A stretch of DNA of 64,000 nt from Candidatus Parcubacteria bacterium (lineage in GTDB: Bacteria > Patescibacteriota > Saccharimonadia > UBA4664 > JBIOIQ01), in NCBI GenBank assembly GCA_963718875.1, contig OY970378.1, forward strand, positions 872,265-936,264, read 5' to 3'. Positions 1 through 64,000 of the stretch are shown in pieces (positions within the stretch are counted from its first letter, which is position 1; each line of letters starts with the position of its first letter). A program made the position numbers and the translations under genes. The notes under the pieces are model-generated. The model searched no databases. It was not told the DNA's origin and worked only from the letters and a program-made list of their open reading frames with translations.

Positions 1-789
1 GGCGGGACCAATGTTAAGGACCGCGCCACTATCGAGGGTTAGATTATTTGAACCTAAAGATTGGACTGTTACTGCACCAGCATTGGCCGCGGTACTGGTA
101 ACCTGAATAAAGTTACCCGATGATGAGCCTTGCACTGCAAACACGTCAGCACCAAATGAACCAGAACTGTTTTGTTTAACAATCGTGCTGGAGATGTTGG
201 TCGTAGGCTGGAAAGTGTTGGTACCAGTCCAAGTTTGAGTTGATCCCAATTGACCAAATGCACTAGAGTCCAGTCCATCTAGCGCATCGGCGTTAAAGGC
301 ATATGGTGCGCTAGCTAAAGCTTGGCGTGGCGTCATTGCCCCTTCAGTAAAGCTGGCGCAGCCGTTAGTGTTACAAGTGGCTGTGGCCGGAGTTGGCAAC
401 TCTACTTCAAGATACAGAGGGAAAGTTCCGCTAAATAAGGCCGGGCTTAAAGCTGGGTCGCCTTGGGTGGTATCGCCGAACTGGATATTGAACAAACCAT
501 TGCTGATTTGAACGCGATGGTCGGAAGCCCCGTAAACTCGGTCGCCCTGCCAAACGTTGGTTCCGTTCGTAAGTGCGTCCATGATTCTAAACTTAATGTT
601 GTATGAGCCGTCTGGTAGGATATTACCGTTATTATCGGTTAAACGACCTTGAAAATTAATTTTGTAAGGTATGGTTTGGGCGGCTTCGGCCGGTAATTCC
701 AAAGACGCCAAAAAGGATGTTGCAACCAAGAGAGTTGCGACTAACGTTGATATAAACCAAGCGTTACGCCGAGTACTGATAACTCTCAT
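1..789 (-). CDS. Secreted protein, 5'-partial in window. Start ATG at 789; the reading frame stays open off the left edge with no stop through position 1. N-terminal signal peptide, S/T/G/N-rich repeats.
   Basis: Manual minus-strand translation MRVISTRRNAWFISTLVATLLVATSFLASLELPAEAAQT... with no stop through position 1. Not in the ORF track because no stop lies in the window. Confidence 0.55.
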   Translation of the reverse strand, partial: MRVISTRRNAWFISTLVATLLVATSFLASLELPAEAAQTIPYKINFQGRLTDNNGNILPDGSYNIKFRIMDALTNGTNVWQGDRVYGASDHRVQISNGLFNIQFGDTTQGDPALSPALFSGTFPLYLEVELPTPATATCNTNGCASFTEGAMTPRQALASAPYAFNADALDGLDSSAFGQLGSTQTWTGTNTFQPTTNISSTIVKQNSSGSFGADVFAVQGSSSGNFIQVTSTAANAGAVTVQSLGSNNLTLDSGAVLNIGPA

Positions 790-1401
790 TCACAAGCACC
801 TTAACATGAGCATTATAGCATTATACTTATGCTTAAATCAAGCGTGTTACTTGCTTTGTGCTTGTTCGGCTGATAGAAGTTATATGATTTGCGTACTGTG
901 CATATTATATTTTTGTAGAGCCATTATTCGCTTGCTAAGCATAATATAAAACATCTATTAAATAGCATCGTCGTGCGGCTACAACTTTGACATGCAGCTT
1001 TGCTCTCAGCCTGGAGACTTTTTTACATACGAGCAGAAGAAACTAAAGATTTTTACTATAAGGCGAAAGTCGACCTATTTAAGGCGCTTAATTTAGGTCG
1101 ATTATCGCCTTATATGGGCTGCTATTTAGCGTCAACACTCAGATCATAGTTTAAGAGATACTGAACCCGGTTCGACCCTTCGACTTCGCTCAGGGAATAA
1201 ATTCAAGCTTACGGTCTTCGACTCTGCCCATTCGACTTCTCTCAGGGCGCCCTGAGTTTCATCGAAGGGTGAGGGAAGAGCCCTCAGGCTCAGACTCGAA
1301 CGAGCAGGCAAGTTCAGTATGACAGACGAGGGGTTTAGGAATTTTTGCTTAGTAGGGTTAAAGCCCCTAAATGGTTCTTTTAATGACCTTTAAGAGGTAC
1401 G

Positions 1402-2412
1402 CTAGAAGCGCCGAGGAGGAGGCTTTGGAGACGAAGGTGGTTTTATAGATGCCGCAGATGGCGGTGGCTTAGGCTTAGATTTGGATTTGGATTTGCGCTG
1501 GCGGATAGCCAAAGCAGTGCAGACAATTGCCAAAAACGTAAAAGCGGTGACTACGATGATAAAAAAGAGAGAAGACATGATAAGGACATAGTGCGTTCCG
1601 AGATTTTCAGTGCGGCCCAGCATATTGACCGAGCCATAGACCCTAAACAGACCAAAAGAGGGAGCGCCCTTCCACTCTTGGCTAATCTTGCGGATTGTTT
1701 GCGGCAGCACCACGTGGCTGGTTTGCAGCTTGGCTTTAACGTTTCCAAATAAATCCGCTACGTATATGGAGGCGTCAGCTTGATAATGGACATTGCCCTC
1801 ATTGCTTAGACGAAGAGTAGTTTTGAGGGGTGGCTCGGTTTGCCAAAAGTCGGTTTTAAAACTTAGTAACCGTCCTTGCTCGTCTACCGCCCCGTTAACG
1901 CGCAGGTAAAGAATGGCGCCGACTCGCTTTTTACTAGCCACCCCGCTCGTGCCTTTAGGCTCCACCTTTGTTTCGGTAAAAATAACTGCGTAGTACCCTC
2001 CTGGGCCGACCCCGCTAGGCACAGAGATTTCGTATGGCACTGCCACATGCTTGCCGGGTTCTAGATGAAGTGGGACCTGGCTAGTTTTAATCCAACTAGC
2101 AACATTTGTTTGGGCGGGCTTGAGTTGAAAACTTTGAATATAGTCTTCCCCCGATACGTTATAGGGAGTGCTATATACCTTGAAGTCATAGGCTTCGGTT
2201 CCGTCGTTAATGAGAGTTAAGCTGCCACTGGCACTTTTACCCGCATCGAGCTCGTAGCGCAGGGAGGTAGGAGACATGGTCATGCTAAGACCCTGGGCGC
2301 CGGAGGACACTCCTGGAGTGGCGCCCAAAGCGCTACCCCCTGTTAGCAAAAAGTTAGCGGCTAAAGCAGCTTGAATAAATTTTTTTGTTGTAGCTGAGAA
2401 TAGTTTGTTCAA
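1402..2412 (-). CDS. DUF916/DUF3324-like (CscA-like) cell-surface protein with signal peptide, C-terminal TM helix and Lys/Pro-rich tail. The ORF runs to 2508 but the likely start is a TTG near 2412.
   Basis: Paralogous to 3083..3976, 6630..7553 and 14772..15932. Shared motifs ...EPGG[YHR][YF][AG]..F and ..GNVH.., then a C-terminal TM segment and basic tail (KSKSKSKPKPPP). Confidence 0.5.
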   Translation of the reverse strand: MNKLFSATTKKFIQAALAANFLLTGGSALGATPGVSSGAQGLSMTMSPTSLRYELDAGKSASGSLTLINDGTEAYDFKVYSTPYNVSGEDYIQSFQLKPAQTNVASWIKTSQVPLHLEPGKHVAVPYEISVPSGVGPGGYYAVIFTETKVEPKGTSGVASKKRVGAILYLRVNGAVDEQGRLLSFKTDFWQTEPPLKTTLRLSNEGNVHYQADASIYVADLFGNVKAKLQTSHVVLPQTIRKISQEWKGAPSFGLFRVYGSVNMLGRTENLGTHYVLIMSSLFFIIVVTAFTFLAIVCTALAIRQRKSKSKSKPKPPPSAASIKPPSSPKPPPRRF

Positions 2413-2426
2413 AGGCAAGACCAAAT

Positions 2427-3053
2427 TTAATTGGTTAGGGCGGTGTAGGTGACAATGTCGGTATAAGTTCCCTGCAAGACCGTGGCATTTGCCGCCACGC
2501 TGTACCAAACAGTAGTAACGTCGTTTGTACTGTTGGTAGAAGTTGTTTTGAGAGTGTTGGGTGATCCTGATGCCGGTACTCCTGCAAATGTGTCGGCAAC
2601 AAAGGCAGCGCTAGACTGCGAGCTGGTTGGGCCAGCTCCAAACCCGCCAGCTCCGTCCACTCTATACCCCCATCTACCTGAGGTTAGAGCAATGGGTGAT
2701 GCTTGAGTTCCGGTGGTGGCTGAAATGTTGTTGGAGCCTGAAACCAGGTTAGTATTGGCGTCAGCGTCTTCGAGTGTAAGGGTGTAGCCACTAATGTCGT
2801 TGGTACTTACCGTCACAGTATCGCTAGCAATGGTCTGGGCGCCGGCTACTGTAGGAAGAACATTTACATTTACTGTACCGCTGGTAGTAAACAGGCTAAT
2901 TATGGGGCTTATGACTGAACTAATAGTGGTATTGGCGCTAAAAACAGCCCCACTTAATACTGGGCTGATCATAATAAGCCCGCTTGCGACAATAGCTAGG
3001 CGTATCGGCTTAATATCTAGGAAGTGCATTTTTACCATAAGCTTTATAGACAT
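2427..3053 (-). CDS. Small secreted WxL-like protein. C-terminus ...GTYTDIVTYTALTN.
   Basis: Signal peptide MVKMHFLDIKPIRLAIVASGLIMISPVLSGAVFSA. S/T/G/A/N-rich body. C-terminal motif shared with four other proteins in the cluster. Confidence 0.5.
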   Translation of the reverse strand: MSIKLMVKMHFLDIKPIRLAIVASGLIMISPVLSGAVFSANTTISSVISPIISLFTTSGTVNVNVLPTVAGAQTIASDTVTVSTNDISGYTLTLEDADANTNLVSGSNNISATTGTQASPIALTSGRWGYRVDGAGGFGAGPTSSQSSAAFVADTFAGVPASGSPNTLKTTSTNSTNDVTTVWYSVAANATVLQGTYTDIVTYTALTN

Positions 3054-3082
3054 AATATACGCTGACTCCCAGAGAGTCAAAT

Positions 3083-3976
3083 CTAGCGCTTAAATCTAGG
3101 ACGGAGTCGACGGAATAAGACAGCAACTATGATAACTACTAGCATAAGTAGGCCCACTACTCTCCAATAGCCAGTTATTGCAAAAACTAGCGAAACATGA
3201 CTTTTGCCGGTATCTTTGTCAGTAACTAAAAGCGGAATAAGACCAACATAACTACCTGCCTTGGAAAAGCTGAATTCACGCTTGTTACCGGGAAAAACTA
3301 GTGGGCCGTTCAAGTAAGTGCGCCTACCCCACCAGGCTGCTCGGACAGATACAGTTGGGTTATAGGCAATTGCCCTAGGAGCCTCCCCCACGTTTGCATA
3401 TTGGATTGTTCCCTTTATGCCATTGCCAAACTGAAAAAAAGCCGACTTCAGGCTAGAAATTGTGCCACTTTTTTTACCTGCCCCGCCGTTATCAAGGATA
3501 AGTAACGTTCCGGCTTTGGCGCTCTGCATGATGATATTGCCACTAACTGATGTGGGCTTTGGGACGGTGGCAAAAAAAATCGCACCATAAACTCCACCTT
3601 TAGGCAGCTTGTTGGGATCGATTGTAAAAGCAACTCTTACGGCTTCACGTGGACCTAAGTCGAATTCTGAGGCCGACACTGTAATACCTCTACTTATTGC
3701 AGCATCCTGATAAAATTGCAGGTCCCCGGCTAAGTTTATTTGTCGAAAAGCGCTGACTTCACTTTTTAGTGAAATAGTAGAGTCGGATGGGTTAGAAACA
3801 TCAACAAACCCCAACTTTGAGGTAGACCCGGTTAAGCTATCTTGATATTTGAGAGGCGAGACTGAAATAGTGGGGATACTAGCGAACAGCGGTTGTGGCC
3901 GTATCAGCCCACAGAGGATCAAACTAAAAAACGCCGGGATTACTAAACCAAGCCGCAGGATAAGCAGGCGCTTCAT
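3083..3976 (-). CDS. DUF916/DUF3324-like (CscA-like) membrane-anchored surface protein
   Basis: Signal peptide, ...KGGVYGAIFFATVP... motif, C-terminal TM (VVGLLMLVVIIVAVLF) and basic tail RRLRPRFKR. A 4-nt ATGA overlap with the upstream gene indicates an operon. Confidence 0.5.
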   Translation of the reverse strand: MKRLLILRLGLVIPAFFSLILCGLIRPQPLFASIPTISVSPLKYQDSLTGSTSKLGFVDVSNPSDSTISLKSEVSAFRQINLAGDLQFYQDAAISRGITVSASEFDLGPREAVRVAFTIDPNKLPKGGVYGAIFFATVPKPTSVSGNIIMQSAKAGTLLILDNGGAGKKSGTISSLKSAFFQFGNGIKGTIQYANVGEAPRAIAYNPTVSVRAAWWGRRTYLNGPLVFPGNKREFSFSKAGSYVGLIPLLVTDKDTGKSHVSLVFAITGYWRVVGLLMLVVIIVAVLFRRLRPRFKR

Positions 3977-5334
3977 GGTTTGAGCGTGGCAGTGTAAACC
4001 ACGGAATTCGTATAAGTACCAGACTTTTGAGATGTGGCAGTGTCGGCTCGAAACCGAACTGAGCTTTTTTCTGGTACCCCACCATTAAGTCCAGTGCGGG
4101 AGTGAAATATGGTGGGAGTGGTTGGAATAAAGGCAAAGTTAAAATTGGGCGTACTCCCCCACTTGACTTCTACTTGAGTCCCACTTATAAGGCTAAATCC
4201 TAGGCCCTTGGTTGTTCCCTCATTCCAGGCTGCCGGCGTTGCGATGTTTGCTGTAACACCCGGAATAGTGGTGATTCCGTCAACGGTATGAAGCAAGTCG
4301 TGGTCCTCTTGAATATAGAGCGAATAGCCACCGGCGTCAGTGCGCACCACAGCGTCGGCATCATAAATTTGGGAGATTCCTGGTGTAATGTTTGGCACCG
4401 TAAAAGCACTAGAAGAACCGGCGGCAGCAGAAGAAAAATCATTTTCTATCTCGCGAGGACTTAATGCCCGGCTATATAATTTAACCTCATCAATAGTGCC
4501 TTTAAAAAAGTTGGCTAGGTCATCTCGAGCGCCTAGCTTTAAAGTGTTGGTGTTGGTGGTGGTGGTGCCTATTGACCCCGTGCCAACCGGCGAGCCATCG
4601 ATGTAGAGTGTGGCGCTACCACCAGATTTGGTTACTGCTATGTGCGCAAACGTCCCCGTCGGAACTGCAGAACTACTAGTGATAGTTCGTAAAGCCGTGT
4701 CAAATCCTAAAAACTGTAATTTACCTGTGGTCTGCTCAATGCGCAGCTCGTAAGTATTGTTGGCTGAGCCATTGCCGGTGGTTTTAGCGGCAATGGTGGC
4801 ATTGTTGGCATAGTCGGTAGGTTTAACCCAAGCCTCGATGGTGAGCGATCCGGTCAAGTTTAAATTGGCATTACTGGCAATATTGGTATATTGATTTGAC
4901 CCATTCAAACCCAGTCCTTGGCCCAACTTACCGCTAACCCAAGTGGGCGTCCCGCTGGAATAACCATGGTTTTCGTTGGTGCTAACGTCATAGGCCACCG
5001 TGCCAACTCCCGTATCTAAGGGGTAATACGAGACGGTCCCACTAGGCAACACCGCCAAAGTTATCGACTGAGAAAGCTGAGCCACGTAACCTTGCGTCAG
5101 TTTGTAACTTTGACTCGATCCGCTTCCTACAACCCCTTCTCCACCGGAGTCATAAAGTTTATACGAGGTTGAGGAACCGGCTCCGCCAAAGGTGCTTCCA
5201 ACATTAGGATCTAACCGATAATTTGGACTGGTTAATGAGGTGGCATGGCCTGTGATTGGCAATGCCAAGATAAGCATAACAAACCCGGCTATGTAACGTC
5301 GCACCTCTGTACTCGAATTAAGCATTACCAACAT
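3973..5334 (-). CDS. Secreted LamG/concanavalin A-like lectin domain protein with a WxL-like C-terminus (...GTYTNSVVYTATLKP). Start taken at internal ATG 5334; the ORF as listed runs to 5613.
   Basis: LamG_3-like motifs (LTIEAWVKP, TFAHIAVTKSGGSATLYIDGSPVG, FKGTIDEVKLYSRALSPREI). Signal peptide MLVMLNSSTEVRRYIAGFVMLILALPITGHA. The ORF portion upstream of 5334 overlaps the IS element. Confidence 0.6.
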   Translation of the reverse strand: MLVMLNSSTEVRRYIAGFVMLILALPITGHATSLTSPNYRLDPNVGSTFGGAGSSTSYKLYDSGGEGVVGSGSSQSYKLTQGYVAQLSQSITLAVLPSGTVSYYPLDTGVGTVAYDVSTNENHGYSSGTPTWVSGKLGQGLGLNGSNQYTNIASNANLNLTGSLTIEAWVKPTDYANNATIAAKTTGNGSANNTYELRIEQTTGKLQFLGFDTALRTITSSSAVPTGTFAHIAVTKSGGSATLYIDGSPVGTGSIGTTTTNTNTLKLGARDDLANFFKGTIDEVKLYSRALSPREIENDFSSAAAGSSSAFTVPNITPGISQIYDADAVVRTDAGGYSLYIQEDHDLLHTVDGITTIPGVTANIATPAAWNEGTTKGLGFSLISGTQVEVKWGSTPNFNFAFIPTTPTIFHSRTGLNGGVPEKSSVRFRADTATSQKSGTYTNSVVYTATLKP

Positions 5335-5375
5335 TATGCCAAACTTGTTTGGTTTTGGCCAGCTAGGAAAGGGCG

Positions 5376-6254
5376 GGTTCTGTCCACTAAAACGGAACAG
5401 ACATACTTTTAAGTAATATAAATGGGCTACTGAACAACTCTGGGTGGTTCTTTCTAGCCTGGAACTCTCTGAGTAATCCCGGTAAGAACTGATGCATGAA
5501 GCGGTCGCGGGTACGTCTGGTAAACCGATCCAGGCAGCTCCAGATCCCTTCAATGCGGTTGGTTGGTCCAAAGTGGCCAATGGAATGGTTGCAGATCTCC
5601 AGACCATAGCCAACTTCCATTAGGCCAAGGTGAGAGGCGTGAGCATCAGCAAAGATCAGGCTACCGAGAGTGGCATACTGATCGAGAAAACCTTCTATGC
5701 TATCCTGCTCACAATCTAGTATCTCAGCTAGTCTTACGAGGTTGGTTTCCCGGTCCACGATACCCATAACAATGTGTTGGTTACCATATTTCTGCCGACC
5801 TAGATAGCTCTGGTCTATCTCCAGTAGCCCGACTAACTGGCTCTTGTCGACTGGTAGTCTAGATCGCAAGCGTTCTAACCAGCGTTGGATCGTCCAGTAG
5901 GACAGCCCCGTTGAGGTGATAATGTCGCCAGGTGACTGCTTACCGCTCCAGCAAGTCACCAGTTCCAGAATCCTCCTCCAGCCGAGCTTAGACGACCCAA
6001 AGCCGACTTGTTTCTTTAAGCTCCATTTACGACGACAGGTGCCGCACCAAAGATACTGAGTAGTTATGTGGATGTTTGAGTGAGACATCCAAGGGCAAAT
6101 AGGGCCCTCGGGATAAAGATGTACTAGCACTTGGTTAAAACATTCTTGGTCTGTTACCGGTAGATCTGCTAATGTGGTCATTGGAACAAGTCTCCTTTTC
6201 TAACTGGTTAGTCCTAGTTAGATTGTAGCTTGTTCCGCTTTAGTGTAATGAACC
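5376..6254. mobile_element. IS1595-family insertion sequence (879 bp) with ~25-bp imperfect terminal inverted repeats and a 9-bp direct repeat (GAAAGGGCG) at both flanks
   Basis: Left end GGTTCTGTCCACTAAAACGGAACAG. Right end, reverse-complemented, is GGTTCATTACACTAAAGCGGAACAAG. Flanking GAAAGGGCG at 5367-5375 and 6255-6263. Single transposase ORF inside. Confidence 0.75.
5387..6181 (-). CDS. IS1595-family (ISXO2-like) DDE transposase with N-terminal zinc-ribbon
   Basis: 264 aa. N-terminal CPWMSHSNIHITTQYLWCGTCRRKW zinc ribbon. Length and architecture typical of IS1595. Sits inside the inverted-repeat-bounded element. Confidence 0.75.
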   Translation of the reverse strand: MTTLADLPVTDQECFNQVLVHLYPEGPICPWMSHSNIHITTQYLWCGTCRRKWSLKKQVGFGSSKLGWRRILELVTCWSGKQSPGDIITSTGLSYWTIQRWLERLRSRLPVDKSQLVGLLEIDQSYLGRQKYGNQHIVMGIVDRETNLVRLAEILDCEQDSIEGFLDQYATLGSLIFADAHASHLGLMEVGYGLEICNHSIGHFGPTNRIEGIWSCLDRFTRRTRDRFMHQFLPGLLREFQARKNHPELFSSPFILLKSMSVPF

Positions 6255-6352
6255 GAAAGGGCGTCTTCTAATTACCATTAGAATTCTTTCAGCCATCCGT
6301 CTTCCTTAAATCGCAACTTTTTTAGATGGCTCTATTCATTCTTTTGTACTAT

Positions 6353-6543
6353 GTACCGCCAAACTGTCAGTAATAAATGTTTTTGATTATATGACTTCTT
6401 CTAGGAAGTTTTGTTAGACTTTTGGAACATTTTGACTGATGTTTTTTTTCTGATTAGCACTCAAAGCCATGAGAGGTTGAAAGAGAAGTTTATTATCGCC
6501 TTAGCCATTTAGCACAATAAAACTAGTGACAGTTTGGCGGTAC
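6353..6543. repeat. Pair of inverted 19-bp repeats (ATGTACCGCCAAACTGTCA / TGACAGTTTGGCGGTACAT) bracketing an AT-rich ~155 bp spacer; MITE-like or operator pair
   Basis: 6353-6369 is the exact reverse complement of 6527-6543. A third near-identical copy is at 62406-62428. Confidence 0.5.
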
Positions 6544-6629
6544 ATACAAAAAAAGCTACACCTTTATCCTTGCGTTCCCATTGAAGAGCGAGTGATTATG
6601 AGCCACAACTTAAAGGCTTTTTTATTGAT

Positions 6630-7553
6630 CTAGTCTTTGCCGCTGAGTGCTCTGAAAGCCTTTTTGAATCTTTTTCGGTTACGCCAGAGCAAGAAGTACA
6701 ATACGACGAGTAGAGAGGCGGCTATGATGAGCAGTTTGTATGGAACAACTGTAAAACTGGTTTCGGCTGTTAACTGTTGTTTGTCGCCGTTGTTTAATAC
6801 CAATGTGGCCTTATAAAAACCAAACATCCACTTTTTATTAAGGGTTGTTTCGGTGCGACGGATAGCGCCAGGAATAACATTCTTGGGCTCCAGCTTGACC
6901 GTGGCAACCTTCATACCCAATAGGTTCTTAACCGTGATTGTGCCTGTCGGCTTGGCGTGAACGTTGCCAGTATCTTTTATACGAGTTTCAAACTTGATGG
7001 GCCCAATCTCGTAAAAGGCCTTTTCGGTTTTAAAACTGGCAATTTCAACCCTCTCATTGGCATTACCGGCAATACGTAAAAATATTAGTGCGCCAAGCTG
7101 CTGCTTAACCGCCGCCCCGGATTGCCCACTCGGTAGCGTGGTCTCCAGAGTGTGGAATACTAACGATCCATAGCGTCCGCCAGGCTCGGCGTTCAAAGGA
7201 ATGTCGATTTTGAAACTAACCGATTGGGTCCCCTTAGCAGGAACGTTTATTACATCGGGTGTAGCGCTAAACCATGGCGCTAAAGAATAAAGGTCGTTAT
7301 TAGTAGTGAGGTCCACTTGCCCCTCTTCGCCTTTAGCAACAAAATTATTGCGGTCAGCTGCCAGGACTAGTGGCGAGCCAGTAAGATTGATGATTTTGAA
7401 TGAGCCGGTTACCGATTGGCCGGGATTAGCCGATATTTCTAAAGATGGCGGGGATATAGCAAACCCAAGTGAATCCGCATGCGCTTGCCCAGCTATTCCA
7501 ACAGAGCTTGCGAGCAAACTTATGACAACTAAAAAGCGAACCAAGTATTTCAT
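6630..7553 (-). CDS. DUF916/DUF3324-like (CscA-like) membrane-anchored surface protein
   Basis: Signal peptide MKYLVRFLVVISLLASSVGIAGQAHA. Motifs NAEPGGRYGSLVF and DTGNVHAKPTGTITVKNLLGMKV. C-terminal TM plus RNRKRFKK tail. Confidence 0.55.
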   Translation of the reverse strand: MKYLVRFLVVISLLASSVGIAGQAHADSLGFAISPPSLEISANPGQSVTGSFKIINLTGSPLVLAADRNNFVAKGEEGQVDLTTNNDLYSLAPWFSATPDVINVPAKGTQSVSFKIDIPLNAEPGGRYGSLVFHTLETTLPSGQSGAAVKQQLGALIFLRIAGNANERVEIASFKTEKAFYEIGPIKFETRIKDTGNVHAKPTGTITVKNLLGMKVATVKLEPKNVIPGAIRRTETTLNKKWMFGFYKATLVLNNGDKQQLTAETSFTVVPYKLLIIAASLLVVLYFLLWRNRKRFKKAFRALSGKD

Positions 7554-7875
7554 ATATGCTTACAATCATAACAGCAAATAACAAATCCTAATATTTAAAT
7601 CCTGTAAAGGGACGATGTCCCCACGGGATTTTTCGTCCGAAACTCGAATGAATACTCAAAATGCAAATGTTTAAAGATTGGGATTTGAATAACTTTTTCG
7701 GATTTGATCTTTAATTATCAAAACCTGACATTTCAACAAATAACACACTTTGATGCAGTGCTAGGAGATGCTGAAGCCCGTAAGGGAGTCCCCTGATCAA
7801 GTCCGGGGCAAGCTCCGTATTGAACGCGGACTGGAGGTATCGACAACGTAATGCACTAAGTGTGTTATTTGTTTT

Positions 7876-8970
7876 TTAATAAATGGGGGTGCAGGTGTAG
7901 ATGACGGTGGTGGTGTAGGTGCCTGGTTTTGTAACACCAGAGATGCCAACTTGATGGCCGACGCGGGTGGTTTGTGAAGCTACCGGGGCGGCATCGTAGG
8001 CGACCTCTGCATTGCTGGTAGTGTTAGCCGCCCAGACATCAGGAGTGCTGGTAAAGCGGTTGACGGCTAAGGCTTGCAAGGTGGCGTCATTGGTAGTGTA
8101 GCCGTACGACTCTGTTCCGGCGGCTGAAAATGAGGTTGGTGCGGCGTTGGTTCCAGTGTGGTCAGCAATTTGATTAGCGCCCGAGGTGGGTTTAGCGGTA
8201 TAGCGTATGAATACCGTATACCCGCTGCCGGCGTTGGTGGCGACGCTTAAATCTTGGCAAACAATTGAATTAGAGGCCGTTGTTACGGTACCAAAGGGAA
8301 TGGTGGTAGACGTACTGGCCTGCGTCGATGTTGCCCCATTACAACTAGCTCCGGATGCGACCGTATTAACTGTAAAGCTTAATGTAGGGTCGACGGTTAA
8401 TGACAGGGTCGATCCTGGGGTGAAGATAAACGCTAGAGTTGTATTGTCTACGGGGCTAGTGGTGCAATCGACGTTGTCATAAGTACTAAACTGCATGAAG
8501 TAGCTAACGTTAGGGATGGAGCTGTTTACAACTCCGGCCAATACAAAAGTGGCGTTAGTGGTAGTAGACGGGGTGATGCCAGTGTTGTGGGTATAAGTTA
8601 TGTTATTGGCGGTTGGGGTTAGCGTCCAGCCAGTGCCAGAGCTATTAACTAAAGTTGATGATGCGGCGGTGACGGTGGCAGAGGCGGCGGTGAAGCCGTT
8701 GCCAATATTAACCGCTGAGCTTGGGCTGGTACTAAAAACAGCTTTAATACATTTAATACTGGCGCTGGTAACGTTGCTAGCTGTAGTCGTATAAGTAGAG
8801 GTGGCACTTGGACGAGGGTCGCTTAGAGCGACCGATGCAGGGTTTAGTTGAGCAGCATTAACAATTCCAAAGTTGAGCGACATCGTGCCCAACAAGGTAA
8901 CCCAAGCCATCCATAGTCTCATTAAACGGCCTTGTGAAGCAATGATTTTGATTTGACTATGTTTTTTCAA
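7876..8970 (-). CDS. Secreted WxL-like surface protein, C-terminus ...GTYTTTVIYTCTPIY
   Basis: Signal peptide, then conserved N-terminal segment ...ALSDPRPSATSTYTTTAS.... Thr/Ser/Ala/Asn-rich body. C-terminal motif shared with the 15934 and 17364 paralogs. Confidence 0.55.
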   Translation of the reverse strand: MKKHSQIKIIASQGRLMRLWMAWVTLLGTMSLNFGIVNAAQLNPASVALSDPRPSATSTYTTTASNVTSASIKCIKAVFSTSPSSAVNIGNGFTAASATVTAASSTLVNSSGTGWTLTPTANNITYTHNTGITPSTTTNATFVLAGVVNSSIPNVSYFMQFSTYDNVDCTTSPVDNTTLAFIFTPGSTLSLTVDPTLSFTVNTVASGASCNGATSTQASTSTTIPFGTVTTASNSIVCQDLSVATNAGSGYTVFIRYTAKPTSGANQIADHTGTNAAPTSFSAAGTESYGYTTNDATLQALAVNRFTSTPDVWAANTTSNAEVAYDAAPVASQTTRVGHQVGISGVTKPGTYTTTVIYTCTPIY

Positions 8971-9068
8971 CTGACTTCTGCCTTTGATTAATTGAGATTA
9001 CTTTGTTTAAGCATAACAATAATAAGCAAGTTGTCAACGCAGTTTTTTTTAATTCACCTTCACTCACG

Positions 9069-10769
9069 CTACTTTTCATTAGACTCATCATCGGGAGTTT
9101 GAGATTCCTGATTTGGGGTTTTGCGCTTAGACCTGCCACGCCAATCGGTAATCATCAAGAATCCGCGCTGAGCCTTGGCAGTCCCGCTCCACACCCACCC
9201 CAGGGGCTTCCAAGCTGCAGCTTTACGCAGCCAGGCAATAAGGTGCGGCTCATGAGCTGTATGCGCAATCTGATGAGCTCCTTTTAGCCTTAGCCATTTT
9301 TCCCTACGCCAAGCTAAAAATAACACTACATTAATAATAGTTGCGACAATAAGCAGAACCACAACTAGCGGCAGCAGCAAGCGCTGGTACCAAGGAGGTG
9401 GAACTGGTTTTTTGAGTGCAGTGGCAGTAATAACTAATTTGAGGTCTGGCGATGGAGAACTTTCGGCGCCAACACTATTGACCCGACTAAAACGAATGGT
9501 GTAATTGCCTGGGAACAATTGCGGTTTATAAGTATATTCCCAAGTGATGCCATTGGCAAAGCCGCCGGCTCCTTTGTCTTTGGCCTTGGAAGCTTTTTTG
9601 TCTTTGGCTAAAAATTGTTCGAGCAGCTTACCATTTAAAAAGACTGATATGGTATCCCCTGCCTCCGACTGCCCAATATAGTTCATGGGTTGTAAAATAA
9701 CTAACGACGAAGGCCAAGTCAGTATCTTGGGAGGGGCAATGCCTGTAATTTCGAAGTCGGTTTTGGCTTCTTTTGTGTTACCGGCTTTGTCGTAGGCAGT
9801 TACTACAATGGTGTGTTTACCTGGGCGCTGTTTGGGGATGGCGTCGCCAGGATTTAAGGGAAAGGCTTCTCCATCATCAATTTTGGCTGTGTAGCGGTCG
9901 ATGCCAGAGATGCCGTCATTAGCTGTAAAACTTGCCTTGGGAGTAGGATTTGAAGCATTGCTGCCGTTGTCCATTTTGACGCTAAAATCATCTGGTGGGC
10001 TAGAATCTATATGAATATCAAAATGGACAGTGCTGCCACCGGTTTGATTAGAGCCTTTTAAATGGAAATACCAAGTCCCTTCATCTAGGTCGTATGAAGT
10101 ATTAATAGTGCCGTTATTGGGACTATTTGGAACGGTGCCTGGGTTACGGTCAACCGCAAATGAGTAATTACCAACGGCCGTTGTAGCAAACCAATTTAGC
10201 TCCACGCGGCGGCTGGTATACCATTGGTTTTCGTTGGGATGAGTTCTGGAGTTTACTGTCAGTAAGGGCACCGGGGGCTTAGGAGTGTTAACGGTAAAAG
10301 TGGCGCCACTGGAGCAGCACAATACATTTGTACCCATGCCATCATTGGCCAGTATTTGACTACCGGCCACATTGACGGTATACGTGCCTGGCGTGGTGGC
10401 ATTAAATATTACGGTCACAACGCGTCCGCCGCTGCCGTTGTAGCCAGGGTTAGACAGCCCACCCGAAAAATAAACTGACGAGCCTGAACCAACAGGCCCG
10501 GCACCTCCCCCACTGGCCCAAGTGGTAAATATTGAGCCCGAGGTAGAGGCAAATGAATATTGTAAGCCGGGGGTCCAGGTAACGGTGGCTTCACCAGCAT
10601 TAATAGCTTGGCCGCCTGAGTTAATCATTATACCCACGCGAATCACGTCGCCAACATTGTAGGCGCCAGAGGATGGTGAAGCGTAAAAGCTGGCGTTGGC
10701 GGCGGCACGGGCTGTGGGGGCCGGGATAAGGCTAGCCGATAAGGAAGAAACGAAAACGGCTAGTAGCAT
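9069..10769 (-). CDS. Large surface protein: signal peptide, N-terminal cohesin-like domain, Ig-like repeats, C-terminal TM helix and cytoplasmic tail. ORF runs to 10913; likely start at MLLAVFVSS.
   Basis: Cohesin-like segment GDVIRVGIMINSGGQAINAGEATVTWTPGLQYSF...GRVVTVIFNATTPGTYTV. TM LLLPLVVVLLIVATIINVVLFLAW near the C-terminus. Confidence 0.55.
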   Translation of the reverse strand: MLLAVFVSSLSASLIPAPTARAAANASFYASPSSGAYNVGDVIRVGIMINSGGQAINAGEATVTWTPGLQYSFASTSGSIFTTWASGGGAGPVGSGSSVYFSGGLSNPGYNGSGGRVVTVIFNATTPGTYTVNVAGSQILANDGMGTNVLCCSSGATFTVNTPKPPVPLLTVNSRTHPNENQWYTSRRVELNWFATTAVGNYSFAVDRNPGTVPNSPNNGTINTSYDLDEGTWYFHLKGSNQTGGSTVHFDIHIDSSPPDDFSVKMDNGSNASNPTPKASFTANDGISGIDRYTAKIDDGEAFPLNPGDAIPKQRPGKHTIVVTAYDKAGNTKEAKTDFEITGIAPPKILTWPSSLVILQPMNYIGQSEAGDTISVFLNGKLLEQFLAKDKKASKAKDKGAGGFANGITWEYTYKPQLFPGNYTIRFSRVNSVGAESSPSPDLKLVITATALKKPVPPPWYQRLLLPLVVVLLIVATIINVVLFLAWRREKWLRLKGAHQIAHTAHEPHLIAWLRKAAAWKPLGWVWSGTAKAQRGFLMITDWRGRSKRKTPNQESQTPDDESNEK

Positions 10770-10909
10770 AAATGAGCGACCCCACGACCTTCGCGCTTGA
10801 ATCCAGTTCAAGGAAGAACCGAGAACCACAGAGAGGCGTACCCGGAAGTACGCTGACCGAGGATCGCAGGCTCTGACGACGAAATGGGCCAAGCGAGTAG
10901 GTCGTAATG

Positions 10910-11440
10910 TCATTTGATGTCTACCTCGATGGGCTTGAGCTGCAAGGGAATTGAGGTACCCAAACCATCATTAAGTTTTACGGCGGTATTACCCGTAAAA
11001 GTTAGTTTGGTTTTGAGGGGTTTTTTAGCCACCAGGGTTACACTACCAACTTTGCCTTGGCCGCGAAAACCAGGGTTAAAAATGCCACCCACAAAACTAA
11101 TGTCGCCGCTGGTATTAGAAAATTTTGGTTCATTGGGAACCCAAATAGTAAAGAATGTCTGATCCTTGCTGATGGAATCTACCTGGACCACCTTGGGGTC
11201 AAACTTTAAATATATCTCAGCCGCATTAATGGTTTGGCCAGCGGTATCAATAACAATTGGTAGTGTTAATCGGTGGTTACTACCCGAAACGGGCTGAGGT
11301 GCAGTAATAGTGGCCTCTCTCGAGGTTGGGGTTTTATTAAATAGCAAATAGCCGCCTATGACTGATATGCCAAACAGGGCAATAAAATGCCAGCGGCGGT
11401 GAGTTGGACGATTTGGTTGAGGTTTTCCCACAGTATCCAT
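10910..11440 (-). CDS. Membrane-anchored cohesin-domain protein
   Basis: N-terminal TM (WHFIALFGISVIGGYLLF). Cohesin-like LTLPIVIDTAGQTINAAEIYLKFDPKVVQVDSI...GDISFVGGIFNPGFRGQGKVGSVTLVAKK. 4-nt overlap with the downstream gene. Confidence 0.6.
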   Translation of the reverse strand: MDTVGKPQPNRPTHRRWHFIALFGISVIGGYLLFNKTPTSREATITAPQPVSGSNHRLTLPIVIDTAGQTINAAEIYLKFDPKVVQVDSISKDQTFFTIWVPNEPKFSNTSGDISFVGGIFNPGFRGQGKVGSVTLVAKKPLKTKLTFTGNTAVKLNDGLGTSIPLQLKPIEVDIK

Positions 11441-11504
11441 AAAACGCTTATGTCTATAATACCGTAAACGGAAGAATACTCAACCTTAGGAAGCGTTTAT
11501 TCTA

Positions 11505-11627
11505 ATTGTCATCCTGAAGAGGAAGGCCAGTATCAAATCGCTCGATGCGCCGTGGAGCATGGCCGCACCTACTGTTCAGGATCTCTTCTCTAGATTAAGA
11601 GGCCCTGAAACAAGTTCAGGGTGACAA
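11505..11627. repeat. MITE-like intergenic repeat, copy B. Terminal inverted repeats ATTGTCATCCTGAA / TTCAGGGTGACAAT, core GGATCTCTTCTCTAGATTAAGAGG.
   Basis: Core is 24/25 identical to 26373-26397. The TCTTCAGGATGACA end motif is shared with 26450-26466 and 34581-34598. Confidence 0.5.
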
Positions 11628-11701
11628 TTTTGGAGGTTCTTGGAGACAAAAGTGAGGGCAGTTCAGACACTTTTCTCGACAGAAATGATCCTTTTGTGAC
11701 A

Positions 11702-11749
11702 CGCTCCCGCCCACCCCAAGTGCTCAAAGTTTATTTTGAGCACTTGGGG
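11702..11749. repeat. Repeat element with a perfect 15-bp stem hairpin (CCCCAAGTGCTCAAA-GTTTAT-TTTGAGCACTTGGGG). Its first 27 bp (CGCTCCCGCCCACCCCAAG[T/C]GCTCAAA) recur at 12831-12858.
   Basis: Direct inspection. The two copies bracket a ~1.1 kb segment containing the high-GC ORF 12351..12800. Confidence 0.55.
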
Positions 11750-11857
11750 TGAGTAGAATAACAAAGGCCTTTACTGTTTCTTGACAAATTAAACTTCTTA
11801 TGCTACACTACTTGTTGTATCTGGAAATTCCAGGTAGCACATGCAAAAGGAGCAGTC

Positions 11858-12097
11858 ATGCTCAAGCACGAACTTGAACAAAAGTTTATGCTAACTTTCA
11901 GTTTTGCAAGCAACTGCAAAAGCCGTAAAGGAAACCAGCTGTGGATCGCTTCGGGTATTTACATCGAGGGAGACGGGTGGTGTGACCACGCATACTGGAC
12001 TTGCATCCGTGCTATAGTCAACCCCGCCACAAACGAGGTATATTCTTACTCTATCGAAGAGGATGATTGGCCTACCGGGCCAATGTATAACCCCTAG
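11858..12097 (+). CDS. Hypothetical small Cys-containing protein
   Basis: 79-aa ORF lying between the two 27-bp repeats. No recognisable domain. Confidence 0.3.
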   Translation: MLKHELEQKFMLTFSFASNCKSRKGNQLWIASGIYIEGDGWCDHAYWTCIRAIVNPATNEVYSYSIEEDDWPTGPMYNP

Positions 12098-12350
12098 ACT
12101 GCAGTTCCTGCGAAATTGATCTGAAATCCAAGGATACACCTTGTGCGGTACCGATTTACGAAGTAACATCTTTTTGCATCACCCGAGGGACTAGTCTCTC
12201 AAAAGCGGTTGCTGTTGCACCGCCTTTTCTCAAGCTTTCAACCGACTGGTTGACGTCTTAAGAGAAGTTCCAGCACTTTTTATTGACGTATCCGATATTT
12301 TTATGCCATAATACTTTTGACCAAATTGCTCTCTCAAGGATGTCGACAAC

Positions 12351-12800
12351 ATGACCACAAGCACCTGGGTTGGATTCGACCGCGCCCTCGCCGTAGCACT
12401 GGAGCAGTACATCAAGCCGCAACTCTCCGTGAACTTCTTCGGCCCACTCTCAGTTGCCCAGCTGCTGGAGGCCGGTTACGGAGTGTACATCTCCGGCGAC
12501 CTCAAGGACACCAAGGTTCTCGTAGTCTACCAAGACGACGAGGGCAACACATGCGTTCGCCTCGGCAACCTCCTCGCAACCATCGCGGCAAACGTGATGT
12601 CCGCCCATGACACCAAGACCCTCGCTCAACCAGATGGCGATTGGGTCTGCGTTGGCGCCACCACGTTGACCCTCTGCTCTGCCTACGGCACCATCCCTGG
12701 CAGGGTCATCTACGTCCTCGATCAGGTCACGGATTTGGGAATTTCCGGCTTCGTCGCCGGCTACCGCGCCGGCCACTGGGATGGCGGGATCGTTCCCTAG
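12351..12800 (+). CDS. Hypothetical protein encoded in a high-GC island
   Basis: 149-aa ORF with GC-rich codons, in contrast to the flanking sequence. Many overlapping alternative-frame ORFs, typical of high GC. No recognisable domain. Confidence 0.45.
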   Translation: MTTSTWVGFDRALAVALEQYIKPQLSVNFFGPLSVAQLLEAGYGVYISGDLKDTKVLVVYQDDEGNTCVRLGNLLATIAANVMSAHDTKTLAQPDGDWVCVGATTLTLCSAYGTIPGRVIYVLDQVTDLGISGFVAGYRAGHWDGGIVP

Positions 12801-12830
12801 CTAGGCAATTTGGGCATGGGAGCGCTACTC

Positions 12831-12858
12831 GCGCTCCCGCCCACCCCAAGCGCTCAAA
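12831..12858. repeat. Second (truncated) copy of the 27-bp repeat GCGCTCCCGCCCACCCCAAGCGCTCAAA
   Basis: 26/27 identical to 11702-11728. The hairpin is only partly retained. Confidence 0.5.
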
Positions 12859-12895
12859 TATTTTTGAGAATTTAGGCTAGGATTAATAAGAGCTA

Positions 12896-13243
12896 TTAAT
12901 ACCGCAACAAACCTCTTCGCTTTAGTTCACTGAATACAGCAACATAGTATGCTGGGTGTTTTTGCCAATCCGAAGGGGTTGAGCTATTTACTATTGCAAT
13001 AATATCTTCGTCAGTAGCGGGCGTTTCGCCTGCACCGAGTAACTTTTCACGAGAACCAACATTGTGAAGTACCCCAGGTTGCAACTCAATCATTCCAGCC
13101 AAGACATCCATCATTTCGCCAAGCTTTTTTTCGTCTATGCCAGGCTCAATATAAGCATTAAACTCGGGCTCATCGGCTTTCCCTCCAGAGCCAGCGTCTG
13201 GTTCTATTCTTTTACCGCCCGGAAATTCAATAAGTTCTCCCAT
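12896..13243 (-). CDS. Hypothetical acidic protein
   Basis: 115-aa ORF, directly downstream of 13256..13747. Confidence 0.4.
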   Translation of the reverse strand: MGELIEFPGGKRIEPDAGSGGKADEPEFNAYIEPGIDEKKLGEMMDVLAGMIELQPGVLHNVGSREKLLGAGETPATDEDIIAIVNSSTPSDWQKHPAYYVAVFSELKRRGLLRY

Positions 13244-13255
13244 GACTAAAGCCTA

Positions 13256-13747
13256 TTACAGATATCTTCCGCCACCTTCGACGCTTGTATCTCTTTTTTT
13301 GTCACCAATAGCCACTTGTGCTTTAGCTCGTCTGTCTCCAAGCTTTTTAGTTTCTTCTGCAATAAAACGTTCATAGTTGGGGTTATTCATGGCTGCTAGC
13401 TCAGCCAAGCACTCTTCCACCAGCTGTAAATGATATTCAATGTCGCCAGTAGCCCTTCCCGCCTCAACATCCTCGATATAACGGTCAATGGTTCCACTGT
13501 TTACATATGCGGCAGATACAACTGATGTATCCCTAGGTGACTCAGCAACAGTCGCCCCGCTTATAGATGCCATTTCAGGATATTCGGCTAACAGAGCTTC
13601 ATCTAAATCAAATTTGGCAATATTCGGATCGTATAAAGCTTCATTAGGGTCAATTTCAACTTCTTCATCAATCGCGCCCAACCCCTCTACTGGACTGACT
13701 GCTTCCGCTCCGTCTGGATTAACTTCTCCTTCTTCTGGTCTTGGCAT
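13256..13747 (-). CDS. Hypothetical acidic protein
   Basis: 163-aa ORF, Asp/Glu-rich, no recognised domain. Confidence 0.45.
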   Translation of the reverse strand: MPRPEEGEVNPDGAEAVSPVEGLGAIDEEVEIDPNEALYDPNIAKFDLDEALLAEYPEMASISGATVAESPRDTSVVSAAYVNSGTIDRYIEDVEAGRATGDIEYHLQLVEECLAELAAMNNPNYERFIAEETKKLGDRRAKAQVAIGDKKRDTSVEGGGRYL

Positions 13748-13944
13748 ATAGATTATCCTCTATCTTTCTCGCATCCTCAAAAAAGATGCTTTGCGTCGCT
13801 ATTACATTATTTTGAAATCTTTTGCATCATACCAGTTAATCGAAACTGATATCAAGACTGGCCTTCGACTACGCTCAGGCAATAAAGCGATGGATCGAAA
13901 ACCGCTTCGAAAAGATCACAGTAGGCGAGTTTGCTATGACCAGA

Positions 13945-14772
13945 CTACCCCGTCCAGTAAAACAACATGATCGACAGGTCGGTAAGGTTGGTTTTGGTGT
14001 CATCATTAATATCAGCCGGTTTATTGATGTTGGATTGCAAGTAAAAGAACATGAGGATAGAAAAGTCGGTTAGGTTGACGCGGTTGTCGTTATTTAGGTC
14101 AGCCGAAAGTACCACCGTAAAACTGGCCGGAGGCGTTTGCGGGCTTTGGTTAGCACTCGGGTTTTGCACCACACTGCTGGCAGTGTAAGTACCAAGGTGC
14201 AAGGTTCCGGAAGGTGAGGTTTGCCAATTACCGATGGAATCGGACGGGCTGGTAGTTGCAAACGAATCGCTGTATTTTGCGCCGCTCCAAAAGGTTGTGA
14301 CCGTGGAGTCTTGGCGGGTTGTCCCAACTATTGATTGAATTTGGGGCCGTTTGATGGGGTTTTTAATAATCTGGAATGTGGTGGGCAGTAAATAGCCACT
14401 CAGGGTAGTGGTATAGGCAGGCAAAATCGTGACGTCATTACTAACAGTAGCCGAAACTCGGCCGGATACATCCGTGGCATGAATGCTGTAGGTGGCTAAC
14501 CCTTGGGATTGGTTGGTAAAAGTATTATCAAAACTGCTGTCAGCTCCTGCAGTTTGAGTGCCAATAACCACGCCGTTACGCTCAAACGTTACCAACGCCC
14601 CTGGCGAGGCCTCCCCTACAAACTGAACTCCCCCGTTTTGCACTGGCAGCTCAGCCCCAATAGTTGATTCCTCGGTAAGTGCTGTTATGGCCATAATGGG
14701 GGCGCTTAAAGAGCTGAAAAAAAATAAAGCCGCTAAGGCTGTTGACGGCTTAACGTTAAAACGGGCACGCAT
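13945..14772 (-). CDS. Secreted protein with a C-terminal type-I dockerin-like duplicated repeat
   Basis: Signal peptide. C-terminus ADLNNDNRVNLTDFSILMFFYL...ADINDDTKTNLTDLSIMLFYWTG is a tandem D-x-N-x-D-x-x-x-N-x-x-D Ca-binding repeat typical of dockerin. Start overlaps the stop of the upstream gene. Confidence 0.65.
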   Translation of the reverse strand: MRARFNVKPSTALAALFFFSSLSAPIMAITALTEESTIGAELPVQNGGVQFVGEASPGALVTFERNGVVIGTQTAGADSSFDNTFTNQSQGLATYSIHATDVSGRVSATVSNDVTILPAYTTTLSGYLLPTTFQIIKNPIKRPQIQSIVGTTRQDSTVTTFWSGAKYSDSFATTSPSDSIGNWQTSPSGTLHLGTYTASSVVQNPSANQSPQTPPASFTVVLSADLNNDNRVNLTDFSILMFFYLQSNINKPADINDDTKTNLTDLSIMLFYWTG

Positions 14773-15932
14773 TAGCGACCCTTAATTAAAACCCTGGCAG
14801 CCGACGCAAGACGCTTGCGCAAGACAAACAGCAACACAAGAATGACGATGGCCATAATTAGCACCCAGAGCGGGAAGGCCCAAAAAACAGTTTCAGCGGT
14901 CAAAATTTTGTTTTGCGATCCATAAACGGCTGCCACTTGGGCGCGGTAATATCCACCCCACAGCGACTTCGTAGGCCAAATCACACTAATACGACGTTCG
15001 CCCCCAGGAAATACATTGCGGGGGTCAAGCGCTACTTGATCAACCTTGCGTCCAAAAATATCATAAATCGTAACTGTTCCGGCTGGCTTAAAGTGAACGT
15101 TGCCGGAGTTTTTAAATACCAGATCGAAAGCAATGGGACCTTGATTAAAGTAGCTTTTGGGCTTTTCGTTATTTAGGTCCTCGCCCGAGGCCACGTAGAT
15201 TTTGGTCTTGCCGTCGGAGCCCGTAACTGTTTGCCAGTCCCCAATAAAATTTTTGGTGCGAAAGCTTTTAATACTGCCTGCTTCAGTAACAGCCCCACTA
15301 ACCTTCATCAGAATAAGCGAGCCAACTCGCTGAATTACGCTGGCGCCGGTAGAATTGGAACTTGCAGCCACGACGGGGTTGAATAATACAGTGGCAAAAT
15401 GACCGCCGGGCTCAGCATTTTTGGGAACACGGATAGTAAATGGAACCAGAGCTGACGATTTGGCAGCTAAAGGGATCTGAGTGGTTGTAAAACTAAACCA
15501 ACTGGCAAAGGCGTTAGTCTTTGCGTCATCCGCTACCTTTACCGACCCTTCAGTTCCTGCCACCGTAAAATCTTGAGCGCTGGCAGTTAGTGTTACGGCC
15601 GCATCAGACTCATTGGTTACCCGAATGGTGTTACTTAAGGTGTCTCCTGGGTTAGCGCTTAGTTCATAAGTGGGTGGAGATACAGTAATACCTTGGGTTG
15701 TGGCCGCCGATACCGGTTGGCCGATTGCTATTAAAGCGATAGAGGCCAGAATTAGGCTGCCAAAAGATTTTTTTATAGATAAGAAACTCACTAGGACTTT
15801 CTCACTTGAGTGCAGTTTGGATGCAAATATCGAGTACCGTAAACGAGGCGTAGTTGACCTACGTCGAGTGCGGAACGGAGATTTTGCGCCGAAATGTGCC
15901 AAGTGTGATAGTCCTATAGTACTTATGTTCAT
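14772..15932 (-). CDS. DUF916/DUF3324-like (CscA-like) membrane-anchored surface protein
   Basis: Motifs KNAEPGGHFATVLF and NSGNVHFKPAGTVTIYDIFGRKV. C-terminal TM plus RKRLASAARVLIKGR tail. Confidence 0.55.
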   Translation of the reverse strand: MNISTIGLSHLAHFGAKSPFRTRRRSTTPRLRYSIFASKLHSSEKVLVSFLSIKKSFGSLILASIALIAIGQPVSAATTQGITVSPPTYELSANPGDTLSNTIRVTNESDAAVTLTASAQDFTVAGTEGSVKVADDAKTNAFASWFSFTTTQIPLAAKSSALVPFTIRVPKNAEPGGHFATVLFNPVVAASSNSTGASVIQRVGSLILMKVSGAVTEAGSIKSFRTKNFIGDWQTVTGSDGKTKIYVASGEDLNNEKPKSYFNQGPIAFDLVFKNSGNVHFKPAGTVTIYDIFGRKVDQVALDPRNVFPGGERRISVIWPTKSLWGGYYRAQVAAVYGSQNKILTAETVFWAFPLWVLIMAIVILVLLFVLRKRLASAARVLIKGR

Positions 15933-15933
15933 T

Positions 15934-17036
15934 CTAAAAGGTTGGAGTGCAAGTGTAAACCACTTTCCCGGTATATGTACCCGCCGGCGAGAATACGGTA
16001 AAGCGCAGTCGATATCCTATATTAACCGCATCGCTGGCCACGCTGTTGTTGGCATGGGCTACTTCGGCATCGGTATTGGTGACCCCGGCAAATAAATTAT
16101 CGGCCGTCGTAAAGCGGTTAGCCACCCCAGATAAACTGGCGTCGCTAGTAGTATAGCCAAATAATTCAGCTGGTCCGCCAGGCGTAGCCGTTGGACTCGT
16201 GTTTGTTCCCGTCCAGTCAGGTATAGAAGCTGCTCCATTTTTTAATACATCGCCGGCGGTGGTAAACTTTTAATAGTTACTTGATAGCCGCTGCCAGCAT
16301 TAGTGCTAGTCGTAAGTGTTTGCGCACAATCATAGTCAGTGTTGGGTGATAATGGCTGAATAGCTGAGCCAAATGTGACGGAGGTAGCAGTATCATTACA
16401 AAGGCTAGCTGTGCTTAAGGCACCTTTATAAATAGTGGAAGCTGGAGTCCCGGTAACATTAAAAGTTAAGGTAGGATCGATAGTAAGGCTGACTGTAACG
16501 GCCACTACAATCACGTAGGCAATGGTGGCGGAGTCGACTTCGGTGGTGTAAGTATCATCAGAATAGGTAGTAAGTCGTACAAAATAAGTCCCGGGGTTGG
16601 TGGGATTTGTAACATTACTAAACACAATTTGTTGGGATCCCGTGGGAGCCGCCACATTCGAGCTATTTTTGATCTGAAGTGAGCTCGTAACAGAGTCATT
16701 GGTCCAGCCTGAAGAGTCGCCATAGCCCACCGGTTGGCTGGCAAGGGTGGCGGCGGATGCTGAAAAGCCAGTTGGAGCTACACAACTACCAGAGCTGGTA
16801 GTGCACATTTGAGCTCGGAAAGCCTTGAGTACCGTACTACTGCCGACGGTAAAACTATAACTGTAGGAAACGTTACTCTCGGTCGGCTGGGTGTCCGATA
16901 ACGATACGCTGGCGCTACTAATAGCACCAGCGGCGGCACTGGCCGAAACCCACAGAAGCTTACTGGCAACTAATACCAATAAAACAACAATAGTAGCGTG
17001 CAATCGCACGGGGTACTTGGATATTTGCTTAGTCAT
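15934..17036 (-). pseudogene. WxL-like surface protein paralog of 17364..18308, split by a frameshift at an A4/T4 tract (~16264-16273) into ORFs 16242..17036 and 15934..16125
   Basis: The N-terminal ORF ends ...GYQVTIKSLPPPAMY*. The other frame continues ...FTTAGDVLKNGAASIPDWTGTNTSPTATPGGPAELFGYTTSDASLSGVANRF... to ...GTYTGKVVYTCTPTF and is colinear with the paralog. Confidence 0.55.
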
Positions 17037-17310
17037 AGATGTTTATTTTACGGTTTTTGTTTTAATTACCGCTACTGCTAAGTTAACAAAACTATGGCTA
17101 CCCGTCAAGAATGCTTATGCTTTTAAAATCCTTTAAGGGAAAATTTTCAATGCGGCTTTGCATCATCATTCTTGTATAAGTCTAAGTTAGACTGCTTTTA
17201 AGCACTTTGAACACGTCTATGTTAGACTTATAGTAATAGTAGACGTATGGAGAAGAGCCTACTTATTCATACTTAAAAAGATCCCTCATGCTTTTGACTG
17301 TTAAAAATTG

Positions 17311-17344
17311 GTATCCAAAAAGCTGCCACTGGAAGCGACAGCTT
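17311..17344 (-). terminator. Candidate intrinsic terminator for the 17364 gene: AAAGCTG-13-nt loop-CAGCTTT, followed on the minus strand by TTGGATACCAATTTTTAAC
   Basis: 7-bp stem immediately downstream of the stop codon, followed by a T-rich tract. Confidence 0.45.
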
Positions 17345-17363
17345 TGATGGGTATTTGTTTACT

Positions 17364-18308
17364 TTAGAATACGGGGGTACAGGTATAGACTAGAGTGCCT
17401 CGGTATACACCTGCTTCTGTTACGCCGGTGTATTTGAGTCGGTAGCCCACATTTACTTGATCATTGGCAATGGCCGTAGCATTGTAAGCTACTTGATCCG
17501 GAGTGGTGGTAAGACCGGCAAACAGATCATCCGAAGCGGTAAATCGAGTGGCTACGCCGGATAGGGTGGCGTCGTTAGTGGTGTAGCCAAACGTTTCGGC
17601 GGGAGTGACGGCAGTAGAGGCAGGCGTGGCGTTTGTTCCGGTGGAGTTAGTGATGCTCTTAGTAGCATCACTAATGAGCTTTAGGAAGTCACCACTGGTT
17701 TGCTTGCCTTGGACGGTTACTTGGTAGCCACTATTAGCGTTGGTACTGGTAGCCAGCTGTTGAGCGCAGTCATAGGTAGTGTCAGCTGAAAGTGGCGAGG
17801 CTGGACTACCAAAGGTAACGGCGGTGGCAGTATCGGTACATTTGGCGTCAACTGCCAGGGAACCTTTAAAGGTGGTGGCTGGAGCAAGTCCAGAGACAGT
17901 AAAGCTTAGAGTCGAGTCGATCGTGGCACTTACCAGTACGCTAGGAACCGTTACAAAACCAATCACAGTGGCGTCAACCAGAGTGGCGCACGTGTCATCA
18001 CTGTAGGTGTTTATTTCAATATAAAATGTGCCTCCGCTTGATGAAGTGGGATTCGTAAGTAACTGGATGGGGGTGGTGATTTGGGTACCAGATGTCACTG
18101 ACGCACCAGTGACATTGGTTTCTTTTACCGTTCCAGCCGTACTGTTGTCGATAGTCCAGTTGGCAGCCGTTAAGTTAGTGAAAACACCGTTGGTTGCGGC
18201 AGAGTTAGAAAAACCGGTCGGCGTTGTACCTTGACCGGCATTGGGCGAAGTACTCCAACGATACGTAAAACACTCAAGCGTGGCGGTAGTACTAGCCATC
18301 CAGCTCAA
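17364..18308 (-). CDS. Secreted WxL-like surface protein (...GVYRGTLVYTCTPVF). The true N-terminus probably extends to a GTG near 18503 through a second frameshift.
   Basis: The in-frame upstream sequence encodes ...AAGGLTNASATLSDPRPDAPAASVSY, matching the paralog N-termini. A signal peptide (RRNSTVNGRFRRLFNAVIVASIGLFTFNGLFSAV) lies in another frame, separated at a T/A-rich stretch around 18385-18400. Confidence 0.5.
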   Translation of the reverse strand: MSWMASTTATLECFTYRWSTSPNAGQGTTPTGFSNSAATNGVFTNLTAANWTIDNSTAGTVKETNVTGASVTSGTQITTPIQLLTNPTSSSGGTFYIEINTYSDDTCATLVDATVIGFVTVPSVLVSATIDSTLSFTVSGLAPATTFKGSLAVDAKCTDTATAVTFGSPASPLSADTTYDCAQQLATSTNANSGYQVTVQGKQTSGDFLKLISDATKSITNSTGTNATPASTAVTPAETFGYTTNDATLSGVATRFTASDDLFAGLTTTPDQVAYNATAIANDQVNVGYRLKYTGVTEAGVYRGTLVYTCTPVF

Positions 18309-18614
18309 AGTATAACTTACGCTGGCTGCAGGAGCGTCGGGGCGGGGGTCGCTTAATGTTGCACTAGCGTTAGTTAAACCGCCGGCGGCAAAACGGCCGA
18401 AAACAGACCATTGAACGTAAATAATCCAATACTAGCTACTATAACTGCGTTAAATAAGCGCCGAAAGCGCCCATTAACGGTAGAATTTCTCCTCACAAGA
18501 ACTCCTCACCTTTTATTTGTTGCATTAAGCATAACCATAATGAAAGGCTTGGTCAATAGTTTTTGCGAATCAAGAATCATGAATTATGAATAAAGGGAGA
18601 AGCGCAGCTTTGAT

Positions 18615-19322
18615 CTAGGCTCCGAAGCGACGGTTACGCTTAGCGTAATCAACTAGCGCCTCCTCCAGATCGGCTACCGTAAAGGCCGGCCAATATTTTA
18701 AGACGAATTTAAGCTCAGCGTAGGCGGCTGACCAAAGCATAAAACCACTTAGGCGCTGCTCGCCTGACGTCCGGATAATCAAATCAATTGGCGGGACGGA
18801 TGGGTCGTAAAGGTGTTGAGCTAGTTTGTCCGGAGTTACATCGTCTGCCTTTACCCCCGCACGAATCATGCTAGCTGCCGCGTCGGCTAGTTCTTGTTGG
18901 CCACCATAATTGAGGCATAGAATAATAGTTCCAGCGGTGTTTTTGGCTGTTTTTGCCTCAGCAGCCCTAATTGCAGCCGTAATTGCCGAATCTAGGTTTG
19001 TATTAGAACCCATAAAAACAACCCGTACGTTCTTTTTATGAAGCTTATTAACTTCATGGGTTGCTACCCACTTTAATAAATCCATCAGGTATGCAACTTC
19101 GGCTGGATCGCGCTGCCAATTTTCGGTGGAAAAAGCAAAAACTGAGACGTATTTTATACCCCTTTTAAAAGCTGCCTCCGCCACTAGCTTCATTCGCAAG
19201 TAGCCTCGGCGGTGGCCCTCGAAAGGTTTTAATCCCTGCTGCTTGGCCCAACGGCGATTTCCGTCAGGAATAAAGCCAATGTGCAGAGGTACTTGGGATG
19301 AGCTTGGATGATTGTTTTTCAT
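18615..19322 (-). CDS. uppS: Undecaprenyl diphosphate synthase (isoprenyl transferase)
   Basis: GFIPDGNRRWAK, VSVFAFSTENWQR, RVVFMGS, ELKFVLKYWP: canonical cis-prenyltransferase motifs. Confidence 0.9.
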   Translation of the reverse strand: MKNNHPSSSQVPLHIGFIPDGNRRWAKQQGLKPFEGHRRGYLRMKLVAEAAFKRGIKYVSVFAFSTENWQRDPAEVAYLMDLLKWVATHEVNKLHKKNVRVVFMGSNTNLDSAITAAIRAAEAKTAKNTAGTIILCLNYGGQQELADAAASMIRAGVKADDVTPDKLAQHLYDPSVPPIDLIIRTSGEQRLSGFMLWSAAYAELKFVLKYWPAFTVADLEEALVDYAKRNRRFGA

Positions 19323-19393
19323 GTATCAATATTACCACTGTTGGAAGGGCTTAATGGCCGAGTGTTGATAAAATTATAATTTTACCTTAATAA

Positions 19394-19432
19394 ACTATCG
19401 CCGTAGCATCCCCTTCCGAGGGTGCTACGGCG
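19394..19432 (-). terminator. GC-rich hairpin (ATCGCCGTAGCA...TGCTACGGCGAT) immediately downstream of the high-GC ORF 19448..19897
   Basis: 12-bp perfect stem with extended pairing; A/T-rich after it on the minus strand. Confidence 0.5.
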
Positions 19433-19447
19433 ATGTTGGCGTCGCTC

Positions 19448-19897
19448 TCAGACGGTGCGAACGACGGTGCGCTGCGTGCAGTGCTTGACGCCCCGCGCGA
19501 AGGCGCGGGTGTGGAGGATGCTGACCTCGTCGCCGACCAGCAGGAGCTGGTTGGTCATTGCGTGGGCGCTCCCGTCCGCGGGCGCAGCCACATTGGCCGG
19601 AATGACCACCCCGTAGATCCGGTGGTAGCGGTCGAGGTCGGTCTGCGAGATGTAGTGGTCGCCACCGTGCGTGCGGTGATGCTCCACGCCCTTGCCGATC
19701 ATGGCCAGGGTTCCTCGCGCGAGGGCCTCGTTGCAGGGAACGCCGGCTGCCCGGCACTCCTGGATGTACTTGGCGACGACTTGTCCCTCGGTCGGCTTGA
19801 CCGGCGGCTGATCACCGGGGGGTAGGACGGCTCGGACGGCAGCGGTGACGTTGCCGACAGCTGAGGCAACACGCTGTCGGCGTGTAGTCGTACTCAT
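19448..19897 (-). CDS. Hypothetical protein in a high-GC island
   Basis: 149-aa ORF in a ~65% GC segment with many overlapping alternative-frame ORFs. No confident domain assignment. Confidence 0.4.
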   Translation of the reverse strand: MSTTTRRQRVASAVGNVTAAVRAVLPPGDQPPVKPTEGQVVAKYIQECRAAGVPCNEALARGTLAMIGKGVEHHRTHGGDHYISQTDLDRYHRIYGVVIPANVAAPADGSAHAMTNQLLLVGDEVSILHTRAFARGVKHCTQRTVVRTV

Positions 19898-20134
19898 TCT
19901 TGGACCATCTCCTTGTCGGACCCGCTCAGGATGATGCGAGTAAGGTTACTATATGCCCGCTTGTTCGAGAAAGTCAACAGTTGTTTATGCCGAAAAAAAC
20001 GTCTTTCTGTATCTATCACAGAGTAGGACAAATAAATTACTTATGAAAAAGAGGGCTACACGTAAAAAAGAGTTGTGTTGATACTTATTTTAAAAGAAAA
20101 TTTTTGTTTTTTGTACCTAGGGCCACATACAGGT

Positions 20135-20431
20135 TTAGCTAGGATCGGGGCGCCTGTTGTGAGCCAGTTGCTTGCGAGCAGAGAGCGATAAAGTTAGCAC
20201 TACCGCTGAATATACCAGCCCCGTGACACAGCTACTTATTATGGAGGCGTGGGTGCTAACAACCAAATATGTGCCGGTGGATAGAGTAGCTCCCATTAAG
20301 CCGTAAGACAATTGCAACTTTGTTTTTGATGGCCTAAAAAACAAAAAAGTTGAGAATGCCACACTGGCTAGGGCTATCACGATGTGAATAAGTAATACCA
20401 TTACCAGTATTCTAAGGTAAAAGCTGACCAA
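20135..20431 (-). CDS. Hypothetical small membrane protein downstream of ctaB
   Basis: 98-aa ORF, hydrophobic, 20-nt overlap with the ctaB start region. Low support. Confidence 0.3.
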   Translation of the reverse strand: MVSFYLRILVMVLLIHIVIALASVAFSTFLFFRPSKTKLQLSYGLMGATLSTGTYLVVSTHASIISSCVTGLVYSAVVLTLSLSARKQLAHNRRPDPS

Positions 20432-21266
20432 AAGAAACCATTATTGAAAATGTCATAAGTACTTTGAGCGAAAACAAAAACATCTGGCGCCCCCATTGTT
20501 TATCGTCGATGGTATTAAATCCTTTTATTCCCTTACCAAGCCAAATAAGCCCAAGAATCAGCATCACTACCATATATATGTAGCCGCTATAGTGCAGAGC
20601 TGTCAAAGAGAAAGTAGCCAGTATAAACGCTACAATATATATGAGTATTTGAATTTTGGTCGTACGGGAGCCTTTTACAACCGGTAAAACTGGTATTCCA
20701 GCTGCCGCATAGTCATCCTGACGGTACATTGCTATGGCGTAAAAGTGCGGCATCTGCCAAAACACCAAAATCAAAAACAAAATGAGCGCTCCCCCATCGA
20801 AATGATTCGTAACGGCCACATATCCAGCGGCCGGTGGCATAGCTCCGGCAATACTGCCAATGATGGTGCCTAAAGGACCACGTCGCTTGGTGAATCCATA
20901 GATTGCTACATAGGTTATAAAACCCACGAGCCCTAGAAGAGCGGTTAAGACATTTGTGCCTATCAATAAAATCAAAAAGCCTAAAAGTTTTAGAATTGTG
21001 CCAAATAACAAGGCTGTAGAAGCGCTAATTTTGCCGGTGACCAGAGCTCGATTTTTTGTGCGCGCCATTTTTTGGTCAATACCGCGATCGATGTAATTAT
21101 TAAAAACACAAGCCGACGCTATCACCAGGGCAATGCCAATGAGAGTTGCGACCAACAAGCCAGCGTTAATTTTTAATTTTGACGCTAGCAGAAACCCGGC
21201 CGTGGCAGTAATAAGATTGCCATAAATAATGCCCGGCTTAGTGAGCCGGTAGTAGGTCTTGAACAA
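20412..21266 (-). CDS. ctaB: Protoheme IX farnesyltransferase (heme O synthase), UbiA family
   Basis: UbiA motif NNYIDRGIDQKMARTKNRALVTG. Multi-TM. Adjacent and divergent to the quinol oxidase operon. Confidence 0.85.
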   Translation of the reverse strand: MFKTYYRLTKPGIIYGNLITATAGFLLASKLKINAGLLVATLIGIALVIASACVFNNYIDRGIDQKMARTKNRALVTGKISASTALLFGTILKLLGFLILLIGTNVLTALLGLVGFITYVAIYGFTKRRGPLGTIIGSIAGAMPPAAGYVAVTNHFDGGALILFLILVFWQMPHFYAIAMYRQDDYAAAGIPVLPVVKGSRTTKIQILIYIVAFILATFSLTALHYSGYIYMVVMLILGLIWLGKGIKGFNTIDDKQWGRQMFLFSLKVLMTFSIMVSFGQLLP

Positions 21267-21276
21267 AACTATTTTT

Positions 21277-21846
21277 TTATTCCTTCAATTTTTTAGCAAG
21301 CAGCGAACCGACTGCATGGTGAATATGTGTGTTCCCGGTATCATCCGCTTCTTCCCGAGAATCCTCAAGAGGTCCAACCTCCTTGTACCCCAGCCTTTCA
21401 TAAAGCTCTCTTGCTCTGGGGTTGTCATCCTCAACTCCCAACATTGCTGTAACGACACCACGCTGCCTTATTCGCTCTTCCATTTCTGCAATCAACCTAG
21501 TGCCTAGCCCTAAGCCACGCAATGATTCCATCGTCGCAAGCTGCCACATATAGCCACCACCTTCGTGGTACATATAATCAATGCCGCCAATCGAAACAGG
21601 CTTACCGTTAGGAGCCCTTACCGCAAGATAGTCGACTTCGCCGGATGCTACCCTGTCTAAAGCTCGTTGAACTGAAAAAGGGTGTGATGGTCCGCCCGAC
21701 CATCCAATACCCCCCATGTCGGCTTCAGTAAGGTCAGTCACAGAAAGTGAATCAACTCCGGCAAGCTCAATCTGCCTCCGAACTTGTTGGGTCAGCGCAG
21801 TTTCATTGTCTCTCTCGTCGAAAGCATTTGCGTCGTTTTCGTTCAT
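21277..21846 (-). CDS. GNAT family N-acetyltransferase
   Basis: RGLGLGTRLIAEMEERIRQRGV (acetyl-CoA binding motif A) and LGVEDDNPRARELYERLGYK. Confidence 0.8.
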   Translation of the reverse strand: MNENDANAFDERDNETALTQQVRRQIELAGVDSLSVTDLTEADMGGIGWSGGPSHPFSVQRALDRVASGEVDYLAVRAPNGKPVSIGGIDYMYHEGGGYMWQLATMESLRGLGLGTRLIAEMEERIRQRGVVTAMLGVEDDNPRARELYERLGYKEVGPLEDSREEADDTGNTHIHHAVGSLLAKKLKE

Positions 21847-21951
21847 ATTGTGTAGGTTAGCATAAATTTTCTTTTCTGACAGGTAGGAGGATCTAGGGTC
21901 ATGGTATAGTTATTATTATGATAGCGGTTACGTCTACATGGGTTTAGGTTA

Positions 21952-22872
21952 GTGTCAAAAGTGAGCAAAAAAAGACTTAATCCGGGATGGATTGCGTTAG
22001 GCGCTTTTCTGGCGATAGTCGATTTTGTATTGCTCATCAGATATTTGCTGCACGGTAAAAACGTTGCAGTGTTTAACCCGCAAGGGTTGATTGCTCACGA
22101 GCAACTTAGTCTTATAATCTTAGTTGTAACTGTGCTCCTTACTATTGGCATCCCTACACTTTTTTTGCTGTTTTTTACAGCCTGGAAATATAGGGAATCG
22201 AATACCAAAGCAGTTCGTGTTTCTAACGGCCATCATAGTAAGTTTCTCTTCCTTGCTATATGGCTAATCCCAACCACGTTTATGATTGTACTTGCTACTA
22301 TCATGTGGTCCGCTACCCATAGGCTGGTTCCGCAAGAATCGATTGTTTCTGACGTTAAGCCCTTGAGAATCCAGGTCGTATCAATGCGCTGGAAGTGGTT
22401 GTTTATATATCCCGATCAAAAAATTGCGACGGTCAATTTTGTTCAGATTCCGCTAAATACACCGGTCCAATTTGAATTAACCGCCGATGAAGCGCCAATG
22501 AGTTCGTTCTGGATCCCAAATCTTGGCGGCCAACTGTACTCAATGACTGGCCATGTCAACCGTTTAAACCTGATGGCTGAGACGCCCGGAGATTATCCGG
22601 GGTCGTCGGCCGAAATAAATGGGGCTGGCTTTGCCGGCATGAAATTTACCGCCCGCGCCAGTAATACGGAAGATTTTGACAGTTGGGTTCAAGAAGTAAA
22701 GCAATCTCCAGATGTGCTCGATGCTGCTACATACCAAAGTATATTAAAACCGAGCGAAAACAATCCCACCGCATTCTATTCGGCCTACGACAGCAGCCTG
22801 TATGATAAAGTGGTTATGAAATATATGGGTTCACACGCCCACAAACCAACAAAATACGAGGCGGGACACTAA
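21952..22872 (+). CDS. cyoA: Quinol oxidase subunit II (CyoA-like, no CuA ligands)
   Basis: SSFWIPNLGGQLYSMTGHVNRLNLMAETPGDYPGSSAEINGAGFAGMKFTA closely parallels E. coli CyoA ([51 protein letters not shown]). No Cys/His CuA motif. Confidence 0.85.
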   Translation: MSKVSKKRLNPGWIALGAFLAIVDFVLLIRYLLHGKNVAVFNPQGLIAHEQLSLIILVVTVLLTIGIPTLFLLFFTAWKYRESNTKAVRVSNGHHSKFLFLAIWLIPTTFMIVLATIMWSATHRLVPQESIVSDVKPLRIQVVSMRWKWLFIYPDQKIATVNFVQIPLNTPVQFELTADEAPMSSFWIPNLGGQLYSMTGHVNRLNLMAETPGDYPGSSAEINGAGFAGMKFTARASNTEDFDSWVQEVKQSPDVLDAATYQSILKPSENNPTAFYSAYDSSLYDKVVMKYMGSHAHKPTKYEAGH

Positions 22873-24962
22873 TGAAAGAACTACTTCTTGGTAAATTAGA
22901 CTGGAGCGCATTGCCACACGAATGGTTTACCATTGCTGGATCGATAGCCTTTATCGCTTTGGCATTAATTGTCGCCATTGTCATCACCCGTCAGAAACGC
23001 TGGAAATGGCTGTGGAACGAATGGCTGACATCGGTTGATCCAAAAAAGATTGGAATCATGTACTTTATTGTTGGAGGCTTTATGCTTCTGCGCGGGGGCT
23101 TGGATGCCATTATGTTATGGCTCCAGCAAGCCCTGTCAGCCGGCTCTTCACACGGCTTCCTTTCGGCTGACCATTTCCAGCAAATCTTTACAGCTCACGG
23201 TAATATCATGGTTTTCTTTGTGGCCATGGCCTTTATTTTTGGACTTATTAACTACATTGTGCCGCTACAGATTGGTGCGCGTGACCTGGCGTCACCCTTC
23301 TTGAACACCTTGGGATTTTGGCTATATGTCGGTGGAGTCCTCATGGTAAACATGTTCTTCCTCTTTGGTGGCGAATATGCCGCGACGGGCTGGCTGGCGG
23401 TTGCTCCATTGAGCGGGAAAGAATTTAGCCCAGGAGTGGGTGTGGATTATTGGATATGGAGCCTGCAGATTTCTGGTATTGGTACAACGCTCGGTGCTAT
23501 TAACTTTATTATGACGATTCTAAAAATGCGCGCACCAGGCATGAGCTTTCGAAAGATGCCGCTGTTTACCTGGGGTAGCTTATGCAGCATGCTCATGGCA
23601 GTAACCGTGTTCCCGCTGCTTACCGCAACGCTCTTCTTGATGTTTTTTGACCGGTATTTAGGCACGCACTTTTTTACGACCACGGGCGGCGGTGATCCCA
23701 TGATGTATACCAATCTTATTTGGATGTGGGGACACCCAGAGGTTTATATTTTGATGCTGCCTGCCTTTGGAGTGTTTTCTGAAGTAGTTTCAACATTTAG
23801 CCGCAAGAAAATTGCCAGCTATACGTCAAACGTACTGGGGATGATTGGCGTTTCAGCGCTGGCCCTTTCTGTGTGGTTGCATCATTTCTTTACCATGGGT
23901 GCGGGTGCAAATGTAAATGCATTCTTTGGGGTTATGACAATGATAATTGCAATACCGACATCTGTCTTGGTGTTTACGTGGATAGCTACTATGCACAAAG
24001 GGCGAATACGGTTTGATACGCCTATGCTATGGTTCCTTGGGTTTATCTCTATATTTGCAATTGGCGGCATGGCCGGTGTAATGCTGGCCGTGCCGCCGGC
24101 AGATTTCCAGCTGCACAATAGTCTGTTCCTGGTGGCGCATTTCCATTCTATGGTCATTGGCGGAGTGCTGTTTGGTATCTTTTGCGGCATAACGTACTGG
24201 TTTCCAAAGATTACGGGCTTTAAGCTTAATGAGCGGATTGGCCGGAATGCCTTTTGGTGCTGGATAATTGGATTCTGCATGTCTTTTATTCCAATGTACG
24301 TACTGGGGCTTATGGGAGCCACAAGGCGGCTTGACCATTACGACTCTTCCACTGGCTGGCAGCCATTGTTTATCCTCATGTTGATCGGTGGGATAATCAT
24401 CATGGCGGGTGTGGCTTTGCAGCTTGCCCAGATTTTAGCCAGTGTTATCCAGAAAAAACGCTTGCGCGATACAACCGGTGATCCCTGGAATGGGCGAACC
24501 CTGGAATGGGCTACCGCTTCACCGCCACAGTTTTACAATTTTACCGTTATCCCACACGTTACCACTCGCGATGCATTTTGGGAAATGAAGCAACACGGAC
24601 TACCAAAACCCGCCTATGAAGATATCCATATGCCCAAAAATACAGCTGCTGGCATATATATATCTATCTTTGCCTTCTTGGTTGGCTTTGCTTTTGTGTG
24701 GGAGATTATCTGGCTGGCTGTGGTATCGATAATTGGCATTATTGTAGTGTTTGTTATTCACGCCTTCAACGAACACAGCGAGTACATCCTTACGGCTGCA
24801 GAGGTGCAACAACTCGAGGAAGCTAGGATAAAGAAAGCCCCGGTTGCTAGCCCAAACAAGCATGACGATGCGGATGAAGATATGAGTGTTTGGAAACTTG
24901 TAAAAGTTGTGTTTGCATTCATTTGGGATGTTGTAAAAAACAAACGGTGGCGAAAATGGTAA
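22872..24962 (+). CDS. cyoB: Heme-copper quinol oxidase subunit I
   Basis: GHPEVYILMLPAFGVFSEV, WLHHFFTMGA, 12+ TM segments. Confidence 0.95.
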   Translation: MKELLLGKLDWSALPHEWFTIAGSIAFIALALIVAIVITRQKRWKWLWNEWLTSVDPKKIGIMYFIVGGFMLLRGGLDAIMLWLQQALSAGSSHGFLSADHFQQIFTAHGNIMVFFVAMAFIFGLINYIVPLQIGARDLASPFLNTLGFWLYVGGVLMVNMFFLFGGEYAATGWLAVAPLSGKEFSPGVGVDYWIWSLQISGIGTTLGAINFIMTILKMRAPGMSFRKMPLFTWGSLCSMLMAVTVFPLLTATLFLMFFDRYLGTHFFTTTGGGDPMMYTNLIWMWGHPEVYILMLPAFGVFSEVVSTFSRKKIASYTSNVLGMIGVSALALSVWLHHFFTMGAGANVNAFFGVMTMIIAIPTSVLVFTWIATMHKGRIRFDTPMLWFLGFISIFAIGGMAGVMLAVPPADFQLHNSLFLVAHFHSMVIGGVLFGIFCGITYWFPKITGFKLNERIGRNAFWCWIIGFCMSFIPMYVLGLMGATRRLDHYDSSTGWQPLFILMLIGGIIIMAGVALQLAQILASVIQKKRLRDTTGDPWNGRTLEWATASPPQFYNFTVIPHVTTRDAFWEMKQHGLPKPAYEDIHMPKNTAAGIYISIFAFLVGFAFVWEIIWLAVVSIIGIIVVFVIHAFNEHSEYILTAAEVQQLEEARIKKAPVASPNKHDDADEDMSVWKLVKVVFAFIWDVVKNKRWRKW

Positions 24963-25549
24963 CAGAACCCGGGATGAGCCACCACGAATCAGAAGCCAAC
25001 GATAGAGCAATGTTTGGTTTCTGGGTTTATTTGATGACAGATCTTTTAATGTTTGCTGTTCTTTTCGCAGTGTACGCGGTGTTGCACAGCCATACGCTCG
25101 GCGGAGAGTCAGGACGTGAACTGTTTAGCCTCCCGCTGGCATTGACTGAAACCCTGATTCTTCTCACTAGTAGCTTTACGTGCGGGATCGCCATGATCGC
25201 TGCTCGCCGGGGCAACAAAACCCAAACACTCTTTTGGTTCGGCATTACGTTTGCACTTGGTCTGGCTTTCCTTGGTTTGGAATTGAAAGAATTTGCTGAG
25301 TTTATTCATGAGGGCCACACTCTACGCAGCAATGCATTCTTGTCCTCGTTCTTTGTGCTGGTGGGAACGCACGGGCTACACATTACTTCCGGACTGCTGT
25401 GGATGGCGATTACCCTGGGATTTATTTTGAAACGTGGACTTAACTCTCACATGGTGCGCAAGTTGGCCTTGCTAAGCTTGTTTTGGCACTTTCTGGATAT
25501 TGTGTGGATCTTTATCTTCACCATTGTGTACTTAAGGGCATTCGTATGA
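24956..25549 (+). CDS. cyoC: Quinol oxidase subunit III
   Basis: FGFWVYLMTDLLMFAVLFAVYAVL... resembles the CyoC N-terminus. ATGGTAA overlap with the cyoB stop. Confidence 0.9.
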   Translation: MVTEPGMSHHESEANDRAMFGFWVYLMTDLLMFAVLFAVYAVLHSHTLGGESGRELFSLPLALTETLILLTSSFTCGIAMIAARRGNKTQTLFWFGITFALGLAFLGLELKEFAEFIHEGHTLRSNAFLSSFFVLVGTHGLHITSGLLWMAITLGFILKRGLNSHMVRKLALLSLFWHFLDIVWIFIFTIVYLRAFV

Positions 25550-26239
25550 GCACTCCATCACACAACTCAAATGGCGAGTCAAAGAGCGAACATGGAACTA
25601 TGGCATCCTATGTAATCGGATTTATACTGTCTTTGGTATTCACCTTCATACCGTACTATTTGGTGGTAAGCCAAACCATTTCGGGTAACTGCTTTGCTGG
25701 CAACAATATTAGTATTTGCTGTGATACAAATGATCGTCCAAATAACATTTTTTCTGCACTTGGGGCGTGGGCCAAAACCAAATTGGAACTTGTTCTTCTT
25801 CATAGCGACGGTCGGTATTATTCTGGTCGTGGTGGGAGGCTCAATACTGATTATCAACAACCTGTACTACAATATGCTGCCACTAGACCAGGCCAAGAAG
25901 CTTACAAACGGTGAGGGTATATACCAGATAGGTGGTGAAAAGACCGGAGCTTGTCAGGAGATACAAGCCAATCACAAAATTACGATTAAAAATGGCTTAG
26001 TGAGTCCTCTGCACACTATAGCGCATAAGTGCGACACACTGACGTTTATCAATGAAGACAATGAAGTGCGAGAAATTACTTTTGGAACGCATCCTGAGCA
26101 CGGTGTGTATGCAGGGGAAGATGAACTGGTGGTTCGAAAAGGGCGAAGCAAGTCAATAACGCTGTCTGAGCCGGGTACCTATCAGTTCCATGATCATTTA
26201 CAAGCCGAGATAGCCGGCGACTTTTCCGTAACCCCGTGA
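25546..26239 (+). CDS. cyoD: Quinol oxidase subunit IV (CyoD-like) that needs a +1 frameshift near 25685, with an unusual ~115-aa C-terminal cupredoxin-like extension
   Basis: The cyoC frame encodes TM1 (SYVIGFILSLVFTFIPYYLVV). The +1 frame (open from 25670) encodes ATILVFAVIQMIVQITFFLHLG...WNLFFFIATVGIILVVVGGSILIINNLYYNM, matching CyoD. It then continues to 26239 with a beta-rich segment containing His and Cys residues. Confidence 0.55.
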
Positions 26240-26261
26240 ATAGCCTGAGCTCAACACCCCG

Positions 26262-26466
26262 ACTGTCATCCCGGACCGGAAGCCGAGCCAAACAAATGGG
26301 CAGCTCGGTGCTCCGGATCCGGCCATCGACTCTGAGGCCTGTAGTCCTCAGGCTCAGGCTCGAAGAGGATCTCTTGTCTAGATTAAGAGGTTCTCAAATA
26401 TTAGGAACGGCCATTTGATACTAGCCACGCCACGGCGCATCTTCGACTTCCTCTTCAGGATGATTG
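26262..26466. repeat. MITE-like intergenic repeat, copy C. Ends CTGTCATCCCGGA / CCTCTTCAGGATGATTG, core GGATCTCTTGTCTAGATTAAGAGG.
   Basis: Shares core and end motifs with 11505-11627. Also contains CTTCGACTTCCTC, which is related to the 25-bp repeat family. Confidence 0.5.
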
Positions 26467-26507
26467 TTAAATGCTACAATTAGCTCTTATTGTAATGGAT
26501 TTGCAAC

Positions 26508-28268
26508 ATGAATCGTACTGTTTATAAACATTTATTGAATTCTTACGGCCGCCGGTTTGGCTATTGGTTTGGTGTTGTTACAGAGTTGGTGAGGCTATTA
26601 TGTCTGCGCGTTCTAAGCGCCGTTTTTATGGCTCAAGCGGTCGCAAAAGTGGCGGCCGGAGATGTTCCCGCTGCAAAGCAGAGTATCTTGTATTTTTTGG
26701 TGCTGTTTTGTGTGGGCCTAACCGCTGGGGCAATTGGTGATCTTGTAGCCTTTAAATCGGAAAACATTCAATATCGGCGGCTGTTACTTGATTTCTACAC
26801 AAGGTTAACAGGAAAAGACATGTCGTTTTACCGAGATAATCAAACCGGCTACTTAGCGAGCGCATTCCGACAGTACTTAGATGCGGCTATAGTATTGGCG
26901 CGGTTTTTCCGTTGGAACGTACTTGGCACGATTGTATCGTTATTGGTGCCCGTAGCAGTACTTTTGTTTATCAGCTGGCGAGCTGGAGTAGCTGCGCTCG
27001 CGATAGTATTAGTTCAAGTTGTTTACGTAATATGGAGCTCCGCCAAGGCCAATAAATACCGCGATCAAACTCACGAGGTCTACCGCAAGCTAACTGGCGA
27101 AGTCGCGGATGATATTACCAATATCGTTTCACTCAAATCCGGCGGACAAGACCAAAGCAAAAGGATAGAGGCTATTGCCAAGAAAGAAACTCAGGCTTTT
27201 TGGTTGATGCGCAAAACTAACACTCTATTGGATTTTCCTCGTAGCCTCATCACGGCTGTCGGCGTGACAGCTGTTTTTTACCTGATTATATCTAAGTCTT
27301 CTTCTAGTCCAGCTTCGATTGGGTTAATTGTACTTACGCTTACATACATGTTCCAAATGATGCGTAATGTCGCTGATTTGCCCGATCTAATCCAGCGGCA
27401 TGACGACCTTATTACCAAGCTATATCCCACGCTGCAATACTTAAGTCCAGATCATGAAAATATTGTTGACCCGCCCGTTCCCCAGGATTTAAAAATTACC
27501 AATGGAGCTATTAGTATTAAAAACGTTAGTTTTAGCTACCAGTCCCACTCTCAGAGGCGTAAGCGAATTGATGTCTTCAATAATTTTAGCCTGGAGATAG
27601 CCGGCGGCGAAAGAGTGGGTGTGGTTGGGCTATCCGGTATGGGCAAAAGTACTTTAGCCAGCCTTTTGATGCGTTTTGACGATGTTGATTCGGGCACCAT
27701 TAAGATTGATGGGATTGATTTGCGTGAGGTTAAGCAGGCGGAGCTGCACCAAAAAATAGCCTACGTTCCGCAGGAGCCTTTACTATTTCATCGCACCGTT
27801 AGAGACAACATTGCCTATTTTAACCCCGCTGCAAGCCAAGCTGACATAATTCGAGCCGCCAAAGCGGCTCATGCGCACGACTTTATTGAGCGTTTGCCAA
27901 AAGGATACGACACGATTGTGGGCGAACGTGGACTTAAGTTATCCGGCGGGCAAAAACAGCGGGTGGTGATAGCTCGGGCAATTCTAAAGAACGCCCCGAT
28001 TATGATTTTTGATGAAGCCACCAGCGCTCTGGATAGTGAGAGTGAGCAAATTATTCAACAGGCCTTGCCGGAGATTATTGGCAGTCAAACTGCTATTATA
28101 ATTGCCCACCGCTTAAGTACAGTGGCGGGCTTAGACCGAATTATCGTGATCCATGATGGCGTAGTGGAAGAAGAAGGCACTCACAATCAGTTACTTAAAC
28201 AAAAAGGGCGTTATTTTGCGCTGTGGCAAAAGCAAACTGCTGGAAACGTGATAAAGCTTCCATCTTGA
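26508..28268 (+). CDS. ABC exporter, fused permease/ATPase (MsbA-like)
   Basis: Six-TM N-terminal half. Walker A GLSGMGKST, signature LSGGQKQRV, Walker B IMIFDEATSALD. Confidence 0.9.
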   Translation: MNRTVYKHLLNSYGRRFGYWFGVVTELVRLLCLRVLSAVFMAQAVAKVAAGDVPAAKQSILYFLVLFCVGLTAGAIGDLVAFKSENIQYRRLLLDFYTRLTGKDMSFYRDNQTGYLASAFRQYLDAAIVLARFFRWNVLGTIVSLLVPVAVLLFISWRAGVAALAIVLVQVVYVIWSSAKANKYRDQTHEVYRKLTGEVADDITNIVSLKSGGQDQSKRIEAIAKKETQAFWLMRKTNTLLDFPRSLITAVGVTAVFYLIISKSSSSPASIGLIVLTLTYMFQMMRNVADLPDLIQRHDDLITKLYPTLQYLSPDHENIVDPPVPQDLKITNGAISIKNVSFSYQSHSQRRKRIDVFNNFSLEIAGGERVGVVGLSGMGKSTLASLLMRFDDVDSGTIKIDGIDLREVKQAELHQKIAYVPQEPLLFHRTVRDNIAYFNPAASQADIIRAAKAAHAHDFIERLPKGYDTIVGERGLKLSGGQKQRVVIARAILKNAPIMIFDEATSALDSESEQIIQQALPEIIGSQTAIIIAHRLSTVAGLDRIIVIHDGVVEEEGTHNQLLKQKGRYFALWQKQTAGNVIKLPS

Positions 28269-28323
28269 AGTAGAGATAGGCTAGCGCCATGCACAGCAAT
28301 CAAACCCGACAGTCTCTTTACGC

Positions 28324-28725
28324 TTAAGCATCTTGAATTACTGCCAGAATGTTACCAGCAGGATCTTTAAACCATGCAATTGACGGGCCATAGCCCTCCT
28401 TGCCGCGGGCAATGCCTTTGGCGTCGGTTATTATTGGGCCATCTTGGTAGCTTTCAAACTTAACGCCGGCGGCCGTAAGCGCATCGACCGTTTGATCGAT
28501 ATTGGGAACCACAAAATTGAGCACTGTGAAAGTAGCTGGCATGTGTTGGTCGCCTTTAGGATAAAGCATTACCATGCCTCCCCCGGCCAGACGAATGTTG
28601 AGCAAATCGGGCATATGCGGATCGTCAGACACATCCAGACTTAAGGTGTTTCCATAAAAAGTTTTGGCTACGGCAACATCATTGACTGAAAAACTACTGA
28701 ATGCTTGTATGTCTTTAAACATCAT
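28324..28725 (-). CDS. VOC (glyoxalase/bleomycin-resistance fold) family protein
   Basis: 133 aa, paired beta-alpha-beta-beta-beta pattern. Weak direct motifs. Confidence 0.5.
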   Translation of the reverse strand: MMFKDIQAFSSFSVNDVAVAKTFYGNTLSLDVSDDPHMPDLLNIRLAGGGMVMLYPKGDQHMPATFTVLNFVVPNIDQTVDALTAAGVKFESYQDGPIITDAKGIARGKEGYGPSIAWFKDPAGNILAVIQDA

Positions 28726-28863
28726 AGTCTCCTAATTACATGTCTATTCTACTCTTTTTTATGGCTAGATTGAGATATGCACGAGATACCGTGCTCATGA
28801 CCAACTATTACTTTTAACCTATTTACGTGTCTTTAAATTAATGTGCTTTAATAAAAGTAGTAA

Positions 28864-29292
28864 ATGGAGAGCAAAGTGGCAGAAATTAATGCATATTTAA
28901 TGTTTAGGGGTAATTGTCGTGAGGCAATGGAGTTTTATCATAACTGTCTGGGCGGGGAGCTTTCGATTCAATCTGTGGGAGATTCACCCATGGGAGAGCA
29001 AGCTCCACCGGAAGCCAAAAATAAAATTATGCATGCGCAGCTTAAAGGCGACGGATGGCGGTTTTTCGGCTCCGACATGATGGACGACTCCCCTGCTACT
29101 CAAAGTAATACTGTTTCGGTTTGCATGGTTGGGGCCAACATTGACGAAATAAAACCTGCGTTTGATAAGTTATCGCAGGGTGGCAAGGTGACCCACGACT
29201 TGAAAAAGGAGTTTTTTGGGACATATGGCGACTTGGTAGATAAATACGGCTTTATCTGGATGTTCCAAGCCGATTCACCGGCACAATCTTAA
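28864..29292 (+). CDS. PhnB-like / VOC family protein
   Basis: AYLMFRGNCREAMEFY N-terminal motif typical of the PhnB/3-demethylubiquinone methyltransferase-like domain. Confidence 0.6.
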   Translation: MESKVAEINAYLMFRGNCREAMEFYHNCLGGELSIQSVGDSPMGEQAPPEAKNKIMHAQLKGDGWRFFGSDMMDDSPATQSNTVSVCMVGANIDEIKPAFDKLSQGGKVTHDLKKEFFGTYGDLVDKYGFIWMFQADSPAQS

Positions 29293-29297
29293 AACTA

Positions 29298-29753
29298 ATG
29301 CGAGAGATAAATCGTATTATCGTAGCGGCCATTATTTTTAGTAAAGACGAAAAGGTTTTGATGGGCAAAAAAGATCCCGGAAGTGGAGGTGTCTACATTG
29401 ATAGTTGGCATATCCCTGGAGGCGGGGTTGAAGAGGGCGAGACGCTTGATCAAGCCCTTGTAAGGGAGGTGCGGGAGGAAGTAGGTATTGATATATCGCC
29501 TTATAAGATTAAAAAGCGGGCAACGATTGGGCATGGGAGCTCCGAAAAAACTCTGAGCAATGGTGAACGGGTAATTTGTCATATGGAGTTTAATCATTTT
29601 GAGGTACTTCTGGACGAAGTATCCACAGACATTAAATTAGAACTGGCCGATGATCTTGTTGAAGCTAGGTGGTTTAGCAGAACGGAGCTCAAGCAAGTAC
29701 AACAAATTCCAGGAGGCAAAGAGTTGTTTAGGGAAATGGGTTATCTAGACTAG
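29298..29753 (+). CDS. NUDIX hydrolase
   Basis: Nudix box GGGVEEGETLDQALVREVREEVGI. Confidence 0.85.
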   Translation: MREINRIIVAAIIFSKDEKVLMGKKDPGSGGVYIDSWHIPGGGVEEGETLDQALVREVREEVGIDISPYKIKKRATIGHGSSEKTLSNGERVICHMEFNHFEVLLDEVSTDIKLELADDLVEARWFSRTELKQVQQIPGGKELFREMGYLD

Positions 29754-29770
29754 GCTGATATAATCAAGCT

Positions 29771-30250
29771 ATGAGAAAAGATATATATGAAGTTTTAGAA
29801 AGTCTTAATATTGAATACAAGGAGTATGACCATCCAGCAGTTTACACGGTGGAAGAAGCTGAAGAATATGATAGAGGTAGTGGCGCCCATAGCAAAAATC
29901 TGTTTTTGAGGAACAAAAAAGGCAACCATCATTACCTGGTTGTGGTTGATGCCTCAAAAAGGGTTAACCTGAAAGACCTCGAAAAGCGCTTACAAGAATC
30001 GGGTTTAAGCTTTGCTTCGGCCGAAAGAATGGATAAGTACCTGGGTCTTACTCCTGGAGCCGTATCCCCGTTTGGGCTAATAAATGACACAGACAAAGAG
30101 GTGCGGGTGGTAGTTGATACGGATTTGCTGGAGTTTAGCGAGCAAGGGTTTCACCCCAATGTTAATACCGCTACGCTGACTCTCAGTACCAATGACTTTA
30201 AAAGGTTTTTAGAGTCGACCAGCAACGCCGTAACTTATCTAAAGGTCTAA
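29771..30250 (+). CDS. YbaK/ProX-type aminoacyl-tRNA deacylase domain protein
   Basis: HSKNLFLRNKKGNHHYLVVVDASKRVNLKDL...GLTPGAVSPFGL pattern of the YbaK editing domain. Confidence 0.7.
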   Translation: MRKDIYEVLESLNIEYKEYDHPAVYTVEEAEEYDRGSGAHSKNLFLRNKKGNHHYLVVVDASKRVNLKDLEKRLQESGLSFASAERMDKYLGLTPGAVSPFGLINDTDKEVRVVVDTDLLEFSEQGFHPNVNTATLTLSTNDFKRFLESTSNAVTYLKV

Positions 30251-30257
30251 TGGCATC

Positions 30258-30518
30258 ATGAAAAAATCGACAAAAATATTGTTAGCCTTAATAGCGGTAA
30301 ATGTTATCTTATGGTTAATTTTTCGCAAATATAGTTATCGCACCACATTGGCAAACTTTGATTGCCCCGTGACTCAGTATGAAATAGATCATGGTTGCCC
30401 GGTAGAGATTAAAGGCACAAACGTAGTAGGGCTAGTGCCGATAATAAATATGATTTTAATTGCCGGTTCATTAATAATTTTGCTAGCCCAAACACTGCGC
30501 AAAAAACTCTCTCATTAA
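30258..30518 (+). CDS. Hypothetical small membrane protein
   Basis: 86 aa, two hydrophobic segments. Confidence 0.3.
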   Translation: MKKSTKILLALIAVNVILWLIFRKYSYRTTLANFDCPVTQYEIDHGCPVEIKGTNVVGLVPIINMILIAGSLIILLAQTLRKKLSH

Positions 30519-30542
30519 AGTTCGCCTAGATTCGTTAAGCTC

Positions 30543-30980
30543 CTATCCTTGAGCCAGCAGCGCCTTTAACGTCTCTAAATCACCGGTGAGTCTGGCTTTG
30601 GCCATAGACTGGATAACGGGTAGGGCAAACTTGAGAGTAATGCCGGTAATTTCAAATTCCAGCACGCACATCACCTCACAGCTTTGATCGCCCAAGGATG
30701 CTAAATCATATCGGGCTACAAAAGGAATGGCACCGCTTTGACTTTTAATTTCAATGGTTTTGTCAGGATCAAGTTTAACTACTTCAACCACCGAATGGTT
30801 TTTTTGACCTAACACAATGCTGGTACTTTTAAAAAGCAGCCCTTCGTGCATGTTCACCTGTGGTTTCACGCTTATCATACCGGAGTTCCATAGCGGGTAG
30901 CGACTTAAGTCGGTTAAGGCCGCGTACAACATTTCAGCTGGAAAAGGAAAAGTTACTTTGATTGTAGTGTTGTATATCAA
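30543..30980 (-). CDS. SRPBCC (Bet v1-like / polyketide cyclase) family protein
   Basis: 145 aa. N-terminus TIKVTFPFPAEMLYAALTDLSRYPLWNSG typical of SRPBCC ligand-binding proteins. Confidence 0.5.
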   Translation of the reverse strand: MIYNTTIKVTFPFPAEMLYAALTDLSRYPLWNSGMISVKPQVNMHEGLLFKSTSIVLGQKNHSVVEVVKLDPDKTIEIKSQSGAIPFVARYDLASLGDQSCEVMCVLEFEITGITLKFALPVIQSMAKARLTGDLETLKALLAQG

Positions 30981-31142
30981 GTTTGTAGGCCTGGCAGCAT
31001 ATCATAAGCATTATAGCAGAAGAGGTAGTTTCGGTGTCGCCCAAGAGCTTGAATTTTATTCCCTGAGCTTGTCGAAGGGCCGAAGGGATTTATAATTGCC
31101 AAGCCTTTATAGCTGTTTCGACTCAGCTCAACATGACAAGAA

Positions 31143-31613
31143 CTACTTTCCCCTCGAAAGTTTAAGCTTACTCAGCACATACCCAACCGCAAACGCCCCG
31201 GCTCCCAAACTATTCATTAGTAAGTCCCACGAGGTATCGGTAAGGGGCAGGTTAAAAAGGCCTGCTTCTACAGCCGTTAGCTCCACGAGTTCCATGGTTA
31301 CGCCGAGGGCAGATACTACACAAAATAAGCTGGCTAGCTCAATTAATAATGAGGCTTTCCAGCGTAATTGCTGCTTCAAGTAAAGCCAAAGGAAACCGGA
31401 AAAAACTCCCCCGCCGACAAAGTGGGTGGTAGCGGCAGTATACTGCCCTTGGATATCTGGGGACGGCAAGTACCAGGATATGAAAAAAAGGAAACAGGCT
31501 AGAATCAAAGTGAGATTTGCGACTGCTGGCTTTCCGGTAAACTTTTGGATGACAACAGGCAAGCAAAAGTACAATCCCAGCGGGACAACGATTGAAATAA
31601 GGATAAATATCAT
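31143..31613 (-). CDS. Hypothetical membrane protein (4 TM)
   Basis: 156 aa, hydrophobic. Confidence 0.4.
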   Translation of the reverse strand: MIFILISIVVPLGLYFCLPVVIQKFTGKPAVANLTLILACFLFFISWYLPSPDIQGQYTAATTHFVGGGVFSGFLWLYLKQQLRWKASLLIELASLFCVVSALGVTMELVELTAVEAGLFNLPLTDTSWDLLMNSLGAGAFAVGYVLSKLKLSRGK

Positions 31614-31650
31614 GTCGTCATCTTAACAGCTAGCAATCAAAATAAAGGAA

Positions 31651-32154
31651 TTAACTATTTTTTGAGGCCGCTATGGCGGTATTAATCTGAGCGAGTTCGG
31701 CTGTACTAAAGTCGCGCTTTTGATCGACTTGGTTGATACAAGTATTGAGCTTGGTCATGTTTGTTTGCATGGTTTTAACGTAGGCCAGCAGCTCGTCAAT
31801 TTGTGGTTTGTATTTGCTGGCGTCGGCGTTATTGCCGTCGCTAGCCACTTGGGCACGGACTTTAGCAGCCATAGACTCAGCTTTGGCGCGAATGCTGGTA
31901 CTGTAATCTTTTAAGGCACTTACACACTTAGGCTTAAGGTCCGCATGTTTGTAATTGCCATTGTCTGCGTTGGTGGTATTGGCATTTGAGTCAGTGGTGG
32001 TTTGACTAGACGAAGTTGAAGTTGTAACGGTCGTTTTGGGTTTTGAATCCGACTTAATTAAAGTTTTATTGTTGCCCAAACTAAAGCCTATACCTCCAGC
32101 CAATACTAAGGCTATTACACCTAATCCAATGAATTTATTTTTTTTTCCACTCAT
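31651..32154 (-). CDS. Hypothetical secreted/membrane-anchored protein with a Thr/Ser-rich linker
   Basis: Signal/TM FIGLGVIALVLAGGIGFSLG, TTVTTSTSSSQTTTDS linker. Confidence 0.45.
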   Translation of the reverse strand: MSGKKNKFIGLGVIALVLAGGIGFSLGNNKTLIKSDSKPKTTVTTSTSSSQTTTDSNANTTNADNGNYKHADLKPKCVSALKDYSTSIRAKAESMAAKVRAQVASDGNNADASKYKPQIDELLAYVKTMQTNMTKLNTCINQVDQKRDFSTAELAQINTAIAASKNS

Positions 32155-32298
32155 ATAAACCCCTACTACCCCCTTAAAGTTTTGTAGGTGGATATTATAG
32201 CGATATGCGGGGCAAAAGTAAAGATTGTGACCGGAGACTGATTACTTATTTAAATAGAGAACCCCGAAAAAACTCGGTGTTCTCTCGGGGCGTGAACT

Positions 32299-32550
32299 TT
32301 AGCCCAGCATCCAGGCGACCTGTCGGCGCATCTGGCGCTTAGGGATGATTTCTTCCAAGTCGCAGAGCAGCATCAGGTGGAGGGTGTCGTTGACGTGGCG
32401 ACGAACCTGCCGCTCGAGCTGCTTACGCAAGGGCTTGGCGTTGCGGCCGAAAGAGTTCCAGCCGCCGTAGTGGAGCAGGGTACCAGAGCGGTTGCTACGG
32501 CGATCCGCCAGCAGGACTCTGTGGGGGTCGGTGTTGACGGTTCGGGACAT
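32299..32550 (-). CDS. Hypothetical Arg-rich protein in a short high-GC island
   Basis: 83-aa ORF. The segment 32285-32560 is markedly GC-richer than its flanks. Confidence 0.3.
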   Translation of the reverse strand: MSRTVNTDPHRVLLADRRSNRSGTLLHYGGWNSFGRNAKPLRKQLERQVRRHVNDTLHLMLLCDLEEIIPKRQMRRQVAWMLG

Positions 32551-32872
32551 GCGGACCTTCCTTTGCTGCTTACTTAGCAGCTATGAAGTCGCACATATAT
32601 CACCTCCAAAAGTCGATGAACTATAACTACACATTTATAACACATAACTACTTTAATTACAAACCGCGATACTTCTGGGCTATCATCCTATCCCCCCTTG
32701 TCATTCCCTATCGGAAGCGGAGCGCTCCGGATAGGGAATCTAAAAAAAATAAAAGAGAAGTGTAAAAATCTTTTATCGGCTATATGCATCAGCCAAACTT
32801 CCCACTACGAAGCTAAATTTGAAGCTGCGCTAAAAACTCATTATACTTATGCTGAAAATAAGCGGAGTCGTA

Positions 32873-33100
32873 ATGGCAAATTACCATGTAGTAGAGAGCG
32901 ATAATAAGGAATGGGCAGTGGAGCGAGCTGGATCAAAGCGGGCTAGCTCAATACATAGCACGCAAAGAGGAGCTTTGGAAGCAGCCAAAACTTACACCAT
33001 TAATAGTGGTGGCGGCGAAGTTAGTGTTCATGGGGCTAATGGAAAAGTTAGAAACAAAAATACTTACGGCAAAGTCGATCACCACCCGCCCAAAGGTTAA
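32873..33100 (+). CDS. DUF2188 family small protein
   Basis: MANYHVVESDNKEWAVERAGSKRASSIHSTQRGALEAAK matches the DUF2188 pattern (YHVVP..GGWAV...A). Confidence 0.5.
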   Translation: MANYHVVESDNKEWAVERAGSKRASSIHSTQRGALEAAKTYTINSGGGEVSVHGANGKVRNKNTYGKVDHHPPKG

Positions 33101-33124
33101 ATGGCGGAATGATATGATTGACGC

Positions 33125-33631
33125 ATGAAAAAGTTGATCATAGTTTGCGGATTGCCAGGAGCTGGCAAAAGTACCCTGTCAGAGGCTTTGGCAGGTAGAT
33201 TGATGCTACCGGTATTTTCAGTCGACCCAATCGAGTCGTCAATTATCAAAAGTGGTATTAAAAAAAGTTTTGAAACCGGTTTAGCTGCCTATCTTGTAGC
33301 CGAAACGTTGGCTGGTGAGCAGCTAAAGCAAGGCTTATAGGTCATTATAGATTCTGTCAGTGCTGTGCCAGAAGCCAAAGACATGTGGCGCAAACTGTCG
33401 GCAAAGTATGATGCGAAGTTGGTAATTATAGAATGCGTTTTGGACGAAACTATCCACAAACAACGCGTTAAGGCTCGCGTCCGCAACATGCATGGCCTGC
33501 CGGAAGTTATCTGGAGTGATGTTGAGGCGCGAAAGAGCGAGTATGTGGAGTGGGAGCAGGAAAAATTGGTTTTGGATAGCGGGAACGGGCTTGAGGAAAA
33601 CTTAGAAAAAGCGCTAGAGTATATCAACTAG
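33125..33631 (+). pseudogene. P-loop kinase (AAA_33/zeta-toxin-like fold) interrupted by an in-frame TAG at 33338-33340
   Basis: GLPGAGKST Walker A. ORFs 33125..33340 and 33365..33631 are in the same frame, and the second continues VIIDSVSAVPEAKDMW...VIIECVLDE as expected for a single kinase. TAG is a genuine stop elsewhere (uppS ends in TAG). Confidence 0.5.
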
Positions 33632-33803
33632 TTTTCACCCCCGTTTAGAACTTTTGTATTGAATTCATCCATTAACAATGATGTTCCGGAATTCAGAAGG
33701 CGAATCAATAACCTGAAAATCGTAATTTGTATCTTCCAGATTAATGTTGGCAGTTTCGCGAATTTGGAGGGTGTTGTCCGGTAAGCTAATATGGCGAATT
33801 TAG

Positions 33804-34286
33804 TTAATCCGTAGCATCATTAATTTGAAAAGTGTGGTTGGTAAGTTTGTTTGGCTCGACGGTGAAGGCACATGGTACACCGTTTTGGTCGGTAGAGGTG
33901 CAATACTCTTTATTTTGGTATAGCACAAACATAGAGTAAACGCCGGCGGGTAACTCGAGCTGGAACTCGCCCTTAACCTGGGGAATTTGCTTAATGATCT
34001 GACTGCTTTGTTTGATGATGACCGTGAGCGGATCGGTAAAGGTACGGACGCTGCATGAATTTCTTGAGCCTACAGTGGTTGGCATGCAGTCACCAGTTCT
34101 GTGAGTGATGGTGCCTTTAACTCCTTGGGCTTGGGGAGCGGCAGAAGGCGATGTTACTGGCGGTATGACGGGTAAACTACGATTGTTTTTGGGCTTATTC
34201 AAAGACACGCTCAAAAAACCCGCCACTATGCCAATGGCAATGATTGCCACTATGATTGTTACGCCAAAACCCTTTTGGTTGTTCAT
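33804..34286 (-). CDS. Hypothetical membrane-anchored secreted protein
   Basis: N-terminal TM GFGVTIIVAIIAIGIVAGFLSV. Cys-containing extracellular part. Confidence 0.45.
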   Translation of the reverse strand: MNNQKGFGVTIIVAIIAIGIVAGFLSVSLNKPKNNRSLPVIPPVTSPSAAPQAQGVKGTITHRTGDCMPTTVGSRNSCSVRTFTDPLTVIIKQSSQIIKQIPQVKGEFQLELPAGVYSMFVLYQNKEYCTSTDQNGVPCAFTVEPNKLTNHTFQINDATD

Positions 34287-34356
34287 AGAAGGATTGTAGC
34301 ATTATTATTATCCACTCACCCTACTGCCCTTTTAGTTCACCGGCGAGGACAATGTT

Positions 34357-34542
34357 ATGATTTGGGCAATGGAAGACGTAGAAGACAAAAAGCGCCAGGC
34401 GTGTTTAGAAAAGCTTACTTGGGAATCTAAAGAAATGGCGGAGGCTGCCCGGGCATATGCCGGTTGGCAGTATGGTGAGTCCAAAACCCTTGCCTACCCG
34501 TGCAAGCATTGTGGCAAGTGGCGTTTGGCCCGAGCAGTTTAG
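34357..34542 (+). CDS. Hypothetical small protein with a CxxC pair
   Basis: 61 aa, ...YPCKHCGKW.... Low support. Confidence 0.25.
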   Translation: MIWAMEDVEDKKRQACLEKLTWESKEMAEAARAYAGWQYGESKTLAYPCKHCGKWRLARAV

Positions 34543-34547
34543 TTTAA

Positions 34548-34598
34548 GAGATCCTGAAAGGTAGAAGCGGCTATCGCCTTTCTCTTCAGGATGACAGC
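34548..34598. repeat. Partial MITE-like copy D (TAAGAGATCCTGAAAGG...TCTCTTCAGGATGACAGC)
   Basis: Carries the right-end TCTTCAGGATGACA motif. Sits at the left edge of a high-GC degraded segment. Confidence 0.4.
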
Positions 34599-34599
34599 T

Positions 34600-35900
34600 A
34601 CGAGCGGGCCATGCGGTTAATTGAAATGTGATCTTAGGAAAGCTGATAGAGCGTTTGCCCCTCATATCCGTAGTCTTTTAGGAGGTGTCTGAAACCGAAC
34701 TGCTGCGCGGCCCGGTTGGCGTCCTCTAGGTCAGGCGAACTTGAGGCAACGTCTCATCCAGCCTCTGGACCTCCTCTCGATAGCTAGGCCCGGGCATCTT
34801 TAGGCGCTTTTCAGCGGACATATATTCCAGGATCGCGAGACTGCCTGGGAGTGTTGTATGTCGTTCAATGATACGCTGCGACCACCATCTGTTGGGTGAT
34901 CGTCACGGTTCGGCTAGCTCCGGCATGCCTGAAATTGGGCCAGTAGTGCCGAACCTCGTTGACCTTAGCGTGATTCGGATGGCCTTTTCGAAGGCTCCGG
35001 TGGCCTCGAGGCTTTGCGCCGGATGAGCTGGCGACTTCAGCGGGTGGCAGAAAGCCAAAACGAGAGCATATCGCCACGAAACCAATCTGGGCCAGACGGT
35101 TGCTCGAACCGTCATGTAGAGGTGCCTGCTGTGAGAGTCCGCCAGACCATTGGGAAGCGTAGCTGTTATGGCCCCATTATTAAGCTCTTTAAAAACTTAA
35201 GCGGACACAAATTGTCTGGGATGGGTCGTAGCAGTCCCCCGTCACACAACATCAGTCTGGTGTACTGGTTCAAGCTGAGCAGATAGGTCACGTACGCTCA
35301 CATGCTTTGATCCAGTCCGCGTTGGTCCGGTCGTAGAGCGATGATCTCCTTGTTTCTGAGTTGTGGCAGCTCCGCTCCGGACCAAAGGTTGACTGTCTTC
35401 GCGGCGCCCTGTAAAACTCACCGATCTGGAATCATCACCCGATCGGTCTTAGGTTTGCGCTTCTTTGGTCTGCACATCGGGAGAAGACAGGTACGCGTCG
35501 AGGCCGTACATCTGCCCCCGGGCGCTGTCGCGCAAGGTGCGTATTGACGTTGCGAGCATAGCCGAGCTGGTAGTAAAGGAATTGGTAGGCGCTTTTTTTA
35601 CGTCGTCCCACTATCTCATCGGGATTGGAGGCCATCGAGTTGAGGCCTGAGCACAATGATGTACCAGAATCGACCAATTATCGAAATCACCTGGTCGATT
35701 TCTGGCTGACCAGCTTAGCCGATTTCTAGAGTTTGAAGCTGTTTGTTGAGCGATTCAAGCGCTCGCTCCAGCATTCCGAGCCTTTCGGGATCAACATTCG
35801 GGCCTCGAACGTTGACAACTACTTGGGCGTCCGGCCCAACAGCCCGACCATGTACCTCGCTTGTGACTTTTGATGAGTTCGAAAACACATAGTACTATTT
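34600..35900. other. High-GC degraded segment with no intact ORF: only 60-90-aa fragments in all six frames
   Basis: GC-rich by eye relative to flanks. Fragmented ORFs 34865..35077, 34903..35115, 35014..35286, 35341..35547, 35435..35677. Likely relic of an acquired gene or element, identity not determinable by eye. Confidence 0.4.
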
Positions 35901-36030
35901 GGGCTCAACGTCTACATTTTAGCCAAGCCTTGTAAGTTACTTTTCAGAGTCATTAAAGCTGACACTGCTTACGCGGTTGACTATTCGTAGTATTTTGAGT
36001 CAAACTACGTTTAATGTCAACAAAACAAAC

Positions 36031-36336
36031 ATGGCACATCATCATCCTCACCACATAACTAAAAAAACGCAAAAAACCAAGATGGGTCCGTTGGATTTTT
36101 TTGTGAATATTTTTATGTTTATGTCGCCTTTGTTTGAAATTCCACAAGCTTATGATATTTACAGTCAAAAAAGTTCCCACACGGTTTCTCTTACCACTTG
36201 GGCGTTGTTTTTTGTGGCCAGTATTGCTTGGTTAATATATGGTATTCGGCATAAGCTTAAGTCAATCATCATCATTCAAATCATTTACATGGTTATAGAA
36301 GCGTCAGTAGTAGTAGGAATTTTAATTTATCCATAG
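36031..36336 (+). CDS. SemiSWEET / PQ-loop family small transporter (3 TM)
   Basis: SPLFEIPQAYDIYSQKSSHTVSLTTWALFFVASIAWLIYGI contains the PQ motif and W..YG pattern. Confidence 0.5.
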   Translation: MAHHHPHHITKKTQKTKMGPLDFFVNIFMFMSPLFEIPQAYDIYSQKSSHTVSLTTWALFFVASIAWLIYGIRHKLKSIIIIQIIYMVIEASVVVGILIYP

Positions 36337-36387
36337 CTCTAGGAGCGCATAAATAAACCCCGTCTCTTACTGTGGTAAAATTCTGTT

Positions 36388-37233
36388 ATGGAAGAAAGCC
36401 AACAAAACCCTCAACAGCCTTCGGCTCCTCAAAACGGGCCAGAGCCAAAGAAGTTCCCCAAAAAGGTGCTACTCATTATCATCATTGGGCTGGCCTTAAT
36501 TGGAGGGGCTTTAGCTTATGCCATGAGTCAAGATAATGCTGCCAAAAATACGCGAACAGCCGCCAGTGAACCAGCTACAACTGATAAGCCAACTGAGCGC
36601 AAAGCGGTAGAACAAGTATTTGTAAGTCCCGTAGACGGCACCAAAACGTCAATAAATACCGGTGGCTATTATGGTGTTAGCGTAGGGAGCACTCAGTACT
36701 ATGGTACTTTAACAAAAATAAACGATAGTTATATCCGCTTATCACCCACGCTGTATGTGAAAGGGAATAATTTAGCTTTTTTTTCTAGCAATGAGCTGCA
36801 TGGACCTGAACCTATAACCTATTTTCATGTCGCAAGAGTTGCAAAAGTGCAACAGCTTGATGCGACACTAAAAGAAAACATCGCAATCATTAACGCCATT
36901 AAATCAAGTCCGTCTCAGGCAGTAGATGCTTATCCCGCAGCTGTGATTGACCAATACCTCAAACAAGGACAATTCAAAGCCTTCTTTTTTAACGACGGAC
37001 AGGTGTTTTTTGCTCGAGTCGATAGCTTAAAAGGAAACTTTTTGACGGGGAACGTCTATTATTTAGAAGGTCAGGATGGTAGCCCAACCGCCTCAACGCA
37101 ACAAATCAGTTTGGCTTTGGCCAAGCCAGCGCAATACAGTAGCCGCACCAGCAGTGAATTGCAATACTGGCAAAATATGAAAAATGACAGCCAGATTACT
37201 AAAGCAGCCTTGCAGTTTGAAGCCGACCGTTAA
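36388..37233 (+). CDS. Hypothetical membrane-anchored protein
   Basis: 281 aa, N-terminal TM VLLIIIIGLALIGGALAYA. Confidence 0.45.
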   Translation: MEESQQNPQQPSAPQNGPEPKKFPKKVLLIIIIGLALIGGALAYAMSQDNAAKNTRTAASEPATTDKPTERKAVEQVFVSPVDGTKTSINTGGYYGVSVGSTQYYGTLTKINDSYIRLSPTLYVKGNNLAFFSSNELHGPEPITYFHVARVAKVQQLDATLKENIAIINAIKSSPSQAVDAYPAAVIDQYLKQGQFKAFFFNDGQVFFARVDSLKGNFLTGNVYYLEGQDGSPTASTQQISLALAKPAQYSSRTSSELQYWQNMKNDSQITKAALQFEADR

Positions 37234-37325
37234 AACGGATATATAGCTACAAATTGTTATAAAGCCACTTAACATCCTGATCTGGTTGTATTATTTTAGC
37301 TATACACCTACAAGGAGGCTGCCTT

Positions 37326-37936
37326 GCAGTTAATCCCCGTCATTGTTTGTGCAGTTGTGATGGCGGCCTGTTCGGCGCCAACCCAGTCAACCGATCCCCC
37401 GAGTGCACCGACGCCTGGTAGTGAGTTAGCTACCACCAGCACACTTCCCAGCTACGAAGTCCTTGGAACCGGCGGATGATCTGCCGGAATCCGTGCTTTC
37501 TGCAGAATCTGGAAGTGCTTGCCTCGGCCTATCCGACCGGCGCCTAGAAGTGTGCACTGCCTATGTGTTCAACTCTTCATTAGCGGCCAGGCTGCCATAC
37601 TACAAATATGGTCGCAGCCCTAACTCTGCTCGGTCCAAAGCCGCCTTGGACCGGCTGGAGTCACGCTATAGCGGTTCCGCACTTGCCCAAATTCAAGCCC
37701 AGGTGAGGGGGTGGCCTGTCGGCGAAACCAACATTGACGTGCCAATAGTTCGCGTTGAAAGCCTTTCAGTGAGTACCGACGGCAACCAGGCAGTTCTAAC
37801 AACGCGAGAGAGTTGGGAGGTCAAGAGGGCAGGCGAAACGCTGCTGTTTAAGGAGCAAGGCGCCAGGCACGTGATCAAGCTGGAGAGAGTACCCGGCCTG
37901 GTGTTGCATAAGTGGGTGGTGACAGAGATCGCATAA
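37326..37936 (+). CDS. Putative lipoprotein, possibly one gene split by a frameshift between 37430 and 37480 (TTG-start lipobox segment plus ORF 37463..37936). Lies in a high-GC island.
   Basis: Frame 1 encodes LQLIPVIVCAVVMAACSAP... (lipobox AAC) up to the TGA at 37478. The overlapping frame opens at 37430 and continues for 157 aa. Confidence 0.35.
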
Positions 37937-38114
37937 GGTTGAAGGGGCGAGTTTACCGCCCCTTCAACCCCCGACTTTTGATAAATACAGCTACTTATCG
38001 TGCGAGCCCCAATTTGATTATGAGCAGTAAAAGTTAAAGCTCCATCCCGCTTAACGCGGGATGGAGCAGAATGCAACCCTTGGTTGCATAGGATGTAGAT
38101 TGGTTAGCCGTCCC

Positions 38115-38969
38115 CTACCCTTCGAGAGGCTTACGGCCAACAATCAAACCTCGGCCGTTGTTACCAATGCCTCCTTCCTCGAACCTAGCGATAAGCCCGG
38201 CGTCCTCGAAAGCCGGCCGGAACTCGGTGTGCCAGTCGAACATGGTGAGGTCATGAAGCTCGATGAAGTGCTCAGTTCCCTCGGGCCGAGCAACCAGGTG
38301 CTCGAGCTCCAGATGGATGACCTTGCCCGTTTTGGTGGAACGGCTAATGCGGACAACTTTCAGATCGGTCTGGTCCACCACCTGCATGCTGACATGGCCC
38401 GACCGCCACATGTGCGGCGACAGCCAAGGCTCAACGATCAACAAGCCGCCCGGAGCCACATGCCGAGCCATGTTGGTAATGGCGGCCGGAAGTTGTTCGG
38501 CCGAAAGGTGGCCAATGGCGCTGAACAAGCAGGTGACCACGTCGTACTGGCGGCCCAGGGTAAAGGTCACCATGTCGGCCAGGTAGAGCTGGATGCCGCG
38601 GCCGTAGCTGAGGCGGCCGGCACCGTGCTGAAGCTGGTCGAGATTCTGAGTGAAATTGCCATCAAGGCTGGTCCACAGTCCGGTCTCCACCTCTCTTGCG
38701 ATGGCGCCGCTGCGGTGGAAACGCTCCCAGGCTATCTGCAGCTGCGCTTCGCTGATGTCTAGCCCTTCCACCCGGAAGTGGTTGCGCAGGTGCTCCAGGT
38801 GCAAGCCAGTGCCGCAAGCTACGTCGAGCAGGCTGGGGACCTGATAGCGACGGTCAAACGATTGCAGTCGGGCCATGATGATGGCGTGCAGACGCTCAGA
38901 TTCACGACGATAATCTTTCATAGCCGTGTAAATGGCATCGTAAATCGATGCTGATTGTTCGTAGGACAC
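38115..38969 (-). CDS. Class I SAM-dependent methyltransferase (TylM1/DesVI-like motif I)
   Basis: LDVACGTGLHLEHL motif I. YDVVTCLFSAIGHL, GGLLIVEPW. Embedded in a high-GC island. Confidence 0.75.
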   Translation of the reverse strand: MSYEQSASIYDAIYTAMKDYRRESERLHAIIMARLQSFDRRYQVPSLLDVACGTGLHLEHLRNHFRVEGLDISEAQLQIAWERFHRSGAIAREVETGLWTSLDGNFTQNLDQLQHGAGRLSYGRGIQLYLADMVTFTLGRQYDVVTCLFSAIGHLSAEQLPAAITNMARHVAPGGLLIVEPWLSPHMWRSGHVSMQVVDQTDLKVVRISRSTKTGKVIHLELEHLVARPEGTEHFIELHDLTMFDWHTEFRPAFEDAGLIARFEEGGIGNNGRGLIVGRKPLEG

Positions 38970-39242
38970 AACGGTCCTTTCTGTGGTTGGGGTATTACCC
39001 CGGGATGGTCCCGGTGATAAACTTCTAAGCTTTAGAGGCTTGTCACCGGGACCCTACTTATATGTATCTAACATATGGGTTCCTTTATTTAGAACTTTGT
39101 AAGATTAGCATAAGTACCAAACTATGTCAATTATTGGTCGGCTGACTGACTAGTTATAGTCGGGCCAGCCTGGTGGCATAGGCAACGCCTTGCCGAACAT
39201 TAAGCCCGACTGCGGGTATGCTAACGCCCGAGGAGTAGGGCT

Positions 39243-39806
39243 CTACTTAATAGCTTCTAGTGTTTTTAGTTGCCCAACTAACTCTGTGTGAGCTTTTGTG
39301 GCTAAGTCGTTTGAAGCGGAGGCATGACAGGCAGAGTGAGCATCGTCGAGAATTATATGAAACCCGGGAAAGCGATATATATTGGTACTGTGGCCATGGT
39401 CGGCCTCGTGCTTATCGTCGTGAACTCCCTCATAACGCACTAGGTTTCCTAAGCCCCATTGGCACTGTGAAGTTTGGATGGCTTGGGTCGATAATCCAAC
39501 ATAGGTGTATGGTATCGCGCCCTCATCTTTGACGTCATGGACGGAACTTATTTTAAGTTTTTGCTTCTTTAGTTCGGGCCCTAACTTAAATCTAACTTTA
39601 TACGCTTTGACATAATAATATCCGTCAACTTCGCCCTCAAGCTTATCGGATGAGGCAATGCGATTTGAAGTAACTGGGGCGTTGGCTTGATGGGGTTTAT
39701 AGATGGAGTAAACAATGAATCCAACAATACCTGTAAGAGCTGCGATTAAAATAACTTCAACAATAAATCCTAAACCATGCTGATTTCTAATAATCTTGAA
39801 CAGCAT
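39243..39806 (-). CDS. Hypothetical membrane-anchored His-rich protein
   Basis: N-terminal TM GFIVEVILIAALTGIVGFIVYSI. C-terminal HDDKHEADHGHS...HSACHAS. Start taken at MLFKII. Confidence 0.4.
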   Translation of the reverse strand: MLFKIIRNQHGLGFIVEVILIAALTGIVGFIVYSIYKPHQANAPVTSNRIASSDKLEGEVDGYYYVKAYKVRFKLGPELKKQKLKISSVHDVKDEGAIPYTYVGLSTQAIQTSQCQWGLGNLVRYEGVHDDKHEADHGHSTNIYRFPGFHIILDDAHSACHASASNDLATKAHTELVGQLKTLEAIK

Positions 39807-39810
39807 TATA

Positions 39811-40623
39811 TCAGCGTGAGCCTTGACGGCTAAACATCCAGGTGGCAAGCGGTGCGCTAACGGCTATGATACCAATACACCAAATGAACGCCAACCAACC
39901 GGCATCACCCATGGGGGTACCGACGAGCCATGAGCGGATGGCGTTAATTACATGAGTTAGGGGTTGGTTTTCGGCGAAAGCTCTCAAGACCCCCGGCATA
40001 GTTTTAGTGGGAACAAAAGCACTGGAGATAAATGTTAAGGGGAAAATGATCACGAATCCTGTCCATTGGGCGGCTTCCACGCTTTTAACCAATAGTCCCA
40101 TGATGGCAGATAACCATGAAATGGCGAGCGTGAAAAGCAATGCTAAGCCGGTCACAAGTATCCATTCTTTGAGGCTGGCATTGGGCCTAAACCCAACAAT
40201 AAAGCCGACAATAATGATGATAATGCTTGAAAGTATGTTTCGGACCAAGTCGGCCGTTATATGCCCGATCAAGAGGGCGCTGGTAGTCATGGGTAGTGAA
40301 CGAAAACGATCTACGATACCGGTTTTTAGATCGACTGCCAGGTTGATAGTAGTGTAGTTGGCGCCAAAAGCTAGCATTTGTACCAATACGCCTGCAAATA
40401 AATAGTTGGCATAGCTTATGGAGCCAGTATTGATAGCGCCGCCAAAAACGTAGCGGTTAAGTATCATAAACATGATTGGAAACAAAGCGGCAGAAATAAG
40501 CTGGTCCATACTCCTAGTGATGTGAAGGATACTACGCCTAGTCATCTCCCAGGAGTCATTAAGGGCCCAAAATAGCTTGGAACGGTTTTCTGGTTGAACT
40601 GTAATGATTTTTGTTTCGTCCAT
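39811..40623 (-). CDS. ABC-2 type transporter permease
   Basis: 6 TM, 270 aa. Start overlaps the ATPase stop (ATGA). Confidence 0.8.
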   Translation of the reverse strand: MDETKIITVQPENRSKLFWALNDSWEMTRRSILHITRSMDQLISAALFPIMFMILNRYVFGGAINTGSISYANYLFAGVLVQMLAFGANYTTINLAVDLKTGIVDRFRSLPMTTSALLIGHITADLVRNILSSIIIIIVGFIVGFRPNASLKEWILVTGLALLFTLAISWLSAIMGLLVKSVEAAQWTGFVIIFPLTFISSAFVPTKTMPGVLRAFAENQPLTHVINAIRSWLVGTPMGDAGWLAFIWCIGIIAVSAPLATWMFSRQGSR

Positions 40624-41618
40624 TACTTTTTGCCTTTCACGGTTTTCGAAATGGATGGTTCGGGTTCTTTTGTGGCTGAGTGGCCGGTAAGTGACATGAA
40701 GACATCATCGAGGGTGGGACGATGAAGCGAAATGCTTTCGACCTCAATTTTGGCCGCTTCCAGGCTCTGTAAAACTTCTTTGAGCTTTTTAACGCCGCCT
40801 TCGCTGGCTATACTAATGACCCGTCGCTCGCTGTCTTGCTGCAAACCTTCGCCTTTAATAATACTGACGGCTTTTTCAAAGTTGCTGTCCGGACTAATGA
40901 TAATTTCTAGCCGATCGGAACCAACTTTGGCTTTGAGCTCGCTAGAGGTACCTTCGGCAATAACTTTGCCGTCGTCGATTACCACAATGTTATCGGCTAA
41001 GTGGTCGGCTTCGTCCATATATTGGGTAGTTAGGAGTATAGTAGTTCCGCTTTTAGCTAACTGTTTAATCGTATTCCACATACCGAGACGAGAGCGGGGG
41101 TCCAGGCCGGTGGTTGGTTCATCCAAAAAAATAACCGGTGGAGCTGCAATCAAGCTCATAGCTAGGTCAATTCGGCGTTTCATTCCCCCTGAGTATTGTT
41201 TAACCGGGCGCTTGGAGTCTTCTACCAAGTCTACTTGCTCTAGCAGCTCACGGGTGCGCCTCTTGGTGTCCTTGGTGCTAAGCCGGTAAAGCCGCCCTAT
41301 CATGAGCAGGTTTTCTTCGCCGGTTAAATACTCATCGACGGCAGCATATTGACCAGTTAAACCAATACTAGCCTTAACATCATTGGGCTGCTCGGAAACG
41401 CCATAGCCGTTAATACGAGCTATGCCGCTATCGGGCTGGAGCAAGGTGCTCAAAATCCGAATGGTGGTGGTTTTACCGGCGCCGTTTGGACCCAGCAAGG
41501 CCAAAATAGAACCGTGACCAACACTAAAATTAATGCCGTTTAAGACCTTGAGATCACCAAAAGACTTCTGTAAATCCCTTACGACAATAGCTGGCTCAGA
41601 GGTTAATGATTGCTTCAT
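40623..41618 (-). CDS. ABC transporter ATP-binding protein (DrrA-like)
   Basis: Walker A GPNGAGKTT, signature YSGGMKRRIDLA, Walker B VIFLDEPTTGLD. Confidence 0.9.
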   Translation of the reverse strand: MKQSLTSEPAIVVRDLQKSFGDLKVLNGINFSVGHGSILALLGPNGAGKTTTIRILSTLLQPDSGIARINGYGVSEQPNDVKASIGLTGQYAAVDEYLTGEENLLMIGRLYRLSTKDTKRRTRELLEQVDLVEDSKRPVKQYSGGMKRRIDLAMSLIAAPPVIFLDEPTTGLDPRSRLGMWNTIKQLAKSGTTILLTTQYMDEADHLADNIVVIDDGKVIAEGTSSELKAKVGSDRLEIIISPDSNFEKAVSIIKGEGLQQDSERRVISIASEGGVKKLKEVLQSLEAAKIEVESISLHRPTLDDVFMSLTGHSATKEPEPSISKTVKGKK

Positions 41619-41677
41619 AAACCAATATTACCTGATTTACTACTATTTTGATAAAAATATTTTGGATTTAATTGAAT

Positions 41678-41713
41678 AGCCATCCCTCTGCTCCGAAGGA
41701 CAGAGGGATGGCT
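41678..41713 (-). terminator. Perfect 13-bp stem hairpin (AGCCATCCCTCTG-10-nt loop-CAGAGGGATGGCT) 18 nt downstream of the 41732 gene stop. T-rich tract follows on the minus strand.
   Basis: Direct inspection. Followed on the minus strand by ATTCAATTAAATCCAAAATATTTTTATC. Confidence 0.55.
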
Positions 41714-41731
41714 ATTTGCGAGCAGAGGAGA

Positions 41732-42202
41732 TCATTCATTTTGCTCGATGTAGTCATGCTGCACGAGTCTGACGACGAACGTTTCCATATGCTGGGCGTC
41801 TCGCTTAGGGTGATCCCAGGAGTGAAAGCTCTTCCAGGTGACGATTTCCACAATGCTTTGACCTAAAAGGTTCACTTGACTAACTTCAGCCATTAGTCGA
41901 GTGGAGGGCTTGTCTACCTGAAACTTAGTTGCGAACAGGTTGATCTGCTGCCCCTGTACGGGCATCATGTTGCCGTAGGGGGAGGTGTCATATGTATACC
42001 TGAATACACGACGCACATTATGTGCCTTCGTTCGCGAGCGGAACCACCCACTAGCCGGGACTCTACGGGCAAGGATTACAACGACGACTGTCTTCATGAC
42101 AACCTCTTCTCTCTCGGCGGCTGGGGTGTTGAATATAATAGAACTTATTTTCTTATAAGTCAATATTTGATTGCTGAATGCTAGTGCCTCTCGACCCATC
42201 AC
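41732..42202 (-). CDS. Hypothetical protein (possibly ABM/DUF3291-like). Start probably at the internal MKTVVVV.
   Basis: 156-aa ORF, no confident motif. Confidence 0.35.
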   Translation of the reverse strand: MMGREALAFSNQILTYKKISSIIFNTPAAEREEVVMKTVVVVILARRVPASGWFRSRTKAHNVRRVFRYTYDTSPYGNMMPVQGQQINLFATKFQVDKPSTRLMAEVSQVNLLGQSIVEIVTWKSFHSWDHPKRDAQHMETFVVRLVQHDYIEQNE

Positions 42203-42239
42203 GCTCGGGGATCGTGTAAAATAGTACCAAGGAGAGCCT

Positions 42240-42509
42240 ATGTGTAGAAATATTAAAACTTTATATAATTTCGACCCCCCTGCTACGAAGGCTGAGATTA
42301 GGGATGCCTCGATGCAGTTTGTTCGAAAGCTATCAGGGTTTCAAAAACCGTCTAAAACTAATGAGGCGGCATTTGAAAAAGGGGTACAAGAAGTAGCAGG
42401 GGCGGCAAAACGCTTGCTAGATTCGCTCACCACTGTAGCCGAACCTCGGAATCGTGAAATCGAAGCAGCCCGAGCCAAAGCACGGGCAGAGCAACGATTT
42501 AAAAATTAG
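42240..42509 (+). CDS. DUF2277 family protein
   Basis: N-terminus MCRNIKTLYNFDPPATKAEIRDASMQFVRKLSG matches the characteristic DUF2277 start. Confidence 0.6.
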   Translation: MCRNIKTLYNFDPPATKAEIRDASMQFVRKLSGFQKPSKTNEAAFEKGVQEVAGAAKRLLDSLTTVAEPRNREIEAARAKARAEQRFKN

Positions 42510-42512
42510 CAA

Positions 42513-43046
42513 CTAGGCTTGCGGTGGGGTTTGCGGTGGTGAGATTTGGGCTGGTGGAGGCGTAGGCCCAGCTGTTGGAGGAGTGGGCGACGGCCCATTT
42601 ATAGCTGGAGCATTTGATGCTCCAGTGTAGTTAACTTTGTCGACTAAAAAGACGCCAACGATGGGCAAGAAGATTGCTGCCAACCAAAAGCCCGCACCTT
42701 TATCATATTTTTTTGTCATCGCGACTAGCAGGATGATAAATAGAACTAGCGAAGCAATCGAACCGAGCGAAACAACTGTTCTGATGGATTCTGGAGCAAC
42801 ACTTCCTCCGATCCCCAACACCCCGGCAAGCACACCCATCCAAACCGGCTTTTCGCCAATTTCGGCCATTACCATGCTGCTATATACCGGTACAATAGCA
42901 GCCCATCCTGGCTTACCGGCTTTTTTGAAAAGCTTCCACCAAATAATAATAACTGGAATTGCATATAGGAAGAGTAGTACTAATACTATTACAAGCATTA
43001 ACGTAAAGGCTGCTGCTGCGTCTACGTTTGTTGTTGCTTCTGTCAT
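42513..43046 (-). CDS. DUF5684-like small membrane protein with a Pro-rich tail
   Basis: WWKLFKKAGKPGWAAIVPVYS motif typical of the DUF5684 family. Confidence 0.5.
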   Translation of the reverse strand: MTEATTNVDAAAAFTLMLVIVLVLLFLYAIPVIIIWWKLFKKAGKPGWAAIVPVYSSMVMAEIGEKPVWMGVLAGVLGIGGSVAPESIRTVVSLGSIASLVLFIILLVAMTKKYDKGAGFWLAAIFLPIVGVFLVDKVNYTGASNAPAINGPSPTPPTAGPTPPPAQISPPQTPPQA

Positions 43047-43454
43047 GTTTATGTTAGGCAGGGGGCTAATGCCTTTGCCAAGTCCTTTCAGTTTATTTCA
43101 ATAAATATAGTTTAAGCATGACTAGTATAGGTGTCAATACATAATTAAAAGCCACCATTATGCCTATGATTTAACACAAGCCATTCAAGCTGTTATGCCT
43201 TATATAGACGCATTACGCTATGAGTAGATAATTATGCGCAAAAGTTTCGATTGACGCTTCGCCAGCATCAAAGTACGACTGTCTAGTGATTTAAGCCGAG
43301 GACGAAGCTGCTTTAATATGAATTAGGTTGTCAGGCTGATGCAAATATTGGCAGTAGCGAGGTCAGTAGAAACAATGTAATAATTATTATCAAAACGGCT
43401 TTTTTCATAAACAACTCCTTCGATAGGTTTATAATTATACAGGACTAAAGGGGT

Positions 43455-44897
43455 TTATGACTCGCTACTTTTGCATTGTAGCTTGAGGCGCTCAACAGGT
43501 GCATAGTTATCAGTTAGAGCTACCCCTCCGCTCAGATCATAAGTGGTAGCAGACTTGTCACCTAAAGCTGCGTTAGAATAGGCAAAAATAATATTTTGCC
43601 TATTCTTTAGTTGAGGGTCATATAGAGGATAAAGCTGGTAGTTCGTAAATGACTGCATGTATCCCGCATGAACGGCAAGAAGTAAAGGTCGGCAAGCTGC
43701 AGTGTCAGAGCCGATAATGTTTGACAATACTAGCCCGTCTGGTTTCAAACTAGCCTTTAACTTAGTGGCGTATTCGCGGGTAGCAACAGAAAATGGAATG
43801 GAAATGTCCGTGTAAACATCCACCAAGATAATGTCGTACTTGTGCTGATTGGTATTAAGATATGCCCGAGCATCTTCGGCGTAAACCGTTACATTGGGGA
43901 GGTCGGAATAGTTGAAATAGCGTTTGGCAATATTAACCAATTGAGAGTCAATTTCGGCCACGTCGATTTGGGAGGTGGGATATTTTTCACCGAGATAACG
44001 CGGCAAAGTAAATGCCCCTCCGCCAAGAATTAACATCCGTTGTTTTTGGGGCGCTTGCTCCACCAGGACGGCCATTTGTCGGGTATAGCCAAAAACGAGT
44101 TGACTCGAACCGTTTAAATACACACCAGATTGGGCCCCGTTGGGCCCTGACTCCAAAATGCGGGTAGGGTGGCCTTCATAAACAACATCGCGCACCTTGT
44201 AACGAGCTGACGGTGTATCAATGTCGGCTACTTCCCCAATGGCCGGAGTGGCAGGGAAGAACATCATCAGGCATAAAGACGCGACTATACCTGCGGCAAT
44301 GCGCTTTAATACTTGTTTGTAAGGCGCAAAAAGTAAGCTGGCGCAAGCCAGCAGTATAGTTGTAAATATTAAAGTTTCCTTCGATCCAAAAAACCCAAAA
44401 AAAATAAATCCGACTCCAAAAGTACCACTAATGCCACCCAAGGCATTGGCTGCACTGAGCAGGGCAACCGAAGTTCCCGTGGTTTCGAGAGAGCGTGTGC
44501 GTAGCCGGGCTAAATAGGGGCTAATCGCTCCTAACACAAAACTAGTTGGAAAAAACAATAGGGTTGCGACCACCAGCCCTTGTATTCGAGGGTCCTTGAT
44601 ACTAGTCCTTATAAGCTCCAGCACGGAGTCTGAAAGCACCAATGTCAAAATTACGCCAGCAGCCGCTAGCAGGAGAAGCCAGGCAATATCGGCCGGTTTA
44701 ACTCTTTTGTCTGCAAGCATCCCACCAACAGCGTAGCCAATGGAAAGAGCGGCTATGATTACACCGATGACGCTCGTCCAAACATATATGGAACTCCCTA
44801 TGCTGGGCGCAAGAATTCTGGCGGCGGCTAGCTCATAAGCAAGGAGTGAAAACCCAGTTATGAAGGCGACTGATTCAAATTTAGTCCATTTTTTCAT
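43455..44897 (-). CDS. Fused membrane domain/spermidine synthase-like protein
   Basis: Multi-TM N-terminal half. C-terminal LILGGGAFTLPRYL...VAEIDSQLVNIAKRYF...DIILVDVYTD resembles the spermidine synthase/methyltransferase fold. Start taken at MKKWTKF to avoid overlap with the downstream gene. Confidence 0.6.
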   Translation of the reverse strand: MKKWTKFESVAFITGFSLLAYELAAARILAPSIGSSIYVWTSVIGVIIAALSIGYAVGGMLADKRVKPADIAWLLLLAAAGVILTLVLSDSVLELIRTSIKDPRIQGLVVATLLFFPTSFVLGAISPYLARLRTRSLETTGTSVALLSAANALGGISGTFGVGFIFFGFFGSKETLIFTTILLACASLLFAPYKQVLKRIAAGIVASLCLMMFFPATPAIGEVADIDTPSARYKVRDVVYEGHPTRILESGPNGAQSGVYLNGSSQLVFGYTRQMAVLVEQAPQKQRMLILGGGAFTLPRYLGEKYPTSQIDVAEIDSQLVNIAKRYFNYSDLPNVTVYAEDARAYLNTNQHKYDIILVDVYTDISIPFSVATREYATKLKASLKPDGLVLSNIIGSDTAACRPLLLAVHAGYMQSFTNYQLYPLYDPQLKNRQNIIFAYSNAALGDKSATTYDLSGGVALTDNYAPVERLKLQCKSSES

Positions 44898-44916
44898 AAA
44901 ATATAAATTTTTAGTT

Positions 44917-46098
44917 TTATTTAGGGCTGACACGATATATCTTATCATCTCCACTTCTTACCGTTCCGCGGCCATCACGGTTTGAAGTTAGTAGATAAAT
45001 AAATCCATCAGGCCCCTGCTGAACATCCCGCACCCGGCCAATATCAATGTCGGAAATTTTTTGGTGCGAAAGTATTTTACCCGAGCTAGATTGGTCGAAC
45101 ACCACTCGGTAAACACCCTCCCCTTTTAACGCTGCGAACAGCAAGTTGTTTTTAAATTGAGACAAAACATTTGAGTTGTAAAACATGGCTCCAGCCGGAG
45201 CAACGGCTGGCGTAAAAATAAGCAGCGGCGTTACAAAGCGACTATCGGTTTTATCATGGCTTATAATTGGCCAGCCGTAGTTAGCACCTTTTTGGATTAT
45301 GTTTAACTCGTCTCCTCCAGGGGGGCCGTCGTTGCCAGAAGGCCCATGCTCAGTAGCAAATAACTGGTTGGTCCCGGGTTGCCAGGCTAAGCCTTGGGGG
45401 TTACGGTGCCCTAACGTCCAAAGCGGCGAGCCCGCAACGGGGTTGTCTTGCGGAATGCTACCGTCAGAATTAATGCGTAAGATTTTACCGCCCAATGAGC
45501 TAAAGTTTTGGGGATAAGCTTTGTTGGTAGCGTCGCCAGTGGTAATGTAGAGTTTTTGGTCGCTCGGGCCAAAGCTTAAGCGGCACCCGGCATGGTTAAC
45601 GGCTGCTGGAATAGCGTCGATCAAGGTGGTTGGCGGTCCGGCCAAGTTCCCTTTGTCCTCAAACTTTACCACCCGGTCGGTCATTGTGCCGTTACTCAAA
45701 GAGGCATAGCAAGCATACACTTGCTTGTTTTTGACATAATCTGGGTCGAGCGCAAGGCCCATTAGACCCTCTTCAGACTGGCTTGAAACAGTAAAAGTTG
45801 CTAGTGGCGCTGACACTAGCTTGCCCGATTGGACAATTCGAATGGAACCGGAACGCTCGCTGACCAGCCAACGGTCTTTGGCGGTAAAAACTATACTCCA
45901 AGGCACGTATAGTCCGTCTACCACAGAAGTAACAGCATAGGACACTGGGCTAGATTGGGTTGCTTGCTTTGGGTGGGGTGGGGCTATGTTGGCCTTGGGT
46001 AATGGCACATTTGGTAGTCTAAATAAAGCTATAGCGCCGCCGATCAGCAAAGTGAATAAACATATTGATATTAGTTTGCGCGGATTAATTTGAAACAT
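44917..46098 (-). CDS. PQQ-dependent soluble sugar dehydrogenase (glucose/sorbosone dehydrogenase family), secreted
   Basis: Signal peptide, beta-propeller pattern, GFIYLLTSNRDGRG and PQGLAWQPGTNQLFATEHGPSGND motifs. Confidence 0.75.
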   Translation of the reverse strand: MFQINPRKLISICLFTLLIGGAIALFRLPNVPLPKANIAPPHPKQATQSSPVSYAVTSVVDGLYVPWSIVFTAKDRWLVSERSGSIRIVQSGKLVSAPLATFTVSSQSEEGLMGLALDPDYVKNKQVYACYASLSNGTMTDRVVKFEDKGNLAGPPTTLIDAIPAAVNHAGCRLSFGPSDQKLYITTGDATNKAYPQNFSSLGGKILRINSDGSIPQDNPVAGSPLWTLGHRNPQGLAWQPGTNQLFATEHGPSGNDGPPGGDELNIIQKGANYGWPIISHDKTDSRFVTPLLIFTPAVAPAGAMFYNSNVLSQFKNNLLFAALKGEGVYRVVFDQSSSGKILSHQKISDIDIGRVRDVQQGPDGFIYLLTSNRDGRGTVRSGDDKIYRVSPK

Positions 46099-46125
46099 TT
46101 GTCTCTTTTCGGGAGTAAGCTTGAT

Positions 46126-46581
46126 TTATTGATCGCGGGCTTGTTTTAGCGCTTCGATATCGATCTTACCCATTTGCAACATTGCCTGCATAACCCTGCC
46201 GGATTTTTGTGGGTCGGGGTCGCCCATGAGTTCACCCAGGATGGTAGGGACAACTTGCCATGACAGACCAAATTTATCGGTTAGCCAGCCACACTGGCCT
46301 GGTTTGCCACCCTCACTTAGTTTATTCCAAAAGTAATCTACTTCCTCCTGGTTTTCGCAGGTTACAAATAGGGACGTACCTTGTTCGAATGTAAAGTGCG
46401 GGCCTCCATCCATGGCCATAAACTCTTGTCCATCAAGCGAAAAAGACGCATGTAAAAGTTGGTCTCCTCCCGGCATTACCATGATGCTATTAATTTTGGA
46501 GTTTTTGAATATTGATATGTAAAAATCTACAGCCTCTTTGCCGCGACTCTCGAACGTTAAAAAAGTGGTTACTTTTTGCAT
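46126..46581 (-). CDS. PhnB-like/VOC family protein
   Basis: KVTTFLTFESRGKEAVDFYISIF...GQCGWLTDKFGLSWQVVP. Confidence 0.6.
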   Translation of the reverse strand: MQKVTTFLTFESRGKEAVDFYISIFKNSKINSIMVMPGGDQLLHASFSLDGQEFMAMDGGPHFTFEQGTSLFVTCENQEEVDYFWNKLSEGGKPGQCGWLTDKFGLSWQVVPTILGELMGDPDPQKSGRVMQAMLQMGKIDIEALKQARDQ

Positions 46582-46662
46582 CTGGTTACTCCATTAGTAC
46601 TATAACTATATTCCATATATATAATAGTAACAAAGGCAACGCCGGGGTATAATACACGTATC

Positions 46663-46929
46663 TTGAATAATTATATTATATCCGGTTTCCGGAAAATCGT
46701 TGTTTTGACCGTGGGTATCCCAGTTGTTGTACTGGGTATTATTCTTATTCCTGTGCCCGGCCCCGGTCTGCTAGTAACCCTGCTGGGGCTACTGATACTT
46801 TCGCTTGAGTTTGAGTGGGCCAAAAATTACGTTATCAAAGTTAAAATGTTGCTCCGTAAAGTCACTGCTTCGGCGCGAAAAAAGCTTGAAGATGCCAAAA
46901 GCGACGGGAAACCGCAGGACAAGTTGTAA
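46663..46929 (+). CDS. PGPGW-motif small transmembrane protein
   Basis: IPVPGPGLLVTLLGLLILSLEFEWAK. Confidence 0.5.
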   Translation: MNNYIISGFRKIVVLTVGIPVVVLGIILIPVPGPGLLVTLLGLLILSLEFEWAKNYVIKVKMLLRKVTASARKKLEDAKSDGKPQDKL

Positions 46930-46955
46930 TTCATGCGCGGAAAAAACTATTTTTT

Positions 46956-47570
46956 TTAAAATTTCCAGCTTTGAACAAGGTCATCAAACGCTGAGATGTA
47001 GTCAGTAGCGTCTGGCTTTAGGGCGTAGTTAGCAAAGTAGCCTATATTATCTTTACAAAGTTTATAGGTGATAAATTTTTGATTTGGTGTTGATGATGAG
47101 GCACCGTCAACTTGCTCTATCCTAAAGCCGTTGGCGTTGTTCAGGGCAACTGATTCATAGCTGTAACTCTGGCTTTGGGTGCCTTGGGTTGGTAAATCGG
47201 CGACGCATTGGTTTGGCAAGGCGTAAAAGTTGATTGAGCCAGCAGCCAACAGATTTTTATCTGGAGCAACATTTAATAATGACTTGTTGCTGGTATCATT
47301 GACAGTATCATAGAACCAATCCTTAGGAACAGTTAGTTTGAAAGAATTGTCGGCGCTACTGACGACTTTTCCGCCTTCGTTGGTGACTTGTACTATGGTG
47401 GTTTTAGCCGTATTAGTGGGGCTTTTGACGGTTGCGACAGCTTTGGGGGGCGTTTCGGTGGCATGGTATCTTGAGTAACGAGATTGCCAAACGTAACCGC
47501 CCACAATAATTACGACCGCAACTACCACTATCAGAAACCGGTTAGATCTATGCTTGTTTTTCATTAGCAA
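46956..47570 (-). CDS. Hypothetical membrane-anchored secreted protein
   Basis: N-terminal TM FLIVVVAVVIIVGGYVW. Confidence 0.45.
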   Translation of the reverse strand: MLMKNKHRSNRFLIVVVAVVIIVGGYVWQSRYSRYHATETPPKAVATVKSPTNTAKTTIVQVTNEGGKVVSSADNSFKLTVPKDWFYDTVNDTSNKSLLNVAPDKNLLAAGSINFYALPNQCVADLPTQGTQSQSYSYESVALNNANGFRIEQVDGASSSTPNQKFITYKLCKDNIGYFANYALKPDATDYISAFDDLVQSWKF

Positions 47571-47597
47571 TACTAGTGTATCAGACGATTGCGTTCG

Positions 47598-47936
47598 TTA
47601 GCGATTAAGTCTGGCTGCTATAGCATATTGCATAAAATAGCCTTCTATACTATTTAAGTCTTCAAGTGTGGCCTCTGGCTCATAAATAGCGGCCAAAAAT
47701 TGGTCTTTTGACCTTAGGACTTCTTTGACTTTGGGTGATTTTTGCTTTATAAGCTGATCAACTGTCGCATCAAAAAGGTCGAGCGCCCTGATTACTGCTG
47801 CCTGGCAATCTTGAGGGTTGTTTTGGCGTTTGGCGTTTATTGAACGACCAACCTCACTGCCGATATTCCCCATTTGCTCGTATATGCTCATCCTAGACCA
47901 ACGCTTTCTATCTACGGTGTACTCTGCCGTTTTCAT
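47598..47936 (-). CDS. Hypothetical protein; downstream member of an overlapping two-gene module
   Basis: 112 aa. 4-nt ATGA overlap with 47933..48274. Confidence 0.4.
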   Translation of the reverse strand: MKTAEYTVDRKRWSRMSIYEQMGNIGSEVGRSINAKRQNNPQDCQAAVIRALDLFDATVDQLIKQKSPKVKEVLRSKDQFLAAIYEPEATLEDLNSIEGYFMQYAIAARLNR

Positions 47937-48274
47937 GCTTTGACGACTTTCTGGACTATTGCAACGATTTGCTGCTTAATGTCGGCATCTTCAACGCTAC
48001 GCGACATGTTATGTTGCCGCGGACGAATGTTAATCATGGAATCAAACCCTATAAAGCCATCCGTGCCAAAATTTGCTGGGTATAAGTTTATCCCCCACAG
48101 ATTTTCTTGACTTGAACCATGCTCTAGCAAAAACTGCTCCTCGTCCACATGCATTTCAGCATCGAGAACTAACAGACCTTTTTGGATATCTACAACTCCT
48201 TTTACAAAGTTACCGTACATTTTTTCGGCCATCTGTGTTAATTCGCTGGCAGTAATTAAAGATACTTGTTTCAT
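47933..48274 (-). CDS. Hypothetical protein; upstream member of an overlapping two-gene module
   Basis: 113 aa. Confidence 0.4.
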   Translation of the reverse strand: MKQVSLITASELTQMAEKMYGNFVKGVVDIQKGLLVLDAEMHVDEEQFLLEHGSSQENLWGINLYPANFGTDGFIGFDSMINIRPRQHNMSRSVEDADIKQQIVAIVQKVVKA

Positions 48275-48411
48275 GCGACCATTACCACCCCGTTAGAAAT
48301 TGCTTAGATCTACGCTTGTTTTTCATTGTAACAATAGTGTATCAGATTGCAGTCGTTAGCGATGGTTACCGACTCATAAGTAATTAACAGCCGTCATTAT
48401 TATGGAGGACT

Positions 48412-48744
48412 ATGAGGGTGATGTTAATACTCGCCAACTTAACCAAAAAAATAGAGCAGAACCGAAGCTACTCTGTCGCTACAGTCATTTTAATAGCAAC
48501 GATTTCAGCTTTGGCGTTTCATTGGTTGTTTGTCGGGTTAGTGATAAACGCAATTACAAATAGTAAAATAACCACTGCCAATCATTCTGCGAGTTTACTT
48601 ATTTCACTACTGATTGCAGCGGCTTTTCTGTATCTGTTCATGGTTATTGCAATTGCTTTCAGCGGTATATTTGCTTGGCTTGTTATGCGCATTTTTCATG
48701 TCCCTAAGGCCGGTAAAATCACTCTGTTTTCCAATTTGGTTTAG
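48412..48744 (+). CDS. Hypothetical membrane protein
   Basis: 110 aa, 3 hydrophobic segments. Confidence 0.3.
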   Translation: MRVMLILANLTKKIEQNRSYSVATVILIATISALAFHWLFVGLVINAITNSKITTANHSASLLISLLIAAAFLYLFMVIAIAFSGIFAWLVMRIFHVPKAGKITLFSNLV

Positions 48745-48886
48745 CTATGGTTTGGTACGCATTATTAAAATTTGGATTCTTTGAAGGTATAAATAGCTTG
48801 TTATTGTCAGTGGTAAGTTTTGCTTTCGTTTATGGCGTACTCGCATGTGTGTTCTCACACAAAAAGTAGCATTGAGCTCGTTATCT

Positions 48887-49819
48887 TTACTTAATTTCGA
48901 TTACCACCTTGCCTTTTATTGAGCCTGTTTCGCGAGCTTTAAAAGCTTCTCTTATTTGATCCAGAGGGAATGCCTTGTCTATATGGGGATTGACTATCCC
49001 CTTTTCCACCAGTTCCCGCAATTCGTTTAATACCTCGGTGGTAACCTTGGTACTCTGAGCCGTGGCTGTAACGCCAAATTCCGTCGCCTTAGCCTGATCG
49101 ACCTGCCCAGCCATCGAAATAACTTTCCCGCCGGTTTTTAAAACCTGGAAAGTTTTATCAAACTCTAGTCCGCCAACGTTGTCTAAAACAGCGTCGTAGT
49201 TATTCAAGACTCGAACAAAATCCTGAGATTTGTAGTCGATCACTTCATCGGCTCCGAGATTTTTGACCAAATCGATGTTTCCACCAGTTGCAGTCGTAGC
49301 CACATAAGCTCCAATATTTTTGGCTATTTGGATGGCAATAATGCCAATACCACCGGAACCGCCATGAATAAAAATTTTCTGCCCCCGTTGAAGATTGAGA
49401 GATTTAACAGCCTGTAACGCACTAACCCCCGCCAGCGGTAAAGACGCTGCTTGTTTGAAGTCTAGCCCCACCGGTGATTTTGCAACCTGACCTGCAGCGG
49501 TGGCGGCATATTCTGCAAGAGCGCCGCTACTACCCGCAACAACATTAGCTTGGCCATAGACGTTATCGCCAACACCGAAATCCGCTACACCATCCCCCAC
49601 CTCTATGATTATTCCGGCAATGTCGCCGCCTAGTGTTGCTGGGAAGTTCAGACGAATCGTGTTTTTCATATAGCCGGATCGTAGCGCGCTGTCGAAGGGA
49701 TTGAGGCTTGCTGCGTACACCTTAATCAATACTTGCCCGTTTGATACTGCCGGCTTGTCGACCTCGTTGATTTGAATTACCCATGAATCACCATAGTCAT
49801 TTATTTGCGCTGCTTTCAT
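48887..49819 (-). CDS. NADPH:quinone oxidoreductase / zinc-type alcohol dehydrogenase superfamily (MDR)
   Basis: GGSGGIGIIAIQIAKNIGAYV Rossmann motif. MDR-family architecture. Confidence 0.85.
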   Translation of the reverse strand: MKAAQINDYGDSWVIQINEVDKPAVSNGQVLIKVYAASLNPFDSALRSGYMKNTIRLNFPATLGGDIAGIIIEVGDGVADFGVGDNVYGQANVVAGSSGALAEYAATAAGQVAKSPVGLDFKQAASLPLAGVSALQAVKSLNLQRGQKIFIHGGSGGIGIIAIQIAKNIGAYVATTATGGNIDLVKNLGADEVIDYKSQDFVRVLNNYDAVLDNVGGLEFDKTFQVLKTGGKVISMAGQVDQAKATEFGVTATAQSTKVTTEVLNELRELVEKGIVNPHIDKAFPLDQIREAFKARETGSIKGKVVIEIK

Positions 49820-49856
49820 TGTCCCCTTTTTTTGTAACCGTTGATAATTTGCGGGT

Positions 49857-50066
49857 CTATTTTATGACCGTTTTATTGTTCAAATCCTTGCGATAAAGAC
49901 CAGGATTGTTACAGTATACGTCAGTTGGTAGAACATTAGCAGTAACTCGATCACAAAAAAATTTTTTCTTGATGGCTTCATCACTTAGTGGGCGCGGTTG
50001 AATAGCAAAAACGACGGCAACGATTATAGATATACTTACAAAGCCAAGGATAATAAGCTTCTTCAT
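49857..50066 (-). CDS. Hypothetical small secreted protein
   Basis: 69 aa with signal peptide. Confidence 0.3.
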   Translation of the reverse strand: MKKLIILGFVSISIIVAVVFAIQPRPLSDEAIKKKFFCDRVTANVLPTDVYCNNPGLYRKDLNNKTVIK

Positions 50067-50156
50067 GAAAGTATGATAGCATGGCGAGATTCTTTGATTG
50101 TTCTTATACGTAAACTACATTTTTCGACCTAGGTCTTTGTGTGCGATAATGCATTC

Positions 50157-50636
50157 ATGAAAACATTTCTTGAAAACAGTCGGTACGTTGTTCTAGTTGG
50201 CATTATGGGGACCTTTTTGGCACCCCTAGCGTTGTTTTTATTCGGGCTTGCCGGTGTAATTTCGGCAATATGGGACGGCCTAGCGGGTTCAAATCCGTTT
50301 AGCAGCAGTAACATAAAAGAATTAAGCATTGTCTTGGTTAACGCGATTGATATTTTTTTACTGGCAACAGTGGTGTATATAATTGCCCTTGGCTTATATG
50401 AGTTATTTATTGACGAGTCACTTAATCTTCCTCGTTGGCTGGAAGTGCATACTCTTGACGACCTGAAATCCCGCCTTCTGGGGGTAATTGTAGTTCTTTT
50501 ACCCGTGACATTTTTAGGAAAATTAGTGGAGTGGAAACAGGGTCAGGATATACTCTGGCTAGGTTTGGCAGTTGGTGCAGTACTAATTGCTATTGCTGCC
50601 ACACAGCATGTGACGGCGATCAAAGGGAAAAAGTGA
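50157..50636 (+). CDS. YqhA (UPF0114) family membrane protein
   Basis: Pattern NAIDIFLLATVVYIIALGLYELFIDE typical of UPF0114. Confidence 0.5.
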   Translation: MKTFLENSRYVVLVGIMGTFLAPLALFLFGLAGVISAIWDGLAGSNPFSSSNIKELSIVLVNAIDIFLLATVVYIIALGLYELFIDESLNLPRWLEVHTLDDLKSRLLGVIVVLLPVTFLGKLVEWKQGQDILWLGLAVGAVLIAIAATQHVTAIKGKK

Positions 50637-50657
50637 TGCAGCTCGCTAAGCTTTGGA

Positions 50658-52343
50658 TTAGGTGGCTGACAAAGCTGAGTCAAGTAAGCTGAGTTGATGT
50701 TTTCGATGTTTTTCAAAGGCTTCACGATCGCTGCCATTCTTCTTGATAAATGAAGATAGTCGCTCGGCCCCAATTAAATGAGGGAGCTGAACATACGAAG
50801 CCCCTGCCTCGTACAGAATTTGGGCTTCTTCAAAGTTTGCAGCCGGGCAGATAAAAATGGTGTCGTCTTCGATACCATTAATATGGGCGAGCAACATTTT
50901 ATTAACTTCGATGTCAGGGAGATTACTTATTACCATTTCTGCCCTATGAACAGCCATCTCCTCTAGCAGTTCTATATCGGTGGCATCTCCATATACATGG
51001 GCTATATGCTTACTGTTCAGCATGTCTATTAGATCAGGATCATAGTCTATAACAACGTAGCGTTTTTTCATTTTTCTAAAAGCGTCAATGTACTCGTGCC
51101 CGCCACTTTGATAGCCGATTAGGACAAACGGGTAGTGCCTTAAACCAACTAGCTCTTTGTTGGTCTTGGCGCGCTCAAAAACTGAAAGTGGTTTTTTGAG
51201 CTTGGCGTAAAGTTTATCGTTGTAGTTCATTAAATAGGCGGAGATTATTATAGTGATCAAGGCAGTGAGCGTCATTGTGGTGACTGTTGCCGCACCAAGT
51301 GTGCCAGTTTTCTGTGCCAGTACAACTAAGACGATCGAGAACTCGCTTATTTGAGAGAGGTGAACGGCCGCTTTAAAACCAGTTTGTTTAGTATAGTTGA
51401 GTGCGCCGAGAGTGGACAATATAACTAGTGGTTTCATTGTTATAACAATGGCGGAAAAAATAAGAGCTGGAATGATGGCCTGATATATATTTTCTATGCC
51501 CAATTGGCCGCCAAGCTCAATAAAGAATAGCAGTACAAAAAAATCTCTTAGCGGCTTGAGACGGGTGGTCATTTCTTGCGCATATGGTAAATGCGCAAGA
51601 GTAACCCCGGCAAATAAAGCCCCTACTTCAACTGAAAACCCTGCTAACTGAAAGAGGCTTGCGACACCAAACCCCCAGGCTAATGCCATTAAATACAGTA
51701 GCTCTTGGCTCTGAGCAAAACGCCTTGCAATACGCGGCATAATATATAAGCCAGAGCATGTTAATAGGATCGCGGCCAGGACGCCTTTTGCCAGCAATAA
51801 TCCAAACTCGCCAAAAGTGACAGCAGAGCCTGTGCTTGCCGAAACAAATAAAAGGGCGATTGTAGCCGCCACATCCTCCACCAGCAAAATCCCGATTGCT
51901 ATTTGGCTGTATAGTCTTAGTTGCTCTTTATGGTCAGATATGGCTTTTACAACAATGATAGTACTGCTAAATAGCAAAGCTATGGCTACTATTAAGGCCT
52001 CTTTTATTGAAAAGCCCATTAAGTAGGCTGCTGAAAATCCAATACTTCCAACTACGGCAACGATGGCAAGAAAAGTTAGTATGACTGGCTTTCCAGTGTT
52101 TTTGATAACCCGAGTATTAAGGCCGAGGCCAATCATAAATAACAGCAAAACTATGCCAATTTGGCTAAACGACTCGAAAGCGTCGTGATTATTGGTGAGA
52201 CGTAATAATGACGGCCCAGCTATAAAGCCAGTTAGAATGTAGCCGATGATTAATGGTTGTTTTAGCCACTTGAAGACTAGTGATATGCCAGCTGCCAAAG
52301 CCAAGATAATGCTGAGTTGAAGAAAAAGGGAGTGCCCTGTCAT
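50658..52343 (-). CDS. CPA2 family cation:proton antiporter with C-terminal RCK/TrkA-N domain (KefB-like)
   Basis: 12 TM, then YVVIDYDPDLIDMLNSKHIAHVYGDATDIELLEE Rossmann-like RCK segment. Confidence 0.85.
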   Translation of the reverse strand: MTGHSLFLQLSIILALAAGISLVFKWLKQPLIIGYILTGFIAGPSLLRLTNNHDAFESFSQIGIVLLLFMIGLGLNTRVIKNTGKPVILTFLAIVAVVGSIGFSAAYLMGFSIKEALIVAIALLFSSTIIVVKAISDHKEQLRLYSQIAIGILLVEDVAATIALLFVSASTGSAVTFGEFGLLLAKGVLAAILLTCSGLYIMPRIARRFAQSQELLYLMALAWGFGVASLFQLAGFSVEVGALFAGVTLAHLPYAQEMTTRLKPLRDFFVLLFFIELGGQLGIENIYQAIIPALIFSAIVITMKPLVILSTLGALNYTKQTGFKAAVHLSQISEFSIVLVVLAQKTGTLGAATVTTMTLTALITIIISAYLMNYNDKLYAKLKKPLSVFERAKTNKELVGLRHYPFVLIGYQSGGHEYIDAFRKMKKRYVVIDYDPDLIDMLNSKHIAHVYGDATDIELLEEMAVHRAEMVISNLPDIEVNKMLLAHINGIEDDTIFICPAANFEEAQILYEAGASYVQLPHLIGAERLSSFIKKNGSDREAFEKHRKHQLSLLDSALSAT

Positions 52344-52470
52344 TTAGTAGCCCATAATTGCACTTTAATTTTAGCACAAGAACTACACGTTGCGACTGGT
52401 AAAAGCAGGGTTGCAGCGGCAATGAATGCCATACTTCATTTAGCGCAGCCAGGTTTGATATAATTGGGGC

Positions 52471-52890
52471 ATGGGTACAATAAAAACAATTGTCAATGAT
52501 GCGAGTGTAGAAGATTTTTTAAATGCAGTGCCAGATGAGACGAAAAGGAATGATAGCTTTACGCTGCTTAAGTTATTTTCAAAAATTACTGGCGAGAAGC
52601 CTAAAATGTGGGGCGAGAGTATGGTTGGGTTCGGATCTTACCATTATAAATCTCAAAGAAGTAGCCAAGAAGGCGATTGGCCGCTGACCGGGTTTTCACC
52701 CAGAAAGGAGAACCTAACCCTATACATCATGCTCGGGTTCCAGGACTACCAGAGTTTACTAAAAACTCTGGGGAAACATAAAACTAGCGTGGGATGTTTA
52801 TATATTAATAAGCTGGCTGATGTCGACATGACCGTTTTAGAGCAGCTTATTAAAACTTCGTTCGTAGCCATAAAGGAACAGCATAGCTAA
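52471..52890 (+). CDS. DUF1801 (YdhG-like) domain protein
   Basis: KMWGESMVGFGSYHYKSQRSSQEGDWPLTGFSPRKENLTLYIM. Confidence 0.6.
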   Translation: MGTIKTIVNDASVEDFLNAVPDETKRNDSFTLLKLFSKITGEKPKMWGESMVGFGSYHYKSQRSSQEGDWPLTGFSPRKENLTLYIMLGFQDYQSLLKTLGKHKTSVGCLYINKLADVDMTVLEQLIKTSFVAIKEQHS

Positions 52891-53045
52891 GTCGTTTATT
52901 GTTCTGAGATCAAACCCTGAAATCCGGTCATGCCGTTCTCATTAACTTGTCGCGCTGAGAGACGAGATTTGGTACGGGCAATAACTTTGATTATGGCGGA
53001 TTTTATAACCTGTAGCTCGGTAAACTACATATAGCATGTCTCTCG

Positions 53046-54257
53046 TTATGTCCAATTGTACAGCTGATAAACCATAGTGCTTAGACATAACACAGTACCC
53101 ATATATGGCACGAGGGCAGGTACCGAAATATAGCCTTGATGCTTGGGCGAGCGGCGTTTAATAACGATGAGCGATAAGTTAATGAGCGTGAATATACTAA
53201 GCACTAACAGGCTTGTAAGCTGGGCGAGCGACACTAGCGGAAGCATAATCGTACCCACAATCATTGCTCCCAGCACCACAAGTGTTGCTGTAACAGGTGT
53301 TTTATTTTTACTGTGAATGGTTGCTAGTTTATCGTTCAACCATCCTTGTTTGGCCAGGCCATACAAAATCCGTGACCCCATAATTATTTGCACGATCACG
53401 CCGTTTATGGTGGCAACCATGCCGATAAGGCTTAGGAGCTGCACGTTGCTTGCGCCGCTTCGCTCAAATACCAATGTTAAAGGCGCGCTGCTTTTTGCGA
53501 GCTCTGCTGGTGATACTAAAGTGGTGGCAACGATAACAACCAACAGGTATAGGAAAGTTGATGCGGCTAGAGCAATTAAAATTGCCAGTGGCATCGTCCG
53601 CCGGGGATTCTTTGCCTCTTCGGACACATTAACCATATCCTCAAAGCCAATAAAAGCATAAAAGGCTAAAAAGGCACCCGCTATAACTCCTCCGGTGCCG
53701 ACTGCTGGGTCAATCGTTAGTAGACTGCTCGCCTTTAATGCGCCAAAAGCGCTTCTACCAAACCAAATAATTAGCAAGAGCCCTAACACCTCAATCGCCG
53801 TGAGCACGGCAGCGGTTTTGGCGGATTCGCCGATGCCTTTAAGGGCGATTAATCCTAATAAAAGCAGGAGGCCAACACTGGCAACGACAGGTGGAACGGC
53901 CATAAACGAACTTAGGTAGCCAGCGAAACCTTGTGACAGGGCGGCTGCTGAAGCAATACCACCCGCAACCATGGCCAGCCCAATCAATACCGATAACCAA
54001 CGTTTTCCGAATGCCTTGTGCAAGTACACTGACACACTTGCACTGGCTGGATAGCGGCTAGATAGCTCCATGTAGGAGAAGGCTGCAAATGCGGCAGTGA
54101 CCATAGCTATAATAAACGCTAAAGTCGTGCTTGTCCCCGCGAAACCCGCTACTTTACCGACCAGCACGTAGATACCGGCACCCAGGATATTTCCAAGCCC
54201 ATAAAGTGCAACTAACGGCAGCCCAAGCGACCGCTTTAATCTGATGTTTCTGCTCAT
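53046..54257 (-). CDS. APC family amino-acid permease
   Basis: 12 TM, GLPLVALYGLGNILGAGIYVLVGKVAG N-terminal APC signature. Confidence 0.85.
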   Translation of the reverse strand: MSRNIRLKRSLGLPLVALYGLGNILGAGIYVLVGKVAGFAGTSTTLAFIIAMVTAAFAAFSYMELSSRYPASASVSVYLHKAFGKRWLSVLIGLAMVAGGIASAAALSQGFAGYLSSFMAVPPVVASVGLLLLLGLIALKGIGESAKTAAVLTAIEVLGLLLIIWFGRSAFGALKASSLLTIDPAVGTGGVIAGAFLAFYAFIGFEDMVNVSEEAKNPRRTMPLAILIALAASTFLYLLVVIVATTLVSPAELAKSSAPLTLVFERSGASNVQLLSLIGMVATINGVIVQIIMGSRILYGLAKQGWLNDKLATIHSKNKTPVTATLVVLGAMIVGTIMLPLVSLAQLTSLLVLSIFTLINLSLIVIKRRSPKHQGYISVPALVPYMGTVLCLSTMVYQLYNWT

Positions 54258-54460
54258 GCTTGTTATTCTATATCCTTCAGGGCAATGTTGTGATGGTCAA
54301 ATTTCGTCTTTTTTGGCTGCCAACTCAATGATTCTATCTGCGATTTTATAACATCTTGATCGGCGTCAGACCCAGCAACACCAGTAATCAAAATTGATTG
54401 CTTCATGAAGGTAATCATAACAAAAAGATTCTACCAAAGTCTTCTGCGAAAAGTAACGGG

Positions 54461-54760
54461 CTAGCTTCCGGCAAAGGGTGACCCAAAGATGCCAACTGCA
54501 AGCTCTGTCCAAATTAAAAGGACAGATGCTACAATCACGATGGCAATAACGCCCCGGTACTTACCATTAATCTTTGTTGTTACTAATTCATAGACAAGAC
54601 CTGCGCCCATCAGCAAGGTGCCAATAACAACAAAATCCCTCAAGCCCCACTTAACCTCATTACTAAACTGCATTGCCACTAGGGGAACAAGCAAAATAAG
54701 CGCTGTTCCAATAATATAGCGGATAATGTTATTTGCTTTCATGATTTCACTCCTCTTCAT
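54461..54760 (-). CDS. Hypothetical small membrane protein
   Basis: 99 aa, 3 TM. Confidence 0.35.
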   Translation of the reverse strand: MKRSEIMKANNIIRYIIGTALILLVPLVAMQFSNEVKWGLRDFVVIGTLLMGAGLVYELVTTKINGKYRGVIAIVIVASVLLIWTELAVGIFGSPFAGS

Positions 54761-54892
54761 TGATTATAGTAGATATGTTTTAATCCTTTAGACAGTTAAG
54801 TCGTTTTTTGACTTTAAACCCACGGCAGTTTACAGAAGGCTCCGGCACACCAGTCTCGGTATATTGATTGCCTGACAAACTTATAGTTGGCT

Positions 54893-55960
54893 TCATTTTA
54901 GCTGCCTGTCGAAAAATTCTACCGATCGACTTAGTGCCACCTGAAGATTATTGGATAGATTGTGGTCGTCCCCAGGATAGGTAAATATTTCTGACGGCTT
55001 ACCTGCGGCTTGCATTTGACTGTGCAAGTTTTCAGAAAAAGCCACCGGGACATCAATATCGTTTGTACCATGGTGAAGCTGAAGCGAGCCTGATATATCT
55101 TTCAAATAGGAGTTGGCTGATATTGAATCCCAAAATTCTTTATTCTGCTCAGGAGAACCGTTGTCTTGCGTTAGTCGCTGCCGCCAGCCGCGCCGTGATG
55201 CTGATTGTGGCGCACTCGAGCTAGACGGAGGGCGCCAGCCAATCAAGTCGGGATAAGAGGCAACTACACCGCCCCAAATCACACCAGCCTTTACATCTTT
55301 GCTAGTTACCATATTGCGTAAAGTAATATACCCTCCCATCGAGTGGCCCCACATTCCAACCTTTTGAGGGTTAGCCTCGGCATAGCGCTTGATTGAGGCC
55401 ACTGCATTCAAGACATCAATCGTGTAAGAATTTGAGCCGTACCCCGAAGGGTTACCCTCGGAGTTACCATGTCCTCTGTAATCCGGCTTAAATAAAATAT
55501 ACCCTGAGCTAGAAAAAGCATCGGTGTATGCTAGATAGCGCTCAGTGGTACTGTATTCAGATGGGGGTATGTATCCGTGGTTAAACACTACTATTGGCCA
55601 GCCATCCTGAGGCTTTCCTCCGTTTGGGACTGTAAGTAAAGCGTAAATTTTGAGACCCTCAGACCTATATGAGGTAATGTAGCGTTGGTAATTCGAACCG
55701 GCTGCTAGCTGCTGCTCAATTACAATATCGCTGCCTGAGTACTCACCATTTCGCAATGATTCTATTGCTAAGGGATGTACCTGACGTGGTGGCCCTCCTT
55801 TGTCTTCTTCGATTTGGCCAGTGTACGGCACTACTTTGGTCTTAGTAAGCAAGTTTCCACCATACAATCCGGCCGCTATTAATATACTGAGGAAGCCAGC
55901 TGCGAAAACTATAAAGCGCTTATTTTTGAATTTAAAATTTTTAATCAATGTCACCCCCAT
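54893..55960 (-). CDS. Alpha/beta hydrolase (S9 prolyl oligopeptidase/dienelactone hydrolase-like), membrane-anchored
   Basis: GHSMGGYITL nucleophile elbow, YPGDDHNLS His region, N-terminal TM. Confidence 0.75.
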   Translation of the reverse strand: MGVTLIKNFKFKNKRFIVFAAGFLSILIAAGLYGGNLLTKTKVVPYTGQIEEDKGGPPRQVHPLAIESLRNGEYSGSDIVIEQQLAAGSNYQRYITSYRSEGLKIYALLTVPNGGKPQDGWPIVVFNHGYIPPSEYSTTERYLAYTDAFSSSGYILFKPDYRGHGNSEGNPSGYGSNSYTIDVLNAVASIKRYAEANPQKVGMWGHSMGGYITLRNMVTSKDVKAGVIWGGVVASYPDLIGWRPPSSSSAPQSASRRGWRQRLTQDNGSPEQNKEFWDSISANSYLKDISGSLQLHHGTNDIDVPVAFSENLHSQMQAAGKPSEIFTYPGDDHNLSNNLQVALSRSVEFFDRQLK

Positions 55961-55969
55961 CTATGAAAA

Positions 55970-56365
55970 TTATAGCAAAATGGGTAGGATTTTGTGGTCG
56001 TTATTTACAGTAGTAACACTAAAAAAGTAGCTGGACAGTATAAGTCTCGGGTCGTGCATAGTAGGAGTCCCTGTATAGGTCTTTTGGTCTGATGTGGTAC
56101 GTGTGACTAGAACAGCAAGTGGATATAATAATGGGCCAACAATAAGCAAAAGCCCTAACAAGGGTAGTCTGCGTTTTGTTAATAAGACGAAACCAGTTGC
56201 AACAACACTAAGCACGATGAGCATAAAAATCGACAAAATTATTATGTTAAGCTCTGCCCAAATGAGTGAAATTACGCATAAAGTTTGAAAAACATTGAGG
56301 TCGATAGCTACCGCTGTAAATTTGAGCAGTCGGTGCGCTTGAACATACGCTATAATAGTGTGCAT
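55970..56365 (-). CDS. Hypothetical membrane protein
   Basis: 131 aa, hydrophobic. Confidence 0.35.
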   Translation of the reverse strand: MHTIIAYVQAHRLLKFTAVAIDLNVFQTLCVISLIWAELNIIILSIFMLIVLSVVATGFVLLTKRRLPLLGLLLIVGPLLYPLAVLVTRTTSDQKTYTGTPTMHDPRLILSSYFFSVTTVNNDHKILPILL

Positions 56366-57062
56366 GGAGCTGTTTAACTTTCTGTTGCATATTGATCAGT
56401 ATTTACTGGCCATAGTTGGCCAACTCGGTATATTCAGCTATTTCTTACTTTTTTTGATCATTTTTGCCGAAACCGGTTTGGTGATCATGCCGTTCTTACC
56501 GGGCGACTCGCTGCTGTTCGCGGTTGGCACCCTGGCCGGAGGTGGCCATTTGAATATTTTTATTCTGTTGCCTACCTTGATTTTAGCCGCCATATTAGGC
56601 GACTCACTAAATTATTGGATTGGCTACCGTGTAGGAGCGCGGGCGTTTGCCGGTAAAAACTCAAGGATTTTTAAAATGCAGTACTTAAAGCAAACCGAAG
56701 ACTTCTATGCTAAGCATGGTGGCAAGACAATCATACTTGCTAGGTTTGTTCCGCTAGTTCGGACCTTTGCCCCGTTTGTGGCTGGAGTAGGCGGAATGCG
56801 TTATACGGTGTTCTTTGCCTACAACGTAATCGGTGCTTTGCTGTGGGTCTTTGGCTTAACTATGGCCGGTTACTTCTTTGGGCAAATCCCCTTCATTAAA
56901 TCTAATTTTGAGTATGCTATTTTGGGGATAGTAGCCGTCTCAGTGTTGCCAGCCGCCATCGAAGTTTTTAAGCACAAGCGCAAGAGCAAAACAGAGAAAA
57001 TGAAACCAGAGGTTCTTAAGCAAAATTTGGAAAAAGTTTTCGATGAAAAAGGGTTAAACTAA
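56358..57062 (+). CDS. DedA/VTT family membrane protein
   Basis: PFLPGDSLLFAVG...YWIGYRVG...ILARFVPLVRTFAPFVAGVGGMRY. Confidence 0.85.
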   Translation: MCMELFNFLLHIDQYLLAIVGQLGIFSYFLLFLIIFAETGLVIMPFLPGDSLLFAVGTLAGGGHLNIFILLPTLILAAILGDSLNYWIGYRVGARAFAGKNSRIFKMQYLKQTEDFYAKHGGKTIILARFVPLVRTFAPFVAGVGGMRYTVFFAYNVIGALLWVFGLTMAGYFFGQIPFIKSNFEYAILGIVAVSVLPAAIEVFKHKRKSKTEKMKPEVLKQNLEKVFDEKGLN

Positions 57063-57064
57063 GC

Positions 57065-57327
57065 GTGTAGCTCAACTTTATGACCCGCACCACTTCTCCA
57101 ACTGAACGTTGAGGTGGAATCGATACGAGCATATGTATGTGATCTGATTCACCATCGATTTCTTTGATAATGAGGCCTGGATGATACTCAGACATGTGCC
57201 TTAAATAGTTTTTTTGAGATAGACCAGCATGCTCTTGTTTAAGGCCTCCCGTCGATATTTGGTCGGCCATACCAAATGGTAGTCACATGCAAAGACTAAA
57301 GTGTGATGTGCGTCGGTATACAGACAT
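57065..57327 (-). pseudogene. IS200/IS605-family tnpA (Y1 transposase) remnant, truncated with an internal stop
   Basis: MSVYRRTSHFSLCM*...EIDGESDHIHMLVSIPPQRSVGEVVRVIK parallels IS200 TnpA (...SH..YHLV.....ADHIHMLLEIPPKMSVSSFMGYLKG). Lacks the C-terminal third. No obvious intact element ends. Confidence 0.5.
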
Positions 57328-57415
57328 AATGCTATCTTTACGCCGAAGACACGGGAAAGTACTTCGTCCCACGAGCTTACGCTCGGGGAACCAAGGGTGA
57401 AGTATTAGAGTGATT

Positions 57416-58156
57416 CTAACTCAAATGCTTGTCCAAAAATTGGCCCACAATCGCGTTCACTTCCGCAACTGCTTCGGATTGTAGCCGGTAATCATGAACT
57501 GAGTGTATTTTTTGAATCATTTTTGGCTCTGACAAGGATAGGTATATTTCTTCAACACGTTGAGGTTCCGTAAACTCATCTTCGTCACCATAAATTAATA
57601 GTTTTGCCATATTAAACTTTTGAAGCGCTGCCATTGGGTTATATTGTGCCCCGTCTTTGAAGTAGCCAATAGGAAGCTCAAATCTTTTTTGCTCTTTTGA
57701 TTTGATTGCTCCAGGCGGAAGGTCACGGTATTCAATATTAAACCCAGTTTGGATGGCCTCTTTACTAGGAGGCGAAGGCGGCCCATAAGAAGCCATTATT
57801 GCGACTATGCCTGAAACGGCTGGATTAGACGATGCCAGCATCGCAACCGCACCTCCTCGGCTATGTCCAAGAAGCAGAGTAGGCTTGTTGCCAAAATGCT
57901 CGATGACTTCATTTATGACATTGTTGTAGGTTGTAGTGGAATAATTTTGAATGTCACCGGGACTTTCCCATGTACCTGGGGGATCAAAAGATAATGCATA
58001 GTACCCTCGATCAGCCATTAGATCCACGAGGCTTGTATTGTGAATGTAGTCTTTGGAGTCTAGGCGTCCTGGAAGTATAAGGGCCAACTTAGAGGATTTT
58101 TCGTCACCTCTGGCATAGACTGCCAATTCATAGCTTTTGGTCTTGACCGTGTTCAT
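57416..58156 (-). CDS. Alpha/beta hydrolase
   Basis: GHSRGG nucleophile elbow. 246 aa. Confidence 0.75.
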   Translation of the reverse strand: MNTVKTKSYELAVYARGDEKSSKLALILPGRLDSKDYIHNTSLVDLMADRGYYALSFDPPGTWESPGDIQNYSTTTYNNVINEVIEHFGNKPTLLLGHSRGGAVAMLASSNPAVSGIVAIMASYGPPSPPSKEAIQTGFNIEYRDLPPGAIKSKEQKRFELPIGYFKDGAQYNPMAALQKFNMAKLLIYGDEDEFTEPQRVEEIYLSLSEPKMIQKIHSVHDYRLQSEAVAEVNAIVGQFLDKHLS

Positions 58157-58259
58157 ACCCTACCTGTATCGCTTTCAAGTTATTAATTAAGCATAAAGTA
58201 TTTTTGCTGGGCATAGTTGGCGAGGTTAGAACCTTAATGCGTGGATCGCTGGTGACTAT

Positions 58260-58619
58260 TCAACGCGTATCAACGTACTCGCTTTGATCAATTGTTAATT
58301 TAGTCCCTGGCAAAGAAACTGTAACTGCGTCATTATTATCATCCCAGGTAACATGTATGTTCCCAAGAGAATATGGAATATTATAAACAATACCCCTATT
58401 AGGAGAAGGCCCAATAAGTAAGGTATTGCTCCCGCCTAAAAAGCCAGGAGTAGCTCGATAATAGGCACAATACTCCGTATTGGTAATACTTGGGTTTAAT
58501 TTATGACAAGAAAGCTTGGTTTGTTTGGATATGCCATATACCAAAAACTGATAAGCAATTGTTAAAAATAATCCCGTTACAATACTAAGTATTGGGAACA
58601 TAATACGCTTTAATTTCAT
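58260..58619 (-). CDS. Hypothetical secreted protein
   Basis: Signal/TM FPILSIVTGLFLTIAYQFLVYGI. Confidence 0.4.
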   Translation of the reverse strand: MKLKRIMFPILSIVTGLFLTIAYQFLVYGISKQTKLSCHKLNPSITNTEYCAYYRATPGFLGGSNTLLIGPSPNRGIVYNIPYSLGNIHVTWDDNNDAVTVSLPGTKLTIDQSEYVDTR

Positions 58620-58700
58620 TGTTACATTATAGTATTTACGGTGGCCAAATCCTATATAGATATACTACGCTTATCGTATATTGATAACATAATAATTTCT

Positions 58701-58786
58701 TGGCTGGGGAGGAAGGATTACATTCTGTATCCATCGTCGCATGCTTGAAGTAAACTTCTGTGCGTGCTCCTCGTAATCGAACCTTC
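58701..58786 (-). repeat. 86-bp copy of the 3' portion (acceptor 3' strand, T-arm, 58-nt T-loop insert) of the aberrant tRNA-Gln-like gene at 59507..59642
   Basis: 84/86 identical to 59507-59592. Begins TGGCTGGGGAGGAAGGATT (the complement of ...AATCCTTCCTCCCCAGCCA). Confidence 0.6.
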
Positions 58787-59023
58787 CGTTCGCTTAAGCT
58801 CACTCTTCCGGTTCTCATCGTATCATCCCAGCCAAAAAGACCCGAGACAAGCTCAGGTCTTTTTGGCTGAGCATGGGGTCATTATTCCAAACTTTTGACG
58901 ACCTAGAAATCTATTATAGATAAAGAAAAATATGGGTGTGAGCCATACCATCTTATGTTAAACAGCACTCGGTTTACTTACAGCTAATTGTACTTGAAAT
59001 GGAATAGCTGTATTCTGTAAATT

Positions 59024-59419
59024 ATGAACCGATTTACTGCATGGACCGGGGAAAACCTCTCGCAAGAGTTAGACATACAAATAGAAGATAATAAGATTAG
59101 CTTGTTGCAGACAGACAGCCAGCTACTAAACTCCGACCTGGCTATAATTAAGATTTATAAACATAACGGGCGCGGAGTCCTCTACGAAATTGCCGACAAT
59201 AAGAAAAGTATTTGGCTTACTTTTGCTCAACCTTGGCTTCGAAATCTTAAGGATCTGATACTGCAAATTCGGAGAGAACGTAGTATGAATAAACGGTTTG
59301 AGAGAGCGATTACAGAGAACGGTGGCAATATAACCGCAAGACGATCAATCTCTCAATTCATAGTACATATAGTCAGTTTATTGTTAGTATTACTTGTTAT
59401 CTTGATGTTCACAAATTAG
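59024..59419 (+). CDS. Hypothetical protein with a C-terminal TM helix, located between the tRNA-fragment repeats
   Basis: 131 aa, no motif. Confidence 0.35.
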   Translation: MNRFTAWTGENLSQELDIQIEDNKISLLQTDSQLLNSDLAIIKIYKHNGRGVLYEIADNKKSIWLTFAQPWLRNLKDLILQIRRERSMNKRFERAITENGGNITARRSISQFIVHIVSLLLVLLVILMFTN

Positions 59420-59506
59420 TTTTGATATTAGCATAAAATCAGTAACTTAGTGGAACAATGCTGGCTGGGGAGAAGGTACTATGGTGGTCGATCAATACAC
59501 TCTTTT

Positions 59507-59642
59507 TGGCTGGGGAGGAAGGATTACATTCTGTATCCATCGTCGCACGCTCGAAGTAAACTTCTGTGCGTGCTCCTCGTAATCGAACCTTCGATCTCTT
59601 GAGCCAGAATCAAGCGCCTTATCCGCCTTAGGCGGACCACTC
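59507..59642 (-). pseudogene. Aberrant tRNA-Gln(CUG)-like gene: intact anticodon arm and T-stem with compensatory changes relative to the neighbouring tRNA-Gln, 58-nt insertion inside the T-loop, non-pairing acceptor and irregular D-arm
   Basis: Minus strand reads ...GGCG-CTTGA-TTCTGGC-TCAAG-AGATC-GAAGG-TTCGA-[58 nt]-AT-CCTTC-CTCCCCA-G-CCA. The 5' part GGAGTGGTCCGCCTAAGGCGGATAAGG cannot pair with the 3' acceptor strand. Confidence 0.5.
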
Positions 59643-59656
59643 CTTAATTGCTCATT

Positions 59657-59731
59657 TGGCTGGGGAAGTAGGATTCGAACCTACGATCTCCTGAGCCAGA
59701 ATCAGGCGCCTTACCGCTTGGCCATTCCCCA
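59657..59731 (-). tRNA. tRNA-Gln (anticodon CUG), CCA encoded
   Basis: TGGGGAA-TG-GCC-AAGCGGTAA-GGC-G-CCTGA-TTCTGGC-TCAGG-AGATC-GTAGG-TTCGAAT-CCTAC-TTCCCCA-G-CCA. Near-identical to E. coli tRNA-Gln in the D-arm and anticodon loop. U1-A72 pair. Confidence 0.9.
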
Positions 59732-59767
59732 GCAGATGAGCAATTACAATTCCAGATTATTTAAGAA

Positions 59768-59983
59768 TTACCGGTCTTTACCAGTCTTTAAAAAACTCTC
59801 AAGCTTTTTTGCTTCGGATTTTGTTTCATATCTTTCCGAATAAACCAGCTTCCAGGGACCACGATTCTTAGTATAGCGAGACTTACCTTCGTTATGCCAG
59901 ATCAGCCTAACTTCCACTTGCGAAGAATAGCCAACATAGTGCGTTCCTAAGGATTCACTTTTCAAAACATAGGTAGTAAACAT
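59768..59983 (-). CDS. GIY-YIG nuclease family protein (YhbQ/UPF0213-like)
   Basis: FTTYVLKSESLGTHYVGYSSQVEVRLIWHNEG...PWKLVYSERYETKSEAKKLESFLK matches the GIY-YIG core. The listed ORF extends to 60139 but the domain starts at MFTTYV. Confidence 0.65.
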   Translation of the reverse strand: MFTTYVLKSESLGTHYVGYSSQVEVRLIWHNEGKSRYTKNRGPWKLVYSERYETKSEAKKLESFLKTGKDR

Positions 59984-60162
59984 TTTTAGTTTCTTTTCTA
60001 GATTCCCTACCCGAAGCGCCAAGCCAGGCAATGGTTGGGCTTGGCTTTCCAATTCAGCCTTCGTAGCCACTTCGGCGAAGTAGGCTAGGGAATGACAGAT
60101 ACGGTGGTTTGAGGATTCACAGTCAAGCCTTAAACCCAAGAACTGGGTAATTGTACCTGTTT

Positions 60163-60468
60163 TTAGGATAGTTTGGCAATTATTAGCGCTTGGATTTGCT
60201 GGCGCTGGAGTGGGCCAAAGGAGCGGCTATCGGTGCTTTGGGTAAGATTGTCACCTTCAAGCCACACAGTGTTAGCATAAATTTTTGTAATGCGTTTAAT
60301 AATTGTGCGTTCCGAAGTTGCTGCAACTACCACTTGGCCAACTTTAAAGCGCGACCATCTTGCCCCAAGCAAAACATCGCCGGAATTATAGGCTGGAAGC
60401 ATGCTGCCACCCTGGACTCGGTAAAGTTTTACCGGAAACCACTTCATATAGTTCCTCGCTGACGACAA
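60163..60468 (-). CDS. sodX: S26/S24-type peptidase; nickel-SOD maturation protease (SodX-like)
   Basis: GGSMLPAYNSGDVLL and KRITKIYANTVWLEGDNLTQSTDSR motifs of the signal peptidase-like fold. Immediately downstream of sodN. Confidence 0.7.
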   Translation of the reverse strand: MSSARNYMKWFPVKLYRVQGGSMLPAYNSGDVLLGARWSRFKVGQVVVAATSERTIIKRITKIYANTVWLEGDNLTQSTDSRSFGPLQRQQIQALIIAKLS

Positions 60469-60864
60469 TTATGTTTTGGTTTCGGCAAAGACGGTGGCTA
60501 TCTCGTCTATCAGATCTAGTAGCTTTTGACCTTCAGCAGGATCAACCGTTTTTTTGGTAGTACCCGCTTGTTTGGTGGCGCGCCAAAATAAATCGTGCAG
60601 CTGGGGGTATTTTTCCACATGTTCTGGCTTAAAATAGTCGGTCCACAATACCCATAAATGATGTTTTACTAATTCCGCCCGAGTCTCTTTGATGATAATA
60701 GCCCGCACTTTGTCCTCGGTACTTAAACCATCGTATTTTTCCATAATTTTCGCGATTGACTCGGCTTCGATGCGTGCCTGGGCAGGGTCGTATACACCAC
60801 ATGGCAGGTCACAATGGGCATAAACTGTTTGGGCCGGCAGTTTTGCAATTAGCTGTTTGATCAT
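60469..60864 (-). CDS. sodN: Nickel superoxide dismutase precursor
   Basis: Leader MIKQLIAKLPAQTVYA followed by the Ni-hook HCDLPCGVYDP. Length about 130 aa. Confidence 0.9.
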   Translation of the reverse strand: MIKQLIAKLPAQTVYAHCDLPCGVYDPAQARIEAESIAKIMEKYDGLSTEDKVRAIIIKETRAELVKHHLWVLWTDYFKPEHVEKYPQLHDLFWRATKQAGTTKKTVDPAEGQKLLDLIDEIATVFAETKT

Positions 60865-60988
60865 AGGGTCTCCTTCATAACTACTTCTAGGTTACCATGG
60901 TTTGTCCCATCCCGAGAGGTACGCACCGATAACGTGGTCAGAGACTGGGGGCTTGAATCGGAGAGTTAGCATAAGTACAATATAAACC

Positions 60989-62083
60989 ATGAGCATAATG
61001 GTGGATGGTTTGGCCCCGCGTGGAGCAGTCTTTACTCCTACTTTGAAGTCGGCAAGGCTGCCGCTTGGCCAAGCCCTTAGTGAAAAAACTTTGCGACCAC
61101 TTTTACTAGATTTGCGCCCTCCTCAAACACCAATTCAGGCGGCTGTAGCAGAGACTGTTTGGCCTAGCGCACCAGCAGCCGCACTTCCTATCCCCGCCCG
61201 CAAACCGCTGTCGGGGCTAGCGTGGGTATTAGCGGGCGGAGTTAGTGCGGCAATTCTTGGGAGTACGGTGATAAGTGCGGCTAAAGCCATTAATTCACCC
61301 GTTCAAGCAAAAGTGGCGCCAGCGGCAGCTGTTGCGACCACACCTGCACCGACGGCTGCGGCTCAAGCTCCAGCGCCAGTTTTTAGCGTCACTTCGGCCC
61401 AGATACAATCGTTGTTAAATGACTTTGCTGCTAGCGCTGGCTCGCCAGTTTATTTGGCGGTAAAAGATCTTAAGACTGGCCAGGGTGCGGCGGTAGCATC
61501 AGACCAAACTATTACCAGCGCCAGCTTATACAAGCTGTTTGTTGCCCATGGCATATACACTTTGGTCGACTCAGGCAAATTAAATTTTTCGAGCATAGTT
61601 CCAGGAACAGGCAGCAACGTTAGTAATTGTTTGAAAGCTATGATTACGGTTTCGGATAATGCTTGCGGCGAAGCCATGGAAGGCATGCTTGGAGATAGCC
61701 GATATAATCCAACGCTGGCTCAGTATGGATTTACACATACTCGATTTGATTACCCCACCGTTACAAGCGCTAATGACGTTGCTATTTTACTTGAGCGGTT
61801 GTACAACTCAACTCTGTTGAGCCCTAATGCAACCCAATATTTTACTGATCTCTTAAAGTCTCAGCGCGTCAATAATCGCCTACCTCAAGGCCTACCGGCT
61901 GGAACAACTATTGCCCATAAAACTGGAGATGTGTTTGGGCTCGTACATGATGCGGGGATTGTTTATGGGCCAAAAACTGATTATGTGGTGGTTATGATGA
62001 GTGGACCTTGGAAAAATACAGGGGCTGCGCCGGCTAAATTTGCTGAGCTTTCCAGCAAGCTTTATACACTGTTTAATCAATAA
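60989..62083 (+). CDS. Class A beta-lactamase-like serine hydrolase, membrane-anchored with a Pro/Ala-rich N-terminal region
   Basis: SxxK (SASLYK), SDN (VSDNACGEA) and KTG (HKTGDVFG) motifs in the correct order. TM LAWVLAGGVSAAILGSTVI. Confidence 0.75.
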   Translation: MSIMVDGLAPRGAVFTPTLKSARLPLGQALSEKTLRPLLLDLRPPQTPIQAAVAETVWPSAPAAALPIPARKPLSGLAWVLAGGVSAAILGSTVISAAKAINSPVQAKVAPAAAVATTPAPTAAAQAPAPVFSVTSAQIQSLLNDFAASAGSPVYLAVKDLKTGQGAAVASDQTITSASLYKLFVAHGIYTLVDSGKLNFSSIVPGTGSNVSNCLKAMITVSDNACGEAMEGMLGDSRYNPTLAQYGFTHTRFDYPTVTSANDVAILLERLYNSTLLSPNATQYFTDLLKSQRVNNRLPQGLPAGTTIAHKTGDVFGLVHDAGIVYGPKTDYVVVMMSGPWKNTGAAPAKFAELSSKLYTLFNQ

Positions 62084-62085
62084 GC

Positions 62086-62430
62086 TTATAATCGCTCTCT
62101 TAAAAGCTGTTCAATAATTTGAATACTCCCCCTCTCAACCTGGAGCCACCGTCTTCCTCTAGAAGTAAGTCGATATTTGACTTGTTTAGAATCGGATTGA
62201 GCTGATTCTATTAACCCGATTTGAACAAGCCGCGGCAACTCACGATAAACAGCCCTATCATAAACAAATATGGTACCCATACTGTCATCGGCCATTTTTT
62301 TGTAAATTCCGTAGCCGTGATTTTCTCCCGCCAACAAGGAGGCTAATAAATACGTAACGAAAAGTCGCCTTTCGGTCATGGAGCCCCTTATCATTTTTCG
62401 TATAACTACCGCCAAACTGACAGTACCCAA
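62086..62430 (-). CDS. PadR family transcriptional regulator (start likely at MTERRL, 62376)
   Basis: GENHGYGIYKKMADDSMGTIFVYDRAVYRELPRLVQIGLIES winged-helix pattern. Confidence 0.65.
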   Translation of the reverse strand: MGTVSLAVVIRKMIRGSMTERRLFVTYLLASLLAGENHGYGIYKKMADDSMGTIFVYDRAVYRELPRLVQIGLIESAQSDSKQVKYRLTSRGRRWLQVERGSIQIIEQLLRERL

Positions 62431-62804
62431 CTATTTTAGTGAATAGAGGTCGAACAGGCAACATTTGGACATTTCTTTAAGTCAATTTGCGGTTAACTAA
62501 ATGGAGGCAGACAGAACCTGCTCTGATTGTTTTAGAGAAGAAATTAATTTTGGGTGCTCAGTTTTTTATATTTTCACTACTGACAAAATGGCGGTAGTCT
62601 GGAAAAAGACGCACCCCAAAGGTGTATATAAGTTCGTCTCATATAAGCAGGCGTTTCGGGATTCACGGAAAAATAGGTTAAATGGATACATATTATAAAG
62701 AAGTTTTGTTTTTTTGCATCCTTCTACCCGCTTATGCTCGCGACCAAGAGCGTTTTTGAGCTATAATTACGTGGCAGTTTTTCCGTTCGTTAAAAAGGAG
62801 CCCC

Positions 62805-63407
62805 TTGCCCCACGACCACGAAAGCCACGATCGCTTGCCGATCGGGGCCGGTCTGGTTCTGATCGCCTGGGCGACCTGCCAGTTTATTGCCAACCTACAT
62901 CTGCACAGCAGTTTGTTGACTGCTGCGGTGTACCATAATCTGCTCGATGGCCTAATCGCTTTGATCGCAACCGGTCTTGATAGCGTTGGGGACCGATTAC
63001 GACAACGCCATTGGGCAAAAAACGTGTCCCCTATTTCTACTCTGTCGCTTTACCTATTGATTGTTATCCTCATTGGGCACAGCGTGATAGGCGAGCCCCC
63101 GACCAGGTTTACTTGGGGTTTGGCAGTTCTCGAGACGCTGGACATTTTTGTAAACCTAGGTGTTCGGATGTGGGCAAGATCAAGCAAGTCCAGTTTGGCT
63201 CAAGCTCTGGGGCTGCACCTTCTGCTTGATTCGATGGTGGCACCAACAATCCTTGTGATGAGCCTACTACCAATAGGTAAACTATACACAGGAAGTACCT
63301 ATCTTTTGGTAGGAGGAATAGCAGCTCTTGTGATATCCGAAGCCCGCGAAGCTACGCGTGAACTCCACCTTCACTGGGAAGCCAATTGTCGAGACCGAGA
63401 TCACTAA
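62805..63407 (+). CDS. Cation diffusion facilitator (CDF)-like membrane domain protein
   Basis: Two HxxxD motifs in TM helices (AAVYHNLLD, LGLHLLLDSM). About 6 TM. No cytoplasmic C-terminal domain. Confidence 0.45.
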   Translation: MPHDHESHDRLPIGAGLVLIAWATCQFIANLHLHSSLLTAAVYHNLLDGLIALIATGLDSVGDRLRQRHWAKNVSPISTLSLYLLIVILIGHSVIGEPPTRFTWGLAVLETLDIFVNLGVRMWARSSKSSLAQALGLHLLLDSMVAPTILVMSLLPIGKLYTGSTYLLVGGIAALVISEAREATRELHLHWEANCRDRDH

Positions 63408-63457
63408 GAACCCCGACCCCCAACGCCCAAAGCGTTGAAGGTCGGGGTTCTGCCCTT

Positions 63458-64000
63458 TTACTTTAATAAATCGGGGCGATTTTTGGCAGTTTTAGCCTTT
63501 GCTGCCTCAGCTCGCCATTTGGCAATCTCAGCATGATTGCCGTTTTGGAGTACTTTGGGCACGGCCATGCCATTGAACTCAATTGGACGGGTATATTGGG
63601 GATAATCGAGTTGACCATTGGCTGATTTACTAAATGATTCGTCCCGCGCGCTTGCCTGGCCACCCAGAACGCCAGGAATGAGCCTTACAACCGCATCAAC
63701 CACCACCATAGCTGGCAGCTCTCCTCCAGTTAAAACGTAGTCGCCGATGGAAAGTTCGTAGTCGGCTAAGCTTAAAATGCGTTCGTCAAACCCTTCATAA
63801 TGGCCGGCTACTAGAATTAGCTTTGGTTCCTGGGCTAGTTCCTCAGCCAGTTTTTGGTTAAATGGCTGTCCCTGGGGACTGAGGACAATAACTTTTGAGT
63901 TGTGAGCGCTGCCTTCTGGATTAAAAGTCAGACTTACATCTTTGATGCTGGAAGGATCTGGATTAGAAGTCTGACTTTGAGTCCGAATCGCCTCAATTGC
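63458..64000 (-). CDS. trmD: tRNA (guanine37-N1)-methyltransferase, 5'-partial in window (continues beyond 64000)
   Basis: ...[33 protein letters not shown]...YTRP...[11 protein letters not shown]. The frame stays open upstream of 63709. Confidence 0.85.

Follow-up and report, generated by a model that had tools for sequence, protein, structure and literature searches.

A cupredoxin-fold domain fused to quinol oxidase subunit IV in environmental Saccharibacteria

Introduction

The bo3 quinol oxidase of Escherichia coli is encoded in the order cyoA-B-C-D, with cyoE as the last gene of the operon; its subunit II lacks CuA, and its subunit IV (CyoD) is a protein of only 109 aa, reportedly with a role in CuB insertion. 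The Lys and Glu of the K pathway are regarded as indispensable in A-family oxidases; within the O2 cycle, it is solely the reductive half that requires the residues of this pathway. Ultrasmall and symbiotic, environmental Saccharibacteria lack a complete respiratory chain. Their cyo operon is already known, being carried by more than half of the environmental genomes of the group (PMC8406219; PMC11659515), and whether it serves respiration or oxygen scavenging has been a matter of debate ever since it was first described (PMC6031116, PMC8406219). Its presence in a reduced genome, considered notable in a sequence-only reading of the DNA analysed here, is thus not unusual within the group.

Cupredoxins with and without an electron-transfer role offer a further comparison. 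One case is AcoP (PDB 7z3b), a cupredoxin of Acidithiobacillus ferrooxidans that is anchored in the membrane and whose gene accompanies those of a terminal oxidase. It is associated with this heme-copper oxidase both physically and functionally; the protein is a polypeptide of its own, its copper site contains a Cys, and its partner is a cytochrome c oxidase. CupA of Streptococcus pneumoniae (4f2e), the EfeO/FtrB domains (7wgu, 8vuk) and a Bacillus anthracis Cupredoxin_1 protein (4hcf) are cupredoxin-fold metal handlers, and provide precedents for membrane-tethered or periplasmic domains of this fold that bind metal without blue-copper electron transfer. None of these is fused to an oxidase subunit.

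The locus described here lies in a window of 64,000 nucleotides from an environmental Saccharibacterium, and its cyoABCD genes encode an A-family, CuA-less heme-copper quinol oxidase. Gene order and the CuA-less subunit II are shared with E. coli, to whose proteins CyoB is 60%, CyoA 43%, CyoC 50% and CyoD 41% identical. Against this background several differences emerge: cyoE is divergent, CyoA has lost E89, CyoB has Leu in place of K362, an R80W replacement at window residue W83, changes at 159–165 and a C-terminal extension, and CyoD comprises 230 aa, including a cupredoxin-fold domain predicted to face outward. Unlike AcoP, this domain is covalently fused to quinol oxidase subunit IV and has no Cys ligand. 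We consider it quite probable that the locus combines a native fusion CyoD of about 230 aa, an indel specific to the present sequence, a non-canonical metal domain and a variant of the bo3 enzyme. A literature search found no paper on a CyoD-cupredoxin fusion or on loss of the K pathway.

Locus and oxidase genes

Features of the locus are collected in Table 1. All five cyo genes were found, so that the complete CuA-less quinol oxidase with heme O synthase proposed from the sequence alone is borne out. A single operon of cyoE and cyoABCD, proposed along with it, held only in that the genes are present: cyoE is transcribed divergently and a GNAT gene separates it from cyoA, which places it outside the cyoABCD operon. 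This GNAT gene is also found in the nearest relative (a Logan contig) and is missing from the same position in related loci L002 and L004, whose gene spacing likewise shows the 7-nt overlap of cyoB and cyoC.

Table 1. Coordinates of features in the window (numbering of the whole stretch).
Feature	Coordinates	Strand	Remarks
cyoE, heme O synthase, 284 aa	20412..21266	-	divergent from cyoABCD
GNAT acetyltransferase gene between cyoE and cyoA, not a cyo gene	21277..21846	-	PF00583 E = 1e-15
cyoA, subunit II, 306 aa	21952..22872	+	GTG start, CuA-less
cyoB, subunit I, 696 aa	22872..24962	+	heme and CuB ligands all present
cyoC, subunit III, 197 aa	24956..25549	+	TIGR02842 236.4 bits, cutoff 223.75
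cyoD 5' segment, residues 1-47	25546..25686	+	N-terminus, TM1, short outer loop ending at Gly47
AA dinucleotide, one base supernumerary	25687..25688	+	frameshift
cyoD 3' segment, residues 48-110	25688..25876	+	TM2, inner loop GRGPKP, TM3
cyoD linker, residues 111-141	25877..25969	+	short helix 112-123; alignment A4 and model
cyoD cupredoxin-fold domain, residues 142-230 and stop codon	25970..26239	+	

Profile searches placed CyoC, CyoE and a repaired CyoD (with a provisional junction) above their NCBIfam equivalog cutoffs, with CyoB and CyoA just below theirs. CyoE scored 365.9 bits against NF003348 (cutoff 285) and matched PF01040 UbiA with E = 3e-65. For CyoB the TIGR02843 score was 955.8 bits (cutoff 1020), and for CyoA the TIGR01433 score was 247 bits (cutoff 266), accompanied by a COX_ARM match with E = 5e-14. 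The CuA loop of CyoA reads SAEINGAGFAGM and contains no Cys. Repaired CyoD covered TIGR02847 in full (1-96 of 96) with 89.5 bits (cutoff 81.45), a score that, like the PF13473 Cupredoxin_1 match of the whole protein, belongs to the provisional repair (SVT for SGT at the junction), two residues off the final one.

The cyoD reading frame

The cyoD start codon (ATG 25546) overlaps the cyoC stop as ATGA, and its frame is open through ...VVSQTISG (GGT 25684-86). Past 25686 this frame encodes a sequence unrelated to the family (NCFAGNN...) and ends in a stop codon at 25912-14. In the +1 frame, TAA 25667-69 blocks reading farther upstream, and translation from ACT 25688 gives TALLATILVFAVIQ... up to TGA 26237-39. 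Since the start frame is good to 25686 and the +1 frame from 25688, the shift must fall within 25687-25688, in the direction and inside the 25680-25690 interval previously proposed. A DNA alignment with four relatives likewise revealed one extra base here, all four having a 1-nt gap, and removal of one A yields a protein of 230 aa whose junction is identical to the family consensus ...VSGTALLATIL....

This shift is, however, no property of the gene, as had been supposed when cyoD was said to need it. Rather than a standard cyoD of about 110 aa that stops ahead of non-coding DNA, all 49 related Saccharibacteria loci encode the fusion, extension included, in frame, and the protein database holds approximately 885 homologues, typically of about 230 aa, with the listed matches all in one frame. 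The shift is hence peculiar to the window sequence, and by these comparisons the frame break is an indel of this assembly, with no programmed recoding. A consensus or base-calling error, or a variant of a minor strain, is likelier than a fixed inactivating mutation. The frameshift itself is without biological importance; in annotation it is best marked as a probable assembly error or strain-specific indel, with CyoD entered as the 230-aa protein.

An independent view of the locus was obtained from the Logan assembly of run ERR12037361, a contig of which has downstream genes collinear with those of the window, including an ABC transporter (586 aa) identical to the window's, and the same 268-nt spacer. 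A 263-codon ORF on this contig ends at the cyoD stop, where insertion of the A seen in the window would leave no more than 189 codons open; from ORF length and spacing, the cyoD frame of this near-identical strain appears to be intact, the fit being exact if the A is absent. A further strain, with a CyoB of 94% identity, is present in the sample as well. For the corrected CyoD of 230 aa or 263 aa, the protein collection contained no exact match, and a search of JGI metagenomes for the pattern CATTTCGGGT N{0,1} ACTGCTTTGCTGGC, aimed at DNA of the same species whether or not it has the extra A, returned 0 matches.

It is conceivable, if doubtful, that the strain truly carries the extra A as a fixed mutation. 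In that case cyoD would be a very recent pseudogene or split gene, yielding a 122-aa product made up of TM1 and a tail read out of frame, perhaps together with a product restarted at ATG 25730, and the oxidase would be impaired. Long-read indel errors concentrate in long homopolymers and the context here is AA, while the absence of other split genes among the approximately 30 ORFs in suspicious overlapping pairs of the window indicates that the assembly is not error-ridden; in this check strong Pfam matches spanned most or all of their profiles, the others being weak or missing, and no adjacent pair fell in the same family. The source's own gene call, a truncated 169-aa ORF (P0030), likewise offers only a fragment. 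Arguing against a fixed mutation, the 3' frame has remained intact over 183 codons with every clade-invariant residue kept, the near-identical strain appears to be in frame, and CyoA, CyoB and CyoC carry no excess of private substitutions (0, 1 and 0 changes at clade-invariant sites, as against clade medians of 0, 1 and 0); the cyo genes show no sign of decay. Far less probable still is a regulatory device in which full-length CyoD is recovered by programmed +1 frameshifting on the ribosome or by slippage during transcription. Its only attraction is the intact downstream frame and the perfect protein obtained after a +1 shift, against which the shift is seen in none of the 49 orthologous loci and in none of the listed homologues. 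Moreover, the site GGU AAC is not slippery. Re-pairing of a P-site tRNA-Gly from GGU to GUA is not possible, AAC in the A site is no stop codon and not obviously rare, and polymerase slippage would require a run much longer than two A. A prfB-like programmed +1 frameshift was rejected for a site that is neither conserved in orthologues nor slippery.

The cupredoxin-fold domain

The native cyoD of this clade thus encodes about 230 residues, in which the three transmembrane helices of subunit IV are followed by a conserved linker and a cupredoxin-fold domain of about 90 residues. AlphaFold2 modelled the helices at residues 18-41 (TM1), 48-72 and 79-108. Within the linker, E123, I125 and Q127 of the motif EGIYQ are invariant in alignment A4, and Cys136 is encoded at 25952-54. 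The short CyoD proteins of CPR bacteria end with the same xEGI motif. The three helices of the model, together with the positively charged GRGPKP loop between TM2 and TM3, would have the C-terminal domain face the outer (P) side.

An extension beyond NLYYNM, cupredoxin-like, rich in β-structure and outward-facing, had been anticipated at about 115 aa; it is real, although its length is 120 aa. On its own it matched PF13473 Cupredoxin_1 with 31.7 bits (gathering score 27), and AlphaFold2 folded the domain as a Greek-key β-sandwich with pLDDT >90, while alignment with related cyoD genes established the fusion as conserved. Identity over the domain is 60-82% across 119 homologues. Free-standing, membrane-anchored relatives of 130-145 aa fall into 461 clusters (E ≤ 1e-3), with 35-47% identity across the domain; its Cys pair, R175, HxxHxxY and FHDH recur in them, and a single N-terminal hydrophobic anchor stands where the fusion has CyoD. 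No name for this family was found in the sources consulted. Conservation of the Cys pair and of the His residues discussed below is at least 90% in 138 free-standing or fragmentary homologues. The one genomic context examined places such a homologue beside an MFS transporter gene and away from any oxidase, so that an oxidase-related role need not be ancestral for the domain.

The spaced His and Cys residues, previously taken to suggest a cupredoxin-like periplasmic domain, do not form a blue-copper site. The domain shares the Pfam family Cupredoxin_1 with small cupredoxins (amicyanin 1aac, the Nitrosopumilus cupredoxin 5fc9, plastocyanin, pseudoazurin), but a profile alignment with amicyanin found no type-1 set His...Cys-Xn-His-Xn-Met at the canonical positions: His53 is replaced by Arg175 and Cys92 by Asp216, and the positions of His95 and Met98 are variable. 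What the window domain conserves instead is an HxxH in the loop after strand 4 (His182 and His185, 26090-26101), an H-D-H at the start of the ligand loop (His215-Asp216-His217, 26189-26197) and a Cys pair elsewhere. The latter, Cys136 and Cys162 (26030-32), is kept in 176 of 176 fusions and lies away from the canonical ligand positions, an invariance suggesting that the two residues may form a disulfide. All four His are present in 149 of these fusions, two or three in 5 and at most one in 22; the quartet is missing in approximately 12-15% of fusions and in 17 of the 49 genome loci, and a metal-dependent function is therefore not universal. Motifs of the copper chaperones PCuAC, Sco, CtaG/Cox11 and CupA, such as H(M)X10MX21HXM, CxxxC or the CupA Cys/Met clusters, are absent from the domain, and no paralogue of it was found elsewhere in the window. 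In comparison with CupA, EfeO/FtrB and 4hcf, it lacks both sequence-level membership and their Cys/Met or Glu/His motifs. These features point away from a type-1 blue-copper electron carrier and, for most members, toward a putative non-canonical site made up of His182, His185, His215 and His217 with Asp216.

Two other views of the extension deserve consideration. That it is a chance open frame, non-coding DNA past a normal cyoD of about 110 aa, is practically out of the question: the short CyoD of other bacteria, some Saccharibacteria among them, is all that speaks for it, and it was refuted by the conservation of the domain and of its frame in 49 loci, the above-threshold Pfam match, the confident fold and the 461 clusters of relatives. 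The alternative of a working blue-copper electron carrier, providing a second, quinone-independent point of electron entry useful to an organism unable to make quinones, we judge improbable. The fold is that of amicyanin and plastocyanin, the P side is where CuA domains sit, and soil Saccharibacteria are thought to be quinone scavengers, with a 'blue-copper protein' in their electron-transport scheme (PMC6031116). Yet the thiolate ligand is gone, its position being occupied by Asp216, without exception across the 99 sequences of alignment A3, the first His ligand has given way to Arg and the second His and the Met to variable residues, and some domain-bearing members have lost the His quartet altogether. 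In addition, the quinol-site residues R71, D75, H98 and Q101 (E. coli numbering; R74, D78, H101 and Q104 in the window) are kept, so that quinol is still the expected donor.

As a role for the fused domain we tentatively propose that it may bind one metal ion, probably copper, and serve the oxidase in cis, aiding its assembly, stability or copper handling, with no function in electron entry. To members without the four His only a structural role would be left.

Active site and proton pathways

The heme and CuB ligands H106, H421, H419, H284, H333 and H334, as well as Y288 and E286, are kept in the window and in 45 of 45 members of the fusion clade (with a single H334Q exception), as are D135, N124, N142 and E286 of the D pathway in all 45 sequences. 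The K pathway, in which T359, S299, T352 and Y288 are retained, is incomplete. At the position of K362, represented in the window by Leu366 (TTG 23967-23969), 44 of the 45 clade members have Leu and one has Val, as compared to Lys in 27 of 27 short-CyoD operons. CyoA E89, to which Phe100 of the window aligns (22249-22251), is similarly a Glu in all 27 of the short-CyoD operons and mostly V, N, S or D in the fusion clade (37 of 45). Unexpectedly, every fusion operon has lost both hallmark K-pathway residues. With a fused domain and a dismantled canonical K pathway, the fusion-clade enzyme is a distinct variant of the bo3 type.

The interest of the locus lies in this enzyme variant, a clade with an outer cupredoxin-like domain on subunit IV and with the K-pathway Lys and Glu lost. 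It provides a concrete, testable handle on the role of the cyo operon, and proton-pathway research may find in it a natural 'K362L' oxidase. Loss of the K-pathway residues, combined with retention of the metal ligands, D pathway and quinol site and the gain of a His-rich outer domain, raises the rather unlikely prospect that the fusion-clade oxidase is no conventional O2-reducing proton pump, and might act mainly as a quinol peroxidase or detoxifier of reactive oxygen, or use a new proton or electron route involving the domain. K-channel mutants of cytochrome c oxidase retain peroxidase activity (PMC10095113). Such an unconventional function, if true, would bear on the old question of what this oxidase does in organisms without a respiratory chain. 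The oxidases of the fusion clade are otherwise under strong purifying selection.

Gene content of the cyo locus

Gene identities at the locus were assigned from an ORF map and profile searches, and are listed in the table together with the other features discussed. The sequence-only reading had joined cyoE to cyoABCD, and these genes are indeed all present and linked, but cyoE is divergently oriented and separated from cyoA by a GNAT acetyltransferase gene, placing it outside the operon. The GNAT gene occupies the same position in the closest relative (a Logan contig, ERR12037361), and is missing from it in more distant genomes carrying the CyoD fusion described below. On the cyoE strand, a 98-aa ORF begins 20 nt inside the cyoE 3' end; it looks hydrophobic and membrane-protein-like by eye, and may share a transcript with cyoE and encode a small membrane protein. 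The quinol oxidase had been considered notable for a reduced genome, a view overtaken by the literature, as the cyo operon of environmental Saccharibacteria is well documented and its role there, detoxification or respiration, is debated (PMC8406219; PMC11659515; PMC6031116).

Features of the window discussed in the text, with positions, strand and basis of assignment
Feature	Position	Strand	Basis
Laminin_G_3 gene, large	3973-5619		
ISXO2-like (IS1595 family) transposase-domain ORF	5387-6199	-	
98-aa ORF	20135-20431	-	
cyoE, heme O synthase	20412-21266	-	NF003348, 366 bits vs cutoff 285
GNAT acetyltransferase	21277-21846	-	PF00583
cyoA	21952-22872	+	TIGR01433, 247 bits
CyoA Phe100 codon	22249-22251		
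cyoB	22872-24962	+	TIGR02843, 956 bits
CyoB Leu366 codon	23967-23969		
cyoC	24956-25549	+	TIGR02842, 236 bits
cyoD, in two frames	25546-26239	+	ORF map, frame translation
ABC-transporter gene	26508-28268		
Glucose/sorbosone dehydrogenase-type gene, soluble	44917-46125	-	PF07995, E = 8e-87
Nickel superoxide dismutase (Sod_Ni) gene, followed by S26/S24-type peptidase gene	60163-60891	-	Sod_Ni, full-length match

The frame break in cyoD

Translation of cyoD starts at ATG 25546, in an ATGA overlap with the cyoC stop, and the first frame reads MSTPSH...YYLVVSQTISG up to GGT 25684-86, beyond which it runs into unrelated residues and a stop at 25912-14 (a product of 122 aa). The +1 frame, shut by TAA 25667-69 and open from 25670, reads TALLATILVFAVIQ... 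from ACT 25688 and ends at TGA 26237-39. The place and direction of the proposed frameshift were thus right, with the shift at 25687-88; that cyoD needs it was not borne out, since the gene has no shift in relatives. Alignment with the cyoD DNA of four relatives gives the window exactly one surplus base, between the Gly47 codon and the following codon, and deletion of one A of 25687-88 restores ...VVSQTISGTALLATIL..., identical to the family consensus ...VSGTALLATIL.... The corrected 230-aa CyoD has 885 homologues in a large protein collection; among the 120 listed, nearly all are 212–244 aa long and cover 92–100% of it at up to 82% identity. The sole 100% match among those listed, P0030, is just 169 aa long and comes from a 1,189,924-bp contig; it is evidently the fragment that the source genome's gene caller made of the broken cyoD. 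At 49 loci in species-representative genomes, nearly all labelled Saccharibacteria, Saccharimonadales or Patescibacteria, the full-length protein is encoded in a single frame, so that both the extension and its fusion to CyoD, for which comparison with related genes had been suggested, prove to be conserved.

The frameshift is therefore an ordinary error or strain-specific indel. Recoding is highly improbable, as the shift is absent from all orthologues, GGU AAC offers no +1 re-pairing, and AA is too short for polymerase slippage. A genuine null allele of this strain is a possible but rather doubtful explanation. Private substitutions at clade-invariant sites of CyoA, CyoB and CyoC number 0, 1 and 0, equal to the clade medians, and the corrected CyoD retains every invariant residue, so that any real mutation would have to be very recent. 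Of some thirty other ORFs of the window, picked as possible split pairs, none looks split: where a Pfam match is strong it spans the profile wholly or for the greater part, the remaining ORFs have weak matches or none, and adjacent ORFs never share a Pfam family. The assembly is therefore not riddled with indels. Most telling, albeit indirect, is the length of an ORF in an independent assembly. An 8978-bp contig of the Logan assembly of ERR12037361 encodes an ABC-transporter protein identical over 586 aa to that encoded downstream of cyoD in the window, with a cyoD-ABC spacer of equal size (268 nt) and collinear downstream genes. An ORF of 263 codons begins at position 2 of this contig and closes at the cyoD stop; the matching frame in the window is open for just 189 codons, and without the extra A for exactly 263, pointing to an intact frame. 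A look-up of the exact corrected CyoD sequence in the protein collection found no entry, and the ERR12037361 sample also contains a second strain, with a CyoB 94% identical to that of the window. On balance the extra A is probably a consensus error or a variant that is not fixed. The 94% CyoB and the identical ABC transporter of the two close strains lie on different contigs (8883 and 8978 bp), which seem to overlap by ~30 nt near window position 25446-25474, resembling a branch of a de Bruijn graph.

Fold and location of the CyoD extension

The cupredoxin-like character proposed for the C-terminal extension was upheld by profile, model and structural comparison. Residues 111–230 of CyoD are 60–82% identical to the window sequence across 119 homologues, and the extension alone matches Pfam Cupredoxin_1 (31.7 bits, threshold 27). 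AlphaFold2, run on a 120-sequence alignment, predicts a domain made wholly of beta structure, with pLDDT exceeding 90 from residue ~140 onward, and a Foldseek search of the PDB returned amicyanin, the Nitrosopumilus cupredoxin 5fc9, pseudoazurin, plastocyanin and the EfeO cupredoxin domain (E ~3e-7). In the full-length model, transmembrane helices (18–41, 48–72, 79–108) are followed by a short helix (112–123) and the domain (142–229). Three helices, a positively charged GRGPKP loop between TM2 and TM3, and the topology of E. coli CyoD, whose N-terminus is inside and C-terminus outside, together suggest that the cupredoxin domain faces the outer side of the membrane.

A candidate metal site

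A blue-copper site was considered and rejected, since a profile of 99 fused and free-standing domains aligned to amicyanin (E = 0.015) lacks the type-1 ligands: His53 and Cys92 correspond to Arg175 and Asp216, and His95 and Met98 to variable positions. Cys136 and Cys162 are kept in all 176 fusions, and would form a structural disulfide, consistent with an extracytoplasmic location. Other conserved residues are Tyr188, Asp216 and four histidines: H182 and H185 belong to the loop that follows strand four, and H215 and H217 sit where the ligand loop begins. This quartet is as a rule kept or lost together: of the 176 fusions, 149 have the complete set, 22 have no more than one of these histidines, and just five have two or three. 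At the 49 genome loci both cysteines are universal, and the HxxHxxY motif is missing from 17. Such conservation suggests one non-canonical His-rich metal site (four His and Asp216), probably ancestral to the domain and secondarily lost in some lineages that still keep the domain.

Loss of the canonical K pathway in the fusion clade

Mapped onto E. coli CyoB (60% identity), the window CyoB retains all ligands, Y288, E286, D135 and the quinol-site residues R71, D75, H98 and Q101; metal ligands, D pathway and quinol site are kept alike in operons with the fusion and in those with a short CyoD lacking the domain. At the K362 position it has Leu366 (IPTSVLVF, as against IPTGVKIF in E. coli). Wherever this stretch was found, the fetched fusion-operon loci have Leu, bar one Val, and the short-CyoD loci (other Saccharibacteria, other CPR bacteria, Neisseriaceae, Kerstersia, Bartonella, Waddlia and E. 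coli) all have Lys; full-length CyoB alignments give 44 Leu and one Val among 45 fusion sequences and Lys in 27/27 short-CyoD ones. CyoA E89, the K-pathway entrance in subunit II, is Glu in all 27 short-CyoD operons and variable in the fusion clade (Phe100 in the window).

Further CyoB changes of the clade are R80W (45/45), S159F, L160F, an inserted Gly, F165Y, F138S, F311A and S327A, with W83, F162, F163 and Y169 of the window at E. coli positions 80, 159, 160 and 165; the 159–165 cluster may line the quinone-tail groove. CyoB is also extended at its C-terminus, where the last ~30 residues include a hydrophobic stretch. In CyoA, four substitutions specific to the clade (N172S, M189H, N209E, S211N, E. 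coli numbering) lie in the periplasmic cupredoxin domain; none restores a Cys, ruling out a regained CuA site. In a neighbour-joining CyoB tree the 45 fusion-operon sequences form one clade, so that fusion and K-pathway loss map to one branch; their co-occurrence is a single historical event and not statistical evidence of functional coupling.

Mutagenesis of the Rhodobacter enzyme found K362 and the subunit II Glu to be essential (PMC9687966). K-channel mutants characteristically keep peroxidase activity, because the K channel plays no part in that stage (PMC10095113). A natural "K362L" clade under strong purifying selection is therefore unexpected. The fusion-clade oxidase may, we hypothesize, catalyse an altered reaction or use an altered proton route. 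A 2018 study of a rhizosphere Saccharibacterium described subunit I as having only "some functional residues" and mentioned an unspecified "blue-copper protein" (PMC6031116). Full-text literature searches pairing Saccharibacteria or cyoD with cupredoxin, Saccharibacteria with blue copper, and Saccharibacteria or cyoB with the K pathway turned up no account of either the fusion or the K-pathway loss. Hundreds of fusion proteins, with both Pfam matches, are entered in databases as "cytochrome o ubiquinol oxidase subunit IV". The architecture can thus already be seen there, but is uncharacterised; its conservation together with the K-pathway loss is moderately interesting and open to experiment.

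Origin and possible role of the domain

An exhaustive search without a profile, using the 120-aa extension as query, returned 461 clusters at E <= 1e-3. Of the best 150, most are 130–145 aa long, and in them an N-terminal hydrophobic anchor precedes the same domain with its conserved residues. These free-standing anchored homologues imply that a membrane-anchored protein of this kind existed before the fusion and was attached to CyoD by it. Their family (P0133-P0272) is sizeable and unnamed, and has the Cys pair and His quartet; one member gene, directly after an MFS transporter gene on a forest-soil contig (L087, 8001-8420), has an uninformative context. In other Saccharibacteria and in CPR bacteria outside that group, CyoD is short (119–141 aa), and at the loci compared (L056-L080) its C-terminal tail has a conserved xEG(I/Y), e.g. 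NEGYIPQ, DEGINPR or HEGI, corresponding to the start of the fusion linker (NDEGIYQ, with invariant E123, I125 and Q127). This tail may be a contact element older than the fusion.

As to function, a tentative proposal is that the domain would hold a metal, probably copper, and act in cis on the oxidase, aiding assembly, stability or copper handling and not transferring electrons; in fusions without the histidines, a structural role alone would be left. AcoP, a membrane-tethered cupredoxin fold associated with an oxidase, and CupA, a membrane-tethered cupredoxin-fold copper chaperone, are precedents, although the CyoD domain belongs to neither family. E. coli subunit IV reportedly assists CuB insertion.

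Other genes in the window

The nickel superoxide dismutase gene is followed by a gene for an S26/S24-type peptidase, probably its maturation protease, and the pair fits an oxygen-exposed lifestyle. Enzymes of the glucose/sorbosone dehydrogenase type usually require PQQ, an odd need for a reduced genome. The transposase-domain ORF overlaps the open frame of the Laminin_G_3 gene.

Follow-up and report, generated by a model that had tools for sequence, protein, structure and literature searches.

Within the window, by which is meant the whole 64-kb stretch of DNA that was analysed, a functional tRNA-Gln(CUG) gene forms the anchor of a locus consisting as well of a very small GIY-YIG nuclease gene, a partial and highly modified tRNA-Gln copy, further tRNA-Gln 3' fragments, and a short unique segment that is bracketed by two copies of a 90-nt repeat. 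The term ‘plug’ is used here for sequence which is found filling a loop of a tRNA copy. The features are as follows, by position.

58697..58786, minus strand: repeat unit c, a second plugged T-arm-to-CCA copy (repeat search; 97% identical).
58810..58871, plus strand: inverted, degenerate tRNA-Gln 3' fragment plus a terminator-like hairpin (repeat search; local alignment, p=0.03; marginal).
59024..59419, plus strand: ORFan of 131 aa with a hydrophobic C-terminal stretch, bracketed by units a and c (protein and family searches).
59461..59475, minus strand: 15-nt tRNA-Gln 3'-end fragment, CCTTCTCCCCAGCCA (repeat search; motif count; alignment, p=0.017).
59503..59592, minus strand: repeat unit a, i.e., T-stem 5' strand, TTCGA, 58-nt plug, AT, T-stem 3' strand, acceptor 3' strand, G, CCA and AAAA (repeat search; sequence).
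59525..59582, minus strand: the 58-nt T-loop plug of unit a (folds; sequence).
59593..59621, minus strand: tRNA-Gln-derived segment of another allele, comprising the D-stem 3' strand, a complete anticodon arm and the variable region (alignment).
59622..59636, no strand assigned: palindromic hairpin TCCGCC-N3-GGCGGA, where the partial copy would have its D-arm side (motif count).
59645-59658 and 59733-59746, no strand assigned: 14-bp inverted repeat by which the tRNA leader pairs with its trailer (repeat search; 93% complementary).
59657..59731, minus strand: intact tRNA-Gln(CUG), CCA encoded (ARAGORN; Rfam RF00005, 68.5 bits).
59768..59983, minus strand: minimal GIY-YIG nuclease gene, 71 aa, UPF0213/SLX1-like (Pfam PF01541, E=2.7e-12).

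Every feature that had been listed in a first-pass annotation of this DNA, the intact tRNA-Gln(CUG) included, was found again in its place, and on the minus strand, which that annotation had left unstated. The intact gene is the single tRNA called at the locus by ARAGORN and Rfam, and with Rfam applied to the whole window and to the locus at E<=10 it is also the sole credible match. Other Rfam matches, i.e., to miRNA and plastid families, are spurious and fall on the terminator hairpin and on the antisense strand of the tRNA. The tRNA 3'-end motif, TGGCTGGGGA, occurs four times on one strand, at 58701, 59462, 59507 and 59657, with 0.05 occurrences expected, and the second of these bears out the short copy that had been claimed for 59461-59475. 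Within the inverted fragment the tRNA-Gln-like part is 58810-58834, to which is fused a hairpin (58829-58869) whose stem includes CAGCCA; this marginal fragment (p=0.03) had been absent from the first-pass annotation. A phage and plasmid BLAST of 58690-59660 returned no match. A beta-lactamase-like neighbour gene has as its relatives in genome contigs distant Saccharibacteria (52-54% identity), and the single relative locus with a tRNA-Gln that was reached by searching with that gene stops 14 nt past that tRNA.

The partial tRNA-Gln copy (59507-59642) follows the intact gene at a distance of 14 nt and corresponds to about tRNA positions 22-76, with the 58-nt insert in its T-loop. Its 5' acceptor strand and D-arm are missing, consistent with an earlier remark that the 5' side could not fold as acceptor stem and D-arm, and the hairpin TCCGCCTAAGGCGGA occupies that place. 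Also as had been described, the stems of the copy differ from those of the intact gene by one compensatory pair each, with CCTGA/TCAGG versus CTTGA/TCAAG in the anticodon stem and GTAGG/CCTAC versus GAAGG/CCTTC in the T-stem. What does not survive is the conclusion that had been drawn from these pairs, that is, of selection acting on the paralog. In alignment, TAAGGCGCTTGATTCTGGCTCAAGAGATCG of the copy, running from D-stem to variable region, is identical at 30/30 positions to the functional tRNA-Gln of the Saccharibacteria MAG L001, with two differences versus the resident gene. The covariation had its origin in a working tRNA lineage and was then inherited. The copy, going by this alignment, derives from a different functional tRNA-Gln allele, and is itself a dead partial duplicate, neither a tRNA nor an intron-bearing tRNA.

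The plugged T-arm-to-CCA portion of this copy is what is repeated. Units a and c constitute a 90-nt direct repeat, 97% identical and 806 bp apart; the 86-bp copy previously noticed at 58701-58786 is thus real, with 84 of those 86 bp identical. Their two internal differences are both G-to-A (unit c vs unit a) and are located in the 3' half of the core hairpin. The T-loop insert of unit a is exactly 58 nt, as had been claimed, and sits between TTCGA and ATCC. It contains a conserved 29-nt core hairpin, GCACGCACAGAAGTTTACTTCGAGCGTGC (59545-59573), and a second, non-conserved hairpin, GGATACAGAATGTAATCC. The plug of unit c occupies 58719-58776, with its core at 58739-58767, while the 5' side of unit c is unrelated to tRNA and the unit itself is upstream of an ORF at 58260-58619(-). 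Each half of the plug occurs exactly twice in the 64 kb, with 0.00 occurrences expected, i.e., there are no further plug copies in the window beyond these two units. Short-read contigs of run ERR12037361 stop at 59592, which is the edge of unit a, and at 58729, which is within unit c, as is explicable since genuine repeats break assemblies in just this way. On the strand antisense to that of the tRNA, substitutions in the core stem still allow pairing, as G-U, and this strand has the lower predicted folding energy as well. The units give weak folding z-scores, which range from -0.7 to -2.6.

The 90-nt repeats bracket a 716-bp segment with one ORFan, giving rise to a unit-cargo-unit layout in which the ORFan is the candidate cargo of an 806-bp insertion. 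No homologue other than itself was found for this ORFan among 5.8 billion proteins, nor any family match in Pfam, NCBIfam, PHROG or PADLOC.

Several known kinds of element were considered for the plug and its unit. Integron cassettes possess attC sites with R''/R' boxes (RYYYAAC...GTTRRRY) along with a nearby IntI integrase; such boxes were unseen upon reading of the 90-nt unit, and an integrase was not found among scanned ORFs. A MITE or insertion sequence, which should show terminal inverted repeats and a target-site duplication that are kept from copy to copy, is rejected, as plugs from different tRNA genes (below) keep only the internal 29-nt core, with both ends differing. Hammerhead and twister ribozymes, permuted tmRNA, T-box and CAST homing-spacer were rejected as well, in each case with the defining motif or an Rfam match absent. 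Viral scans with the insert junctions gave no match, and an 18-mer of the plug core seen in two Microviridae capsid genes represents chance matches inside coding sequence. No claim is made for TACTTCG, common to plug types, nor for GTGCTTGAAG, common to L023 (see below) and unit c, both being short and differing in orientation.

A metagenome scan with a 20-mer of the plug core recovered only two contigs, L007 and L008, for a total of three loci possessing the 58-nt type of plug. In both contigs the core is found in the T-loop, after TTCG, of tRNA-Glu 3' fragments that lie just downstream of an intact tRNA-Glu. The core therefore is kept in tRNA fragments of other organisms and of another amino acid specificity: its T-loop position differs by one base between the window and these contigs, GCACGCACAGAAGTTTACTTC is invariant across Gln and Glu plugs, and the plug flanks are unrelated. 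L008 possesses a single tRNA-Glu unit. In L007, by contrast, two unit copies (103 nt, 97%) flank 1.4 kb of extra DNA with two ORFs, and a further unit, of a third type, holds another plug at that same place. DNA between units is gained or lost, that is, at the level of strains. This pattern, along with the pile of fragments in the window and the bracketed ORFan there, is in sequence a hallmark of insertion by recombination at the 3' end of a tRNA gene.

Upstream of tRNA-Gln(CUG) by 36 nt is the GIY-YIG gene, which the first-pass annotation had overlooked, as it had also the recurrence of the insert as a conserved module. Its start, as judged from sequence, is the ATG at 59983 rather than the TTG at 60139, and the N-terminus, MFTTYVLKS, aligns with those of homologues. 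Residues Y5, Y16, G18, R26, H30 and E62 are invariant across eight aligned sequences. Profile similarity and a stand-alone domain place the protein among the UPF0213/SLX1-like nucleases, with PDB profile matches to 1zg2 (E=9.7e-14) and 1ywl (E=2.4e-12), i.e., UPF0213 BH0048/EF2693, as well as to SLX1 (E=2e-5). Alignment of its 71 aa with homologues of 79-89 aa indicates a catalytic domain only, an attached DNA-binding domain such as would confer site specificity being absent, and any sequence-specific homing by this nuclease is for that reason putative. Homologues number 4,634 at E<=1e-8, with family members named, in addition to those in Patescibacteria, from Bacteroidota and Acidobacteria MAGs and no relatives found in viral contigs. 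The 178-nt leader of the gene was considered as an eroded pseudo-tRNA-Gln and rejected, its alignment being no better than that of shuffles (p=0.14) and equalled by a control region.

This gene family is found beside tRNA genes in further lineages: of tRNA-Gln in L012-16 and L023, of tRNA-Ser in L011, and of tRNA-Arg in L017, L019, L020 and L024; in L025 it adjoins a tRNA-Arg 3' fragment and in L018 only tRNA-like copies. Each of these loci (L011-L020, L023-L025) possesses a second tRNA copy that is loop-plugged or arm-replaced, so that plugged tRNA duplicates recur beside GIY-YIG homologues. The hairpin TCCGCC-N3-GGCGGA occurs once in the window, versus 0.06 expected. For 13 of the 15 loci, in settings of both tRNA-Gln and tRNA-Arg, it is found no more than 132 nt from the GIY-YIG gene, within loop-plugged tRNA duplicates. 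Its triloop varies, there is one compensatory variant (TTCGCC/GGCGAA), and the same 12-base stem is seen in D-, anticodon- and T-loops of tRNA duplicates from many lineages. Duplicates of the tRNA-Arg type have an intact T-arm and a replaced anticodon arm, and the tRNA-like copies of L018-L020 and L024 retain D-arm, T-arm, acceptor and CCA, with those of L018 scoring 39.5 bits as tRNA. The plugged copy in places directly abuts or overlaps the GIY-YIG ORF, at the ORF's start codon in L012 and L023, and with the ORF's stop codon within the D-loop in L018-L020. Neither the GIY-YIG gene nor the TCCGCC hairpin, however, is present within the 3.5 kb examined of L007 and L008, and because those contigs carry the plug without either, the plug module and the GIY-YIG association may be separate phenomena.

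The explanation toward which we lean, with a confidence only somewhat above even, is that the plugged tRNA duplicates belong to a hot spot of recombination, one connected with a minimal GIY-YIG element that associates with tRNA genes, in a genome that is probably Saccharibacteria-like. The downstream flank of the working tRNA-Gln(CUG) would be that hot spot, with the tRNA anchoring both it and the minimal GIY-YIG gene. There a partial duplicate of another tRNA-Gln allele would have been plugged at two loops or arms, on the D-arm side by TCCGCC-N3-GGCGGA, which travels with the GIY-YIG family, and in the T-loop by the 58-nt, two-hairpin module. The plugged T-arm-to-CCA piece would then be a 90-nt portable unit, and the chromosomal unit may have recombined with a unit on incoming circular DNA (Campbell-type, whether homologous or catalysed in trans), an event that would have brought in the 716-bp ORFan segment and doubled the unit. 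Recombination probably uses the units. The T-loop plugs split exactly GGTTCRANTCC, the T-loop DNA motif recognised by the phage T4 endonuclease SegB, and plugs may persist by breaking that motif or else long homology with the real tRNA, either of which would shield duplicate and element from cleavage or from loop-out deletion. Simple ‘immunity’ nevertheless cannot explain everything, as the T-loop of the intact tRNA stays unplugged. The GIY-YIG nuclease may be the driver of the process. Against this explanation are the T-arm being intact in the tRNA-Arg type, the restriction of the 58-nt type of plug to three loci, and a recombinase gene not being found among ORFs scanned near the locus.

A broader version, which we put forward tentatively, is that minimal GIY-YIG genes and hairpin-plugged tRNA copies together make up one composite, widespread element by which tRNA genes are colonised, with plugs that are functional, the TCCGCC-N3-GGCGGA hairpin and the 58-nt T-loop module of the window among them. 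Plugs then might make the duplicate immune both to the nuclease and to homologous loop-out, or instead belong to an RNA, scaffolded on tRNA, that partners the nuclease, while plugged units would serve small gene cassettes as portable landing pads. Such a composite element has not so far been found in the searchable literature.

The integration of DNA at the tRNA 3' end had been proposed by the first-pass annotation as site-specific and serial, with att-like scars resulting. Integration at the 3' end stands, given the direct-orientation fragments downstream of the intact tRNA, the 90-nt repeat around the ORFan, and L008 versus L007; indeed, the displaced fragments (59507-59642, 59461-59475 and 58701-58786) are all on the tRNA strand, as att scars should be. 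‘Site-specific’ is not supported, with no recombinase or integrase gene among ORFs that were Pfam-scanned at 38-64 kb nor among the ten largest ORFs at 1-28 kb. Ordinary att scars would be the products of repeated integration at the tRNA-Gln 3' end by a tyrosine or serine integrase encoded elsewhere or lost, with the fragments, plug included, being decayed attL/attR arms and both GIY-YIG gene and hairpin bystanders. Integrases adjoin the tRNA-plus-GIY-YIG pair in L019 and, in L021/22, a GIY-YIG gene alone, in L015 tRNA-Gln has a large serine recombinase beside it, the tRNA-Arg fragment of the IMG/VR contig L025 begins in the anticodon loop like classical att sites, and serial integration has precedent (bioRxiv 10.1101/2020.12.28.424599). 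Decay, however, is unable to explain a 29-nt core conserved at a near-identical T-loop position in fragments of two different tRNAs, from different organisms and with unrelated flanks, and the recurrence of a 12-base hairpin stem in D-, anticodon- and T-loops of many lineages also goes unexplained, so that we consider ordinary scars to be an unlikely, if serious, account. That conservation of the stem, with its variable triloop and compensatory variant, is instead what might be expected were plugged copies functional RNAs, i.e., a tRNA scaffold displaying hairpins and acting as GIY-YIG partner, regulator or antidote (type III toxin-antitoxin-like or guide-like), or else as an mRNA processing signal. 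The more complete copies of L018-L020 and L024, the abutting or overlapping of GIY-YIG ORFs in L012, L023 and L018-L020, and, for the antisense strand, the tolerance of core-stem substitutions as G-U and the lower predicted folding energy are consistent with such a role. The window copy, though, lacks its 5' half, is downstream of the tRNA and is not beside the GIY-YIG ORF, and with weak unit z-scores, imprecise plug positions and no Rfam family match, function as RNA is improbable.

Two readings are less credible still. A copy that is 14 nt after the intact gene and plainly non-functional could be a simple tandem tRNA-Gln duplicate decaying at random, with insert and second repeat arising by slippage, yet the copy is of a different allele, the 90-nt repeat brackets unique DNA, and plug core and hairpin recur in unrelated genomes, all of which disfavour this reading and render it very improbable. 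Barely worth entertaining is the T-loop intron which the first-pass annotation had raised as its alternative, that is, a non-canonical intron spliced out to yield a second functional tRNA. The T-loop is, to be sure, cleanly interrupted by the insert, which is able to fold into hairpins. A copy missing its 5' acceptor strand and D-arm, however, is no candidate for splicing to a tRNA, and unit c is without any tRNA 5' part. No second tRNA is found at the locus by ARAGORN, default or with its intron option, nor by Rfam at E<=10; with the insert deleted the copy goes uncalled at the ARAGORN default threshold, the ‘tRNA-Leu(taa)’ given at 80% stringency being an artefact in which the TCCGCC hairpin is read as an anticodon arm. 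By inspection, the insert junctions fall inside one continuous GATTAC/GTAATC helix rather than a bulge-helix-bulge, and at E<=10 no intron family of Rfam is matched, as a group I or group II ribozyme core would be. At 58 nt the insert, moreover, falls far below the length of a group I intron. tRNA introns abound in Patescibacteria, but those known are group I and found in the anticodon loop (PMC13011429).

Partial tRNA copies are routine at integration hot spots, where usually they are dismissed as scars. The scars here show a regular anatomy, with tRNA stems kept and loops filled with conserved hairpins, and they accompany very small GIY-YIG nucleases, all of one family, to which no function has been assigned. 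Were that link causal, then it would supply a first biological context for UPF0213/SLX1-like bacterial proteins as well as a way for a selfish gene to occupy an essential tRNA locus without destroying the tRNA, and it could explain exchange of small cassettes in streamlined genomes that are poor in obvious mobile-element genes, e.g., those of Saccharibacteria. More practically, plugged copies disrupt short-read assemblies and are at risk of annotation as odd tRNAs; ARAGORN in fact called one of them tRNA-Ser.

Among known systems, intron-containing and multiply interrupted tRNA genes resemble the present copies in having extra sequence in tRNA loops, the T-loop included, and the host here is probably a patescibacterium. 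Unlike archaeal bulge-helix-bulge or group I intron tRNAs, these copies are incomplete, always have an intact isoacceptor beside them, and possess no splice motif or ribozyme core. For the nuclease, the best solved-structure matches, the UPF0213/SLX1-like BH0048 and EF2693, share the same minimal architecture, described by Dunin-Horkawicz et al. 2006 (PMC1564403) as the GIY-YIG domain in its minimal form; tRNA enters that description only via a TrmH-like methyltransferase fusion, with tRNA-gene neighbourhood and plugged copies unmentioned. T4 SegB is a free-standing GIY-YIG homing endonuclease in a tRNA cluster that was cloned from a 687-bp fragment, has a 27-bp recognition site, recognises GGTTCRANTCC, and drives inheritance of its own gene along with flanking tRNA genes (PMC2330249); SegB-driven segmental amplification was reported in 2026 (PMC13096335). 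Like SegB, the nuclease described here is encoded among tRNA genes and has a PF01541 domain with conserved catalytic residues; unlike SegB, it consists, at 71-87 aa, of the catalytic domain only and belongs to a bacterial chromosome rather than a phage.

With serial integration that leaves partial tRNAs being well documented (bioRxiv 10.1101/2020.12.28.424599), the locus as a whole invites comparison with Islander-type islands and the tycheposons of Prochlorococcus. As there, partial copies in direct orientation come after an intact tRNA, small segments are bracketed by the repeats, and content between repeats varies by strain, here as seen with the tRNA-Glu units of L007 versus L008. The differences are that an integrase was not found at this locus, that no more than 716 bp, with a single ORFan, lies between the repeats, and that what is repeated is not a plain tRNA 3' end but instead a unit carrying a conserved 58-nt T-loop plug.

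Downstream of the intact tRNA-Gln of this locus lies a partial, aberrant second copy of a tRNA-Gln gene, the T-loop of which is 'plugged', that is, split by a hairpin-bearing insert. The intact gene is the single tRNA detectable in the window (ARAGORN; Rfam 68.5 bits), and the parts of the locus, read along the minus strand in the direction of the tRNA, are as follows:

59657-59731, minus strand: intact tRNA-Gln(CUG)
14 nt, minus strand: spacer downstream of the intact tRNA-Gln
59636-59622, minus strand: hairpin TCCGCCTAAGGCGGA in the aberrant copy
59621-59593, minus strand: match to tRNA-Gln over the D-stem 3' strand, whole anticodon arm and variable region
59582-59525, minus strand: insert of exactly 58 nt, interrupting the loop of the T-arm past TTCGA
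ending at 59507, minus strand: T-stem 3' strand, acceptor 3' strand, discriminator and CCA of the aberrant copy
59475-59461, minus strand: 15-nt tRNA 3'-end fragment

The stretch from the 5' T-stem strand through CCA, plus four bases, constitutes a 90-nt unit (unit a, 59503-59592), with a second copy of 97% identity at 58786-58697 (unit c). In the 64 kb there are exactly two occurrences of either insert half (0.00 expected), and the decamer TGGCTGGGGA is found four times, in one orientation throughout (0.05 expected). An inverted, degenerate 3' fragment at 58810-58871, joined to a terminator-like hairpin, is marginal (p=0.03). As a separate observation, a 14-bp inverted repeat, TAATTGCTCATTTG / CAGATGAGCAATTA (59645-59658 / 59733-59746), pairs the leader of the intact tRNA-Gln with its trailer, lengthening the acceptor stem by 14 bp; this could be a processing stem or instead a mark of the tRNA's arrival as a cassette.

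With feature coordinates, repeats, the 58-nt insert and the 3' fragments all confirmed, the first-pass annotation's description of the locus was therefore accurate. Its alternative reading, i.e., an intron within the T-loop, is highly improbable, and the copy is not a tRNA. No second tRNA is reported at the locus by Rfam, even at E<=10, nor by ARAGORN with the intron option, the check which that annotation had proposed, nor is the copy called by ARAGORN at its default threshold once the 58 nt are removed by hand. (The 'tRNA-Leu' which can be forced at 80% stringency is meaningless, the extra hairpin having been taken for an anticodon arm.) The aberrant copy, as seen in sequence and alignment, is without a 5' acceptor strand and D-arm, and unit c has no tRNA-like sequence at all on its 5' side. 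The tRNA introns known from Patescibacteria are group I introns found in the anticodon loop (PMC13011429), and such an intron is excluded here because 58 nt is too small to hold the ribozyme. Random decay of the copy is very unlikely as well.

In each of two stems, the anticodon stem and the T-stem, the aberrant copy departs from the resident tRNA-Gln by a single compensatory pair, and these differences had been taken as a sign of selection on the paralog. That argument falls away, as all 30 nt from the D-stem to the variable region match (30/30) the functional tRNA-Gln of L001, a Saccharibacteria MAG. The covariation arose in a working tRNA lineage, and the aberrant copy is a fragment of another tRNA-Gln allele, either imported or formerly resident and since displaced, rather than a paralog under selection. 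The L001 contig (1-89), for its part, stops 14 nt past the 3' end of its tRNA-Gln(CUG), a break which would be expected if repeats or strain variation also follow that gene.

Scanning of metagenomes with a 20-mer out of the insert core matched only two contigs, L007 and L008. In both the core lies within a T-loop insert (after TTCG) of a tRNA-Glu(UUC) 3' fragment, directly downstream of an intact tRNA-Glu, at almost the same position as in the Gln copy, i.e., one base earlier. GCACGCACAGAAGTTTACTTC is invariant in all five copies of the core; outside it, the Gln-type and Glu-type inserts are unrelated, and each type finishes with a second, different hairpin. Judged by these sequences, the T-loop plug is a conserved module.

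The two contigs represent strains of one organism (97% identity on the tRNA 5' side). L008 carries a single unit, between the tRNA and a pyruvate kinase-like gene, versus two copies in L007 (103 nt, 97%) around 1.4 kb with two small ORFs, and the plugged unit therefore is a junction for gain or loss of DNA. In addition, L007 contains a plain 21-nt 3' fragment and a third unit, whose T-loop is plugged at the same position by another two-hairpin insert. Within one of the small ORFs between the two L007 copies is a perfect 33-bp tandem duplication (837-902), repeating the peptide ANDDRKRAVWR. The same unit-cargo-unit layout encloses ORF131 of the window (59024..59419, plus strand), an ORF on record in a 1.19-Mb contig and for which no homologue or family match was found. 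Contigs of an independent short-read assembly (run ERR12037361) stop at 59592 and 58729, i.e., at or in the two units. The end of one coincides with the outer edge of unit a instead of falling roughly a k-mer within it, which might reflect strain heterogeneity at the junction.

A GIY-YIG gene lies 36 nt upstream of the tRNA-Gln. Alignment of the N-terminus MFTTYVLKS with homologues places its true start at the ATG at 59983, and its product is 71 aa, lacks a DNA-binding domain, and by profile groups with the UPF0213 proteins BH0048/EF2693 and SLX1. The family numbers 4,634 proteins at E<=1e-8, with members named from Patescibacteria, Saprospiraceae, Lewinellaceae and Acidobacteria MAGs. Among the fetched loci of these homologues, L021/22 are the exception; at all others the gene has tRNA sequence beside it, be it a tRNA gene, in L025 a tRNA 3' fragment, or in L018 only tRNA-like copies, and each carries a tRNA duplicate that is plugged or has an arm replaced:

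L012-L016, L023: plugged tRNA-Gln copy, GIY-YIG, intact tRNA-Gln, in that order; hairpins in anticodon loop and T-loop (in L023 in the D-loop as well)
L011: tRNA-Ser, GIY-YIG, plugged tRNA-Ser 3' part, in that order
L017, L019, L020, L024: tRNA-Arg(ACG), GIY-YIG and a tRNA-like copy with anticodon arm replaced but T-arm retained
L018: tandem tRNA-like copies and GIY-YIG, without intact tRNA
L025 (IMG/VR contig): tRNA-Arg 3' fragment, GIY-YIG, tRNA-like copy, in that order

In L018-L020 the GIY-YIG stop codon falls inside the D-loop of the tRNA-like copy, and in L018 and L020 the pair of tRNA-like copy and GIY-YIG is itself tandemly repeated. The hairpin that fills the loops or takes the place of an arm is built on the stem TCCGCC/GGCGGA, its triloop varies, and there is one compensatory variant (TTCGCC/GGCGAA). 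Of 15 loci, 13 have it <=132 nt from the GIY-YIG gene, and the 232 kb of fetched sequence contain a single occurrence elsewhere. That sole distant hairpin is an extra copy of the variant TCCGCCAAAGGACGGA (L013, 1397-1412), 1.2 kb from the GIY-YIG gene and between ABC-transporter and FtsX genes. In the window the hairpin occurs once, within the aberrant copy (0.06 expected), and is a candidate link between that copy and the GIY-YIG gene. ARAGORN takes the plugged tRNA-Arg-like copies of L020 (2242-2321) and L019 (2508-2582) for 'tRNA-Ser(tga)': the hairpin becomes an anticodon stem of 4 bp whose loop is CCTGAGG, and the former anticodon 3' strand is turned into an extended variable arm. Close by it also gives a 'tRNA-???' whose anticodon has 2 nt. 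Copies of this kind may carry erroneous database annotations as unusual tRNAs.

Neighboring genes of the window encode hydrolases, transporters, and a beta-lactamase-like protein whose best relatives (52-54%) are in Candidatus Saccharibacteria MAGs, along with oxygen-handling functions:

60469-60864: nickel superoxide dismutase
60163-60468: its maturation peptidase
22872-24962: cytochrome oxidase subunit I

The Saccharibacteria lineage, to which this genome's nearest relatives belong, is usually described as very reduced in metabolism. Pfam scanning of ORFs at 38-64 kb yielded no recombinase or transposase domain, and none was seen in the ten largest ORFs at 1-28 kb either.

Established by the sequences are the anatomy of the locus, the foreign-allele origin of the copy, the conservation of plug core and hairpin, gain or loss between units, and GIY-YIG synteny. 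In the likeliest mechanism, the 806-bp duplication would have come about by Campbell-type recombination, chromosomal unit with a unit on circular incoming DNA, by way of either the 90-nt homology or a trans-acting recombinase, with the GIY-YIG nuclease presumably supplying breaks which drive duplication and exchange. Weak points are the missing DNA-binding domain, the unplugged intact tRNA, and the T-arm kept in Arg-type copies. Further, the short sequence available for L007 and L008 shows the plug module but neither a GIY-YIG gene nor a TCCGCC hairpin, and the module and the GIY-YIG/hairpin signature may belong to separate processes that only happen to meet in the window.

The GIY-YIG gene could instead be a bystander to plain integrase scars, which we consider rather unlikely: the tRNA fragments fit, as do published accounts of serial integration (bioRxiv 10.1101/2020.12.28.424599), and integrase genes adjoin some GIY-YIG instances (L019, L021/22), as does a large serine recombinase beside the tRNA-Gln of L015, but the conserved plug core and hairpin do not fit. 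(That tRNA-Gln, at 463-536, encodes CCA and differs at two positions from sister contigs; it precedes the element with the recombinase, PF07508, 1839-3203, at whose far end no displaced tRNA fragment is seen within the contig.) Less probable still is that plugged copies act as functional RNAs, built on a tRNA scaffold, that partner the nuclease, as might be suggested by stem conservation and by tight abutment to the GIY-YIG ORF at other loci; folding z-scores, however, are weak. Only in the orientation antisense to the tRNA would the core-stem substitutions form G-U pairs, and these events are too few to count.

Partial tRNA copies at hot spots are already known, and so, separately, are tRNA clusters with GIY-YIG genes. 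Searches of open-access text gave no match for loop-plugged tRNA duplicates, for a hairpin that accompanies minimal UPF0213-type nucleases from one phylum to another, for a T-loop module common to Gln and Glu fragments, or for units bracketing tiny cassettes. In the likeliest mechanism given above, plugs would persist because they divide the tRNA copy into short blocks of homology and split the T-loop motif GGTTCRANTCC, so that the duplicate would escape both cutting and recombinational loss with the real gene. GGTTCRANTCC in tRNA genes is the motif recognised by the phage T4 GIY-YIG homing endonuclease SegB (PMC2330249), and it is exactly this motif which the T-loop plugs here interrupt.
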